A stretch of 63,496 nucleotides of DNA, counting the filler, from Octopus bimaculoides (Eukaryota), in the NCBI RefSeq assembly GCF_001194135.2. It is 7 parts of 7 records of this genome, joined end to end, with 100 filler letters (N's around TTAATTAATTAA, not from the genome) between each part and the next. Parts side by side here need not be neighbours in the genome. Positions count along the whole stretch, not along the records: positions 24,185 to 38,060 come from NC_069010.1; 6 more parts are not named here. One strand, 5' to 3'. The notes below the pieces were generated by a model. It was not told the DNA's origin, made no database searches, and saw only the letters and a program-made list of their open reading frames with translations. The translations under genes and the position numbers were made by a program. Positions 1 through 63,496 of the stretch are shown here, in pieces. Positions within the stretch are counted from its first letter, which is position 1. Each line of letters begins with the position of its first letter.

Positions 1-251
1 ATATATGTATGTATGTATGTATATATATATATATATGTAGATATATGTATATATACATATATGTATGTATATATGTGTGTATATATATGTAAATATTTAT
101 ATATTATATCATATGTATGGAGATATATGCATGTGTATACATATGTATATATATATATATATATATATATGGGTGTGTGTGTGTGTGTGTATGTATGTAT
201 ATATATATATTTATGTATATATGTGTGTATATATATATTTATGTATGTATG

Positions 252-850
252 AGTTCCTCCAGCCCCATTGCATGATAAACGGTGTTGGTGTGTTTACGTC
301 CCTGTAACTTCGCACCTCGGCACAACAGAACGATAAAATAAGTACCAGACTTTAAAAATAAAATAAATAAGCACTGTGGTCGATTCGTTCCTCTAGGAAA
401 GAATTCTTCAAAGCTGTGCTCCAATAATGAAATAAGAAACGTTAGCACGCCGGGCGAAATGCTTACCGGTATTTCGTTTGCCACTGCGTTCTGAGTTCAA
501 ATTCCGCCGCGGTCGACTTTGCCTTTCATCCTTTCGGGGTCGATAAATTAATGCCAGTTAGGCACTGGTATCGATGTAATCGATTTAATCCCTTTGTCTG
601 TTATTGTTTGTTTCCTCTATGTTTAGCCCCTTGTGGGCAATAAAGAAATAAGAAACGTTAGTACGTCAGGCGAAATTCTTAGCGGTATTTCGTCTGTCTT
701 TACGTTCTGAGTTCAAACTCTGCCGAAGTCGACTTTGCCTTTCATCCTTTTGGGGTCGATAAGTTAAGTACCAGTTGCGTTCTGGAGTCGATCTAATCGA
801 CTGGTCCCCTCTCCAAGTATTTCAGGCCTTGTGCCAAGAGTAGGAAAGAA
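252..850 (+). mobile_element. Cluster of octopus-type SINE pieces, including a head-to-tail pair of the GAAACGTTAGCACG...GCCTTTCATCCTTTCGGGGTCGATAAA family
   Basis: Two consecutive similar units start AAGAAACGTTAG at about 435 and 652. The same core recurs many times in the window (e.g. about 25870-26070 on +, 54710-54885 on -). Boundaries are approximate. Confidence 0.7.
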
Positions 851-1759
851 TATTGATGTCATAACAAGAAAAAAGAAATAAAAATGTTGACGTTATCTGC
901 AGACGATGTCCTGGTTTTTCAATGGTTTTAAAGTACAACTCGACGAGGCAAGTCAACGTCTACACGAGCTATTTAATCATGGCTATTCTTACTGAAGTCA
1001 ATATTAGACTCCTCAATCATACAACATCAGATTTGTCGGCAAAATGATTGCCGCGTGCGTTTTCTACTGCAATGAATCGAATATAATCAATCACTTGCTA
1101 TGACAGAGTATATAGTATGATACCTAATTCAACTACATTATAACCAGAATGTATTCCATATTGATAGCCCTGAATCATTGGGACTATTTGATTTTTGTTT
1201 AATTGACATTCTAGAATTGCATTCTTGAAGGCTACACATTAACAACAACACCACCACCAACAACAACGGCTATAACATCAACAGTTGTAGCAAGAGGATA
1301 CCATAGTGTTGTGATGACTGAAGCTTAATGAAGCACATATGCCTGCAAGTTGTGTGTATTAAAAGTTCCACGATAACAGTTTACTTCAACGTCATAGGAA
1401 ATATAAATAATGCAGGAAGATAAAATTACGCCTTTGTTGTAACCAAGTGAAAAAGAATTCCGTTGTTTCCTTGCTTTCACATTTATCAATTCACAAACAC
1501 ACGCACACACATACACGCACATATACGATATATACATATATACATATACATATAAATACACACACACACACACATATATACTTGGATATGGAAGCATGAC
1601 GTTCGATCAGCTAATAATAAAAATAATATGTATGTATACATATATACATACATACATGTACATACTTACATATATATGTATATACGGAGGCATATATGGG
1701 TACAGAACGTCAAAAAACGTAAACTTATTCACTACCATCGGGATTTTACTTGTACCGTT

Positions 1760-2420
1760 GTCTATTAGGCTTAACTGTAGAGAGCAACTTTAGATGGAGT
1801 GTACACCGCAAGAAAATGTCGATACAGCCCGCATAATGTGCTCATTGAAGCTCAGAAAATTTCACTCGAGAGATCATAAAATCAATATCTTTCTCTCCTC
1901 CACGTTTGGCAGATCTTACCTTGAATATTGGTGGCCATTATGGATCCATTCCCCAAATACGATAGGATTGAAGCACCGCCTAGATCTTTACACGACAAGC
2001 CTTGATTATTCTACTCGCCTCAAGAGGATGAAAACTCGATTTTCTTCAACGCCGTTTTATATTATTTGCACAACGTGGAAAACATTTCACCAATATTAAT
2101 CAAACGAAAGTCGAGTTTACATCGCATAAGAATATTTCGATTCAACCTTTTTGCGAAATGGTCCCACTTTATTCAACGTAATTCTGAAAGACATTAAAGT
2201 AGAAAAAGATGCCACAACATCCAAAAAGTACCTGGACAAATTCCTCCAAGAAGTATCAGGCAAAACACCAACACCTGGATACGTGTCTGCTAGCAACCAC
2301 CCTTTGCACAAATGGTCTATGGTGACCTGAAAAATAACTTTAAATACATCTCAAAATGGTGCTATTAACTTAGTCATAGTCAGGGTCTATAATGACCTAA
2401 ATCTAAGTTATTATTTAAAT
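1760..2420 (+). mobile_element. CR1-superfamily LINE, decayed 3' fragment (C-terminal RT region)
   Basis: Frameshifted translation gives LEYWWPLWIHSPNTIGLK, GPTLFNVILKDIK and KKYLDKFLQEVSGKTPTPGYVSA, typical of CR1-like ORF2 C-termini. Confidence 0.65.
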
Positions 2421-2441
2421 TATCTAAATTATATACATATT

Positions 2442-2472
<31 letters not shown>

Positions 2473-3486
2473 TTACACACACGCAGGCACACACACTTAC
2501 ACACACGAGGCACACACACACACATGGTTGCGTTTTGTGCGCAATTCGGTGTCTTTAATTCGGTAAACTGTTTCTCATACCATTTTATCTTATTTTAAAT
2601 CTGTCAGTTGTAATCTAAATTCGGCATAACAACAAACAAACAAAAAGCAATGAAGTTAAAAATAAAACTCTTCCTGACAATTCCTTAACACTCAAATTAG
2701 CTTCTGGAATGTGTTTGTTAATTATTCATTATTCCGAATATTGAACAGCACCAGAAATAAAGGCGTAAAGAATATGTTACACTCGATCTGCTCATCTATG
2801 TATTTGGCACCGTAGAATCATTTACCAATTTATAAAAACAGGATTTTATCAATTTATTTTTAAAAGTGCTTAACAACAACGACAACAATAACAACAACAA
2901 CATCACCACCAACGATAATAATAATGATAATGATAATAAAATAATGATGATCGTGATACTAAAAATTCTTATACATTAAAAAATACAAATATAATTTCAT
3001 TACACAAATTTAAGAAATTTATCCATAGAAAGAAAAAAATTATTTCCTGCAATTATTCTCGTCACATCTCTTTAAATAGTGATGTTTTAAAAATAGATAA
3101 AAAATCGAAGTGAAACATTATAAAGAAACGGGGACGAAATATACTGAAGTAAAATATAAAATGTAAACTGAGAAAAGAAATAAACCTAAAAAAAAAAAAA
3201 AAAAATCACTGTTGGCTGAAAAATTAGTCATTATTTAGGATTAGATTATACGTTTATTTGTTTATTGAGAAAATGTCTTCACTAACGGAAAAATAATAGA
3301 AAAGAACGAACAAAATTGTGAATATATGCATATGTATATATAGATATGTATGTATGCATAAATATAAGGAAAATAGTATGATTGAATGATTGAAGACAGC
3401 GACTGTTTGTGCATGGATGAGTGTGTGAATGTGTGTGTGTGTGTATTAGCAGACATATAAAGCGTGTATATATATACACACACGCA

Positions 3487-3524
<38 letters not shown>

Positions 3525-3530
3525 TATATA

Positions 3531-3932
3531 TGTAGGGTCATCCTATTAATAATGAGGTTCTTTTCGATTGCATGAACCAAAACTCGAAGGAGGGCGGGAT
3601 AAACTACCTATATCAGCTTGCTATAATATAATATAATATAATATAATATAATATAATATAATATAATATAATATAATATAATATCTAGTAGTAATTTTTA
3701 GTGGAAGTTTTGAAGAATGTAATTTTAAGTTATTTTTTCAAAGCTATAATGGAAGTGACAAAGGAGCATATTTAGCATATTTTACTTTATGAGTTCAAAA
3801 AAGACAAAAACGCAACGGGTCGTGCGAGGAATATTAATGCAGTATATGGGGATCGGAAAATAAGCGTAATACAGTGTAAACGGCAGTTCCTGAAATTTCG
3901 AGCTCGAAACTGCAGCCCAGAAGATGAGCCTT
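3531..3932 (+). mobile_element. Mariner 5' remnant (TIR plus N-terminal HTH)
   Basis: Starts TAGGGTCATCCTATTAATAATG, similar to the TIRs of the element at 57378. About 3785-3930 translates as YEFKKDKNATGRARNINAVYGDRKISVIQCKRQFLKFRARNCSPEDEP, a mariner HTH-like sequence. Confidence 0.7.
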
Positions 3933-4122
3933 ACACCAGGACTTACAAATATATATAACATACAGAAAATTGCACTGCTGGGCACTGCACACATGCTACG
4001 CAAAACACTTTCAATATATTAACCATAAGAGCATCACAGCAAACCACAGCACATACCCAAGGCAAACAGAGCTACGCTCGGTAGTGAAATGAAAACACGT
4101 TATAAAAATAAAACTGCTGAAC

Positions 4123-4179
<57 letters not shown>
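3933..4179 (+). mobile_element. 3' end of an R4/Dong/Rex6-like (RLE) non-LTR element with (AAT)n tail
   Basis: Encodes IQKIALLGTAHMLRKTLSI, then a 3' UTR and (AAT)n. It is the reverse complement of the copies at 34351-35178. Confidence 0.65.
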
Positions 4180-7016
4180 CCATGCTACTGAAAGCACAAG
4201 GCCTCAAATTTAGAGGAAGGGATTAAGTCGATTTCATCGACCCCAGTACGTAACTGGTACTTATTTAATCGATCCCAAAATGATAAATTGCAAAGTGGAC
4301 TGCGGTGGAATTTGAGATTTTGAATGTGAAGATGCACGAAATGCGTGCAGAGATGAGTGAATGAGGATTATCTGAATGAAGGAGGTATGACACCATGCAG
4401 GTGTGAGACGTGAAGCCATTATAGTATCAACAGAAAGACTGTAAGAGGAGAAGACACACCTATGAGTAATTGGAATGTGTGTGTTTGTTAATCGGTTTCT
4501 GTAGTCTTGCATCCTAAAGAAATGTATTTGAATGAAAATCTCTCATCATGTTTGAATGTGAAATTATTTTGTTACTTCTGTATAAAACTCTCTGCAAAGA
4601 ACTTTAAAGATATTTATTGAAGTAATTAAGCTAAATTACATTGGTTTCAAACCAAGACGATTCGCCTCGTAGGCTTCATAGTCTGTTCTGCTCTTGTTTA
4701 CAGGTCACTCCCCTCTTCGTGGCTGTCTGCCAATCTCCGTCTATCTCAGAATGCCCGCGTGTAACTGCGAGGTTTGCTTAAGAGTCTTATATTTATTAGA
4801 TAACATTAAACAGCACAGCTCATATTCAATAAGCGGCATAACATTAAAATGTTGAATAATAAAGAACGATTTTAAGATACAAATCGGTAACTTAATGCAA
4901 TTATCACAGTTAACATTATGTTCCAAACGTCCAGTTTAATAAGAAAAACCGTTATTCTACTAAATCTCTTCCAATTCTGGACTATTTTCGAGACATTTAG
5001 GCAATAAAATATTTCGTTGGAAATATGATGATTGAAGTGCTAACAACTGAAATCCTATCATTTTTATCATTGCACCACTTCTAAATATATTCTATTGGTC
5101 TAAGCCATATTTCTGTAGGTCATTACTTTCGCTTATTTTCTTCCAAAGTTATATTTGTTTCATATTTGTGTTGTTGCATTAATCAATTTCCTTAATGTAG
5201 GTATTTAAATTGCTATTTTGAGGCAAGAAATGTATCGGTCACCTATTCATGCATCTATCCATTCAGCTCTGCCTTCCACTCTCTGTCGCTTCCTTCAAAT
5301 ATCCGTCTCGCTATCTGTCCATCAGTTGCTTCGCCTCTCTGTCGCTCCATTCATCTATAATCCATCTCTCTATCCATCCCTCTATCAATTCCTTCGTCCC
5401 TTCCACACACCATCCATATCTCCATCTCTCCATCAGCCACACCAAACACTCTAACATATTTATCGACTAATTTGCACTTAATAGATAGGTGGACGGAATC
5501 AGTCTATAAGCAGAATCTATTTACTCATGGAATGACGATAACGTCGAACTATTAGAGTAGCTTGTTTGCTCTAAAAAAAGTCTGTTATCAAAGTCACTTA
5601 TTTACACACAATAAAACATGTTTACAGAAACTTAATTGCTCTCGGAGTTGTTTTGGACTTTTTTCTCTTGGACCCAACGTAACAGCAAACAACACAAATA
5701 AACATATTAACAAAATAAGTGTTTATATAAAAAAATACATTGAAAATTTCATGAACACTGTCTGGGTAATGTGAACAAATTAATTTGATTTTTCGGCTTT
5801 AAAAAACTGTCTTTTACTTATTTATTTTATTTTTTTCTTCATCCGAAAATTTAAGAAGAAATCTAAAACTATTCAAGAACAAAAACATGGTTTAATTTCT
5901 GCAACTCAATAGATTTTATATTTTATTGTTTTTTGTATTTGACTTGTTTAGTAAGAATTGTGTTCTGTACATTTTTATTATATGTTCTGCGCCTATATAT
6001 ATATATATNNNNNNNNNNNNNNNNNNNNNNNNNNNNNNNNNNNNNNNNNNNNNNNNNNNNNNNNNNNNNNNNNNNNNNNNNNNNNNNNNNNNNNNNNNNN
6101 NNNNNNNNNNNNNNNNNNNNNNNNNNNNNNNNNNNNNNNNNNNNNNNNNNNNNNNNNNNNNNNNNNNNNNNNNNNNNNNNNNNNNNNNNNNNNNNNNNNN
6201 NNNNNNNNNNNNNNNNNNNNNNNNNNNNNNCAACTTCGCTGATGATGTATAAATATATGTGACTTTATAAACGCATATATGCCTATACGTGTAAATCTTT
6301 CTGAAATATCCTCTTATTTTTTTCTTTATTTTTGTGTGTTATTTTTGCTTGAGCTTTAATTAATTGAATCTATTTAATTTTAGTAAAATTTATAGCTTTA
6401 ATTACATTAAGAAATTGTAGCAATGTATCAAATATTTTGACACCTCGTTACTAACAAGACCTTGCATGTGATTTAATTACTTATGCTAATACTTCATAAA
6501 TGCTCAAATTATTTCTTAGAAACTAAAACACTGTCATTTGATTTATTTATCCTAACCTGGGAATACACTGATGTAATATTTTATTCAAAACTATTTTTAA
6601 TCTTTTTCGTTTAATTTTATATAGATATAATTGTTCTTTAACAAATTCAAATTATTCATTCTTTGCAAAAAATAAAAAGTAAAAAGGTAGCAAGAATTGT
6701 CATCAAATCTGAAAATTTAATGTGTTTTTACTTTTATTATTTTGTCGAATTTTTTTAATTCTTTTGTCGTTGGACATCGGTCATACTGAGGTTTCTCGTT
6801 CAGCTCCACATTTTATTTGTTCTTATCTAATATATGACAAAGTTTAATCTTTCTTCTTTTCAGGTTTAATATATAAGATATCAACAGCATTATATACAAA
6901 TCATATGAGTGGTGAGTGGTTACAATGCTTGACTGATGACCATAGCATCGTGGATTATGTATATTATTTACATTATTTACATTTTGACGGATTTTGTCCT
7001 CATCTTGTTTGTTGTT

Positions 7017-7062
7017 AACACAACGTTTCAGCTGATATACCCTCCAGCCTTCATCAGGTGTC
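7017..7062 (-). ncRNA. Minimal type I hammerhead-like motif in a Penelope-like short repeat
   Basis: Minus strand reads GACAC-CUGAUGA-A-GGCUG(gaggguauau)CAGCU-GAAAC-GUU-GUGUU: intact core, 5-bp stem II, palindromic AACGUU stem III, stem I GACAC/GUGUU. Confidence 0.6.
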
Positions 7063-7634
7063 TTGGAGAAATTTCAAACCTGGTTTAGGTTAAATATAAA
7101 ACTGCATTATAACATCGTGGGTTCGAAACTTTGGCAGGACATCGTTTTGAGTCCTTGAGCAACGTACTTGTCATGTTGCTTCTGTCTACTAAGCTGTAAA
7201 CGGGAACCAACTACGTGCTGGTGCAAGGCACAATACTCCTCCAGCTGTCACACAGCGATTGTTCCACTTCACTGGTCAAAGTATAAAAGTGGCGAGAGAT
7301 AGCCTATACTTGCTTACCATAGACTACCTCTCGCTAAGCACCTAAAACAATTAGCGAAAGCATGGTACATGTAAGGCTATATACACTTGTGAGTTACATT
7401 TATACTTTATGGTTTTATATACAAACACAAACACACAGAAACATACGTCTACCTATCAACCTATCTATCTATATCTGTCTGCCTGTTTGTCTGTCTGTAT
7501 GTTTATTTCAATAATTACAGCTCTACAGAGTTGTGCGTAAACATCAGAAGACATCTTCACATACAGCCTTCATCTAAAGGACTGTAACAGAGGACTTTTC
7601 TGAAATGATCTGCTTTCCAGCTAATGTTTTAGAC

Positions 7635-7890
7635 CATAGATTCTCAAAGTGAGCTCTACCACCCTCCGGTGGGCGTTGAAAGGGTGCAGGTAGGCGTTGG
7701 TTCCTAAGTGGCGGTTGAGGGCGGCGGTAGAGAAAAAGGGAGCATTGGGAGGAATTTGTATACAAATTATATAATATTATATTAAATATCAAATGATTCA
7801 TAGTATATATAAATTAGTAAAATATAAAATATTTATGCATAAAAATAGGGGCGGGGCACTAAGGGTATTATGTGACTATGAGAACCTCTG
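7635..7890. mobile_element. hAT-type non-autonomous element (MITE)
   Basis: Imperfect TIRs CATAGATTCTCA / TGAGAACCTCTG of the CAGTGGTTCTCAA type. TSD not preserved. Confidence 0.45.
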
Positions 7891-8423
7891 CTATAAATTA
7901 AAAGTCAGATAAACTGAAATCCAACTCGTAAGCGTCTGTAGTGAACTGTTTGTACTCAATTTCACAAGTTTGACCGGAAGATAGGCAAAAGGCTTATTTT
8001 ATCGACCATGAAATATAAAAGGCCAGCAAGACCTAAGCAGAACTGGAACTCAGGACGTAAAGCTAGAAGAATTGCTGCAGAGCATTTTGTCGGAAACACT
8101 AGCGTTTTTGCCAGCTTGCCGTCTTCACCGTCTTGGAACAACCTGGTGTGATTATTTTAATGGCCTACCAATGTGCACAGTGAGTTTTTGCTTTAGGTGT
8201 TGGGAAGACACTCGACAAGAAAAGGAAACAAAATTGAAAGAATGAGATAATAATAATAATAATCCTTTGTACTAAAGGCACAAGGCCTGAAATTTTGAGG
8301 GAGGAGACAAGTCGATTGCATCGAACCCAGTCTTTCAATGGTACTTAATTTATCGACCCCAAAAGGATGAAAGGTAAAGATAGCCTGGGCGGAATTTGAA
8401 CTCAGAATACAGCTCGCCGCCTC

Positions 8424-8470
<47 letters not shown>

Positions 8471-9243
8471 CAGCATTAATGATAATAATATGGCAATACA
8501 TCATCGCCAAGAAGCCGCAGACAGTTAACCTGAAGTAAAATGTTACATCAGTCGCAGCTTAGGAAAACGAAGAACATGCTTTCATACAAGAATTGGTTGT
8601 TGTATACTAATTTTACTTACAACAGAGAAGTGTAACATAATATAAACATATCATGTGAAGTGGCAGAAATATTTTAGACATAAATCTTATCATAAATACA
8701 TTGTGAAAGTACGAAATATTTCAAAATGTGTGAAACAAATGTGAATCATTAAATCAGAGAAATATCACAGTTTCTTAGATGATGGCTAAAGATAGAATAT
8801 AAATCGAAACTTTCTGAGAATGAGTTGCTGGGAAATAGTCAAACATTTATTGGTTTTCATAATGCGCTTAACATTCTATCAGTTTTGCGAAAAGACTGAG
8901 AAATTCAACTATATACCGAAGAAATCTAATTTTCAACTACTTTGGTTTTGGTTTCAATCCCAACATCATACATCTTGAGCAAGAACATTTTTCCTATTAT
9001 CACGGGACGAACAATGATTTGTGAATGAATTTTGTCGTTGAAAAGTGTAGGAACTTGCAGTCTCTCTAACTATGCATGCATATAGGATTCTTGTACCGAT
9101 AAAATGATCAACCTAATTCCATTTAAAAATCCAATCCTTGAATTTTGTATTTCGAAAATGTATTCAGAGCATTTCAGCCAATGGACGATTGCCACGTAAT
9201 GTACTCTAGCTCTTATTTGAGCATTAGTTTACTTTAGTTCTTA

Positions 9244-9483
9244 TGTAAGCCGGAGAGCTGGTCCGCTCGGCTTGCTAGATTTCGTTCTGGTCCTCCACAC
9301 TCGGCTATCAAATAGCCATGGTTAAGTTTTCTTTTCATCCTTACGGAGTCAGTCTCTCCATTCCTTCCTCCCTTCACCTCTCCCTTATGAATTAACCGAC
9401 TGTATTCACACTTGGAGAGGTATGGTACCCGCCCAAGGCTGAAATTACCCAAAACGTAAGACATATCATAACAATATCCCCCC
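9244..9483 (-). mobile_element. Possible LTR (230 bp) with adjoining polypurine tract
   Basis: TGT...ACA termini at 9244 and 9473. On the minus strand GACGGGGGGATAT directly precedes TGTTATG. No second LTR or clear pol seen. Confidence 0.3.
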
Positions 9484-10199
9484 GTCTACATCTGGAGGAG
9501 AGAGCACAAGGTATGGCGCACTTGTATGTATCGATTTGGAGGTATATCTGACTGATTTTACAGACGACCATACTTCTAGGTTGTTACGGCAGTTAAACAT
9601 GGAGTTGAAGCGATAATTATAAGCAACAAACTACCTTCTGCTTAATTGCTAATTGGCACAATGGTATTTAATTATCTTCTATGCATTTGGATAACTGTCA
9701 ACATTTGCTCCATTATACTCCCTGAATTATATATGAGCACCCTTAGTACATTCAGTATTCTCTATGCATTGTGATTTCGCTTTTAGATTGCCCTAAGGAT
9801 CATGTATCATACATTTCTTAATGGTTCCTGTGTCACACGACCTTGTCTATTTTGCACAGACCCTTAAACTTATCTTTTTAATCGAAGATCAAGATTCGAT
9901 AGTCTCTAGAAATCAACTGAGAAGAATTATGTTTTTATCATTCTCCAAAATTTTACTTTCGGGAATTTTAATAAATCAATCAATTTTAACTTAGGCAGTC
10001 TTGTCACATTATTCGGATCTGTAAGAACTAAAATACACATTATCTCTATTACTAGATAAGAATATTGGCATAGACTGAAAAATATTAACAACCTCCGAGT
10101 GAAGCTGTTAATAAGGATGTAGGAAACACAATCACAACCGAAAGTAAACAACAATATTCGGATTAAAAAAGATCTGAAACAAAAATGCATCAAAGATGC

Positions 10200-13050
10200 G
10201 AAATTTCCAGTGTTTCAATGCAATAGAGAATGCATTAAAACACTGGAAGTTTCATTCAAAGACGTCCCCAAAGAATTGCGGAATGTGTGTGAAGAGAATG
10301 TGTTCGTTCGACCAAAATGTTTCGAAACTATAGTTTGCAGAATTCTTTTTTTCTCCTATGTTCTTAAACACAGGAATCGCAAGTTTGAAAACGTCAAAGA
10401 AGGACTGACTAATGCAAAGAAATATTTAATTGAGCATATTGACTCTTAGGAAAGGCCGGAATGGCTGTATGACTTTCGACAACAGGATGTCGATAGTCTA
10501 CCACAGAACAAACAGGAGAGAATTACGTAACAAAATTTCCGAGCATAATCGTAGTAAAGAACATAAATTAAATTACGAATCCTAGAAAGTGCTGGAACAA
10601 AGAAAGCATTGAAACAATTGCATGCAACAAATTGTATCAGTGGAGGCTAACTGGATTAAATTTTTACTCCTTCCATTTGCCATTTTATTTTTGCCTGAAA
10701 GGAGTTTCGTATTTCGTGGTAACTCTCACCCGATTTGCGATGTTTACAAAATTAATTCACTTGAGCTAGTTGAACTTTTGTCTCATTGGGAACCGTACTT
10801 GAGACCTATGTCAGGAAGGTCGAAGAAAGTCAAGAAAATAGAGGAAATCGTTGCAAGCACATTATTTGTCAGCTAAATCACAAAATTCATGTATTCCGCT
10901 TTGTTATGATCTCGTTTGGAAGCATACAAACTCTTTGAAAGATCAAGGACAAGCTATCGCACAAACATAATTGGCGAAACACCTGATTCGGCAGATACGA
11001 AACCAGTTTTATGCATTGCTTTCAAAAGTTATTAGGTATTACGCTGAATATTCAAGGGAGATATTTATCTTCTTAAGACTATTTTGTTGGAACGGGATCT
11101 GCTATGACAAACCTGAAAACAATTGCAGCAAGGCTACAGTAATAGCAACGATATGGCAACCAGGTGCAAGAAAGTCTAAAAGATATTACTTTGTACCTTT
11201 GATACCAATACGTTTGAGACTACTCCTGCATTTACGATGCGAACTTTTGTGTAAAGGTTTCTAAATCAAAACTATCCACAAAGATTTTGCGTTCATTTAT
11301 TTCCTTAACAGCATCTTAGTAATGAATTATTATACTAGATTTTCATTATTTTCAAATTTACTTGTAATGAAATGCAATAGAATTCCACAAAATGTGATAA
11401 CAATAAATACGTAATGCAATGAATTATTGAAGTGTCACAGACTCAGCCAAATGCTACACTGAAGAAGTTACCTCCCTTGGAAATATAAAAAAAATATGAG
11501 CAATATAAACGTATGACCAGTTCAAATATGCTTCAGGCCTACTCGAACCCATAAGAAAGCCATTCATTATATTTTGTCATGGAGAAAATTTCTTGCTGTA
11601 CATACACCGAGTCAGTTTCATAGTGCTCTCTAACTAGACTGTTGGATGCGTGCATTTCGGAGTGGTTATCTCCTCTTCAGCAGCAGAGACGGAAAAATTG
11701 TACGCTGTGAACTGGCACGAGAGACAGGTCTCTCTTATATTCTCGTCATTGTTCAATGAATGCTTGCGCCATTCAGTGGATCGCCGTAAATAAAATATCC
11801 CATATGTCTATAATATATATTTCTATAGTTTAAAAAGAAGACATATTCGTCTGAGACACACATAAGCTGTCTGCCAAGAAATGTTATAGAAACTATCTAA
11901 TGGTCAGCTTCAATGAGAAATAAGAATTCTGTTGCTTCAAATGCCAATGATTTGAACTCATCCTGCAAGATATTCTGAAACCTAATCTGAGGAAAATGAG
12001 AGTAAGTGAAGCAGCAAAAGTCGTTAAATAATACATGTCCTCTTTCAGATCTATATATGCATGTCAGCTAATTGACTCACCATTCTTATTGCCATCACCA
12101 TCTGCGCAACCGTTTTACTGGCAACAGACGTTACTGTTGATATTTAAATGGAAAATATTAACATGCTCGTCGAAAATTTGCACAAACTGCGCAATCACTT
12201 TCACACTCTGCTGACAGACTCAAAACGTATTGCTTGAAGTCTGCAAATGGAAATTAAACTACAACCAAATGAGAGAAAGCCAAGAAGGATTTCTTTTTCA
12301 GAACCAGTCAAATAATACAAATATAGCCTGATAAAGGATTCTCACACATATGCAGAATAGCAATTTCCGAGAAAAGTATTACACGCTATTGTCGATTCTG
12401 TCATCGCTTGCCTACAAAAACGATTTGAAGCCGCAAAAAAAGTTTTAATTTTACATATTTTTGACATGTAAATATTTGTGAGTGTTTGTGTACCTGTATG
12501 TGGCTGTTCGTGTCTGTGTGCGGCTGTTTGTGTATGTGTGGGTATATATGCATGCATGTTTGTATATATCAGTGTGTGTATGCGTATGTGTGCGTGTATG
12601 TGTATATTTATGTATATATTCCTACTTATATCCTAAAACCTTTTGTTGAAAAAACTAGCTGTAATTATCTGATACTTGCAATGTTGATGTAAATAGCAAA
12701 ATGTCTTCAAATGAGTTAATCTACTTAAAAACGACTGTATACCGTGGCAGATTAAAAGACATTTAAAGACAACCTTGCTCTGCGGATATATTCAACATAA
12801 AAAAGAGATAAGAATTGGAAAATATTTAGTCCAACTCTTTGTACATCACTCTGGAGTTTTCTCATAGTGCCTAAAAAGACAGTTCTAGCAGAAAGTTCAT
12901 TCCGTAAGCTTAAACTAACAGCGGACTTTCTCGGAACAAAAATGTTGCTAAGCCACTGGTGGACATGGTAATGGTAAGAAGTGGAACTCAGATTGTTGAA
13001 TACAGATATATCAGACAACACTTTGCAATCCCACCTACGCGTATTAAATT
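10200..13050 (+). mobile_element. Heavily decayed hAT (ZMYM1-like) transposase
   Basis: 12870 onward reads PKKTVLAESSFRKLKLTADFLGTKM (cf. PVTVASAERSFSKLKLIKNYLRSTM dimerisation motif). About 10965 reads IIGETPDSAD (cf. IIADETTD). Many stops and frameshifts; boundaries approximate. Confidence 0.55.
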
Positions 13051-13544
13051 ATGTACTGCACACCATAATCAGTGTTTTAAAATTAAGAATGTGTATATAA
13101 ATTTAATTCAATTTAATATTTTATTTAATATTATTTACATACATGTAACGCTCACTACACCGTTCGATTACCACCTCAAATTACACGAGACTATTTGCGT
13201 ATTTTGATGTTGGGTTGCGACCCACCCGATTTACGGCTCTTTGAGGTTTGATATAAAAAGAAGGGGAGGAGTTAAAAGGCCGAGAGGGTGTTTGCTAGTG
13301 TCTAAGTGTGCGTTTCTAAGAACATTACTGCCATTATTGCCATCATGTGTAATATCAGAAAATACAGGATACATAAAATAATACAAATTTAAGCTTTATA
13401 ATATTTCTTGGTGCTTATAAAAAATAATTTTCGAAATAAAAATATTACCTTGGAACAAAATTATATAAAATAATGGGAAACAAGCTCTTCATTTTAAATC
13501 ATAGATGTTCGCATACATTCCCTTTCTCTCTGTCAGTTTTTCTC

Positions 13545-13583
<39 letters not shown>

Positions 13584-16500
13584 GTTTCTCTCTCTCTTTC
13601 CCTTTCTCTCTCTGTCTGTCTGTTTGTATATATCCTCTCTTGTTTATGATACTTTCTCTCTGACTGTGAACGTGTTTGTATAGCTTTCATTTATTTATTG
13701 TCACTTCTCAAAACTAGGATGTACCCGCATCTTGCTCCACCTATGTTAATCCTGTCTAAATTACTCCTTTACTCTTTCTCATCCTATATTTATACATGTG
13801 AAAATCATTACAAATGATAAACATTCATATCGGCTATTATTCTTTGGCAATATTTAATAGTTCTGCACTTAATTATAAATATGAGAAAAATATTATAAAT
13901 ACGGGGTCAAACGAACATGCAAAACTCTCAAAATCTAATGTAACGTTGTTCGTTTTGTTGTTTAAGCCCCTTTTCATATCCAATAGATCGCTCAGATTAT
14001 CAAAGCTCACCCAATTCCCGTTTAGGGGTAACAAAACATGCCTGTACTTCGATATAGTATATCTACCTCCATATTGCTCTGTATGTTTCAACACCTTTTA
14101 AAAAGAGTGGCTGTAAGTTGGGAGAGATTTTCGTTCTATATCTAGCATATTGAGCGACCACAGACAGGCTTCTATACTGGTTGCTATACATAAGGCAGGT
14201 TAATGTGCTATAAAACGTAAAATTATCTAGAATTATCTAGTGTTTAAAGCAGAGCATATATTTGGCAAAAAATACAGTGCTTAAAATATTAGGTTTTTTT
14301 TTTCTCCTCGTAGTATACTAACATACATTTCTTTCTCACTTGATACACAATTGACTTTTGCCAACACAGACAAACAGTGGCTTCCACAAATTCTAGTGAT
14401 TATATTTGAACATATTTGTTTGCCTATTAAAATACTTCACAGCAGCGCTATCCCCTGCTCTGTGATTTATCATTTAGACTTCTCTTGTGTATTGTTGTCT
14501 GTCTGTGAAATAGACACCAATAGAAGTTTATCTGATTTTCCAACTACTGAAATGCTATGCAAAATAAATAAAAAATACTCTACTTGTAAATATCTTTAAT
14601 ATATGTGTGTGTCTCTGTGCGTGTGTATGTGTGTGTTTGTGTGTGTGTGTGTGTGTTGCTATGTAAAAATATCAAATTCCCAAATCCATAGCAATGTCAT
14701 GAAGCTTATCTTATTGCAATACTTTCCAAACATTCATCATGGCTTGTGAAAATGGAAAATGTAATTCTACTTCATGACTTTTGTGAGTAACCGAGCACAA
14801 TATCATTGAATCAAGAGCAGCGAATAGTTTCGACATTCATTTATTTCTCTGAATCATCAAATAAAATAAATAAAATAAAAATTAAAAAAAAAAACCAAAT
14901 ATGTTAGCCTTCAAATATTTTGTCTGAAGTTGAAAGATTTTTCCTGAAATTATAGATTTATAGAAAATAAAACAAACATTTTTATGAGAATGAAACATTT
15001 ACGTATTTTTATTTATTTATTTAACAGTGGGTAGAAAGTCGCCATTAAAAACAAGTTAAAGTCATGAGAAAACTAGGATAAAAGCTAAAAATCACATTCT
15101 CGTCACAACGAACAAGCGAGTATTCGTCTATATAGTGGTTCAGTCTGCTAGAAATAGCACACAACCACACTCAAATCATACTTTAATGTCTTGAAAATAG
15201 AAAATGATGAATGCGGAATATAGCTCTATATGAAATAAGTGTGAGAGAAAAGATGTTGGCAGCTAAGATGTTTCTGATCCTAACTATGTTTAATCAAGGG
15301 TGACTTGATTATAAAGAGCGCAATCGGGATATAAAATTATTTTATAATCCAAGGAACTGCCGTCACTGTTTTTTTTATTGATTTAGCGATTTTGTGACTG
15401 TATTTTTCATAAATAGTCTGTTAATGTGTTTTAATTAATTTTCATATTAATCAAGATTTTAAGGAGCTTTTGCCAAAGATTTGTTAATTAATATATAGGG
15501 TGCTATTGAAGTTGCTATCCTGGGTCTGCTGATTGTAAAGACTTTGGGTAAAATGCATTGCTGCGATACTTAGTGACATAGTCTAACAGGGACAGCATTA
15601 TCTAAACGGGCCCTCCTTTTAATAAGAGAGTAGATCGGAATTCCTGCAAGGTTTAGTGACTATTTCTTACAGGAAAAATAGCCATATTAAGTCTCTGGAA
15701 CTTATGTTCATGCTAGTGAACTAACACATGCATTAATTTCAAATAATGACAATTTAGAGATGATTTAAATATTCTTTTCTACTCTGGGCACAAGGCCTGA
15801 AACTTCTGGGGGAGGGGGCCAGTCGATTAGATCGATCCCAGTACGCAATTGTTACCTAATTTATCGACTCTGAAAGGATGAAAAGCAAAGTCTACCTAAG
15901 CGGAATTTGAACTCAGAACGTAAAGACAGACGAAATACCGCTAACGACTCTGCCAACACGCAACTTAAAATAATTGTTTGCAAGCCCGTCGTATGTGTGT
16001 GTGTGTATATANNNNNNNNNNNNNNNNNNNNNNNNNNNNNNNNNNNNNNNNNNNNNNNNNNNNNNNNNNNNNNNNNNNNNNNNNNNNNNNNNNNNNNNNN
16101 NNNNNNNNNNNNNNNNNNNNNNNNNNNNNNNNNNNNNNNNNNNNNNNNNNNNNNNNNNNNNNNNNNNNNNNNNNNNNNNNNNNNNNNNNNNNNNNNNNNN
16201 NNNNNNNNNNNNNNNNNNNNNNNNNNNNNNNNNNNNNNNNNNNNNNNNNNNNNNNNNNNNNNNNNNNNNNNNNNNNNNNNNNNNNNNNNNNNNNNNNNNN
16301 NNNNNNNNNNNNNNNNNNNNNNNNNNNNNNNNNNNNNNNNNNNNNNNNNNNNNNNNNNNNNNNNNNNNNNNNNNNNNNNNNNNNNNNNNNNNNNNNNNNN
16401 NNNNNNNNNNNNNNNNNNNNNNNNNNNNNNNNNNNNNNNNNNNNNNNNNNTGTGTGTATGCGTGTGCGCGTGTCCATATGTTTGAGAATTTGTGTGAGAA

Positions 16501-17951
16501 TGTGTGTGTGTGTGAGTGTATCTGTGTGTTTGTGTGTGTATGCGCGTGTGTGTGTGCGTGTGTGTGTGCGCGTGTGTGCGTGCGTGCGTGTGTGTGAAAA
16601 AGTGTATGTGCATATTTGTGCGTGCGTGCGTGTGTGTGAGAGAGTGTGTGTGTGTGTGCATGTGTGCGTGTGACCATAAGTGTACCAATGCTTTTTTTAC
16701 AACTCTGTCAGTTAATAAAAATAAAATTACAATTCTCTGTCAAGAAAGATAACTTCGCTACTTGACAATGGAAATCGATATAATAATTACCAGACTGAAT
16801 GAAATAAATATCGGGAGTGAAATGATCGATTAGAGTCCCTTGAAGATGGATTTCCAGCATGAAACCAGTAAAAGATTAAAAGACAAAAAGTTCCTATCAC
16901 GGTGAGGTCAAATTTGCCTTTCATCTTCCCCGAAGCGATAAGACATATTACCCAACGAGACAAATGGCCAAATCCTGGCGTCACTATCATTGATTGTTTC
17001 CTTCATTCTAATATGTTTGCGTGTGTCTGTTATGAATGTTAGTCATAGACATTATAAGTAACGTCACGGCATAACTAAATATGGATTCACTGTTTACTAT
17101 TGTGTTACTAAGTGACATTGCTTGCTATGCTGTCCCGACACCGTTCATTATTGTGTCACTAGACCACTCAGAATACATGAAGCGCTTATTTTGAGTGGTG
17201 TCGTGTCCAACTGGATAATGTGAGGAATAAATTGTCTTGCGATAATTAGATACAGCTATTGAGAATCGGAGTTCAATTCTTTAATAGGAATTTCATAAAA
17301 TGTTTCGAAATTTTGGTACGAAGTCAGCACGTTTCGAGTTGATGACGTCGGCCCCGGTGCTCAACAAGTACTTATTTCATCAATCCGAAAAGTCGAAAGG
17401 CAAAGTCAACCTCGGTGAACTTTGAATTCAGAACATAAAGTCAGACGAAATGCTGCCAAAGATTATGTCATCTCACCACGTTGAGAGATTTAAGAAAACA
17501 GAAGTTAATTTCATAAACTCGCAGTGGACAAACGAACGTATGCGCATCCATTGCGAAGCACTCTTACGTGTATATTTGTTTCATTTCTTTTGATTAACGG
17601 TGTGTTGAGTTAATAAAATACATTTTGTTCATTACGCGATGTCAAGAGCAAAAATATTGGTTTCAAATTATGGCACAAAGCCAGCAATATCGGACGAAGT
17701 GGATAAGTCGATTACATCGACTCCAGTCCTCAACTGTTATTTATTTTATCGAACTCGCATGGATGAAAGGCAAAGTCGACATTGATGGCATTTAAACCCA
17801 GAACGTAAAAACGAACGAAATGCTGCTGAGCATTTTGCTAACGATTCTACCAGTTCACCAGCCGAAAAAAACAAGACTCTTACGGTATCTCGTTCAAAAG
17901 CAAGTTTGATCCAAAGTTCTGACCACCATCTTTTATATATTTTCACGCGCG

Positions 17952-17982
<31 letters not shown>

Positions 17983-19011
17983 TCAGCTTTTCGCTTTCAT
18001 TACTGTTAATTGTCACTATTCATCTGTTTTTATTTTTTGTTTGTGTTTTGGAGGTTTCACTTTAGCGACACCAGTTACACATGGTACCAGGAATTTGCTT
18101 GGTGTCCTCAAAGTGGAAAAAGGTGTTTTTTTAGATTTTTGAAAATTTGAAACAAACGGCAAAGTCTTTTAAAAACTGACTGTCACAGAGATGTGAAAAT
18201 ATTGCTATTTCTCGTTAATTTCAAATAAAACTTACCAAAGATGAGGGTCTTCAGCGCCCCCTAGTACCCTCAAGTCTCTTAACGCCACCTAGTTCCCCTT
18301 TGCTCCAAAACCCCCCTCGAGCTCCAAACGTCCCCCGTTGAGGACCTTTGCTATAAATGATTAGTATTTCTTCTAAGGCAAGTAGAAATTTTGTGTTTTA
18401 TAAATGTTCTATCAGTTGCCTTAATTTATAGATATTTTTATTATGTTAAAGAGACCAATAACGTCTTCGAATTCTTCCCATAGGTAAAGCATTTGAAAAC
18501 ATAACACTGAAATACAGATATTTGCTTTCATTATGAACATGTCTCAATGAATTCGCATAAATTATAAAATGTTAATATTTTTTCTTTAGCTGCAGCTTAG
18601 TGCATATCAAGTAGAATTTTTATCCACCTTTGACCATTCTAACTTTTATGTCTATGTAGATCTTACATTACCTTGTGATTCTGTTATTTTTGCACGATTT
18701 TAGTGGAATTTGGCTGCAAATACAAACGTGACAGTAGCCTATAAAAAGATTCCTTGTTGGTTTCTATAATGGACAGTTGTCAATGGAAGCCAAGAAAAAT
18801 ATTGTGGCCTTGAGATCATTAGTACTGTTGTTATTGTTGACGTAGCTTTTGTTGTTTATCCCCAGGTCAGCTTGGACTGAGCAGACAAGCTATTCTAGCC
18901 ATGATAATCTCATTTGAAATCCTATAAATCATCCTCGATATGAATAGATTTTTACGACACAAGACGAAGACGATCTTTACAATGTTACACCTAATTATAC
19001 ATATAAACATT

Positions 19012-19046
<35 letters not shown>

Positions 19047-19368
19047 GTGTATATATATGTGTATATATATATATATATATATANNNNNNNNNNNNNNNNN
19101 NNNNNNNNNNNNNNNNNNNNNNNNNNNNNNNNNNNNNNNNNNNNNNNNNNNNNNNNNNNNNNNNNNNNNNNNNNNNNNNNNNNNNNNNNNNNNNNNNNNN
19201 NNNNNNNNNNNNNNNNNNNNNNNNNNNNNNNNNNNNNNNNNNNNNNNNNNNNNNNNNNNNNNNNNNNNNNNNNNNNNNNNNNNNNNNNNNNNNNNNNNNN
19301 NNNNNNNNNNNNNNNNNNNNNNNNNNNNNNNNNNNNNNNNNNNNNNNNNNNNNNNNNNNNNNNNNNNN

Positions 19369-19458
<90 letters not shown>

Positions 19459-20109
19459 AGTAGTAGTAGTAGTATTAGCTGTAGCAACATTCAAACTTTG
19501 CTGAAAGTAAATAATACATTATTTTTTCAGACGCTTTAAGTAGGTCTACCAGCTAAATTTAGATAAGTTTTCATAAAACTTGGTCTGCAGCTTCAGGCTA
19601 ATCTTATGTGCTGTTTTGTTAATGGTTTCCACATTTATAAATGTGTTTCACAATATGACAACATATATTACAAAATAGATACACTTGCGCAAAGACAGAA
19701 TTGCATAGAGACTCATAGGCGCGCACATGTCTTATAGAATATATATGTACGTCTGTGTGAATGTGTGTACGTATATATATATATATATATATATAATTTG
19801 AATTCTTATTTGAATATGTATATTTATATCGTGATTAGTACCACTGCGTGGAAATTTGGACAAGAGTCTCCAGTTAACTCCCCAGGCCAAGCAAACGGTG
19901 TGAATGCATCTCTTAGAAAGAAAATTGTCGTGTATCGAATCTGTGTGTTTATGTATGCCTATGTTATATATTTATAGAGAGAGATAAATAGATCGTTACA
20001 CTTGTTACTATTGTAGAGTATCGGAGGTTATTATATATATATAACCACATGTAGATCGTTTGCTATTTTTTCCTCTGTCTTCCTTTTCTTTTGGATTTCC
20101 CTCCGTCTC

Positions 20110-20146
20110 CTGTTTTTGACGAAGAGCTTTGCTCGAAACGTAAATC
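20110..20146 (+). ncRNA. Minimal hammerhead-like motif (C3 replaced by U) in a (TA)n-flanked repeat
   Basis: UUGACGA-A-GAGC(uuu)GCUC-GAAAC-GUA. Stem I is weak. Confidence 0.45.
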
Positions 20147-20247
20147 TGCCATTGTTTCCTTCCCTGAGCGTCTGCTAATACTTTGCATGTACCACGTCCT
20201 CGCGTTGTTGTTTTTCTTTCTTGTATTTGTTCTTAGTTCTTTTGGGG

Positions 20248-20279
<32 letters not shown>

Positions 20280-21874
20280 NNNNNNNNNNNNNNNNNNNNN
20301 NNNNNNNNNNNNNNNNNNNNNNNNNNNNNNNNNNNNNNNNNNNNNNNNNNNNNNNNNNNNNNNNNNNNNNNNNNNNNNNNNNNNNNNNNNNNNNNNNNNN
20401 NNNNNNNNNNNNNNNNNNNNNNNNNNNNNNNNNNNNNNNNNNNNNNNNNNNNNNNNNNNNNNNNNNNNNNNNNNNNNNNNNNNNNNNNNNNNNNNNNNNN
20501 NNNNNNNNNNNNNNNNNNNNNNNNNNNNNNNNNNNNNNNNNNNNNNNNNNNNNNNNNNNNNNNNNNNNNNNNNNNNNNNNNNNNNNNNNNNNNNNNNNNN
20601 NNNNNNNNNNNNNNNNNNNNNNNNNNNNNNNNNNNNNNNNNNNNNNNNNNNNNNNNNNNNNNNNNNNNNNNNNNNNNNNNNNNNNNNNNNNNNNNNNNNN
20701 NNNNNNNNNNNNNNNNNNNNNNNNNNNNNNNNNNNNNNNNNNNNNNNNNNNNNNNNNNNNNNNNNNNNNNNNNNNNNNNNNNNNNNNNNNNNNNNNATAT
20801 ATATATATATATAAGTCAATGAAATTCAAAATATGATTTTTACGTAAACTCTTTTAGCTTTCACAATTTTACAATCTTACAGATTACGATAAAAGTTGTA
20901 CTTTTATGCTTTCGGCAGTCTTCAAGCTTATATAGTAACAATATTAAACCCAGTTGAATTTCATTATTGATAACTGCAGTGTAATGGTTGCTTTGTCCTT
21001 TAAATACTTCCCACTAGACTCCAACAAATTGTATCTTACGAAGAGTTTCAACCAATCAGCGTGTGGCTTAGCCGTCACAGTTTGGTGAGAGCATCAATAG
21101 AGTTGATATTGAACGGGACGACGATGTTTATGCGTTCACCAAATAATGACATTTAAGCCACAAATTGATTGGTTAAAATACTGTTTGTATGATATAGATT
21201 GCCGCAATCTACTGGAAAGTATTTAAAGGACAATTAGAATCTTTCTCTTACACATATCACTTTTGAAACATAACCATGAGTTAATACTGATAAAATATAA
21301 ACCTAGAGATTGTGGATAGCATGAAAATACTTGTTTGATTATATTTGATATTATAAGATTGTGAAAAGTACAAAATAAAATGTAAATGTCAGAGGTCATA
21401 TACCCCTTCATTCTCATCCCTAAGAAGAGAAATTAATGCAAACAAATATTGAAATCTGGCATTAACTACAACTTAGCTGCAATTTGCATGTCGGCTGTTT
21501 TATTAGTTACATTATTGCATAAATAATAAATCTTCGTGGGTCGGGAGAAGTCAAGAGAATTTAACGGTGACGTGTGATAAATGATGACGTGTAAAGAAAA
21601 TTCAAATTTTTTGTGAGTACGAAATAAATAATGGGCCGCATCTGTTCAAAGTTCCACAGTGAAAGGGTTATAGGCTGTAGCTGAATTAGTTTTATATTAG
21701 GCTATTTATGTATGTATGTATGTATGTATGTATGTATTTATGAATGTATGTATGCATGTATGTATGTGTGTATGTATGTATGGATGGATATGTATATATG
21801 TATATATATTTGTATGCATACCTATTTACATATGCATATATCTACGGTTATATATAAAAATATGTATACGTATC

Positions 21875-21929
<55 letters not shown>

Positions 21930-23195
21930 TGCGTGTGTGTGTATGTATGTAGGTATNNNNNNNNNNGTGCGTGTGTGTGTATGTATGTAGGTATGTATGT
22001 ATATATATATATATATATATACATATATACATATATATTATATAAGTACATATATATGTTATTTGTATATAAACATTTATATACACCAGAACGTGTGTAT
22101 ATGTCTGTGTATGTGCGCGAGAGAGAGAGAAAGAGAAGAGAGAGAAAGATATATATATATATATATATATANNNNNNNNNNNNNNNNNNNNNNNNNNNNN
22201 NNNNNNNNNNNNNNNNNNNNNNNNNNNNNNNNNNNNNNNNNNNNNNNNNNNNNNNNNNNNNNNNNNNNNNNNNNNNNNNNNNNNNNNNNNNNNNNNNNNN
22301 NNNNAGCTTGTGCGACATTTTGTTCCATCGTTATCTAACATAATTTCCCTATGTCGTCAGTGACTTTTATAATCTTGCTTATACCAAAAGATGCCACCGA
22401 TCAATACACCACAGTTGAACAAAGATTTTAATGCTTTGGAGAAACACATCAAGTTGTAAGATATTTGCTAGTATATTTCTTTGAGAAATTTATCGCAATC
22501 ACACATGAATAAGGCTGCTTAGCAAGATGTCGGATTGAGTTACAGGTGATGACGTACAAATGTTAGCCAATGGTATTTCTAACAGATTTTGTATGAATGC
22601 ATTGGGACTTGGGCACAAGAATCTAGTGATATCTAAACTGCTGTCGGACATCACTGGAATAGAATTTGTGATATTTTGCACATTTGGGAGACGATGAAGT
22701 GTATATGTATTGACTGATGAGAATGTAAATTTACATGTTTCAGTCATTGTCGATCTTTGCAGCAGAAAGCAGAGTTACTGTTAGTGTTTCACTTCAACGA
22801 CTGACATAGGAAGTTGGATGAGATATCGCTGGGAATGGAGCTGACATGTTGATATATGCGTATATATTGACATGCACATAACTAAGTCGCATGTGTGGAT
22901 ACACACACACGCAAATAGATAGATATATTGATTTATTCATACAAACATATATAAGTGTAGACGTACATTTATGCATGAATACATTTGAATAAAATATATA
23001 TGTGCACGTGTATGTGTGTCTGTGTGTATTTATATATATATAATGAACATACCTGAGTATGGAAATAGGAACAAGCTCTATCATTCACTCACACATAGAG
23101 ATACCACATAATATCGTCGATCGTTTTTCAGTCATTATTTGCCTAGACAATGAGTAAATAATTTCACCGTTAAGCGTTAGATAAGTGAGTGACTG

Positions 23196-23347
23196 TGTAT
23201 GTATGTATACATGTATGTATGTATGTATGCATGTATGTATGCATGCATGCATGTATGCATGCATGTATGTTTGTATGTATGTATGCATGTATGTATGCAT
23301 GTATGTATGTAAGTATATATGTATGTATGTATGCATGTATGTATGTA
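23196..23347. repeat. (GTAT/GCAT)n tetranucleotide microsatellite
   Basis: Directly visible. Representative of many TA, CA, TAA, GATA and GTAT tracts across the window. Confidence 0.95.
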
Positions 23348-24050
23348 TACACACAAACGCGTGCGCAAACACACAAATAAGGATAAGAGAAATTATAGAA
23401 GGAACACATCTATGTAGTCAATACAAATTCCAAAGCATTATTTAAAGTACACAACGAAATTAATATAAATATAAATTTATATAAATAAGTGAATAAAATT
23501 ACATGTAAAAGGTATATGTAAAAACGATGTGTCTTGTACGTTGGGTTCAGGTACCGAATGGAGAAGTGACAAATAAAGAGAGAAAAATCCGAGGTAAAGG
23601 CTTCCAATCCATTAAGTATTTGATGTTTATATGAATTGTTTGGATGAGAGTTCAAAATTTAAACATTCAGAGATAAATAAATTTGGTTAAAATTATTAAA
23701 TAAGATAAATATACATATTCGGGTAAAGGATATCATCTACGGCCGTTTCAGGAGTATATTAAATGTATAAATGACATTTTAAGTATTCCATATACAAAAA
23801 CATAGTGCCCCACCCATCAGGATGGTTTCCTCCGTTAGGAAATCCTACACGGTGATAATTCAAACATGCTGCGCAATACCCTCTAATACCAAACTGTCTA
23901 TCGCTCCTGGAAATGAATTATTTTAATGCTGTAATTCGCTAACCCTTACTGTACGTATGTTGCTGCTACATGTTTGTTAGAAGAATTACGTTTCATAATA
24001 TAATTGCTGTATAATGTATTACTTCATTCTCAGCATAACATCACTCTCCC

Positions 24051-24084
<34 letters not shown>

Positions 24085-24184
24085 NNNNNNNNNNNNNNNN
24101 NNNNNNNNNNNNNNNNNNNNNNNNNNNNTTAATTAATTAANNNNNNNNNNNNNNNNNNNNNNNNNNNNNNNNNNNNNNNNNNNN
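24085..24184. other. 100-nt scaffolding join: N run with a central TTAATTAATTAA linker
   Basis: The same structure occurs at about 38061, 49929, 57200, 59433 and 61896. The 12-mer has stops in all six frames. Confidence 0.9.
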
Positions 24185-24280
24185 CATTACATTTGACAGA
24201 GTAATGTGAATACTGAAGGGTTGAATGTTAAAGACCTCAAGAGTAAGCCCCGAAAGATCAGAAGACTAGAAAGCTAAACT

Positions 24281-24418
24281 GGAGTGGTTGGCGTTAGGAA
24301 GGGCATCCAGCTGTAGAAACTCTGCCAAATCAGATTGGAGCCTGGTGTAGCCATCTGGTTTCACCAGTCCTCAGTCAAATCGTCCAACCCATGCTAGCAT
24401 GGAAAGCGGATGTTAAAC

Positions 24419-24451
<33 letters not shown>
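24281..24451 (+). mobile_element. RTE-type LINE/SINE 3' tail ending in (GAT)n
   Basis: GGAGTGGTTGGCGTTAGGAAGGGCATCCAGCTGTAG...GGAAAGCGGATGTTAAACGATGATGAT. Near-identical copies at about 28975-29190 (-), 30420-30927 (+), 31190-31452 (-), 33990-34172 (-), 35520-36237 (+) and 50029-50340 (+). Confidence 0.75.
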
Positions 24452-24452
<1 letters not shown>

Positions 24453-24895
24453 GTTTTAAATTTATCCTTCATTATCGCATAGCTTCAACTCTGGAAAATT
24501 TTTACATGGTGATTATTTATTTTTAGAATGACATTGTAGGGTAGATATGAGAGGCCAGATTTGGCTGGTCTGAACATGAAACAGGTTGAATATTTGGGCC
24601 AGATATGGCCAATTTAAATGCCAAATGGTTAAAACAAGGGCTGGTTCACATGACATTTGGGCATGTCTACACACACTAGTTGTCCTATGTGATACATACC
24701 AAGGGATCAACTCTCTTCCAAGTCCTGTATGCCTTAATAACAGAACCCTCTTTTGCTGTCTAATCCACAACTGGAACTCTTGAAATGTACTCTAGGACAC
24801 AGCAAAACCAAGAAGTAGCTATGACTCAAGGGTTACTGCATGTTCCTTAAACTCTTGAACTTGCACGAGATGCAGTTTAGTGTCTTACTGATGAC

Positions 24896-24962
<67 letters not shown>

Positions 24963-25006
24963 NNNNNNNNNNTCACTCACACACAATCACACACTCACAC
25001 ACACTC

Positions 25007-25042
<36 letters not shown>

Positions 25043-25141
25043 TCATAAACCTTTCAACTATTTGTGTTCTTGTTTTGTTTTGTTTTGTTTCTTTTTCTTT
25101 ATTTTTCTCTCTCTCTCACTTTTGTTTTCTCTCTTTTCCAG

Positions 25142-25249
25142 CTGGAAAGTTGTGAGAAAGTGGAAGTGTCCATCAATGACACCCCTGTTACTGCTTCCTC
25201 TTCAAAATGGCACAACCCATTCCACAATGAGTACTATTCCCCTGTATGG
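25142..25249 (+). CDS. RABGGTA: Rab geranylgeranyltransferase subunit alpha, first exon visible here (Ig-like domain), phase 0 to 0
   Basis: TTTTCCAG acceptor. Reads LESCEKVEVSINDTPVTASSSKWHNPFHNEYYSPVW and is followed by ATATCCTTT. Splices in frame with five further exons matching the RABGGTA C-terminal half. Confidence 0.85.
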
Positions 25250-26888
25250 ATATCCTTTTGCTAAACTTCTACTACTACTACTAATAATAATAATAATTGT
25301 TGCAAATTTTAGCACAGGGCCAGAAATTTTGTAAGAGGATTAGTCAATTATATCGACCCTAGTACTTAACTGGTGTTTATTTTATCAATCTCGAAAAAAT
25401 GAAAGGCAGTCGCCCTCAGCAGAGTTTGAACTCAGAATGTAGAGTCAGAAGAAATGCTACTAGGCATTTTACCGGACACACTAATGATTCTGTCAGATCA
25501 CCACGATGATAATGATCCTTTCTACTAACGGTATAAGGTCTGAAATTTTGGGGGAGGGTACTAGTCAACTACATTGAACCCAGTGTTTCACTGGTACTTA
25601 ATTCAGCGGAATTTGAACTCGGAATGTAAGGACAGATGAAATGATGCTAAGCATTTTGCCCAGCATGCTAAAGATTCTGCCAGCTCAACACCATAATAAT
25701 AATAATAATAATAATAATAATCCTTTCTACTTTAGGCACAAGGATTGAAATTTTGAGGGTGGGGTCTAATCTATTACATCAACCCCAGTGTTTCACTGGT
25801 ATTTAATTTATTGACCCCGAAAGGCAAAGGATGAGCATTTTGTCCAGTGTGCTAATGATTCTTATTTCTTTACTGCCCACAAGGGGCTAGACGCAGAGGG
25901 GACAAACGGATTAAGTCAATTATATTGACCCCAGTGCGTAACTGGTACTTATTTAATTGACCCCGAAAGGATGAAAGGCAAAGTCAACCTCGGCGGAATT
26001 TGAACTCAGAACGTAGCGGCAGACGAAATACCGCTAAGCATTTCACCCAGCGTGCTAACGTTTCTGCCAGCTTGCTGCCAGTGTGCTAATGATTCTGCCA
26101 GCTCATCACCCTATTAATAATAATGATAATAACAATAAACATTATCAGCCACACATACTCAAAGTATGTACTTTGCTTGTTTGCTGGTAGGCTGCAATTT
26201 GGCATGGTGGGGATGACTCCCTCAAAGCACCAGGTGTTAAAAAAGCTGAAAGGCATATTTAGGTGAGACACCTTAACACCATGCTAAATCGTAGGGTGAA
26301 TACATTGTTTAGAACTCATCCTGAATTACCTTGTAGTTTTGAGATTTTGATGATGAACTCATCATTTAACATCTGTTTTTCCATGTTGGTATGGGTTAGA
26401 TGGTTTGATTGGAACTGGTAAGCCAGTGAGCTGCACCAAGTTCCAGTCAGATTTGGCATGGATTTCTATGGCTGGATGCCCTTTCTAATACCAACCACTC
26501 CAAGGTTGTATTGTGTACATTCTTAGTGTTGTTGGTGGTGGTGGTGGTAGCCAAGGTGGTCAGAGATGACCGTGATAGTAAGCAATGTGTAAGACTGTAG
26601 TGATCGTGGTGGAGGGGAAGAGCAGCATACCACCAAGGGTCTCGGTGACTTATCATCACCTTTGTAAGGCCCAACATGCTTCACCACCTGTCACAGGTGT
26701 GAGAGGTGAGGTCTGGTCAGTTTGAACATCAAACAGGGAGAATATTTGGGCTGGATATGGCTGGGTTAAAGGCTAAAGAGTTAATTGTGCCATTTGTTCT
26801 TATGAAATTTGCTTTCATCTACTGGTTCCATTCAGGTGTCCTGGACTTCAAATACATCTAACAACATTCTTTCCTTGACTCTCAGTAA
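25250..26888 (+). other. RABGGTA: U12-type intron, AT 5' end, apparent AA 3' end
   Basis: 5' site ATATCCTTTT at 25250; branch site TTCCTTGAC at 26871-26879. The in-frame junction nearest the branch site that avoids a stop follows ...CAGTAA at 26888. Confidence 0.7.
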
Positions 26889-27052
26889 ATTCTTCCCCTA
26901 CCGAAAGAGTTCTTGTCGGAAACTTCCCTGGACATCACAGTTAAACTTTACGCCAAATCAACGACTCTAGCAAGCTGTACCCTTTCGCTGAAAGAATCAA
27001 CAGACCGTATCTGCTATCGTTCTAATAACCTGAGGCCAGACACAATTTTCAA
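26889..27052 (+). CDS. RABGGTA: RABGGTA exon (Ig-like domain), phase 0 to 2
   Basis: ILPLPKEFLSETSLDITVKLYAKSTTLASCTLSLKESTDRICYRSNNLRPDTIF, then a GTTAGT donor. The 5' boundary depends on the U12 acceptor call. Confidence 0.75.
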
Positions 27053-27204
27053 GTTAGTTTTAGTTTTTATCTTTTACTTATTTCACTTGTTCGACTGCTG
27101 CCATGCTGGAGCACTGACCTGAAGGGCATAATCAAAGAAACTGGATCCCCAGTACTTATTTTTTTCAAGTTTACCACTTATTCTGTTAATCTTTTTTGCC
27201 AAAC

Positions 27205-27857
27205 TATCTGTTTGCATGTTTGTCTATCTATCTATCTATCTATCTCTCTATCTGACTATCTGTCAGTCTATCTATTCTGACTGTCTGTCTATCTATCTGA
27301 CTATGTCTGTCTGTTCGTCTGACTATGTCTGTCTGTTCGTCTGACTATGTCTGTCTGTTCGTCTGACTGTCAGTCAGTCCATCTGACTATGTCTGTCTGT
27401 CCGCCTGCCTGTCTATCTGACTATGTCTGCCGCCTGCCTGTCTGACGATGTCTGTCTATCTATCTAATGCATCCGACTGTTTGTTGTCTATATCTTCTCC
27501 CTGACTATGTCTGTTTATCCATCTATCTGTCTGTCTTTCAACCTCTCTCTCTGTTTATCTATCTATCTATCTATCTATCTGTCTGTCTGTCTGTCTGCCT
27601 GTCTGATTATCAATCTGTCTGTCTGTCTGTCTGCCTGTCTGATTATCTATCTGTCTGCCTGTCTGATTATCTATCTGTCTGCCTATCTGTCTGTCTGTCT
27701 GTCTGTCTGATTATCTATCTGTCTGCCTATCTGTCTGTCTGTCTCTCTGTCTGATTATCTGATTATCTATCTATCTATCTATCTATCTATCCGACTGTTT
27801 GTCTATCTATCTGTTTATTTATCTATTTTATTATCTATCTATCTCTCCATCTATCTA
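27205..27857. repeat. Compound (CTAT/CTGT)n microsatellite in a RABGGTA intron
   Basis: Directly visible. Confidence 0.9.
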
Positions 27858-27881
27858 TGTGTACCTTGCTGTATTTTTCAG

Positions 27882-27970
27882 CTCAGAACTTAGTGCTGCC
27901 AAAACTGCCATTTTAGCAAAAGAGTTGGAAGCCATTCAGGAACTGCTGCAACTGGAGACTGAGAACAAAT
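27882..27970 (+). CDS. RABGGTA: RABGGTA exon, phase 2 to 1
   Basis: TTTTTCAG acceptor, GTTAGT donor. (N)SELSAAKTAILAKELEAIQELLQLETENK(W) resembles vertebrate CELSVEKSTVLQSELESCKELQELEPENKW as I recall it. Confidence 0.92.
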
Positions 27971-28856
27971 GTTAGTGGTGTTACTCACATGTTATTGTTG
28001 TTACTGCTGTTGTTATTGAAGTTTTTTTAGCCCTAGGTCAGCCATGATCCAGCAAACCATCTAAAATCAAAGATGTCCTAGCTGTAACCATTCAGTTGTT
28101 TATTCAGACACAGTATATCTAGGACTACATTATCTAATGTGTCTTTTGTTATTGTTTAGCCCAAGGTCCATTCTGATCGAGCAGGCCTATGATCAGAGAC
28201 GTCCCAGCTGTAACCATCTGCTTTTTTATTCAGACATTATATATCTAAGATTACATTGACAAAGAACCAAGACAATTAGTGATTTGTTGTGCCTGAGAAA
28301 ACCTGCCCAGCTAAAAAAAAAAAAAAACCATACCATCCTTCCCTTCCCCATTTCCCCCCCACAATCTACCCTCTACTCCTGCTCACCCTCACTACCACCA
28401 CTATATTACTCTTCCTCCATTCTCTCTCATGTACCTACTTGCTCAAAGTATGTCCCTATTGACTCCCTTCCCCCCACAATGTATCCTCCTTATAACCCCT
28501 CCCTCTACCAGAGCCCACACCTTATATTCGACCTTCCCCACCTTCCAGCTCCCATTCTCCTTTTGCAATCATTTGAACTCACAATCCCGCCCCCGCCCAC
28601 TCCACTTCCTTAAATTCACTATATACACCACCCTGTAACTCGGGTGTATGGCCCCTGTCCCCTCCCATCACATTTTTCTCTTTCCCTCCTCTTCCTCTGA
28701 AGTTGCCATTTTTCTCTTCTAATCCAAGACACCTTCTCTGTCCCTCAGTACTACTACTCCCCCCAGTTGAGGTGGGAGGGCTTGTCCTGTAAGTTACTTG
28801 GGTCTCACTGCTGCTGGTGCCACATAAAAAAAAGGGCACCCCTCACCATACAATCT

Positions 28857-29311
28857 TTAACTCTTTAGCATTCATATTACTTTGTCAAATGTAATCCTCT
28901 TTTATTCAGATTGTTTTGAATTAATCCTGCATTTATCTGGTAGCTTTGAGATTTTGATGATGATGATGACGATCATCATCATCATCGTTTAACGTCCACT
29001 TTCCATGCTAGCATGGGTTGGACGATTTGACTGAGGACTGGTGAAACCAGATGGCAACACCAGGCTCCAATCTAATTTGGCAGAGTTTCTACAGCTGGAT
29101 GCCCTTCCTAACGCCAACCACTCAGAGAGTGTAGTGGGTGCTTTTACGTGTCACCCGCACGAAAACAGCCACGCTCGTGCGGGTGACACGTAAAAGCGAC
29201 AATATATTTTTAGAAAGACATTGTATGAGAGGCCAGATCTGGCCAGTTTGAACATAAAATAGGTAGAATATTTTGGCTAAATCTGGCCAGTTGAAATGCT
29301 TAAGGGCTCAA
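28857..29311. mobile_element. TTAA-flanked piggyBac-like MITE with a nested RTE tail insertion
   Basis: Starts TTAACTCTTTAGCATTC and ends GAAATGCTTAAGGGCTCAA. An RTE tail is inserted at about 28975-29190. Fragments of the same repeat at about 24510-24620 and 26720-26780. Confidence 0.4.
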
Positions 29312-29469
29312 GTGGTAAATGTTCACAAGGGCATCCAGCCATAGAAACCATGCAAAAACAGATAGCAAACCTTGGTACAGTCTTCTGACTTGCCAGTCCT
29401 TGTCAAACCATCCAACCCATGCCAGCATGGAAAACAAACCTTCATGCTGTTGCTGCTGCTGATGATATG

Positions 29470-29630
29470 TGGCTGTGTGGTAAGTAGCTTGCATACCAAC
29501 CACATGGTTCCGAGTTCATTCCCACTGTGTGGCACCTTGGGCAAGTGTCTTCTACTATAGCCTTGGGTCGACCAAAGCCTTGTGAGTGGATTTGGTAGAC
29601 GGAAACTGAAAGAAGCCCATCATATATATG

Positions 29631-29667
<37 letters not shown>

Positions 29668-29895
29668 GTATATGTATGTGTGTGTATATGTTTGTGTGTC
29701 TGTGTTTGTCCCCCCAACATCGCTTGACAACTGATGCTGGTGTGTTTACGTCCCCCGTAACTTAGCGGTTCGGCAAAAGAGATCGATAGAATAAGTACTA
29801 GGCTTGCAAAAGAATAAGTCCTGGGGTCGATTTGCTCAACTAAAAAGCGGTGCTCCAGCATGGCCGCAGTCAAATGACTGAAACAAGTAAACGAG
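29470..29895 (+). mobile_element. tRNA-derived SINE with an internal TA/TG microsatellite
   Basis: GGCTGTGTGGTAAGTAGC (A-box-like) and GGTTCCGAGTTCATTCCC (B-box-like). Other copies at about 55580-55945 (-), 58660-58770 (-) and 63130-63496 (-). Confidence 0.7.
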
Positions 29896-29916
29896 TAATG
29901 TATTCCATGTTTTATT

Positions 29917-30395
29917 TCTGTTTAGCCCTAGGTCAGTGTTTATCCAGCAGGCCTATTTTATGATCAAAGATGTTTCAGCTATAACCCTCCTGTCTTTTAT
30001 CCAGTCATAGCATATCTAGGACTACAAGGTTTCATGTGCCCATCCTTTTCTGTTGTTGTTTAACCCCAAGTCAGTTCTGATCTAACAGACTATGGTCAAA
30101 GGTGTTCCAACTGTGACCATCATGTCATTCAGGCATAGTGCATTGAGGACTACATTATTTAACATCCCTTTTTTTGTTGTTTAACCCCAGGTTGTTCCTA
30201 ATCCAGCAGGCCTATGATCATAGATGCTCCAGCGATGACCACCTTACTTTTTATTCAGATGCTATGTATCTAGGACTACATTATTTAACATGTCCGCTCT
30301 TGTAATTGTTGCTTAGCCCTAAGTTAGCAGACCTATGATCAAAGATGTTTCAACTGTGACCATCCTTTGTTATATTGAGTCATAGTATATCTCTC
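29917..30395. repeat. Tandem array of an approximately 120-bp unit (4 diverged copies; 2 more at 28023-28260)
   Basis: Unit resembles TTGTTTAGCCCCAGGTCAG...CAGACCTATGATCAAAGATGTT...CTAGGACTACATTAT. Confidence 0.75.
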
Positions 30396-31696
30396 TGGCA
30401 CTCCTTTGGTTATGACGTCAAGGGTTCCAGTTGATCTGATCAATGGAACAGCCTGCTTGTGATACTAATGTGCATGTTGACGACTGGCACCCATGCCAAC
30501 GTCGTCTCCTTCATTGGACACGAAACTCAGCTTGCGAAGACTTATTGGGGCAAGCGAAAGCGAAATCGGGATGGCACCTGTGCCCAGCGTCGCCTTTCTG
30601 GCACTTGTGCCCGTGACATGTGTAAGGATTTTCGAGCGAGATCGTTGCCAGTGCCCCTGGACTGGCTCTTATGCGGGTGACACATAAAATACACCATTTT
30701 GAGCGTGGCCATTGCCAGTACCGCCTGACTGGCCTTCGTGCTGGTGGCACGTAAAAAGCACCCACTACATTCTCGGAGTGGTTGGCGTTAGGAAGGGCAT
30801 CCAGCTGTAGAAACTCTGCCAAATTAGATTGGAGACTGGTGTTGCCATCCGGTTTCACCAGTCCTCAGTCAAATCGTCCAACCCATGCTAGCATGGAAAG
30901 CGGACGTTAAATGATGATGATGATGATGTGGCTGAGCACTCTAGGCACATGTACCCTCAACATAGTTCTCAAGATTTGGCGTGACACAGAATGCAACTAG
31001 GCTGGCTCTTTGAAATACAAGTACTACTCATTTTTGCTAGCTGAGTGGACTGGAGCAACATGAAATAAAGTGTCTTGCTGAAGGACATTATGCGTCACCA
31101 TGAATTGAACTTACGACCTTATGATCATAAGCCAAATACCTCTAACCACTAAGCCATATACCTTCACCATAGTATAATATCATCATCATTGTTTAACGTC
31201 CACTTTCCATGCTAGCATGGGTTGGACGATTTGACTGAGGACTGGTGAAACCAGATGGTTACGCCAGGCTCCAATCTGATTTGGCAGAGTTTCTACAGCT
31301 GGATGCCCTTCCTAACGCCAACCACTCAGAGAGTGTAATGGGTGCTTTTACGTGTCACCGGCACAAAGGCCAGTGAGGCGGTACTGACAACGGCCACGCT
31401 CAAAATGCTGTATTTTATGTGCCATCCACACAAGAGCCAGTCCAGGGGCACTAATGTGGCCTTCCTTGTGTGTGTGTGTGTGTGTGAGTGAGTGAATGAG
31501 TTCATATTCCTCTTTGTCTTCGTGTGTGTGTGTTTGTTGCTTGTAATTCTAACCCAATGGGCCATGCAAGCAAACACACATGCTCATACATACATTACAA
31601 AAAAGAGACGGTGAGAGATTTCATTAAGTTGATATGTATGAAATAAAAAAAAAAAGAAAAACCTTTTTAAGCCTATTTTCTTTATTTACCTTCCAG

Positions 31697-31825
31697 GGGC
31701 CATGTTGACTGTTGTGCAGTTGATGCAAGCATTGAATTCACAGCGCTATAGTGCAGACATGAATAACTATCTAAACACTCTGAGACAAATTGACCCCAAA
31801 CGAGACAATTACTACAAGGACTACA
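31697..31825 (+). CDS. RABGGTA: RABGGTA exon, phase 1 to 1
   Basis: CCTTCCAG acceptor, GTAAGT donor. Reads (W)AMLTVVQLMQALNSQRYSADMNNYLNTLRQIDPKRDNYYKDY. Confidence 0.92.
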
Positions 31826-32534
31826 GTAAGTTTATCCCAGTCATAGTAAATTGAGGCACACACCTGTGGGGTAGGAGTGTGGCCCATCCCACCTTCAATT
31901 TCTTTTCATTTTGTCTTTCAATTTTTGTTGTTTTTTCTTTGTGTTACTCAGTTTTTTCGTTTTGTTTTTGTTTTTTTTAAGCAAGCAGGTATTGGTATAG
32001 TTGTGGGTTTAAGAAATGTGCTTCCCAACCATAAGGTTTGAACTTTGAACTTTGACCCCCCCCCCCCTACATAGTAGAGGACACTTGCCCAAGATGCTAC
32101 AGTGGGACTGAANNNNNNNNNNCCCCCCCCCCCCTACATAGTAGAGGACACTTGCCCAAGATGCTACAGTGGGACTGAACCTGGAACAATGTGGTTGAGA
32201 AGCAAACTTCTTATCACACAGGCCACACCTGGCAAACTTTAGGTTACTTCAAAAATATGTTTGTGACATGTTTTGACTTCTAAAGGTAGATTCGTTACTG
32301 TTACCATGGAGTAAAAGTATTCAGATTCTCAGACATGATTCTAGCTATAATCCAGTAAGGGGTAGCACTGGGTAGATATGGTGTTAATACACCTTTTTTA
32401 CCATATGAGAGAATTTTTTTTCTCCACAGTAACTGCAGTAAATTTACATTTGGAAGTTGAAAGATATCACAAGCATATTTTAACTAACCTAAAGTTTGTT
32501 TATGCCTAAACACTGTTTAGCAATGGTACTGCTG

Positions 32535-32875
32535 AATATATATATATGCTGAGACCCCACTTCGGTCATAACTGACCATGAGATTGCACCTAGGAAGTTA
32601 CCCTCTCAGACACAGGTCCAGGCAAGGTTATTTTATGGAAGACCAGTAGTCGCCCATGCATACCGGCCTCCCCTCTCCACGCCACCAGTGTTATCCAAGG
32701 GAAAGGCAAAGGGGCTGATACAGCTTGGCACCTGTGACGTTGCAACTCATTTCTACAGCTGAGTGAACTGGAGCAATATGTGAAGTGTCTCGCTCAAGAA
32801 CACAACACACAGCCCGGTCTGGGACAACCTCCCGATCGTAAACTTGATGCTCTGACCACTGAGCCATGTGCCTTC

Positions 32876-32878
<3 letters not shown>
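32535..32878 (-). mobile_element. tRNA-derived SINE (second family)
   Basis: Minus strand starts GTGAAGGCACATGGCTCAGTGGTCAGAGC (A box). A related head lies at about 30930-31150. Confidence 0.6.
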
Positions 32879-32910
<32 letters not shown>

Positions 32911-33203
32911 TGAGGGTAGAAATTGATATTAATCAATTAAAACCAGTGGTCTAGAATATTAAAAAATCCGAGGATTAAAATNNNNNNNNNNTTACATACA
33001 AAAATAAGAGGAATGACCAGCAAATGTGGATTCCTATATGCTAGAAATAGATGCCGAATCATCTAACCACGAAAAAAATATGTTCTCAGTAGAAAATTTA
33101 GCAACACATTTTTTTCGTGGTTAGATGATTCGGCATCTATTTCTAGCATATAGGAATCCACATTTGCTAGTCATTCCTCTTATTTTTGTATGTAATATAT
33201 ATG

Positions 33204-33237
<34 letters not shown>

Positions 33238-34350
33238 ATAAAAGAATATCATTTGAAGAGGAAGATGAAAGTAGAGAATGATGCTGTTGCCTTCAAATGA
33301 ATTTATTGAAAGGTAGATGAGAGTGGGAAAACCTGCAAGGCCAAATGGGCCTACTCTAAATGTGCTTTGCTAAGGAATGAACTGGAAGAGAGCTCTTTCA
33401 ATGTAGGGGTTTCCCCCAGATTACCCTAAGTGGACTACCCCGCTATTGGAGATCCTATATATTTATTTTTCTGAATCCTATTTTGGGATCTCTTGTTATA
33501 TCCTTATTTTTATCTTCTTTTGATTGCATTTTATTTCATGTTTTGATATATAGTCTTTAATGTCTTGGGCCCTTCTGGGCAATAAAAAAAAAAATCATCA
33601 TTATTTTTATCATTATTCCATCAAGGTCAACTTGGTCTCTGAAATCGACTTCAACTGTTCCCCCAAAATTGCTGGCTTTGTGCTAAAATTCGAAGGTGTT
33701 TATTATTCATCATCATACATCTGTTGTCCATGCTGGCGTGGATTGGACAGTTCGATAATTATTATGAGTTTTGTATGTTTGACTGTAAATGTAACTAGAC
33801 ATAAACAACGACAATCTCTTCTGGATGAGAGCAGATCCTCAGAGGCCAACTTATAAAACCTGGCTCTTTGTCCCTGCTTCTCAGGTTCTCAAACCAAGCA
33901 GATAAGGTTCTGTTAGGGCACTCGACAAGCATTGCTACAGATTGAGGAACTCTATGATGGAAGTTATGCGTTTGATTGGTGCACCATCATCATCATCATC
34001 ATCGTTTAACGTCCGCTTTCCATGCTAGCATGGGTTGGACGATTTGACTGAGGACTGGTGAACCAGGGTGGCTACACCAGACTCCAGTCTGATTTGGTAT
34101 GGTTTCTACAGCTGGATGCCCTTCCCTAATGCCAACCACTCCGAGAGTGTAGTGGGTGCTTTTACGTGCCTAAGGCAGTGAGCTGGTGGAATTGTTAGCA
34201 TGCGGGGCAAAATGCTTTGTGGCATTTCATCTGTCCTTACATTCTGAGTTTAAATGCCACTGAGGTCAATAAAATAAGTACCAGCTGGACACTGGGGGTC
34301 ATTGCAATCGACTTACCCCCTCTTCCTAACTTGCTGGTTTTGTGCCAAAA

Positions 34351-35178
34351 TTATTATTATTATTGTTAAGTAGTTTTATTTTTATAACGTGCTTTCACTG
34401 CACTACCGAGCGCAGCTCTGTGTGCCTTGGGTATGTGCTGTGGTTTGCTGTGATGCTCTTATGGTTACTGTATTGAAAGTGTTTTGCCTAGGATGTGTGC
34501 AGTGCCCAGTAGTGCTATTTTCTGTATGTTATATATATTTGTAAGTCCTGGTGTTTTTGTTATGTATTTGTCTGAATAATTTTTTTATTATACCTAAGGC
34601 ACCTACTATGATAGGAATTGTTTCTGTTTTTAGATTCCACATTCGAGTTACCTCTATTTCCAGGTCTTTGTATTTTGAAAGTTTTTCCATTTCTTTTAGG
34701 GAAACGTTGTCATCTGCTGGTATTGATACATCAATTAGAAAGCATTTTTTTTTCTTCATGATCTTTGACAACTATATCTGGTCTATTTGCCTTAATTTCT
34801 CTATCTGTGTGTGTGTGTGTTGTTATTATTATTATTATTATTATTCAGTAGTCTTATTTTTATCATGTGCTTTCACTGCACTACTGAGCATAGTTCTGTG
34901 TGTTCTATGGTTTGTTGTGATGCTCTTCTTTTTACTGTATTGAAGTGTTTTATGTAGGATGTGTGCAGTACCTAGTAGTGCTATTTTCTGTATGTTATAT
35001 ATATTTGTTAGTCTTGGTGTTTTTGTTATGTATTTGTCTGAATGTTTTTTTGTTTTTTTTTATCATACTAATGCGCCTCTTATGATAGTTGTTTCTGTTT
35101 TTAGACTCCACATTCAAGTTAACTCTATTTCCAGGTCTTTGTATTTTAAAAGTTTCTCCATTTCTTTTAGAGAAACTT
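34351..35178 (-). mobile_element. Two head-to-tail 3' fragments of an R4/Dong/Rex6-like RLE LINE, each with an (AAT)n tail
   Basis: ORF 34529-34771 (-) reads CFLIDVSIPADDNVSLKEMEKLSKYKDLEIEVTRMWNLKTETIPIIVGALG, a restriction-like endonuclease motif. Second copy at about 34823-35178. Confidence 0.75.
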
Positions 35179-35201
35179 TATTATTACCTTTTGTATTTCA
35201 G

Positions 35202-35474
35202 AAAGTAAAGTGACGATAGAAAATCAGATCAAATCCATGGGTGGTAGTCAAGCCAAACTTGTACTCAAGGGTCTTGACCTTTCTACAATGTATCATCTGG
35301 AGCATCTGGTATCACTGCAAGAGTTGGACCTGTCTTCTAACAATATTTCACATCTGCACACATTTGCCTATCTGCAGAGTGTGGAATCGCTAGATCTGGA
35401 CCACAACAAGATAAACTGCATTGAGGGCCTTGGACTTCTTCCTAATCTCACGCACCTCTCGATACGCCATAACT
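35202..35474 (+). CDS. RABGGTA: RABGGTA exon (leucine-rich repeats), phase 1 to 1
   Basis: TTTCAG acceptor. Reads (K)SKVTIENQIKSMGG...LQELDLSSNNISHL...LDLDHNKINCIEGLGLLPNLTHLSIRHN, followed by GTATCCTTG. Confidence 0.93.
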
Positions 35475-37262
35475 GTATCCTTGACTTATGTATCTACATA
35501 TTTTTGTTTTCATTCTCTCCTTTCATCATCATCATTCTGATGTCCACTTTTCCACACTTACATAAGTCCGACGGAATTGATTCTATGGTCAGATGCCTTT
35601 CCTGTTTCAAACCTTCACCTGTTTCCATGTAAGATAACATTTCCCCATCGGCAGGCCAAGTGAGACCTAAATCCAAGGCCTCTGCCAGGGGTGTAGCCAG
35701 CCCACTTATGCGTACCTTTCCTTCATTGGACACTAAACTCCGCTTGCGAAGACCTGTTGAGGCAAGTGAAATTGAAATTGAACTAAATTCGACGACTGGC
35801 ACCCATGCCAACGTCGTCTCCTTCATTGGACACGAAACTCAGCTTGCAAAGACTTATTGGGGCAAGCGAAAGCGAAATCGGGATGGCACCTGTGCCCAGC
35901 GTCGCCTTTCTGGCACTTACGCCTGCAGCATGTGTAAGGACTTTCGAGCGAGATCGTTGCCAGTGCCCCTCGACTGGCTCTTGTGTGGGTGGCACTTAAA
36001 ATACACCATTTTGAGCGTGGCCGTTGCCAGTATCGCCTGACTGGCCTTCATGCGGGTGACACGTAAAAGCACCTACTACACTCTCGGAGTGGTTGGCGTT
36101 AGGAAGGGCATCCAGCTGTAGAAACTCTGCCAAATCAGATTGGAGCTTGGTGTAGCCTTCGGGCTCCACCAGTCCTCAGTCAAATCGTCCAACCCATGCT
36201 AGCATGGAAAGCGGATGTTAAACGATGATGATGATGACCAGACATGACTTCACAGAAGATAGAAAAACAAACAACATTGCTTGCACTACAATGACACTTG
36301 TTTACAACTACCACACAAAGTCAGGACAAAGAGATAACACACATAAGCTTCTTTCAGTTTCCATTGACCAAATCTACTTACAAGGCTTTAGTCAATCCAG
36401 TGCTATAGTCTAAGCTACTTGCCCAAAGTGCAGTAGAGCAGCAGGCTTCCTACCACACAGTCATGCCTGCACCTGTGTGTGTTTGCCTCCTTGTCATCAC
36501 ATGATCATACACAAAGCCTTATTCGTTTCCAATAATCTGTGAAACCAGTTTGCTTGGAAACAGGTAATTCCTAATGGCAGGACTGACATATCATCATCAT
36601 CATCATCATCATTTAACGTCCACCTTTCCTGCTGGCATAGGTTGGGCAGTTTGTCAAGAGCCTGCACCATACTTCTGTGTCTGTTTTGGTATGGTTTTTA
36701 TGGCTGGATGCCCTTCCCAACACCAGCCACTCTACAGAGTGGACTGAGTGCTTTTTCCATGGCACCAGCATAGGTGGGGTTAATTTTGGCATGGTGGATG
36801 CCCTTTCAAATGCCAACCACTTTACAGTGTGGACTGGATGTTTTTTAAGTAGCCAGAGAAAATCTGCCTCAAATTAATTCCATCAGTCCCATGGAGAAAT
36901 GGTCTTTAAAATAATGATAGTGATGAGGGCATGTGTGTGTGTGCGTGTGTGCGTGCCTAGGTGAATAGTTTCATTCTGTAGGCTCTGACAAATTGCTGAG
37001 CAACAGATAATGGCCTTTGTTGATATTTTCCATTCAACAAATTGTTTAGTAGCTCTGTGCTTCCAAAGTCAAGTGTTATAAAAACTCTTTTACTTGAAAA
37101 AAACAGACAAGGGTTAGTGAAAGGAAAGGCATTTGGCCACACAACACCTCAATATGATGTATTCCTCTAACCCATGCTAGCATGGAAAATTGAACATAAA
37201 ATGAATGAATAAATTTACAATTTGATCACAGGTTGTTTTTCCTTAACCCATTTAAACCACAG
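35475..37262 (+). other. RABGGTA: U12-type GT-AG intron
   Basis: 5' site GTATCCTTG; branch site TTTTCCTTAAC at 37237-37247; AG at 37261-37262; no polypyrimidine tract between branch site and AG. Confidence 0.9.
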
Positions 37263-37426
37263 GCCTGTTGAAAGTTGATGATCTCCGACCACTCCAGTCC
37301 TGTGCGGCTCTGAAAGAACTCAATCTGGAAGGGAACACTCTCACGGAAGATGACACGGACTATCGGAATTCTGTACAACAGCTTCTGCCACAGCTGACGC
37401 ACATTGACAGCAACCCAATAAACTAA
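37263..37426 (+). CDS. RABGGTA: RABGGTA terminal coding exon
   Basis: (C)LLKVDDLRPLQSCAALKELNLEGNTLTEDDTDYRNSVQQLLPQLTHIDSNPIN then TAA. This is the final LRR plus LRR cap. Confidence 0.92.
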
Positions 37427-38160
37427 GACACTTGACAGACAAGAAGAAGCATCAGCAGCAAGTATGACATTAATTAGTCTTCAGAAAGGAAGAAAAACGT
37501 TGGATAATGTAACCCTAAATTTATGACTGATGTATAAAAGAAGAATGGTCGTTGTTGGTGGAGAATTGTATGTGCAAGTTGACCTATCCTGGAGCTAAAT
37601 AGAACCAGAAGTACAGTATTATTTACTTACATTGGCAACAAGGTCACAGGATCTCGGAATAAAATTCTGTATGTTGTTGTGGCTTTATCTTTCTTTTTCT
37701 TCTTTTCTCATTTCATACTTTAACTTGTCAACGTCTTACCTGCATTTTCCACTATCTCTCTCTCAATAGTGATTATTGTTTAGTCTTGCAAGTTACTCGG
37801 TAACACCACTAGTGTTAGTGTCATAAATTTAGGGTTACATTATCCAACGTTTTTCTTCCTTTCTGAAGACTAATTAATGTCATACTTGCTGCTGATGCTT
37901 CTTCTTGTCTGTTGATGTGTTTACGTCCCCGTCACTTAGCGGTTCAACAAAAAAGACCAATAGAATAAGTACTAGGCTTACAAAGAATAAGTCCTGGAGT
38001 CAATTTGTTCAACTAAAGGCAATGCTCCAGCATGGCTGCAGTCAAATGACTGAAATGTGTNNNNNNNNNNNNNNNNNNNNNNNNNNNNNNNNNNNNNNNN
38101 NNNNTTAATTAATTAANNNNNNNNNNNNNNNNNNNNNNNNNNNNNNNNNNNNNNNNNNNN

Positions 38161-38601
38161 AACAAAATTAGACAATACGACGCTGTACTACAGATGACAT
38201 CATTTGGAACCACAAGAGATTTAACTGAGGCAGTATTCATCCAAACTTTCAAGATCCAACCTCAGATTTATCATCGCATTGTCTCTCTACTACCTCTGTC
38301 AAATGAATCACCAAAATTGGCCTTTCATTATTTATAATCTGTACCTGTTTGTTTGGTTACAAAATAAAATACACAAGATGTGTTTCTGAATTACGTGTAT
38401 TTACTTTATATACATATGAGTTGAAAACTTTCTTCTAGCATTCCACTTAATGTCTATGTTCCATGCTGGCATGGATTGGAGAGTTATTAATGTAGAAATA
38501 CGGTATTGTAGCTACTAACAGTTGAGGGTTGCGTAGTCTACATGGCGTTTTTAGATTTCATTATTCTCTTTAACCTGGGCAACACCGGGTATTTCTACTA
38601 G
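38161..38601 (+). mobile_element. Helitron remnant (Rep fragment and 3' terminus)
   Basis: 38161 reads NKIRQYDAVLQMTSFGTTRDLTEAVFIQTFKIQPQIYHRI (cf. YNSAFQMTSFG...TFKIQGQVYHRIG). A GC-rich hairpin CCTGGGCAACACCGGG is followed by CTAG then T at 38598-38602. Confidence 0.7.
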
Positions 38602-39277
38602 TTTTTAATAAAAAAATCAAATGAATACCCTATTATATGTCCGAGGTCAAATTATTTATACATCATAAGTATGGAAGTAATTGGTGAAGCTGTTTTCGCC
38701 TGAAAAGTGAATATGCTCACATCTCTATTTTATATATTATATATACATACATATATATATACACATATATATATATATATATATANNNNNNNNNNNNNNN
38801 NNNNNNNNNNNNNNNNNNNNNNNNNNNNNNNNNNNNNNNNNNNNNNNNNNGTGTGGTGGCGTGATCTGGGAATGGTGTGGGATATGTGGGTGTAGGAGCA
38901 GGGGTGGGGTATGTGGGAGGGGTGTGGTTGGAGGGAGTATCAATGAAGAGAGAGGTGGGTAGGAGTAAAGAAAGGAAGTAGATGTCAGAGAAAGAGAGGA
39001 GAGGTGAGGTGGGTAGGAGTAAAGAGAGGAAGTAGGTGCCATGAAGAAAAGAGAGGAAGGGAGTCAGATGAAGAAAAGAGGGGAGTTGAGCCCATGTGGC
39101 ACAAGGGAGTGAAAAGAGAAGGTGTGTGTGTGTAAAATTAATATAAACCCACAAGATCCACTCCCTGGGAAGTTATTTTCTTTCACTCCTGGAAAATGTT
39201 ATATCTTTTCACGACATTTCTTTCCTGTTCTTTATTTGCATCTCAAGTATAATTTTTATGAATGCATTTCATTTTAG

Positions 39278-39427
39278 GATACTGTTGAATATGTTGTGTT
39301 TGGTAGTAATGTGGAAAAATGTAAGCTATGTAAAAATCTTAAAACTGCATCAACATCTCCTAAAAAGATTAATCGAGCCCAACAAACCAGACAACCTGAA
39401 GAGGTCAACCTTACTAAACAGGAACAG
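39278..39427 (+). CDS. Tandem CxxC-repeat exon, copy 1 (150 nt, phase 0-0), unidentified gene
   Basis: TTTTAG / GTGGGT. DTVEYVVFGSNVEKCKLCKNLKTASTSPKKINRAQQTRQPEEVNLTKQEQ. Confidence 0.7.
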
Positions 39428-39807
39428 GTGGGTGTTTATATTGTGATATATTTCATCTAACTGTGTCCATTTATTATTTAGTTACCAAGTTGATATATCA
39501 TCACTTAATGTTCACTTTATCATGTTCGCACGGATAAGATAGAATTTGTTGATGCCAATTTTCTATGGTTGAATGGTTTCCTATTGCCAACCCGCAACTC
39601 TCCTCTGTTTAAAAGCAAGATAGTATTTCATCATAGAAAACAGAACATAAACAGTATTGCTTGTATGATGGTGACATTCAATTGCAATTATCACATGATG
39701 CCAAGACAAGAGTACAAATACACATGCATGTGCATGCACACACAGCCACACATGCACACATACATGCATGCACTCACACACACACACACATGCACACATG
39801 CATACAT

Positions 39808-39847
<40 letters not shown>

Positions 39848-39934
39848 GATAAGGTCCTTTCCGGGGGCTGATCATAAATGTCTGCACAGAGTGCAGCTTT
39901 TAAGCTAGTAATTTATATAACCGTTTCTTTTTAG

Positions 39935-40096
39935 GATAATGTTAATTATACAATGGCTGGTAGAAGGATGGAAAGATGTAGGATATGTAAAAATTTTAAA
40001 GTTGTTTCAACATCTGATCCACCTAAGGAGATCAGTCAAGCCCAAGAGACCAGAGAACCTAGAGAAATTGACATAGACCTTGCTAAACAAGAACAG
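39935..40096 (+). CDS. Tandem CxxC-repeat exon, copy 2 (162 nt)
   Basis: TTTTAG / GTAGGT. DNVNYTMAGRRMERCRICKNFKVVSTSDPPKEISQAQETREPREIDIDLAKQEQ. Confidence 0.75.
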
Positions 40097-41649
40097 GTAG
40101 GTTTATATTACATTTTATTCTGTATCCAGGTAAATATAGTTATCATGATCTCTCTCTCATGTTTGTATATATATCATCATCATCATTTAACATCTGCTTT
40201 CCATGCTGGTGTAGGTTGGGTGGTTTGACAGGAGCTGGCCAGGCAGAAGACTACACCAGACTTCTGTGTCTGTTTTGGCATTGTTCTTACAGCTGTATAC
40301 CCTTCCTAATACCAATCACCCAACAGTGATGGCATCAGCACAGGTGAGATCAGTTTTGGCATGATTTTTACTGCTGGATGCTTTTCCAAATGCCAATCAC
40401 TTGAAAGTGTGGACTGGATGCTTTTTATGTGGTACCAGCACAGGCAGGGTCACCAAGTAACTTGCAAGACAAGGAACCTTTGAGAGAGGAACCTTTTAAA
40501 CATTAAATGGCTATGGGGTGGGGACAGGGAGTGGTCCACCAGAATAAAGTAGTAATCAAAGGGGACCATAGGTGAAAAATGGTTGAGAACCATTAATCTA
40601 GAGGTTCCCTCATTGCATCTTTATGTTGCTGTTGTTATTGTTGTTGTTTAGCCTTAGGTCATTTCTGATCATGCAGACTTTTGATTAAAAGGCATTCCAG
40701 TTGTGTCCATCACACCTTTCTATGTGTTCCAGGCACAATGTCTCAAAGGTGACATTACTAGAGTATCCTGCTTTAAAAAAGGAAATGTGTGATTTGAGGG
40801 AGTTGGCTTCTTCTTCAGGCAAGTTATGCCTCCATGTAGGAGCTGGAAATGTCATGGATACTCCTCTTATTTCTCAACTATATCATGAACTACACACTCA
40901 CAATCCAAATGCACACACACGTGTATGTGTGTGTGTGTGCGTGTGTGAGACTGTGTGCGTGCATGCATGTCTGAGTGTGTGTGTGTGTGTGTTTGTGTCT
41001 GTGTCTGTGTGTCTATTCATAGCCATATATTTAACCTTACTGTAGAATGTTTAAACCACCAAGATTTCTTATTTGTAGAATAATTTCAAAAAGAAATTTG
41101 TAATTTAAGGAAGTTGGCTACGATTCCTAGCAAGTTATACCTCCATGTAGGAGTTGTAAATGTCATGGAGACACCTCTTACTTCCTAACTACATCATGAA
41201 ATACGCAGTCACAATCCAAATACACACACACGTGTGTGTGTGTGTGTGTGTATTTATTAGCAATAGTCATGAGACAGAGTGCCTACAGATAAGTTGTAAA
41301 TATATTTACATGCATAGCCATATATTTAACCTTACCGTAGAATATTTAAACCATCAAATCTCTCTTCTTAGAACGATTTCAAAAGGAACTCAACTTAATT
41401 TCATCTGGTTGCTACCAGCTCATCACCTGTATTAACTTTATCTCTTCTATAAATTTTCACTCGTCTCATTTTTCATAATGAGCTTTAACTCTGTGTTGAA
41501 TGCATTGCTTAAACGAACAGACAAACTGGTTATGACTGTGTTGTTCAATATTGTAGAGTTCTGATTGTTTAACTATATTTTTCTAATATATCTACTTGTA
41601 AATTCATTTGCATCTCAAGTATAATTGATATACCTGTGATTCTTTTTAG

Positions 41650-41811
41650 GATACTGTTAAGTATGTAGTGGCTGGTAATAAGATGGAAAGATGTAAGATA
41701 TGTAAAAAGTTTAAAGTTGCTTCAACATATGCTTCACCCAAAGAGATCAGCGAACCCCAAGAGACCAGGCAACCTGGAGAAATTGACATAGACCTTGCTA
41801 AACAAGAACAG
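41650..41811 (+). CDS. Tandem CxxC-repeat exon, copy 3 (162 nt)
   Basis: TTTTAG / GTAGGT. DTVKYVVAGNKMERCKICKKFKVASTYASPKEISEPQETRQPGEIDIDLAKQEQ. Confidence 0.75.
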
Positions 41812-43154
41812 GTAGGTTAATATTATATTTTATCTCTATCCAGATAAACGTAGTTATCAAAATCTCTCTCTCATATATCTATACATATAGATTTGACATG
41901 GGCGACTCTTTCTTGTCTTCGGATTCACGGTCAAACAGCTGGGTGGAATTGTGCGAAAAATTTCACAGATGCCCCCATGGTTACCTAGATAATCTACTAT
42001 AATAATACTCTTGTGTTTATGAATGAGAAATGAAGGGGTGATAGATGAATAAGGAAGGAAGGGGTGATGTCATACTTGGTAGTGGGATGATGAAATTGTA
42101 TGCTGAAAAAAATAAATCAAACAGTGTTTCAACTCTGTGTGAATATACGTTTGTGTATGTAAAAGGGGAGGGGGGTATGTGAATGTGTGTGTGTGTGTGC
42201 ATGTGTGTGTGTGTGTGCGTGTGTGTGTGCATGTCCACGTGCAATGGAAATAGGATGGTTCATCTTTGTTCGCTTAGTATTTGGGTTTATTTTTTGATTC
42301 GATTGAATCTTGGTTGGTTTCTCTTTTTGTTGGTCAGTTATTTTAGCGTTTTGACCGAAGTCACTCTAAAATTGTCTNNNNNNNNNNNNNNNNNNNNNNN
42401 NNNNNNNNNNNNNNNNNNNNNNNNNNNNNNNNNNNNNNNNNNNNNNNNNNNNNNNNNNNNNNNNNNNNNNNNNNNNNNNNNNNNNNNNNNNNNNNNNNNN
42501 NNNNNNNNNNNNNNNNNNNNNNNNNNNNNNNNNNNNNNNNNNNNNNNNNNNNNNNNTATATATATATATATATCATTATCATCACTTAACATCCATTGTC
42601 CATGCTGGCATGGACTGGATAACTTGATGTGAGCTGCAGTCTGATTTGGTATGGTTTCTACAGCTGGATGCCCTTCCTAACGCCAGCCACTGTATATATA
42701 TATATGTATATATATGATGTCATGTAGCCCCAGTTGAATTTGATTGAGGAGATTTAAGATCAAAAACATCCTGGCATGGCCATCCTTTCTATTACATGAA
42801 ACAGCTTGATTTCTTCCTCTGATGTTTTACGTACTTAGTTGAACCAATACAAGTTCATCATCATCATCATCATCATTTAACATCCGTTTTCCATGCTGGC
42901 ATGGGTTGGACGGTTTAACTGGGAACTGGCAAGTCAGGAGGTTGCACCAGGCTCCAATCTGATCTGACGGTGTTTCTACAGCTGGTTGCCCTTGCTAACA
43001 CCAACCACTCCGAGAGTGTAGTGGGTGCTTTTTACATGCCACCGGCACGGGAGCCAGTCAGGTAGCACTGGCATTAGCCACATTTTTCTACTATATCTAC
43101 ATGTAAATTTATTTGCATCTCAAGTATAATTGATATACCTGTGATTCTTTTTAG

Positions 43155-43316
43155 GATACTGTTAAGTATGTAGTGGCTGGTAATAAGATGGAAAGATGTA
43201 AGATATGTAAAAAATTTAAGGCTGTTTCAACATCTGCTTCACCCAATGAAATCAGTGAACCCCAAGAGACCAGGCAACCTGGAGAAATTGACATAGACCT
43301 TGCTAAACAAGAACAG
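43155..43316 (+). CDS. Tandem CxxC-repeat exon, copy 4 (162 nt)
   Basis: TTTTAG / GTAAGT. DTVKYVVAGNKMERCKICKKFKAVSTSASPNEISEPQETRQPGEIDIDLAKQEQ. Confidence 0.75.
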
Positions 43317-43387
43317 GTAAGTTAATATTATATTTTATCTCTATCCAGATAAACATAGTTATCAAAATCTCTCTCTCATATATGTGT

Positions 43388-43428
<41 letters not shown>

Positions 43429-43964
43429 CAAGAAATGAGGGCAGGGAATCGTCAATTAATAATAGAATTAACAATTAACAATTTTGCCAAGTAGTTCAGT
43501 ATGAAATAAACCTTTATCGGTAAGACCATTTATCATCATAAATATAAGGGATTAGCAATTGAGTTGCTTCTCCAACATACTGAAAATTCAGAAACAGCAG
43601 TCAAAGAACTACCGCTTCTAAACTACAAATTTTTCTCTAAAACGGATGGCGATATTTATGGCACACATAGAACAAAAATTGTTAATTGTTAATTCTANNN
43701 NNNNNNNNNNNNNNNNNNNNNNNNNNNNNNNNNNNNNNNNNNNNNNNNNNNNNNNNNNNNNNNNNNNNNNNNNNNNNNNNNNNNNNNNNNNNNNNNNNNN
43801 NNNNNNNNNNNNNNNNNNNNNNNNNNNNNNNNNNNNNNNNNNNNNNNNNNNNNNNNNNNNNNNNNNNNNNNNNNNNNNNNNNNNNNNNNNNNNNNNNNNN
43901 NNNNNNNNNNNNNNNNNNNNNNNNNNNNNNNNNTTTAGAGACACTTTCAAATTTATCAGAATAT

Positions 43965-44027
43965 TTGGGCTGAAGATTGGAATAGTGAAGTTTTCGTTCG
44001 CTTAACCATGAAACGATTCGTACCCAA
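43965..44027 (+). ncRNA. Type I hammerhead-like motif
   Basis: Stem I UUGGG/CCCAA; core CUGAAGA; stem II UGG...CCA extended by AGUGAA/UUCGCU; GAAA; stem III ACGA/UCGU; GUA triplet (predicted cut after 44022). Confidence 0.65.
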
Positions 44028-44207
44028 TTAACTAAAGGCTTGTTTTGTTTGTGCTTTTCCCTCCGGTTTTTTGTTCTATGTGTGCCATAAATATCGCCAT
44101 CCGTTTTAGAGAAAAATTTGTAGTTTAGAAGCGGTAGTTCTTTGACTGCTGTTTCTGAATTTTCAGTATGTTGGAGAAGCAACTCAATTGCTAATCCCTT
44201 ATATTTA

Positions 44208-44241
<34 letters not shown>

Positions 44242-44391
44242 TCATCATCATCATCCTCACCATTTGTTGACCATGCTGGCATGGATTGGATGGCTTGATG
44301 TGAGCTGGCAAGCTGGGGAGCTGCACCAAATCAGACTGGAATCTAATTTGGTATGTTTCTACAGCTGGATGCCCTTCCTAATGCCAGCCAC

Positions 44392-44422
<31 letters not shown>

Positions 44423-44778
44423 TCATAGAAAACTATGTAATTGTTACCAATATAGCAGGAATTTTCACCGCAAAAAAATCTAAATTAGACTCCTTAGGGA
44501 TTGTTCTTGTTTATATATCCAAAGTTTTAAATTTTTACATTTAAGAGAGAGATTTGACGCTAATATCCACTATTAATGTAATTTATTCCTATGTATTTAT
44601 ATATATATATATATATATATATGATATTGTGTAGCCCCAGTTGAATTTGATTGAGGAGATTTATGGTCAAAAACATCCTGGCATGGCCATCCTTTCTATT
44701 TTGCTTTTCAGATCACATTATTCAGTATCCCCTTCTTTTTATGACACTGTTTCCAACAGGTTATGTGACCATCTAGAG

Positions 44779-45075
44779 CAATGTTTCTCAAATGGGAGCC
44801 TATATAAGATTTTTGGGGATTCGTGAAAAGATTGTGGCTTATATGTATTTATTACATGAAACAGCTTGATTTCTTTCTCTAATGTTTTACTTAGTTCAAC
44901 CAACACAAGTTAATGAGTGAAAATCGAAATATGAATTTTGAAAGAAGTACCTATAAAATTAGCTTTTAAACATCAAAAGGCTATGGGTTGGGGACTGGCG
45001 GGCAGGGGTGGAGGTCCACCAGAATAAAGTAGTAATCAAAGGCGACCATAGGTGAAAAGTGGCTGAGAATTACTA
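44779..45075. mobile_element. hAT (Buster-type) MITE with 8-bp TSD
   Basis: Ends CAATGTTTCTCA / TGAGAATTACTA. TSD ATCTAGAG (44771-44778) / ATGTAGAG (45076-45083), with central TA. A paralogous right end plus ATCTAGAG lies at 40500-40603. Confidence 0.65.
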
Positions 45076-45826
45076 ATGTAGAGGTTCCCTCATTATATCT
45101 TTATGCTGCTGCTGTTGTTTTGTTGTTTAGCCCAAGGCCAGTTCTGGTCATGCAGACTTTTGATTAAAAGGCATTCCAATTGTGGCCATCATACCTTTCT
45201 TTGTGTTTCAGGCATAATGTCTCAAAGATGATATTACTAGTGTATCCTATTTTTAAGAAAGAAAATGTCTAATTTGAGGGAGTTGGCTTCTACTTCTGGC
45301 AAGTAATGCCTCCAGGTAGGGGCTGTAAATGTCATGGACATTCCTCTTACTTCCTAGTTATATCATGAACTACACAGTCACAATCCAAATGCACACACAC
45401 GTGTGTGTGTGTGTGTGTGTATTTATTAGCTTCAGTCCTGAGACAGTGCCTACAGATAAGTTGTAAATATATTTACATGTATAGCCATATATTTAACCTT
45501 CCTGTGAAATGTTAAAGCTACCAAGATCTCTTTTTGTAGAATGATTTCAAAGGGAACTAAACTAAAATTCACCTGGTTGTTATCAGCTCATCAGCTGCGT
45601 TTACTTTATTTCTTCTATCAATTGTTACTTATCTCATTTTTCACAAGTAATTGTAAACTACTGTTCGCCTGTGTTAAATGTATTGCTTAAATGTTGCAAA
45701 CAAGTTTGTTATGAGCAAGTTGTTCAATTTTGTAGAGTTCTGTTTGTTAAAATATATTTTTCTAATATCTATATGTAAATTTATTTGCATCCCAAGTATA
45801 ATTCATTTAACTGTTCTTCTTTTTAG

Positions 45827-45988
45827 GATACTGTTGAATATGTAGTGGCTGGCAGTAAGATGGAAAGATGTAAGATATGTAAAAAATTTAAGTTTGTTTC
45901 AACATCTGCTTCACCCAATGAAATCAGTGAACCCCAAGAGACCAGAGAACCTGGAGAAATCGACATAGACCTTGCTAAACAGGAACAG
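45827..45988 (+). CDS. Tandem CxxC-repeat exon, copy 5 (162 nt)
   Basis: TTTTAG / GTAGGT. DTVEYVVAGSKMERCKICKKFKFVSTSASPNEISEPQETREPGEIDIDLAKQEQ. Confidence 0.75.
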
Positions 45989-47011
45989 GTAGGTTTATAT
46001 TATATTTTATCTCTCTCTGCAGATATACATTATTATCAAGATCCCTCTCTTTTGTGCTTATATATCATCATCATCACAAGTGGCTTTCGAGATGGAAAGC
46101 AATAAAGAGGGTTTTCCTTCTATGAAAAGAAGGCAACAATTTTTTACAAAATCCCTTGCCAGATTTGCATGTCAAACTCTCTGATGTTTGTTTTTTTAAA
46201 AAAGGAAATGTGTGATTTGAGGGAGTTGTCTTCTTCTTCAGGCAAATTATGTCTCCATGTAGGAGCTGTAAATGTCATAGATACTCCTCTTATTTCCCAA
46301 CTATATCATGAACTACACACTCACAATCCAAATGCACACACACACACACAAGCACACACGCACACGCATACATGTGTGTGTATTTATTAGTAATAGTCTT
46401 GGGACAGAGTACCTTCAGATAAGTTGTAAATATATTTACATGTATAGCCATATATTTAACCTTGTTGTGGAATGTTTAAACTACCAAGATCTCTTTTTGT
46501 TGAATGATTTGAAGAACTCAAGTAAATTTCACCTGGTTGTTACCAGCTCATCAGCTGTATTAACTTTGTCTCTTCTAGCAATTGTTACTTGTCTCATTTT
46601 TCACAAGTAGCTGTAAACTACTGTTTCGTTGTGTTGAATGTCATGCTTCTCCCTTTTGATACCAACCTGCCTGAAATTGCTTCTGGCTCTATAGTACGAA
46701 TGTCTTGTTTTCAAAAGTTCTGAATTAAAATCTTCCATCAAACCTTTGTCACAATTTATGTTGCTAACACTAACTTAATGATAATTAAGTTACTTTACTA
46801 AATTCTTTGTTATATTTAGAATTAATTGAAAGAAACACAGAGCATCTCAACAGAAATATGGTAACAAAAGAGTTAAGCATACAGACAAACTGGTTATGAC
46901 CAAGTTGTTCAATTTTGTAGAGTTCTGTTCATTTAACTATATTTTTCTAATATCTACATGTAAATTTATTTGCATCTCAAGGATAATTTATATAAGTATG
47001 TTTGTTTTTAG

Positions 47012-47173
47012 GATACCGTTAAGTATGTAGTGGTTGGTAGTAAGATGGAAAGGTGTAAGATATGTAAAAATTTTAAAGTTGCTTCACCATCTGCTTCACC
47101 CAAAGAGATCAGCGAACCCCAAGAGACCAGACAATTTGGAGAAATCGACATAGACCTTGCTAAACAAGAACAG
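47012..47173 (+). CDS. Tandem CxxC-repeat exon, copy 6 (162 nt)
   Basis: TTTTAG / GTAGGT. DTVKYVVVGSKMERCKICKNFKVASPSASPKEISEPQETRQFGEIDIDLAKQEQ. Confidence 0.75.
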
Positions 47174-47299
47174 GTAGGTTTATATTATATTTTATCCCTC
47201 TCCAGATTAACGTTGTCATCAAGATCTCTTTCTTGTGTATACATGTATATTTATGCATCAAAAACCAAGGAACCATTTTTTAGGTATTCTGAGCCTAAA

Positions 47300-48790
47300 A
47301 CAAGGGACTCAATGGCATCAACCCTATGTGAGATCCCAAAGATTAGAGATCTGTTGCATAAAACCCTGTCAAGTCAATAAACCAAATTTCTTTCATGAGG
47401 ACTGAAGTTCACCCCCAACATCACAAAAGTTGAATTTAAATGAGATGCAGAACAATGTCCAGGAATTCTGTAGAAAATTTTGAGTCACTGAAGAAGTATT
47501 TGATAAAGAAATTAATGATCATTCAATACTTCATAATAAAACCAACTATAGTCTGACAAAAGGGAGAAACCAAACTCTGGATAAATTTCATGATTTAGTA
47601 TCCAATTTCCCCTATAATTTACTCCTTCATTGGAAATTGAAAACAAATACAAGCTGAGAAGAATGGGAAATCATTAATGATCTCAAGGATGATCATAATA
47701 TAGTTATCAAACAAGCTGATAAAGGGAGTTCTGTAGTCATCATGGACAAGAACAATACATAAACACTACCCTAACCCTTCTTCAAGACAATACCTACTAC
47801 AAAAAAATCAACAGTCAATCTAAAATAATGACAAAGTTTACTACCCTCATCTATCAGTTCCAACAATATTTAATGGAAAAGAAAAATTTAACTGCAAACC
47901 CAGTAACTTTTATGGACTTCCAAAAATTCACAAGAGTGAAGCCATAAATGAAGCATGTAGCAGATCAACTTCGTTAGTCATTAATATTCCACATCCAAGA
48001 GATCTCAAAGTGAAGCCAGTTGTGGCTGGTCTGTCCTGTGAGACATACAGACTGAGTAACTTCATTGACATCCTCCTAAAACTTATTCTTCAACATATAC
48101 TGAGCTTCATAAGAGATGACCTGAACTTTTTAAACCATATCCTGAACAAAACCAGCATAGACTCTCCTTTGGTCTCATTCAACATAATAAATCTCTACAC
48201 CTCAATTCCTCATGAATACAGAATAGAAGCTATATAATTCTGGCTGGAAAAATTCCCAAAGAAGATTCCTGACCGAATTGAAAAAGGATTTATCATTGTG
48301 GGACTGAAATTCATCTTAACTTCTTTAATTTCAATGAAAACACCTAAAGACAAAAATCTGGGACTGCAATGGGAACAAGGTTAGCCCCCATTTTTCTTAC
48401 CTTGTCATGGCATACTTATAAATCTAAATATATGAACACGCCAGACTGAAATTTGGTGTCAACTTCCAAAAATACTTACTCACCAACTGGAAATGTTACC
48501 TGGACAATTGCTTCATTCTGTGGTCACATAACCTTCATGGACTTTGGAATTTGAAAAGTTAATTAACAACATTAACCACAACATCCAGTTTGCAATGGAA
48601 TACAGTCACAAACTTCGACCCTTTCTAAACATTTTAACCATAAAAAGAGATATTAGCATAGAAACTGACATCTCCTGTCAACCAACAAACTCAAAACAAT
48701 ATCTATTATCTTCTTCCTGCCATCCAAAGTATACTAAAATCAATATACCTTTTAACTTGGCAAGAAGAATTTGCATGATTGCAGCAAAAA
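47300..48790 (+). mobile_element. Decayed Penelope-like element reverse transcriptase
   Basis: Frameshifted pieces GLKFTP, VIKQADKGSSVV, FYGLPKIHK, SFNIINLYTSIPH, SGTAMGTRLAP, NIQFAMEYS, PTNSKQYLLSSSCHPKYTKINIPFNLARRI. These are PLE-type RT motifs. Confidence 0.85.
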
Positions 48791-48867
48791 TAATGTATTT
48801 TCTTTAAATAAGCAATTCAATTTTTTTACAACTCAAGTTTAATTTATATAAATGGATTTCTTTTTAG

Positions 48868-49011
48868 GATACTGTTAACTACACAGTTGTTGGTAGTAAG
48901 ATGGAAAGATGTAAAATATGTAAAAATTTTAAACTTGCTTCAGCATCTGCTTCACCCAGAGAGATCAGTGAACCCCAAGAAATCAGCAGAGATTTTGCTA
49001 AACAAGAACAA
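48868..49011 (+). CDS. Tandem CxxC-repeat exon, copy 7 (144 nt)
   Basis: TTTTAG / GTAGGT. DTVNYTVVGSKMERCKICKNFKLASASASPREISEPQEISRDFAKQEQ. Confidence 0.72.
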
Positions 49012-49664
49012 GTAGGTGAAATAAATTAGACAGTCTTTTCAATTTATTTAACAAAGAGAGCTTTATGTTTTAACCATTTGCACAGGTCAGTAAATGTATG
49101 GTTATTAAATGTACATTTGCAAATTCATTTACAAATTACATATGTAACATCTTCATCATTATTTAACACCCATGTACCATGTTGATATGGGCTGGACATC
49201 CACTACTACTCACTTCATACCCTGAGATGTCACCCGAACACCACTATTTATCCCTTTATCTCTTTGGAGACGCTACTGATTCATTCTCGCTCTCTCCTGT
49301 AAATGCGAGTAGTCATGTAGTCCCTCTATAAGGACCAGCTCTACCAAGATCCTTTCACTCAAACCTGAACTCCCATCTGGCATAAAGACACATCTCTTTA
49401 CTCTCCTCCTCTGGTTATGTAGGCTTGTGGGCAGCATGGCACTTTCACTACTGCCAGTGGCACAAAAGTTAGTGCCCAGTAGATACTGTAAAGTGGTTGG
49501 TGTTTGAAATGGCATCCAGCTGTAGATACCCTGCAAAAGCAGACACTAGAGCATGATGTTGTCTTTGAACCTATCAGATCTTCTCAGACTGTCCAATCCA
49601 TGCCAGCATAGAACATGGATGTTAAATGATAATGAAGTTTTATAACTAGCAAGTTAGTTTTTGT

Positions 49665-49928
49665 TTGTGGCAGATGTTCAGGTGCAATAAAGACTGTAAA
49701 CAAACAGGAAACAACTTCTATCTCATTCCAGGGTGAAAAACTAGAGGTAGTCGATAGCTTCCGCTATCTGGGCAACCAAGATAGTAGTGGGGGTGGGTGC
49801 ACTGAAAGTGTAGCTGCTAGAATAAGAATAGCCTGGGCAAAGTTTAGAGAGCTCTTACCCCTGCTGGCGACAAAGGGACTCTCACTCAGAGTAAAAGGCA
49901 GACTGTATGATGCATGCGTACGAACAGC
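49665..49928 (+). mobile_element. RTE-clade LINE fragment (C-terminal RT region)
   Basis: GEKLEVVDSFRYLGNQDSSGGGCTESVAARIRIAWAKFRELLPLLATKGLSLRVKGRLYDACVRTA; runs into the gap. Confidence 0.85.
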
Positions 49929-50719
49929 NNNNNNNNNNNNNNNNNNNNNNNNNNNNNNNNNNNNNNNNNNNNTTAATTAATTAANNNNNNNNNNNNNNNN
50001 NNNNNNNNNNNNNNNNNNNNNNNNNNNNGCGAGATCGTTGCCAGTACCCCTGGACTGGCTCTTGTGCAGGTGGCACATAAAAGACACCATTTCGAGCGTG
50101 GCCGTTTTCATGCGGGTGACACGTAAAAGCACCCACTACACTCTCTGAGTGGTTGGCGTTAGGAAGGGCATCCAGCTGTAGAAACTCTGCCAAATTAGAT
50201 TGGAGCCTGGTGTAGCCATCCGGTTGCACCAGTCCTCAGTCAAATCGTCCAACCCATGCTAGCATGGAAAGCGGACGTTAAACGATGATGATGATGATGA
50301 TGATGACGATGATGATGATGATGATGATGACGATGATGATAGTTATTTTCTGTGAAAGCAGCAGAATATTATAGCTTTGCTAAAGACACACAAGACTCAA
50401 ATATAAGTATTTTAGAATAGTGGATTTCAAAGCATATAGAGCTATAAATGATAACATGAAAATACTGGGTTGAGAAAGCCTTTTTAGATACAAAAAGTTA
50501 AAAGCTGCTGGTGAAGAGTTTCTCCAATATAATATTTACATGCTTTATGTACTTTGAAATCCACTGTTCCAAAAAAGGAATTATTTAATGTTCTCTCAAA
50601 AGTTTATAAATTCTTATGATATCAACAATAAGTATTTTGGTAAAATCAAAATTACTGGCAAAAAAAATATAGGTATAGAGTGGAAAAAAAAAAAAAACTG
50701 ATCACAAATAATTACTTGC

Positions 50720-50842
50720 CTCGACTAATGGCATGTCGTCTGTAGAAAAGATCATAAATATAACGTGATCTCTGATGGTGAATTCTGAAAATTGGCCATA
50801 AAGCCTCAACTTTCCTCTTTCCTTCATGTGGTTCAGTTTCCG
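50720..50842 (-). CDS. BUD31: BUD31 (G10) spliceosomal protein, internal exon (123 nt, phase 1 to 1)
   Basis: TCTTTTTCAG acceptor. Reads (A)[40 protein letters not shown](E), nearly identical to metazoan BUD31. Donor AG|GCAAGT. I did not find the other exons in the window. Confidence 0.93.
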
Positions 50843-51789
50843 CTGAAAAAGATAGAACGAAACTAATTACAAGACTTACTAATAAGTACTATTTTGCAAT
50901 GGTTAAAATGACTAATGGCCTTGAAAATGAAAATAAAATAAGTTTGTTTCTTTTTCCATGTATATTTCCATGTTTGCATCAGTTGGACAAATATGTTATT
51001 TGAGGCATTGTTTAACAGCCAGATGTCTCATAGTTTGTGACTCTGTATTCCAGTAACACATGGTGTCAATGGGGGAGTTGCATTCCCATTTCTTGAAGTT
51101 ACTTTGGTTCTGTCAGAATATTTCCATTTTGTCCAGCTTGCATCTGCAAGTAACTGTTCACACGGCACCTTTTACATTATATTGCTAAGGCCACAGGTTG
51201 TCAAACAATAACCATAATTGTATTATTGGTGTGATATTTTTGTATTTGTTCTTGGAAATAACTGACCTATTTCCTTTGGAAATAACTGATTGTTTGTGTG
51301 TACAGGTGTGTTCCTCCTTATTGTAAAATAAATAACCTTTGGGTTAATTGTTTATTTGTAATACTTTTCATTCCGGAGATATACAAATCATAGGATTGTC
51401 TCTTAAACATTTTTTAATGTATGTTTCATAAAAGCAGATTAAGTCACCAATAAACACTCAGGCAACACACTTTACAATAAAAACTTCAACAAAATTAAAC
51501 TGCATTTAAGCAACAGGTAACAGTAAATAATACTTCAGGTAGTGAACAGTTAGAAGATTACCAAAGTACCATAATCTTCCAATGAAAAATCTGTTTGGTT
51601 AGATGAATCCAAGACAGAATTAAAAACAACAAATGTAAGTAGATGCTTTATAATCATAATGGCAATTCCTCAACATCTGTTTGTAAAATAAACTTACTTT
51701 TGCATGTATGCATGTATCATGGAACTAAAATTATTTATTGTAATATTTTCTGTACTAGACTAATACTTTCATTTTATGCACTGTGTGTA

Positions 51790-63496: not shown

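What the first reader, a model, noticed from the sequence alone, without database searches (positions are those of the whole stretch)
25250..26888. U12 intron with apparent AT-AA termini in RABGGTA
Seen: a perfect AT-type minor donor (TGG|ATATCCTTTT, phase 0) and a U12 branch site TTCCTTGAC 10 nt upstream of ...CAGTAA|ATT. The nearer AG (26884-26885) puts TAA in frame; the AC at 26900-26901 shifts the frame. An AG at 26908-26909 is in frame but 31 nt from the branch A and deletes ILPLPKE. The AA junction gives VW-ILPLPKEFL, which aligns with vertebrate VW-LCDLPAASL as I recall it. Established: U12 3' sites are set largely by distance from the branch point, and AT-AA ends are rare variants of AT-AC. 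Inefficient or ambiguous 3' choice could regulate Rab prenylation capacity (inference).
Basis: partly seen in the sequence, partly recalled or inferred. Interest (0 to 1): 0.75.

Follow-up and report, generated by a model that had tools for sequence, protein, structure and literature searches.

The report
Octopus RABGGTA minor intron, AT-AA ends
This is a genuine minor-spliceosome (U12-type) intron in the octopus Rab geranylgeranyl-transferase alpha gene whose last base has changed from C to A; it is a known, rare variant already reflected in the public gene model, and nothing suggests a special function.

Summary
The piece is the 3' half of Octopus bimaculoides RABGGTA. Window 25250-26888 is an intron that starts with a perfect U12 donor (TGG|ATATCCTTTT). 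It has a U12 branch site TTCCTTGAC (branch A 26878) 10 nt before its last base and ends in AA. Joining 25249 to 26889 is the only junction within 27 nt of the branch A that keeps the frame open. The resulting 308-aa model is 100% identical to RefSeq XP_052834101.1. The terminal A is not an assembly error, because O. vulgaris and O. sinensis genomes carry identical intron ends. The same intron position (VW|, phase 0) holds an AT-AC U12 intron in a cuttlefish and a land snail, both with the same 10-nt spacing. It holds a GT-AG U12 intron in a brachiopod, a hemichordate and a manta ray; human intron 9, by the literature, is of the same type. A chiton has a U2-type intron there, and Argonauta has none. 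So the Octopus intron is an AT-AC intron with a terminal C-to-A change. AT-AA is the commonest non-canonical minor-intron class. The finding is real but ordinary. Its practical relevance is for annotation: the O. vulgaris model is distorted at this junction.

The parts
25142..25249 (+). Upstream coding exon of RABGGTA (LESCEKVEVSINDTPVTASSSKWHNPFHNEYYSPVW), ending in phase 0
   Evidence: Acceptor ttttccag| and translation; 100% identical to XP_052834101.1 residues 267-302
25250..25258 (+). U12 A-type 5' splice site ATATCCTTT
   Evidence: Sequence; identical in O. vulgaris, O. sinensis, cuttlefish and land snail; GTATCCTT in Lingula, Ptychodera and Mobula
25250..26888 (+). U12-type intron, 1639 nt, AT-AA termini
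   Evidence: Only junction within 27 nt of the branch A that keeps the frame open; matches RefSeq proteins
25270..26143 (+). Interior of the intron: three or so degenerate copies of a SINE-like repeat with (TAA)n tracts; not coding
   Evidence: Direct repeat families D1-D5; interior does not align between Octopus species, whose introns are 1639, 1425 and 702 nt
26871..26879 (+). U12 branch-point sequence TTCCTTGAC, branch A at 26878
   Evidence: Sequence; TCCTTGAC also in cuttlefish and TCCTTAAC in land snail, at the same 10-nt distance
26884..26888 (+). AG (26884-85), 7 nt from the branch A, followed by TAA, whose last two bases (26887-88) are the AA intron terminus
   Evidence: using the AG gives an immediate in-frame stop; using AA gives an open frame
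26889..27052 (+). Downstream coding exon (ILPLPKEFLSETS...PDTIF, ends in phase 2; donor CAA|gttagt)
   Evidence: 7 of 9 differences from O. vulgaris are synonymous in this frame, including both in the ILPLPKE codons

Best explanation
Window 25250-26888 is a minor-spliceosome (U12-dependent) intron of the A-type in Octopus bimaculoides RABGGTA, which encodes the alpha subunit of Rab geranylgeranyltransferase. It lies inside the Ig-like insert domain.

Proposed mechanism:
- U11, and later U6atac, recognise the ATATCCTTT donor (inferred).
- U12 pairs with TTCCTTGAC, bulging A26878 as the branch point (inferred).
- The 3' cleavage site is taken at the first usable position about 10 nt downstream, which here ends in AA instead of AC (inferred).
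- Exons join 25249 to 26889, giving ...YYSPVW-ILPLPKEFL... (shown).

The intron is the orthologue of the U12 intron 9 of human RABGGTA. The position held a GT-AG U12 intron in early bilaterians and became AT-AC in the gastropod/cephalopod lineage. In the Octopus lineage its last base changed from C to A. It was lost outright in Argonauta and converted to U2-type in a chiton.

Shown here: the sequence signals, their conservation, the reading-frame logic, agreement with public protein models, and the orthology. Inferred: the snRNP dependence and the splicing efficiency.
For: - Signals and frame.
- Protein identity: the model is 100% identical to RefSeq XP_052834101.1 (O. bimaculoides) over 308 aa. 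O. sinensis XP_029653078.1 and an older UniParc entry carry the same VWILPLPKEFL junction.
- Rat RabGGTase alpha aligns without a gap across the junction.
- Intron ends are identical in O. vulgaris and O. sinensis genomes.
- Cuttlefish and land-snail orthologous introns are canonical AT-AC, with branch A to 3' end = 10 nt, as in Octopus.
- Lingula, Ptychodera and Mobula have GTATCCTT...AG at the same codon boundary.
- Human RABGGTA intron 9 is an experimentally handled U12 GT-AG intron with GG before the GT, which fits TGG| (PMC10853781).
- Argonauta hians has the two exons fused (...HSPVWTLDLPPQLL...), collinear with VW-ILPLPKEFL without an indel.
- Literature: AT-AA is the commonest non-canonical minor-intron type (PMC10639083; PMC1557818). 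AT-AN introns form the A-type class (PMC8280824). The branch-to-3' distance optimum is short, 11-13 nt (PMC3584512).
Against: - No RNA reads could be examined. The junction rests on protein models (which I infer, without having checked, to be transcript-supported), on frame logic and on comparative data.
- Ten nt is at the short edge of the published 11-13 nt optimum.
- AA at 26888-89 (11 nt) and AT at 26889-90 (12 nt) are possible out-of-frame competitors.
- The O. vulgaris public model avoids this junction. This is either an annotation workaround or, less likely, a real cryptic U2-type isoform.
Confidence: 0.9

Rival explanations
1. The productive junction is real, but 3' site choice is sloppy. 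A sizeable share of transcripts would use AG 26885 (giving an in-frame TAA), AA 26889 or AT 26890 (frameshifts), or would retain the intron. The AT-AA site would then act as a brake on RABGGTA expression.
For: Three candidate AN sites lie 10, 11 and 12 nt from the branch A and only the first is in frame; an AG lies 3 nt upstream. U12 3' site selection is described as error-prone, and non-canonical termini often splice less efficiently (PMC3584512). A-type introns have higher basal retention (PMC8280824).
Against: There are no expression data. The same AT repeat and 10-nt spacing exist in the canonical AT-AC orthologues, so the spacing is inherited rather than newly evolved. Argonauta simply lost the intron, and minor-intron changes are largely explained by neutral processes (PMC10639083). 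The AG at 7 nt is too close to the branch site, and AT-AG combinations are disfavoured.
Confidence: 0.1
2. The true acceptor is the in-frame AG at 26908-09, giving an AT-AG intron of 1660 nt. ILPLPKE would then be intronic.
For: AG is a commoner terminal dinucleotide, and the frame stays open.
Against: It lies 31 nt from the branch A, far beyond the 11-13 nt optimum. It deletes 7 residues that are present and collinear in rat, Argonauta, cuttlefish and the RefSeq Octopus proteins. Both O. bimaculoides/O. vulgaris differences within these 21 nt are synonymous third-position changes.
Confidence: 0.02
3. The terminal A at 26888 is an assembly or sequencing error and the intron is an ordinary AT-AC intron.
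For: The O. bimaculoides assembly has small N gaps nearby. Related species (cuttlefish, snail) have AC.
Against: Two independent assemblies of other Octopus species (GCA_951406725.2 and GCA_006345805.1) have the identical 19 nt TTCCTTGACTCTCAGTAA before the exon.
Confidence: 0.01
4. The region is spliced by the major spliceosome through GT-AG sites, as in the O. vulgaris public model. That model uses donor CCT|GTATGG (25244), a 49-nt mini exon (window 26835-26883), donor CTCA|GTAAAT, and an acceptor inside the downstream exon. The product is ...SPV-SWTSNTSNNILSLTL-NTIFN....
For: A public protein has exactly this structure, rebuilt from the genome. Cryptic U2-type sites are known to be activated around minor introns (PMC8280824).
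Against: It removes 36 residues net from the insert domain. It translates the U12 branch site and intron tail in a frame with no similarity to any orthologue. The two other Octopus RefSeq models use the AT-AA junction on identical splice-site sequence.
Confidence: 0.03

Closest known systems
U12-type intron 9 of human RABGGTA (between exons 9 and 10)
   Same: Same gene. Judging from the GG|GT context (PMC10853781) and from the Mobula genomic sequence, it sits at the same codon boundary (VW|, phase 0). Same kind of donor (RTATCCTT) and a U12 branch site close to the 3' end.
   Different: The human and other deuterostome introns are GT-AG; the Octopus one is AT-AA. I did not see the human genomic sequence itself; a vertebrate (Mobula) stood in for it.
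Canonical AT-AC U12 introns; the orthologous introns of Acanthosepion pharaonis and Bradybaena similaris
   Same: Identical donor TGG|ATATCCTTTT, branch site TCCTTRAC, and 10 nt from branch A to the intron end.
   Different: The last base is A instead of C. In Octopus the five bases before the exon are AGTAA; in the cuttlefish they are TTGAC.
Known AT-AA minor introns (e.g. human and mouse RASGRP4; MSH3 is AT-AA in human and AT-AC in mouse); A-type AT-AN class
   Same: Same non-canonical terminal pair on a U12 donor and branch site. The MSH3 case shows the same AT-AC/AT-AA switch between related species (PMC1557818; PMC8280824; PMC10639083).
   Different: Different gene and lineage. Splicing of the Octopus intron has not been assayed.

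Membership tests
U12-type (minor spliceosome) intron | 5' splice site matching |RTATCCTTT | tested here: met
   ATATCCTTT at 25250-25258, 9 of 9
U12-type (minor spliceosome) intron | Branch-point sequence TCCTTRAC close to the 3' end (optimum 11-13 nt), with no need for a long polypyrimidine tract | tested here: met
   TTCCTTGAC at 26871-26879; branch A is 10 nt before the last intron base; distance rule from PMC3584512
U12-type (minor spliceosome) intron | Orthologous introns at the same position are U12-type in distant species | tested here: met
   Cuttlefish, land snail, Lingula, Ptychodera and Mobula have U12-type signals at VW|, phase 0; the human intron 9 is treated as U12-type in PMC10853781
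U12-type (minor spliceosome) intron | Excision depends on U11, U12, U4atac and U6atac snRNPs | not testable with these tools
   Needs knock-down or a minigene assay
AT-AA subtype of A-type minor introns | Intron begins with AT and ends with AA at the junction actually used in mRNA | tested here: inconclusive
   The junction agrees with RefSeq proteins of two Octopus species and an older UniParc entry, and with frame logic. No RNA reads were examined, and the AT repeat makes the border assignment rest on the donor consensus.
AT-AA subtype of A-type minor introns | The terminal A is genomic, not an error | tested here: met
   Identical in three Octopus assemblies
RABGGTA (Rab geranylgeranyltransferase alpha subunit) | Insert (Ig-like) domain, helical region and C-terminal LRR domain collinear with known RabGGTase alpha | tested here: met
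   1dce_A residues 284-564, E 9e-38; 100% identical to XP_052834101.1. The Pfam RabGGT_insert match is weak on its own (E 0.052).

The most novel reading that the evidence does not exclude
In Octopus the C-to-A change at the intron's last base left an AG 3 nt upstream (leading to an in-frame TAA) and out-of-frame AA and AT sites 1-2 nt downstream. This could make the minor-intron 3' choice partly unproductive. RABGGTA output, and with it Rab prenylation capacity, would then be tuned by minor-spliceosome activity in an Octopus-specific way.
Probability: 0.07. Interest if true: 0.45.

Novelty: new member of a known kind. Interest (0 to 1): 0.2.

Why it matters
The main value is for annotation quality and as a tidy example of minor-intron evolution.

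One intron position in one gene shows every known fate of a U12 intron:
- GT-AG in a brachiopod, a hemichordate and a vertebrate
- AT-AC in a snail and a cuttlefish
- AT-AA in Octopus
- conversion to U2-type in a chiton
- precise loss in Argonauta

The practical point is that pipelines accepting only GT-AG, GC-AG and AT-AC can mis-model this gene. The public O. vulgaris protein lacks a net 36 residues of the insert domain because of such a workaround. Nothing here bears on an open question, and no new mechanism is implied.

Tried and rejected
- A 91-aa query spanning the junction found nothing in the word-indexed protein search, even though close relatives exist. That was a sensitivity limit of the index, not absence.
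- Argopecten gave no genomic record.
- Dietrich et al. 2005 and Levine & Durbin 2001, the primary papers on AT-AN termini, are not held in the library. I cite them only through reviews.
- Rfam and tRNA scans of the whole piece found nothing, so no snoRNA or other RNA gene sits in the intron.
- A hidden exon inside the intron was considered and rejected. The alignment to rat and Argonauta is collinear with no missing residues. The interior is repeat DNA that does not align between Octopus species, and the O. sinensis intron is only 702 nt.
- Elevated conservation of the last ~270 nt of the intron (88-96% against O. vulgaris) was considered as a sign of a regulatory element. Exons are 94-97% identical and other alignable intron stretches 84-93%, so with two close species it is not distinguishable from background.

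Full report
**What is in the window.** The usable piece (24185-38060) carries the 3' half of a RABGGTA gene on the + strand. I built an exon model from open frames and splice signals: 25142-25249, 26889-27052, 27882-27970, 31697-31825, 35202-35474 and 37263-37426, with the stop codon at 37424-37426. It reads as a single 308-codon frame.

The product matches rat Rab geranylgeranyltransferase alpha (1dce_A residues 284-564, E 9e-38). The alignment is ungapped across the junction in question: VW-ILPLPKEFL against VW-LCDLPAASL. The model is 100% identical to residues 267-574 of RefSeq XP_052834101.1 of Octopus bimaculoides, which identifies the source species.

**Check of the observation.**
- The upstream exon ends ...CCT GTA TGG in phase 0 and is followed by ATATCCTTTTGC, with A at 25250.
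- TTCCTTGAC lies at 26871-26879, with the branch A at 26878.
- The intron ends ...CTCAGTAA at 26888, and the next exon starts ATT CTT CCC CTA CCG AAA GAG.

I tabulated every possible 3' border from 26880 to 26924 with the donor fixed at 25250:

| Last two intron bases | Distance from branch A | Result |
|---|---|---|
| AG 26884-85 | 7 nt | immediate in-frame TAA |
| AA 26887-88 | 10 nt | open frame through to the natural stop |
| AA 26888-89 | 11 nt | frameshift |
| AT 26889-90 | 12 nt | frameshift |
| AC 26900-01 | 23 nt | frameshift |
| AG 26908-09 | 31 nt | in frame, deletes ILPLPKE |

The motifs are each expected less than once per strand in this piece: 0.47 for ATATCCTT and 0.13 for TTCCTTRAC. 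Their placement exactly at the two exon borders is therefore not chance.

Three intron placements give the same mRNA. The AT-AA assignment rests on the invariant position of cleavage before ATATCC.

**Is the terminal A real?** Yes. The O. vulgaris chromosome assembly (L001) and the O. sinensis assembly (L006) carry the same donor and the same 19 nt, TTCCTTGACTCTCAGTAA, before ATTCTTCC. Their introns differ in length (1639, 1425 and 702 nt), and the interiors are SINE-like repeats that do not align.

In the downstream exon, 7 of the 9 differences between O. bimaculoides and O. vulgaris are synonymous in the proposed frame. These include both differences inside the ILPLPKE codons.

**Is the AA junction the one used?** I could not look at RNA reads. 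The indirect evidence is consistent:
- RefSeq proteins of O. bimaculoides (XP_052834101.1) and O. sinensis (XP_029653078.1), and an older UniParc entry, all read ...YYSPVWILPLPKEFL....
- The octopod Argonauta hians has no intron here. One exon encodes ...HSPVWTLDLPPQLLVDES..., which is collinear with VW-ILPLPKEFL without an indel. Precise intron loss is generally attributed to recombination with a reverse-transcribed mRNA, so this sequence acts as a fossil of the spliced junction (inference).
- Cuttlefish proteins, including contigs from the Logan assemblies of public sequencing runs (their 2-3.5 kb lengths suggest transcripts), read ...HSPVWIMLLPDG....

**Where it comes from.** I fetched the orthologous genomic region from nine other species and read the borders. 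At the same codon boundary (W|, phase 0):

| Species | Group | Intron at this position |
|---|---|---|
| Acanthosepion pharaonis | cuttlefish | TGG\|ATATCCTTTT...TCCTTGACTCTCTTGAC\|ATT; canonical AT-AC, branch A 10 nt from the end |
| Bradybaena similaris | land snail | TGG\|ATATCCTTTT...TCCTTAACACGAGAAAC\|ATA; AT-AC, also 10 nt |
| Lingula | brachiopod | GTATCCTT...AG; U12 GT-AG |
| Ptychodera | hemichordate | GTATCCTT...AG; U12 GT-AG |
| Mobula | manta ray | GTATCCTT...AG; U12 GT-AG |
| Liolophura | chiton | GTAAGT...TAG; U2-type |
| Argonauta hians | octopod | no intron |
| Octopus vulgaris, O. sinensis | octopods | AT-AA, same ends as the window |

Human RABGGTA intron 9 is handled experimentally as a U12 GT-AG intron with G at positions -1 and -2, which fits TGG| (PMC10853781).

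The simplest history is as follows. A GT-AG U12 intron in early bilaterians switched to AT-AC before gastropods and cephalopods split. The terminal C then changed to A in the lineage leading to the three Octopus species; the last five bases are AGTAA where the cuttlefish has TTGAC. The 10-nt spacing was inherited, not newly created.

**How it most likely works.** This is standard minor-spliceosome splicing.
- The donor and branch site are recognised by U11/U12.
- The 3' site is chosen mainly by its short distance from the branch site.
- The last base is tolerant of change when the first base is A.

These points come from the literature. Non-canonical termini support U12 splicing, often less efficiently, and the distance optimum is 11-13 nt (PMC3584512). 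AT-AN introns form the A-type class (PMC8280824). AT-AA was already found in human, mouse and Arabidopsis, including an AT-AA/AT-AC switch in MSH3 (PMC1557818). It is the commonest non-canonical minor-intron type in animals and plants (PMC10639083).

The AG 3 nt upstream is probably ignored. It is only 7 nt from the branch A, and AT-AG pairs are disfavoured (inference for this intron).

**The regulatory idea.** Out-of-frame AA and AT sites do lie at 11 and 12 nt, which is nominally closer to the published optimum, and A-type introns are retained more often. Some unproductive splicing therefore cannot be excluded.

Nothing points to selection for it, however. The spacing and the AT repeat are shared with the canonical orthologues. 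One octopod has dispensed with the intron altogether. The broad survey attributes most minor-intron change to neutral processes. I give this reading about 0.1.

**Annotation consequence.** The public O. vulgaris protein (538 aa) reads ...YYSPV-SWTSNTSNNILSLTL-NTIFN.... I rebuilt it exactly from the genome. It uses four GT-AG sites, a 49-nt mini exon made of the intron's last bases (including the branch site), and a 13-nt micro exon. This discards most of the real downstream exon. On identical splice-site sequence, the two other Octopus models use the AT-AA junction. The O. vulgaris model is therefore most likely an artefact of avoiding a non-consensus splice, though a minor cryptic U2-type isoform cannot be ruled out without reads.

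**Verdict.** The finding is real and correctly interpreted, but ordinary. It is an orthologue of a known U12 intron carrying the commonest non-canonical terminal pair, and it is already implicit in RefSeq. I found no paper describing it. Interest is 0.2.

Noticed in passing
window 35475-37262 (+): A second U12-type intron in the same gene, of GT-AG type: AAC T|GTATCCTTGAC ... TTTTTCCTTAAC, 15 nt from branch A to CAG|GC, phase 1. The donor GTATCCTT at the same codon position is present in O. vulgaris, O. sinensis, Argonauta, cuttlefish, land snail and manta ray. RABGGTA therefore carries two ancient minor introns. The paper I read on the human gene mentions only intron 9.
   Followed up: partly
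L001 16210-16258 and 16414-16426 (O. vulgaris); window equivalents 26835-26883 and 27040-27052: The public O. vulgaris RABGGTA protein (538 aa) is built from an all-GT-AG path with a 49-nt mini exon taken from the intron tail and a 13-nt micro exon. It is a net 36 residues shorter than the other Octopus models. It looks like an annotation workaround for the AT-AA junction.
   Followed up: yes
L002 12547-12837 (Argonauta hians): The two exons flanking the Octopus AT-AA intron are fused into one exon, a precise loss of the first U12 intron within Octopoda. The second U12 intron is kept (L002 17541).
   Followed up: partly
L007 8009-10412 (Liolophura sinensis, chiton): The same intron position has GTAAGT...TAG, a U2-type intron, which suggests U12-to-U2 conversion in this lineage.
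   Followed up: no
L004, L005, L007, L008, L009 (first ~60-400 nt of each locus): An OTU-domain gene (Pfam OTU, with Peptidase_C65 faint in four of the five) lies head-to-head immediately upstream of RABGGTA in land snail, cuttlefish, chiton, Lingula and Ptychodera. This is a conserved gene pair across distant phyla.
   Followed up: no
window 24281-24435, 28962-29155, 30643-30926, 31179-31449, 33988-34170, 35952-36237: Copies of interspersed repeats, in both orientations, each matching several places in the O. vulgaris locus at 78-88% identity. The introns of this gene are largely repeat DNA. Separate SINE-like units also fill the AT-AA intron (25270-26143).
   Followed up: no
window 24903-25042: A long (CA)n microsatellite interrupted by a 10-N assembly gap (24963-24972) about 100 nt upstream of the exon at 25142. 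Further 10-N gaps lie at 32113-32122 and 32982-32991.
   Followed up: no
window 26620-26888: The last ~270 nt of the AT-AA intron are 88-96% identical to O. vulgaris, while the rest of the intron does not align. With only close species available, this cannot be told apart from background similarity.
   Followed up: partly

What the first reader, a model, noticed from the sequence alone, without database searches (positions are those of the whole stretch)
39278..49011. Array of seven tandem phase-0 exons encoding an unrecognised CxxC repeat
Seen: seven exon-like units of 150, 162, 162, 162, 162, 162 and 144 nt. All keep TTTTAG acceptors and GT donors, all are stop-free in the same frame, and both length differences are multiples of 3. 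The introns meanwhile have accumulated indels and MITE, PLE and RTE insertions. Invariant residues: D-x-V-x-Y-x3-G-x3-E-x-C-x2-C-K-x2-K-x2-S...P...I...KQEQ, with a Ser/Pro/Glu-rich second half. I recognise no family. Inference: a lineage-specific modular protein (CxxC knuckles on flexible linkers, possibly pairing to bind zinc), or a cassette or mutually exclusive exon bank, since symmetric exons can be included in any combination. Start and stop exons are not visible on this 11.8-kb contig.
Basis: partly seen in the sequence, partly recalled or inferred. Interest (0 to 1): 0.85.

Follow-up and report, generated by a model that had tools for sequence, protein, structure and literature searches.

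The report
Repeat exons of an octopus BTB gene
The seven repeated units are real coding exons, already in RefSeq, from the repeat region of an uncharacterised Octopus bimaculoides BTB-BACK protein; the repeat is confined to Octopus, evolves fast and has no known function, but the feature itself is ordinary.

Summary
There are seven + strand units of 150, 162 x5 and 144 nt, each with a TTTTAG acceptor and a GTRRGT donor, and only one frame is open in all seven. Both N gaps lie in introns.

The units are not unannotated. Joined together, they equal residues 1164-1531 of XP_014781255.1 (Octopus bimaculoides LOC106876992 isoform X1, 1768 aa). That protein has an N-terminal BTB + BACK pair closest to KEAP1/KLHL, about 800 fast-evolving residues, 12 CxxC units, and a Cys-rich tail. 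The window holds units 4-10.

RefSeq isoforms drop whole units: X2 and X3 in O. bimaculoides, and 14 isoforms of O. sinensis LOC118765495. This fits cassette use, not mutually exclusive use.

The repeat matches no Pfam family and no PDB chain. In 1.84 billion representative proteins its only real match is this gene. AlphaFold gives no fold (pLDDT about 32).

Against O. sinensis the frame and splice sites are kept: no stops or frameshifts where about four of each are expected. Yet the exons diverge faster than their introns (9.5% vs 6.8%), with pN about equal to pS. Signs of exon-limited gene conversion and unit gain and loss are present.

The biochemical function (a Cul3-adaptor-like scaffold with a multivalent CxxC tail) is inferred, not shown.

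The parts
39278..39427 (+). Unit u1: 150-nt phase 0-0 coding exon (50 aa). It is repeat unit 4 of 12 in LOC106876992 and the orthologue of O. sinensis exon sD.
   Evidence: It is 94.0% identical to L001 36312-36461.
39935..40096 (+). Unit u2: 162-nt coding exon (54 aa). It is the orthologue of O. sinensis sX, which carries an in-frame 18-nt deletion and is in none of the 14 O. sinensis isoforms.
   Evidence: Against sX it has 12 nonsynonymous and 0 synonymous differences.
41650..41811 (+). Unit u3: 162-nt coding exon. It is included in isoform X1 and skipped in X2 and X3. It forms a recent duplicate pair with u4.
   Evidence: u3 and u4 are 95% identical in the exon and 94% over 317 nt including flanks.
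43155..43316 (+). Unit u4: 162-nt coding exon, skipped in isoform X3. It lies between the two assembly gaps.
45827..45988 (+). Unit u5: 162-nt coding exon, orthologue of O. sinensis sF by its flanks.
   Evidence: Flanks are 95.9% identical to sF but the exon only 88.9%.
47012..47173 (+). Unit u6: 162-nt coding exon, orthologue of O. sinensis sG by its flanks.
   Evidence: Intron identity is 94.1% and exon identity 86.4%. pS is 0.245 against an intron divergence of 0.059, a sign of exon-limited gene conversion.
48868..49011 (+). Unit u7: 144-nt coding exon (48 aa). It is repeat unit 10 of 12 and the orthologue of O. sinensis sH.
   Evidence: It is 92.4% identical to L001 55260-55403, with 10 nonsynonymous and 1 synonymous differences.
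41812..43154 (+). Intron 3, containing assembly gap 42378-42556 and SINE-like copies. No hidden unit.
43317..45826 (+). Intron 4, containing assembly gap 43698-43933 inside a foldback insertion. The inverted-repeat arms are 43535-43678 and 44068-44211, 100% identical.
47174..48867 (+). Intron 6, with a decayed reverse-transcriptase-like insertion that O. sinensis carries at the orthologous place.
   Evidence: Window 46258-48370 aligns to L001 50329-52397 at 92%. The translation is full of stops. Pfam gives no hit.

Best explanation
The seven units are genuine, already annotated coding exons. They are repeat units 4-10 of the 12-unit C-terminal array of Octopus bimaculoides LOC106876992.

This is an uncharacterised protein of 1768 aa. 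It has an N-terminal BTB + BACK pair like those of KLHL/KEAP1-type Cul3 adaptors. Then come about 800 poorly conserved residues, the repeat array, and a Cys-rich tail.

Each exon encodes one module of 48-54 aa. The first ~22 residues are basic and carry the D-x-V-x-Y...G...E-x-C-x-x-C-K core. The next ~30 residues form an acidic linker rich in Ser, Pro, Glu and Gln.

Shown:
- The array grew by tandem duplication of exon-plus-intron blocks of about 1-2.5 kb.
- It still gains and loses units between species.
- It keeps phase-0 symmetry, so any unit can be dropped without breaking the frame.
- RefSeq isoform models do drop whole units.
- Selection keeps the frame, the splice sites and the CxxC core. 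The remaining residues change at about the neutral rate or faster.
- The middle units show signs of exon-limited gene conversion.

Inferred, not shown: the BTB-BACK head dimerises and may dock to Cul3. The repeat array, which sits where KLHL proteins have their Kelch propeller, would then be a multivalent, length-tunable binding or metal/thiol-reactive region.
For: - Identity: the 368-aa concatenation of the seven exons is an exact match to residues 1164-1531 of P0020 = XP_014781255.1.
- Orthologues: O. sinensis LOC118765495 (14 isoforms) and O. vulgaris CAI9729897.1.
- Domains: BTB E=3e-20 and BACK E=2e-15. The closest solved relatives are KEAP1, KLHL3, KLHL11 and KBTBD2.
- Isoforms: they differ by whole units.
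- Duplication: the duplicated blocks include the introns.
- Frame and splice sites: kept across species, with 0 stops and 0 frameshifts against about 4 of each expected.
- Paralogue comparison: exons are more alike than their flanks, and dN/dS is 0.16-0.6 for most pairs.
- CxxC core: both Cys are kept in 26 of the 28 distinct units collected from the three species. One second-Cys codon is a synonymous TGC, in sD. The only Cys-less unit, unit B, lost both Cys together.
- Turnover and conversion: u3/u4 is a duplicate pair in O. bimaculoides where O. sinensis has one exon (sE), and O. sinensis has sP plus sF where the window has u5 alone. All four middle units of O. sinensis share ATG where all four window units have GAR. 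u6-sG pS is 0.245 against intron divergence 0.059.
Against: - No read-level expression data could be examined. The isoforms are Gnomon models.
- The first 58 nt and the last 60 nt or so of u3 and u4 are identical, so short junction reads cannot tell u2-u3 from u2-u4.
- O. sinensis X2/X9/X12 and X10 contain chimeric units that look like mapping or assembly artefacts.
- Between species pN is about equal to pS (0.094 vs 0.101, p=0.69), so most residues show no purifying selection.
- AlphaFold finds no fold, with or without a 24-row alignment (pLDDT 31.5 and 32.0).
- Nothing here tests Cul3 binding, metal binding or any partner.
Confidence: 0.85

Rival explanations
1. The array is translated but is essentially a neutral, disordered spacer. 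Tandem exon duplicates are tolerated so long as they keep the frame. The CxxC has no specific role, and unit number and sequence drift freely.
For: - Pooled pN 0.094 is about equal to pS 0.101 between species.
- Unit number differs between species, and one copy (sP) is truncated.
- No fold is predicted.
- Unit B lost both Cys and is still included in the models.
Against: - The CxxC pair, D1, Y5 and the KQEQ end are kept in nearly all of the 28 distinct units, although the oldest paralogues are only 61-69% identical at the nucleotide level (sA against the window units).
- dN/dS among paralogues is mostly 0.16-0.6.
- u2 and u7 show 22 nonsynonymous against 1 synonymous change, which looks more like directional change than drift.
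Confidence: 0.25
2. The units are zinc-binding half-sites. The CxxC knuckles of two units, neighbouring or on the two chains of a BTB dimer, pair to form Cys4 zinc sites. Exon skipping would then change the number of metal cross-links.
For: - There is one strictly conserved CxxC per unit after a predicted beta-hairpin.
- Both Cys are lost together in unit B.
- The tail adds one more CxxC (CHYC) plus CCCC and CC clusters.
- BTB domains dimerise; this is established knowledge and was not tested here.
Against: - No His or further Cys is present within a unit.
- The spacing between knuckles is about 50 residues of linker for which AlphaFold gives no confident structure.
- No zinc-finger Pfam family is matched by any unit or by the full protein.
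- AlphaFold does not bring the two knuckles of a two-unit construct together with any confidence.
- No PDB sequence match.
Confidence: 0.2
3. The units are pseudo-exons of a tandem genomic repeat that gene predictors stitched together. They are not part of a real mRNA.
For: - All the supporting proteins are computational models (XP_ and CAI accessions).
- Some O. sinensis models contain chimeric units.
Against: - Frame, splice sites and in-frame-only indels are kept in two species against neutral expectation (P about 0.015-0.018 each).
- Independent annotations in three species include the array and continue into a conserved Cys-rich tail, 86.7% identical.
Confidence: 0.04
4. The repeat derives from a known domain or transposon: DUF6076, or a TE open reading frame.
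For: The seven-unit concatenation scores 37.9 bits against PF19553 (DUF6076), above its 23.5-bit cut-off.
Against: - The match covers only profile positions 46-66 of 168.
- Single units give nothing at E<=10.
- The full-length proteins that contain the same units give no DUF6076 hit.
- The score is therefore one weak chance match multiplied by near-identical copies.
- No other family is matched, no PDB chain, and the profile search of 1.84 billion proteins returned only this gene plus three weak, unrelated repeat proteins.
Confidence: 0.02

Closest known systems
KLHL/KBTBD-type BTB-BACK Cul3 substrate adaptors (KEAP1, KLHL3, KLHL11, KBTBD2)
   Same: The full-length protein has an N-terminal BTB followed by BACK. 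Its best PDB sequence matches are these proteins, E from 5e-18 to 5e-16. A repeated C-terminal region follows the BACK domain.
   Different: It has no Kelch repeats. The C-terminal part is about 800 low-conservation residues, then 12 CxxC units of 45-54 aa, then a Cys-rich tail. The BTB-BACK part lies outside the window. Cul3 binding was not tested.
Arrays of tandemly duplicated, phase-symmetric cassette exons in repeat proteins (for example titin PEVK exons and nebulin repeat exons; from general knowledge, not tested here)
   Same: There is one repeat module per exon. All exons are phase 0-0 with lengths that are multiples of 3. Introns were duplicated together with the exons. Unit number varies between species, and isoforms skip whole units.
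   Different: The module is different and unclassified, the array is small (12 units), and it is known only in the genus Octopus.
Dscam1-type clusters of mutually exclusive duplicated exons (from general knowledge)
   Same: Tandem duplicated exons of equal length with homologous flanks.
   Different: The models include many units in series, not one per cluster. No pair of genuine exons is used alternatively. No docking or selector sites were looked for.
Rad50 zinc hook (two CxxC motifs from two chains share one zinc; from general knowledge)
   Same: Each module has a single CxxC and so cannot bind zinc alone. The protein is probably a dimer through its BTB domain.
   Different: There are no flanking coiled coils and no sequence similarity. 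Metal binding is untested.

Membership tests
BTB-BACK-Kelch (KLHL) Cul3 adaptors | BTB/POZ domain | tested here: met
   PF00651, E=3e-20, residues 46-150 of P0020. This lies outside the window but in the same gene.
BTB-BACK-Kelch (KLHL) Cul3 adaptors | BACK domain after the BTB | tested here: met
   PF07707, E=2e-15, residues 170-254.
BTB-BACK-Kelch (KLHL) Cul3 adaptors | C-terminal Kelch beta-propeller repeats | tested here: not met
   No Kelch family is hit in P0001, P0018 or P0020. The C-terminus is the CxxC array.
BTB-BACK-Kelch (KLHL) Cul3 adaptors | Binding to Cul3 through BTB and the 3-box | not testable with these tools
   Needs co-immunoprecipitation or modelling of the complex.
Pfam DUF6076 (PF19553) | Match to the family profile over most of its length, above the gathering score | tested here: not met
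   Only profile positions 46-66 of 168 are matched, and only in the artificial concatenation. There is no hit for single units or for the full proteins.
Zinc knuckle / zinc ribbon modules | Four metal ligands (Cys/His) within one module | tested here: not met
   Each unit has two Cys and no His. No zinc-finger family is matched by any unit or by the full protein.
Zinc knuckle / zinc ribbon modules | Pairing of knuckles between units or chains to bind zinc | not testable with these tools
   AlphaFold on two and four units gives pLDDT about 32. A metal analysis is needed.
Symmetric cassette-exon repeat arrays | All exons are phase 0-0, have lengths that are multiples of 3, and share one frame | tested here: met
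Symmetric cassette-exon repeat arrays | Origin by tandem duplication of exon plus flanking intron | tested here: met
   Homologous flanks of up to about 800 nt between units.
Symmetric cassette-exon repeat arrays | Transcripts that include or skip individual units | tested here: inconclusive
   RefSeq isoform models skip whole units. However, they are predictions, some are chimeric, and no reads could be inspected.
Mutually exclusive exon clusters | Exactly one exon of the cluster per transcript | tested here: not met
   Model X1 includes all seven units in series.

The most novel reading that the evidence does not exclude
The CxxC exon array could be an adaptive, combinatorially spliced recognition module of an octopus-specific Cul3-type adaptor. 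Its diversity would come from unit birth and death, exon-limited gene conversion and positive selection: exons diverge faster than their own introns, and u2 and u7 carry 22 nonsynonymous against 1 synonymous change. That would resemble fast-evolving immune or reproductive recognition genes, with the CxxC pairs forming inter-unit or inter-chain metal or disulfide links whose number is set by exon choice.
Probability: 0.12. Interest if true: 0.6.

Novelty: new member of a known kind. Interest (0 to 1): 0.27.

Why it matters
The practical result is to lower the priority of this finding. The 'unrecognised exon array' is an annotated gene, and its missing ends are known.

What remains of interest is modest but real:
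- The ~50-aa CxxC module is unclassified, and with these searches it was found only in the genus Octopus.
- It is attached to a KLHL-like BTB-BACK head in place of a Kelch propeller.
- It shows an unusual signature. Frame, splice sites and the CxxC core are conserved, while the exons diverge faster than their flanking introns.
- Unit turnover and apparent exon-limited gene conversion have occurred since two congeneric species split.

This makes it a compact natural case for studying how tandem exon arrays evolve in cephalopods. It is also a candidate lineage-specific ubiquitin-ligase adaptor whose targets are unknown.

Tried and rejected
- The search for homologous proteins with the 368-aa concatenation found nothing. 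This was a false negative of the word prefilter, because P0019 and P0020 contain the query exactly.
- The DUF6076 Pfam hit was rejected. Single units and full-length proteins do not hit it.
- The Nkap_C hit of u2 (15.6 bits, cut-off 25) is noise.
- The weak profile hits P0002-P0004 are unrelated repeat proteins, and at most 28 of the 54 profile positions are matched.
- AlphaFold on four units without an alignment, and on two units with 24 rows, gave pLDDT 31.5 and 32.0. No fold search was run because it would be meaningless at that confidence.
- A PDB profile search with the unit pair found no match at E<=1.
- The look-up of encoding contigs failed for X4 and X1 and worked for X2.
- The Argonauta hians locus holds the BTB-BACK and middle region, but the 10-kb flank does not reach any Octopus-type unit. 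Presence of the repeat outside Octopus is therefore undecided.
- Pfam on the TE-like remnants (RT-like at 47.4-48.8 kb, RTE-like at 49.65-49.93 kb, Helitron-like at 38.16-38.33 kb) gave no supporting hit.
- Literature searches for the gene, its accessions and DUF6076 found nothing.
- Other frames and the other strand were rejected as coding. Only frame +0 is open in all units.


Full report
**1. Observation**

The piece 38161-49928 was read in full.
- 39278-39427, 150 nt
- 39935-40096, 41650-41811, 43155-43316, 45827-45988 and 47012-47173, 162 nt each
- 48868-49011, 144 nt

All are on the + strand. Each follows TTTTAG and is followed by GTGGGT, GTAGGT or GTAAGT.

Only frame +0 is free of stops in all seven units. 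Frame +2 carries 7-11 stops per unit, and no reverse frame is open in all of them.

A profile scan of the + strand frames of the piece finds these seven units and no eighth.

**2. Assembly gaps**

Both flagged N runs lie in introns: 42378-42556 in intron 3 and 43698-43933 in intron 4.
- Gap 1 corresponds to about 212 nt of O. sinensis intron that holds no unit.
- Gap 2 sits between the arms of a perfect 144-nt inverted repeat (43535-43678 and 44068-44211). It is therefore inside an inserted foldback element.

No exon frame depends on the gaps.

**3. What it is**

A word-indexed protein search with the concatenated units found nothing. This later proved to be a false negative.

An exhaustive HMMER search with the seven-unit profile against 1.84 billion representative proteins gave one strong hit, P0001 (E=1.4e-193, nine matched stretches). 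The three other hits were weak and unrelated.

P0001 is XP_036363633.1, 'uncharacterized protein LOC118765495 isoform X4' of Octopus sinensis. It is one of 14 isoforms.

A second search, with the non-BTB part of that protein, returned only three clusters: O. sinensis, O. vulgaris (CAI9729897.1) and O. bimaculoides (A0A0L8GHP2).

The O. bimaculoides cluster holds isoforms X1-X3 of LOC106876992. The 368-aa concatenation of the seven window exons is an exact substring, residues 1164-1531, of X1 (XP_014781255.1, 1768 aa). X2 lacks u3, and X3 lacks u3 and u4.

So the window is O. bimaculoides, and the seven units are annotated coding exons. They are units 4-10 of a 12-unit array.

**4. The whole protein**

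Pfam finds BTB (residues 46-150) and BACK (170-254) and nothing else. In particular there is no Kelch. The BTB-BACK part is closest in the PDB to KEAP1, KLHL3, KLHL11 and KBTBD2.

After it come about 800 residues of low conservation, the repeat array, and a tail with CHYC, CCCC and CC clusters.

Amino-acid identity between O. bimaculoides and O. sinensis by region:

| Region | Identity |
|---|---|
| BTB-BACK | 96.3% |
| Middle region | 85.7% |
| Repeat array | 82.5%, plus 113 gap columns |
| Tail | 86.7% |

**5. The repeat module**

Each unit has a basic first half (net charge +3 to +5 in u2-u7) carrying the D-x-V-x-Y...G...E-x-C-x-x-C-K core. The second half is acidic (net -2 to -6) and rich in Ser, Pro, Glu and Gln.

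Across the 28 distinct units from the three species, D1, Y5, C15, C18 and the KQEQ end are kept in nearly all. The only Cys-less unit, unit B, has lost both Cys in all three species.

No family claims the unit:
- Single units match nothing relevant in Pfam.
- The DUF6076 score of the artificial concatenation disappears in the real full-length proteins.
- No PDB chain matches the unit profile.
- AlphaFold gives pLDDT about 32, with or without a 24-row alignment. It shows only short strands around the CxxC.

**6. Origin and splicing**

Self-comparison shows that whole exon-plus-intron blocks were duplicated. Homologous flanks reach up to about 800 nt, interrupted by SINE-like, foldback and RT-like insertions.

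The 14 O. sinensis isoforms differ by removal of whole units:
- X4 lacks unit I.
- X5 lacks unit C.
- X6 lacks unit B.
- X7 lacks unit G.
- X8 lacks F and G.
- X11 lacks F through I.
- X14 lacks C through G.
- X13 ends after unit H.

This is cassette-type variation, not mutually exclusive variation.

Caveats:
- The isoforms are Gnomon models.
- The alternative unit of X2/X9/X12 is the 5' half of exon sE fused to a 5'-truncated genomic copy (sP, L001 46200-46319) that has no acceptor.
- The unit of X10 is an sE/sG chimera.
- u3 and u4 are identical over their first 58 nt and their last 60 nt or so. Short junction reads therefore cannot prove that u3 is skipped.

**7. Evolution**

The O. sinensis locus was fetched as L001 and its units were mapped.

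Orthology is clear for three pairs:

| Pair | Exon identity |
|---|---|
| u1-sD | 94.0% |
| u2-sX | 91.7% |
| u7-sH | 92.4% |

By flanking introns, u3 pairs with sE, u5 with sF and u6 with sG.

Unit content differs between the species. O. bimaculoides has the young pair u3/u4 where O. sinensis has sE. O. sinensis has sP plus sF where O. bimaculoides has u5.

Within the window, paralogous exons are more alike than their flanks. dN/dS is 0.16-0.6 for most pairs and about 1 for u2 against u3 or u4.

Between species the picture reverses. Pooled exon divergence is 9.5% against 6.8% for 4575 aligned intron bases (Fisher p=0.004). pN is 0.094 and pS 0.101.

Even so, no stop and no frameshift has arisen, where about 4.0 of each are expected (P=0.015 and 0.018). 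The single exon indel is 18 nt.

Two processes seem to be at work:
- **Exon-limited gene conversion in the middle units.**
  - u6-sG pS is 0.245 against 0.059 in the surrounding 1.9 kb of intron.
  - u5-sF flanks are 95.9% identical but the exons only 88.9%.
  - All four O. sinensis middle units share ATG where all four window units have GAR.
- **An excess of replacement changes in the single-copy-like units.** u2-sX has 12 nonsynonymous and 0 synonymous changes. u7-sH has 10 and 1. This suggests positive selection or relaxed constraint, but the counts are small.

**8. Breadth**

With these tools the repeat was found only in the three Octopus species.

Argonauta hians has a BTB-BACK homologue (66% identity) and a recognisable middle region (32% identity). 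The 10 kb of flank held does not contain an Octopus-type unit. It contains instead a 691-aa open frame of 13-aa 'KPQQQVCCYSNDVS' repeats. Whether the 54-aa unit exists outside Octopus is undecided.

No paper mentions the gene, its accessions or DUF6076.

**9. Mechanism**

Shown:
- The units are coding exons of a BTB-BACK protein.
- They have a symmetric exon structure.
- They arose by tandem duplication.
- The frame, the splice sites and the CxxC core are conserved.
- The remaining residues turn over quickly.

Inferred from family knowledge:
- The BTB-BACK head dimerises and may recruit Cul3.
- The array occupies the position of the substrate-binding propeller of KLHL proteins. It would then act as a multivalent, length-tunable interaction region.
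- The CxxC pair is its only strongly constrained chemistry, so metal or thiol-based pairing between units or chains is possible but untested.

**10. Verdict**

The module itself is unclassified and evolves in an unusual way, which gives it modest interest.

Noticed in passing
L002 18013-20085 (Argonauta hians BAAFZT010000086.1): About 7 kb downstream of the Argonauta BTB-BACK homologue lies a 691-aa single-exon open frame made of roughly 45 tandem 13-aa 'KPQQQVCCYSNDVS' repeats. It is annotated as part of a 1915-aa product. The C-terminal region of this gene family may be Cys-repeat-rich in other octopods too, but with a different unit.
   Followed up: partly
L001 38200-38343 (O. sinensis), orthologue of window 39935-40096: Exon sX has an intact frame, a TTTTAG acceptor and a GTAGGT donor, plus an in-frame 18-nt deletion. 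It is used in none of the 14 O. sinensis RefSeq isoforms. The O. vulgaris and O. bimaculoides models include its orthologue.
   Followed up: partly
window 43535-43678 and 44068-44211: A perfect 144-nt inverted repeat brackets assembly gap 2. It is a foldback or MITE-like insertion in intron 4, and the gap is probably the unassembled centre of the hairpin.
   Followed up: partly
window 47400-48800: This is a decayed reverse-transcriptase-like sequence with an FYGLPKIHK motif and many stops. It is present at the orthologous intron position in O. sinensis (92% identity over 2.1 kb), so the insertion predates the species split. Pfam gives no hit, and the 'PLE' label rests on memory only.
   Followed up: partly
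window 38161-38330 and 49650-49928: The contig ends carry TE-like coding remnants: a Helitron-like 'FGTT...IYHRIVSLLP' stretch at the 5' end, and a non-LTR RT C-terminal-like 'FRYLGN...RIRIAWAKFREL' stretch at the 3' end. Pfam did not confirm either.
   Followed up: partly
window 40173-40328, 42572-42691, 42857-43018, 44231-44392, 49485-49644 (-): Five copies of a SINE-like element of about 150 nt ('...CATCATCATTTAACATCCGTTTTCCATGCTGGCATGGGTTGGA...') are scattered through the introns and the 3' flank.
   Followed up: no
window 38851-39120: A purine-rich block just after the first gap (38786-38850) contains 54-nt and 27-nt tandem repeats. From 39006 onward it aligns with the O. sinensis intron upstream of sD.
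   Followed up: no
tool behaviour: The word-indexed protein search missed proteins that contain the query exactly. With the BTB-BACK query it listed only the Argonauta homologue. 'No hit' from that tool should not be read as absence.
   Followed up: yes
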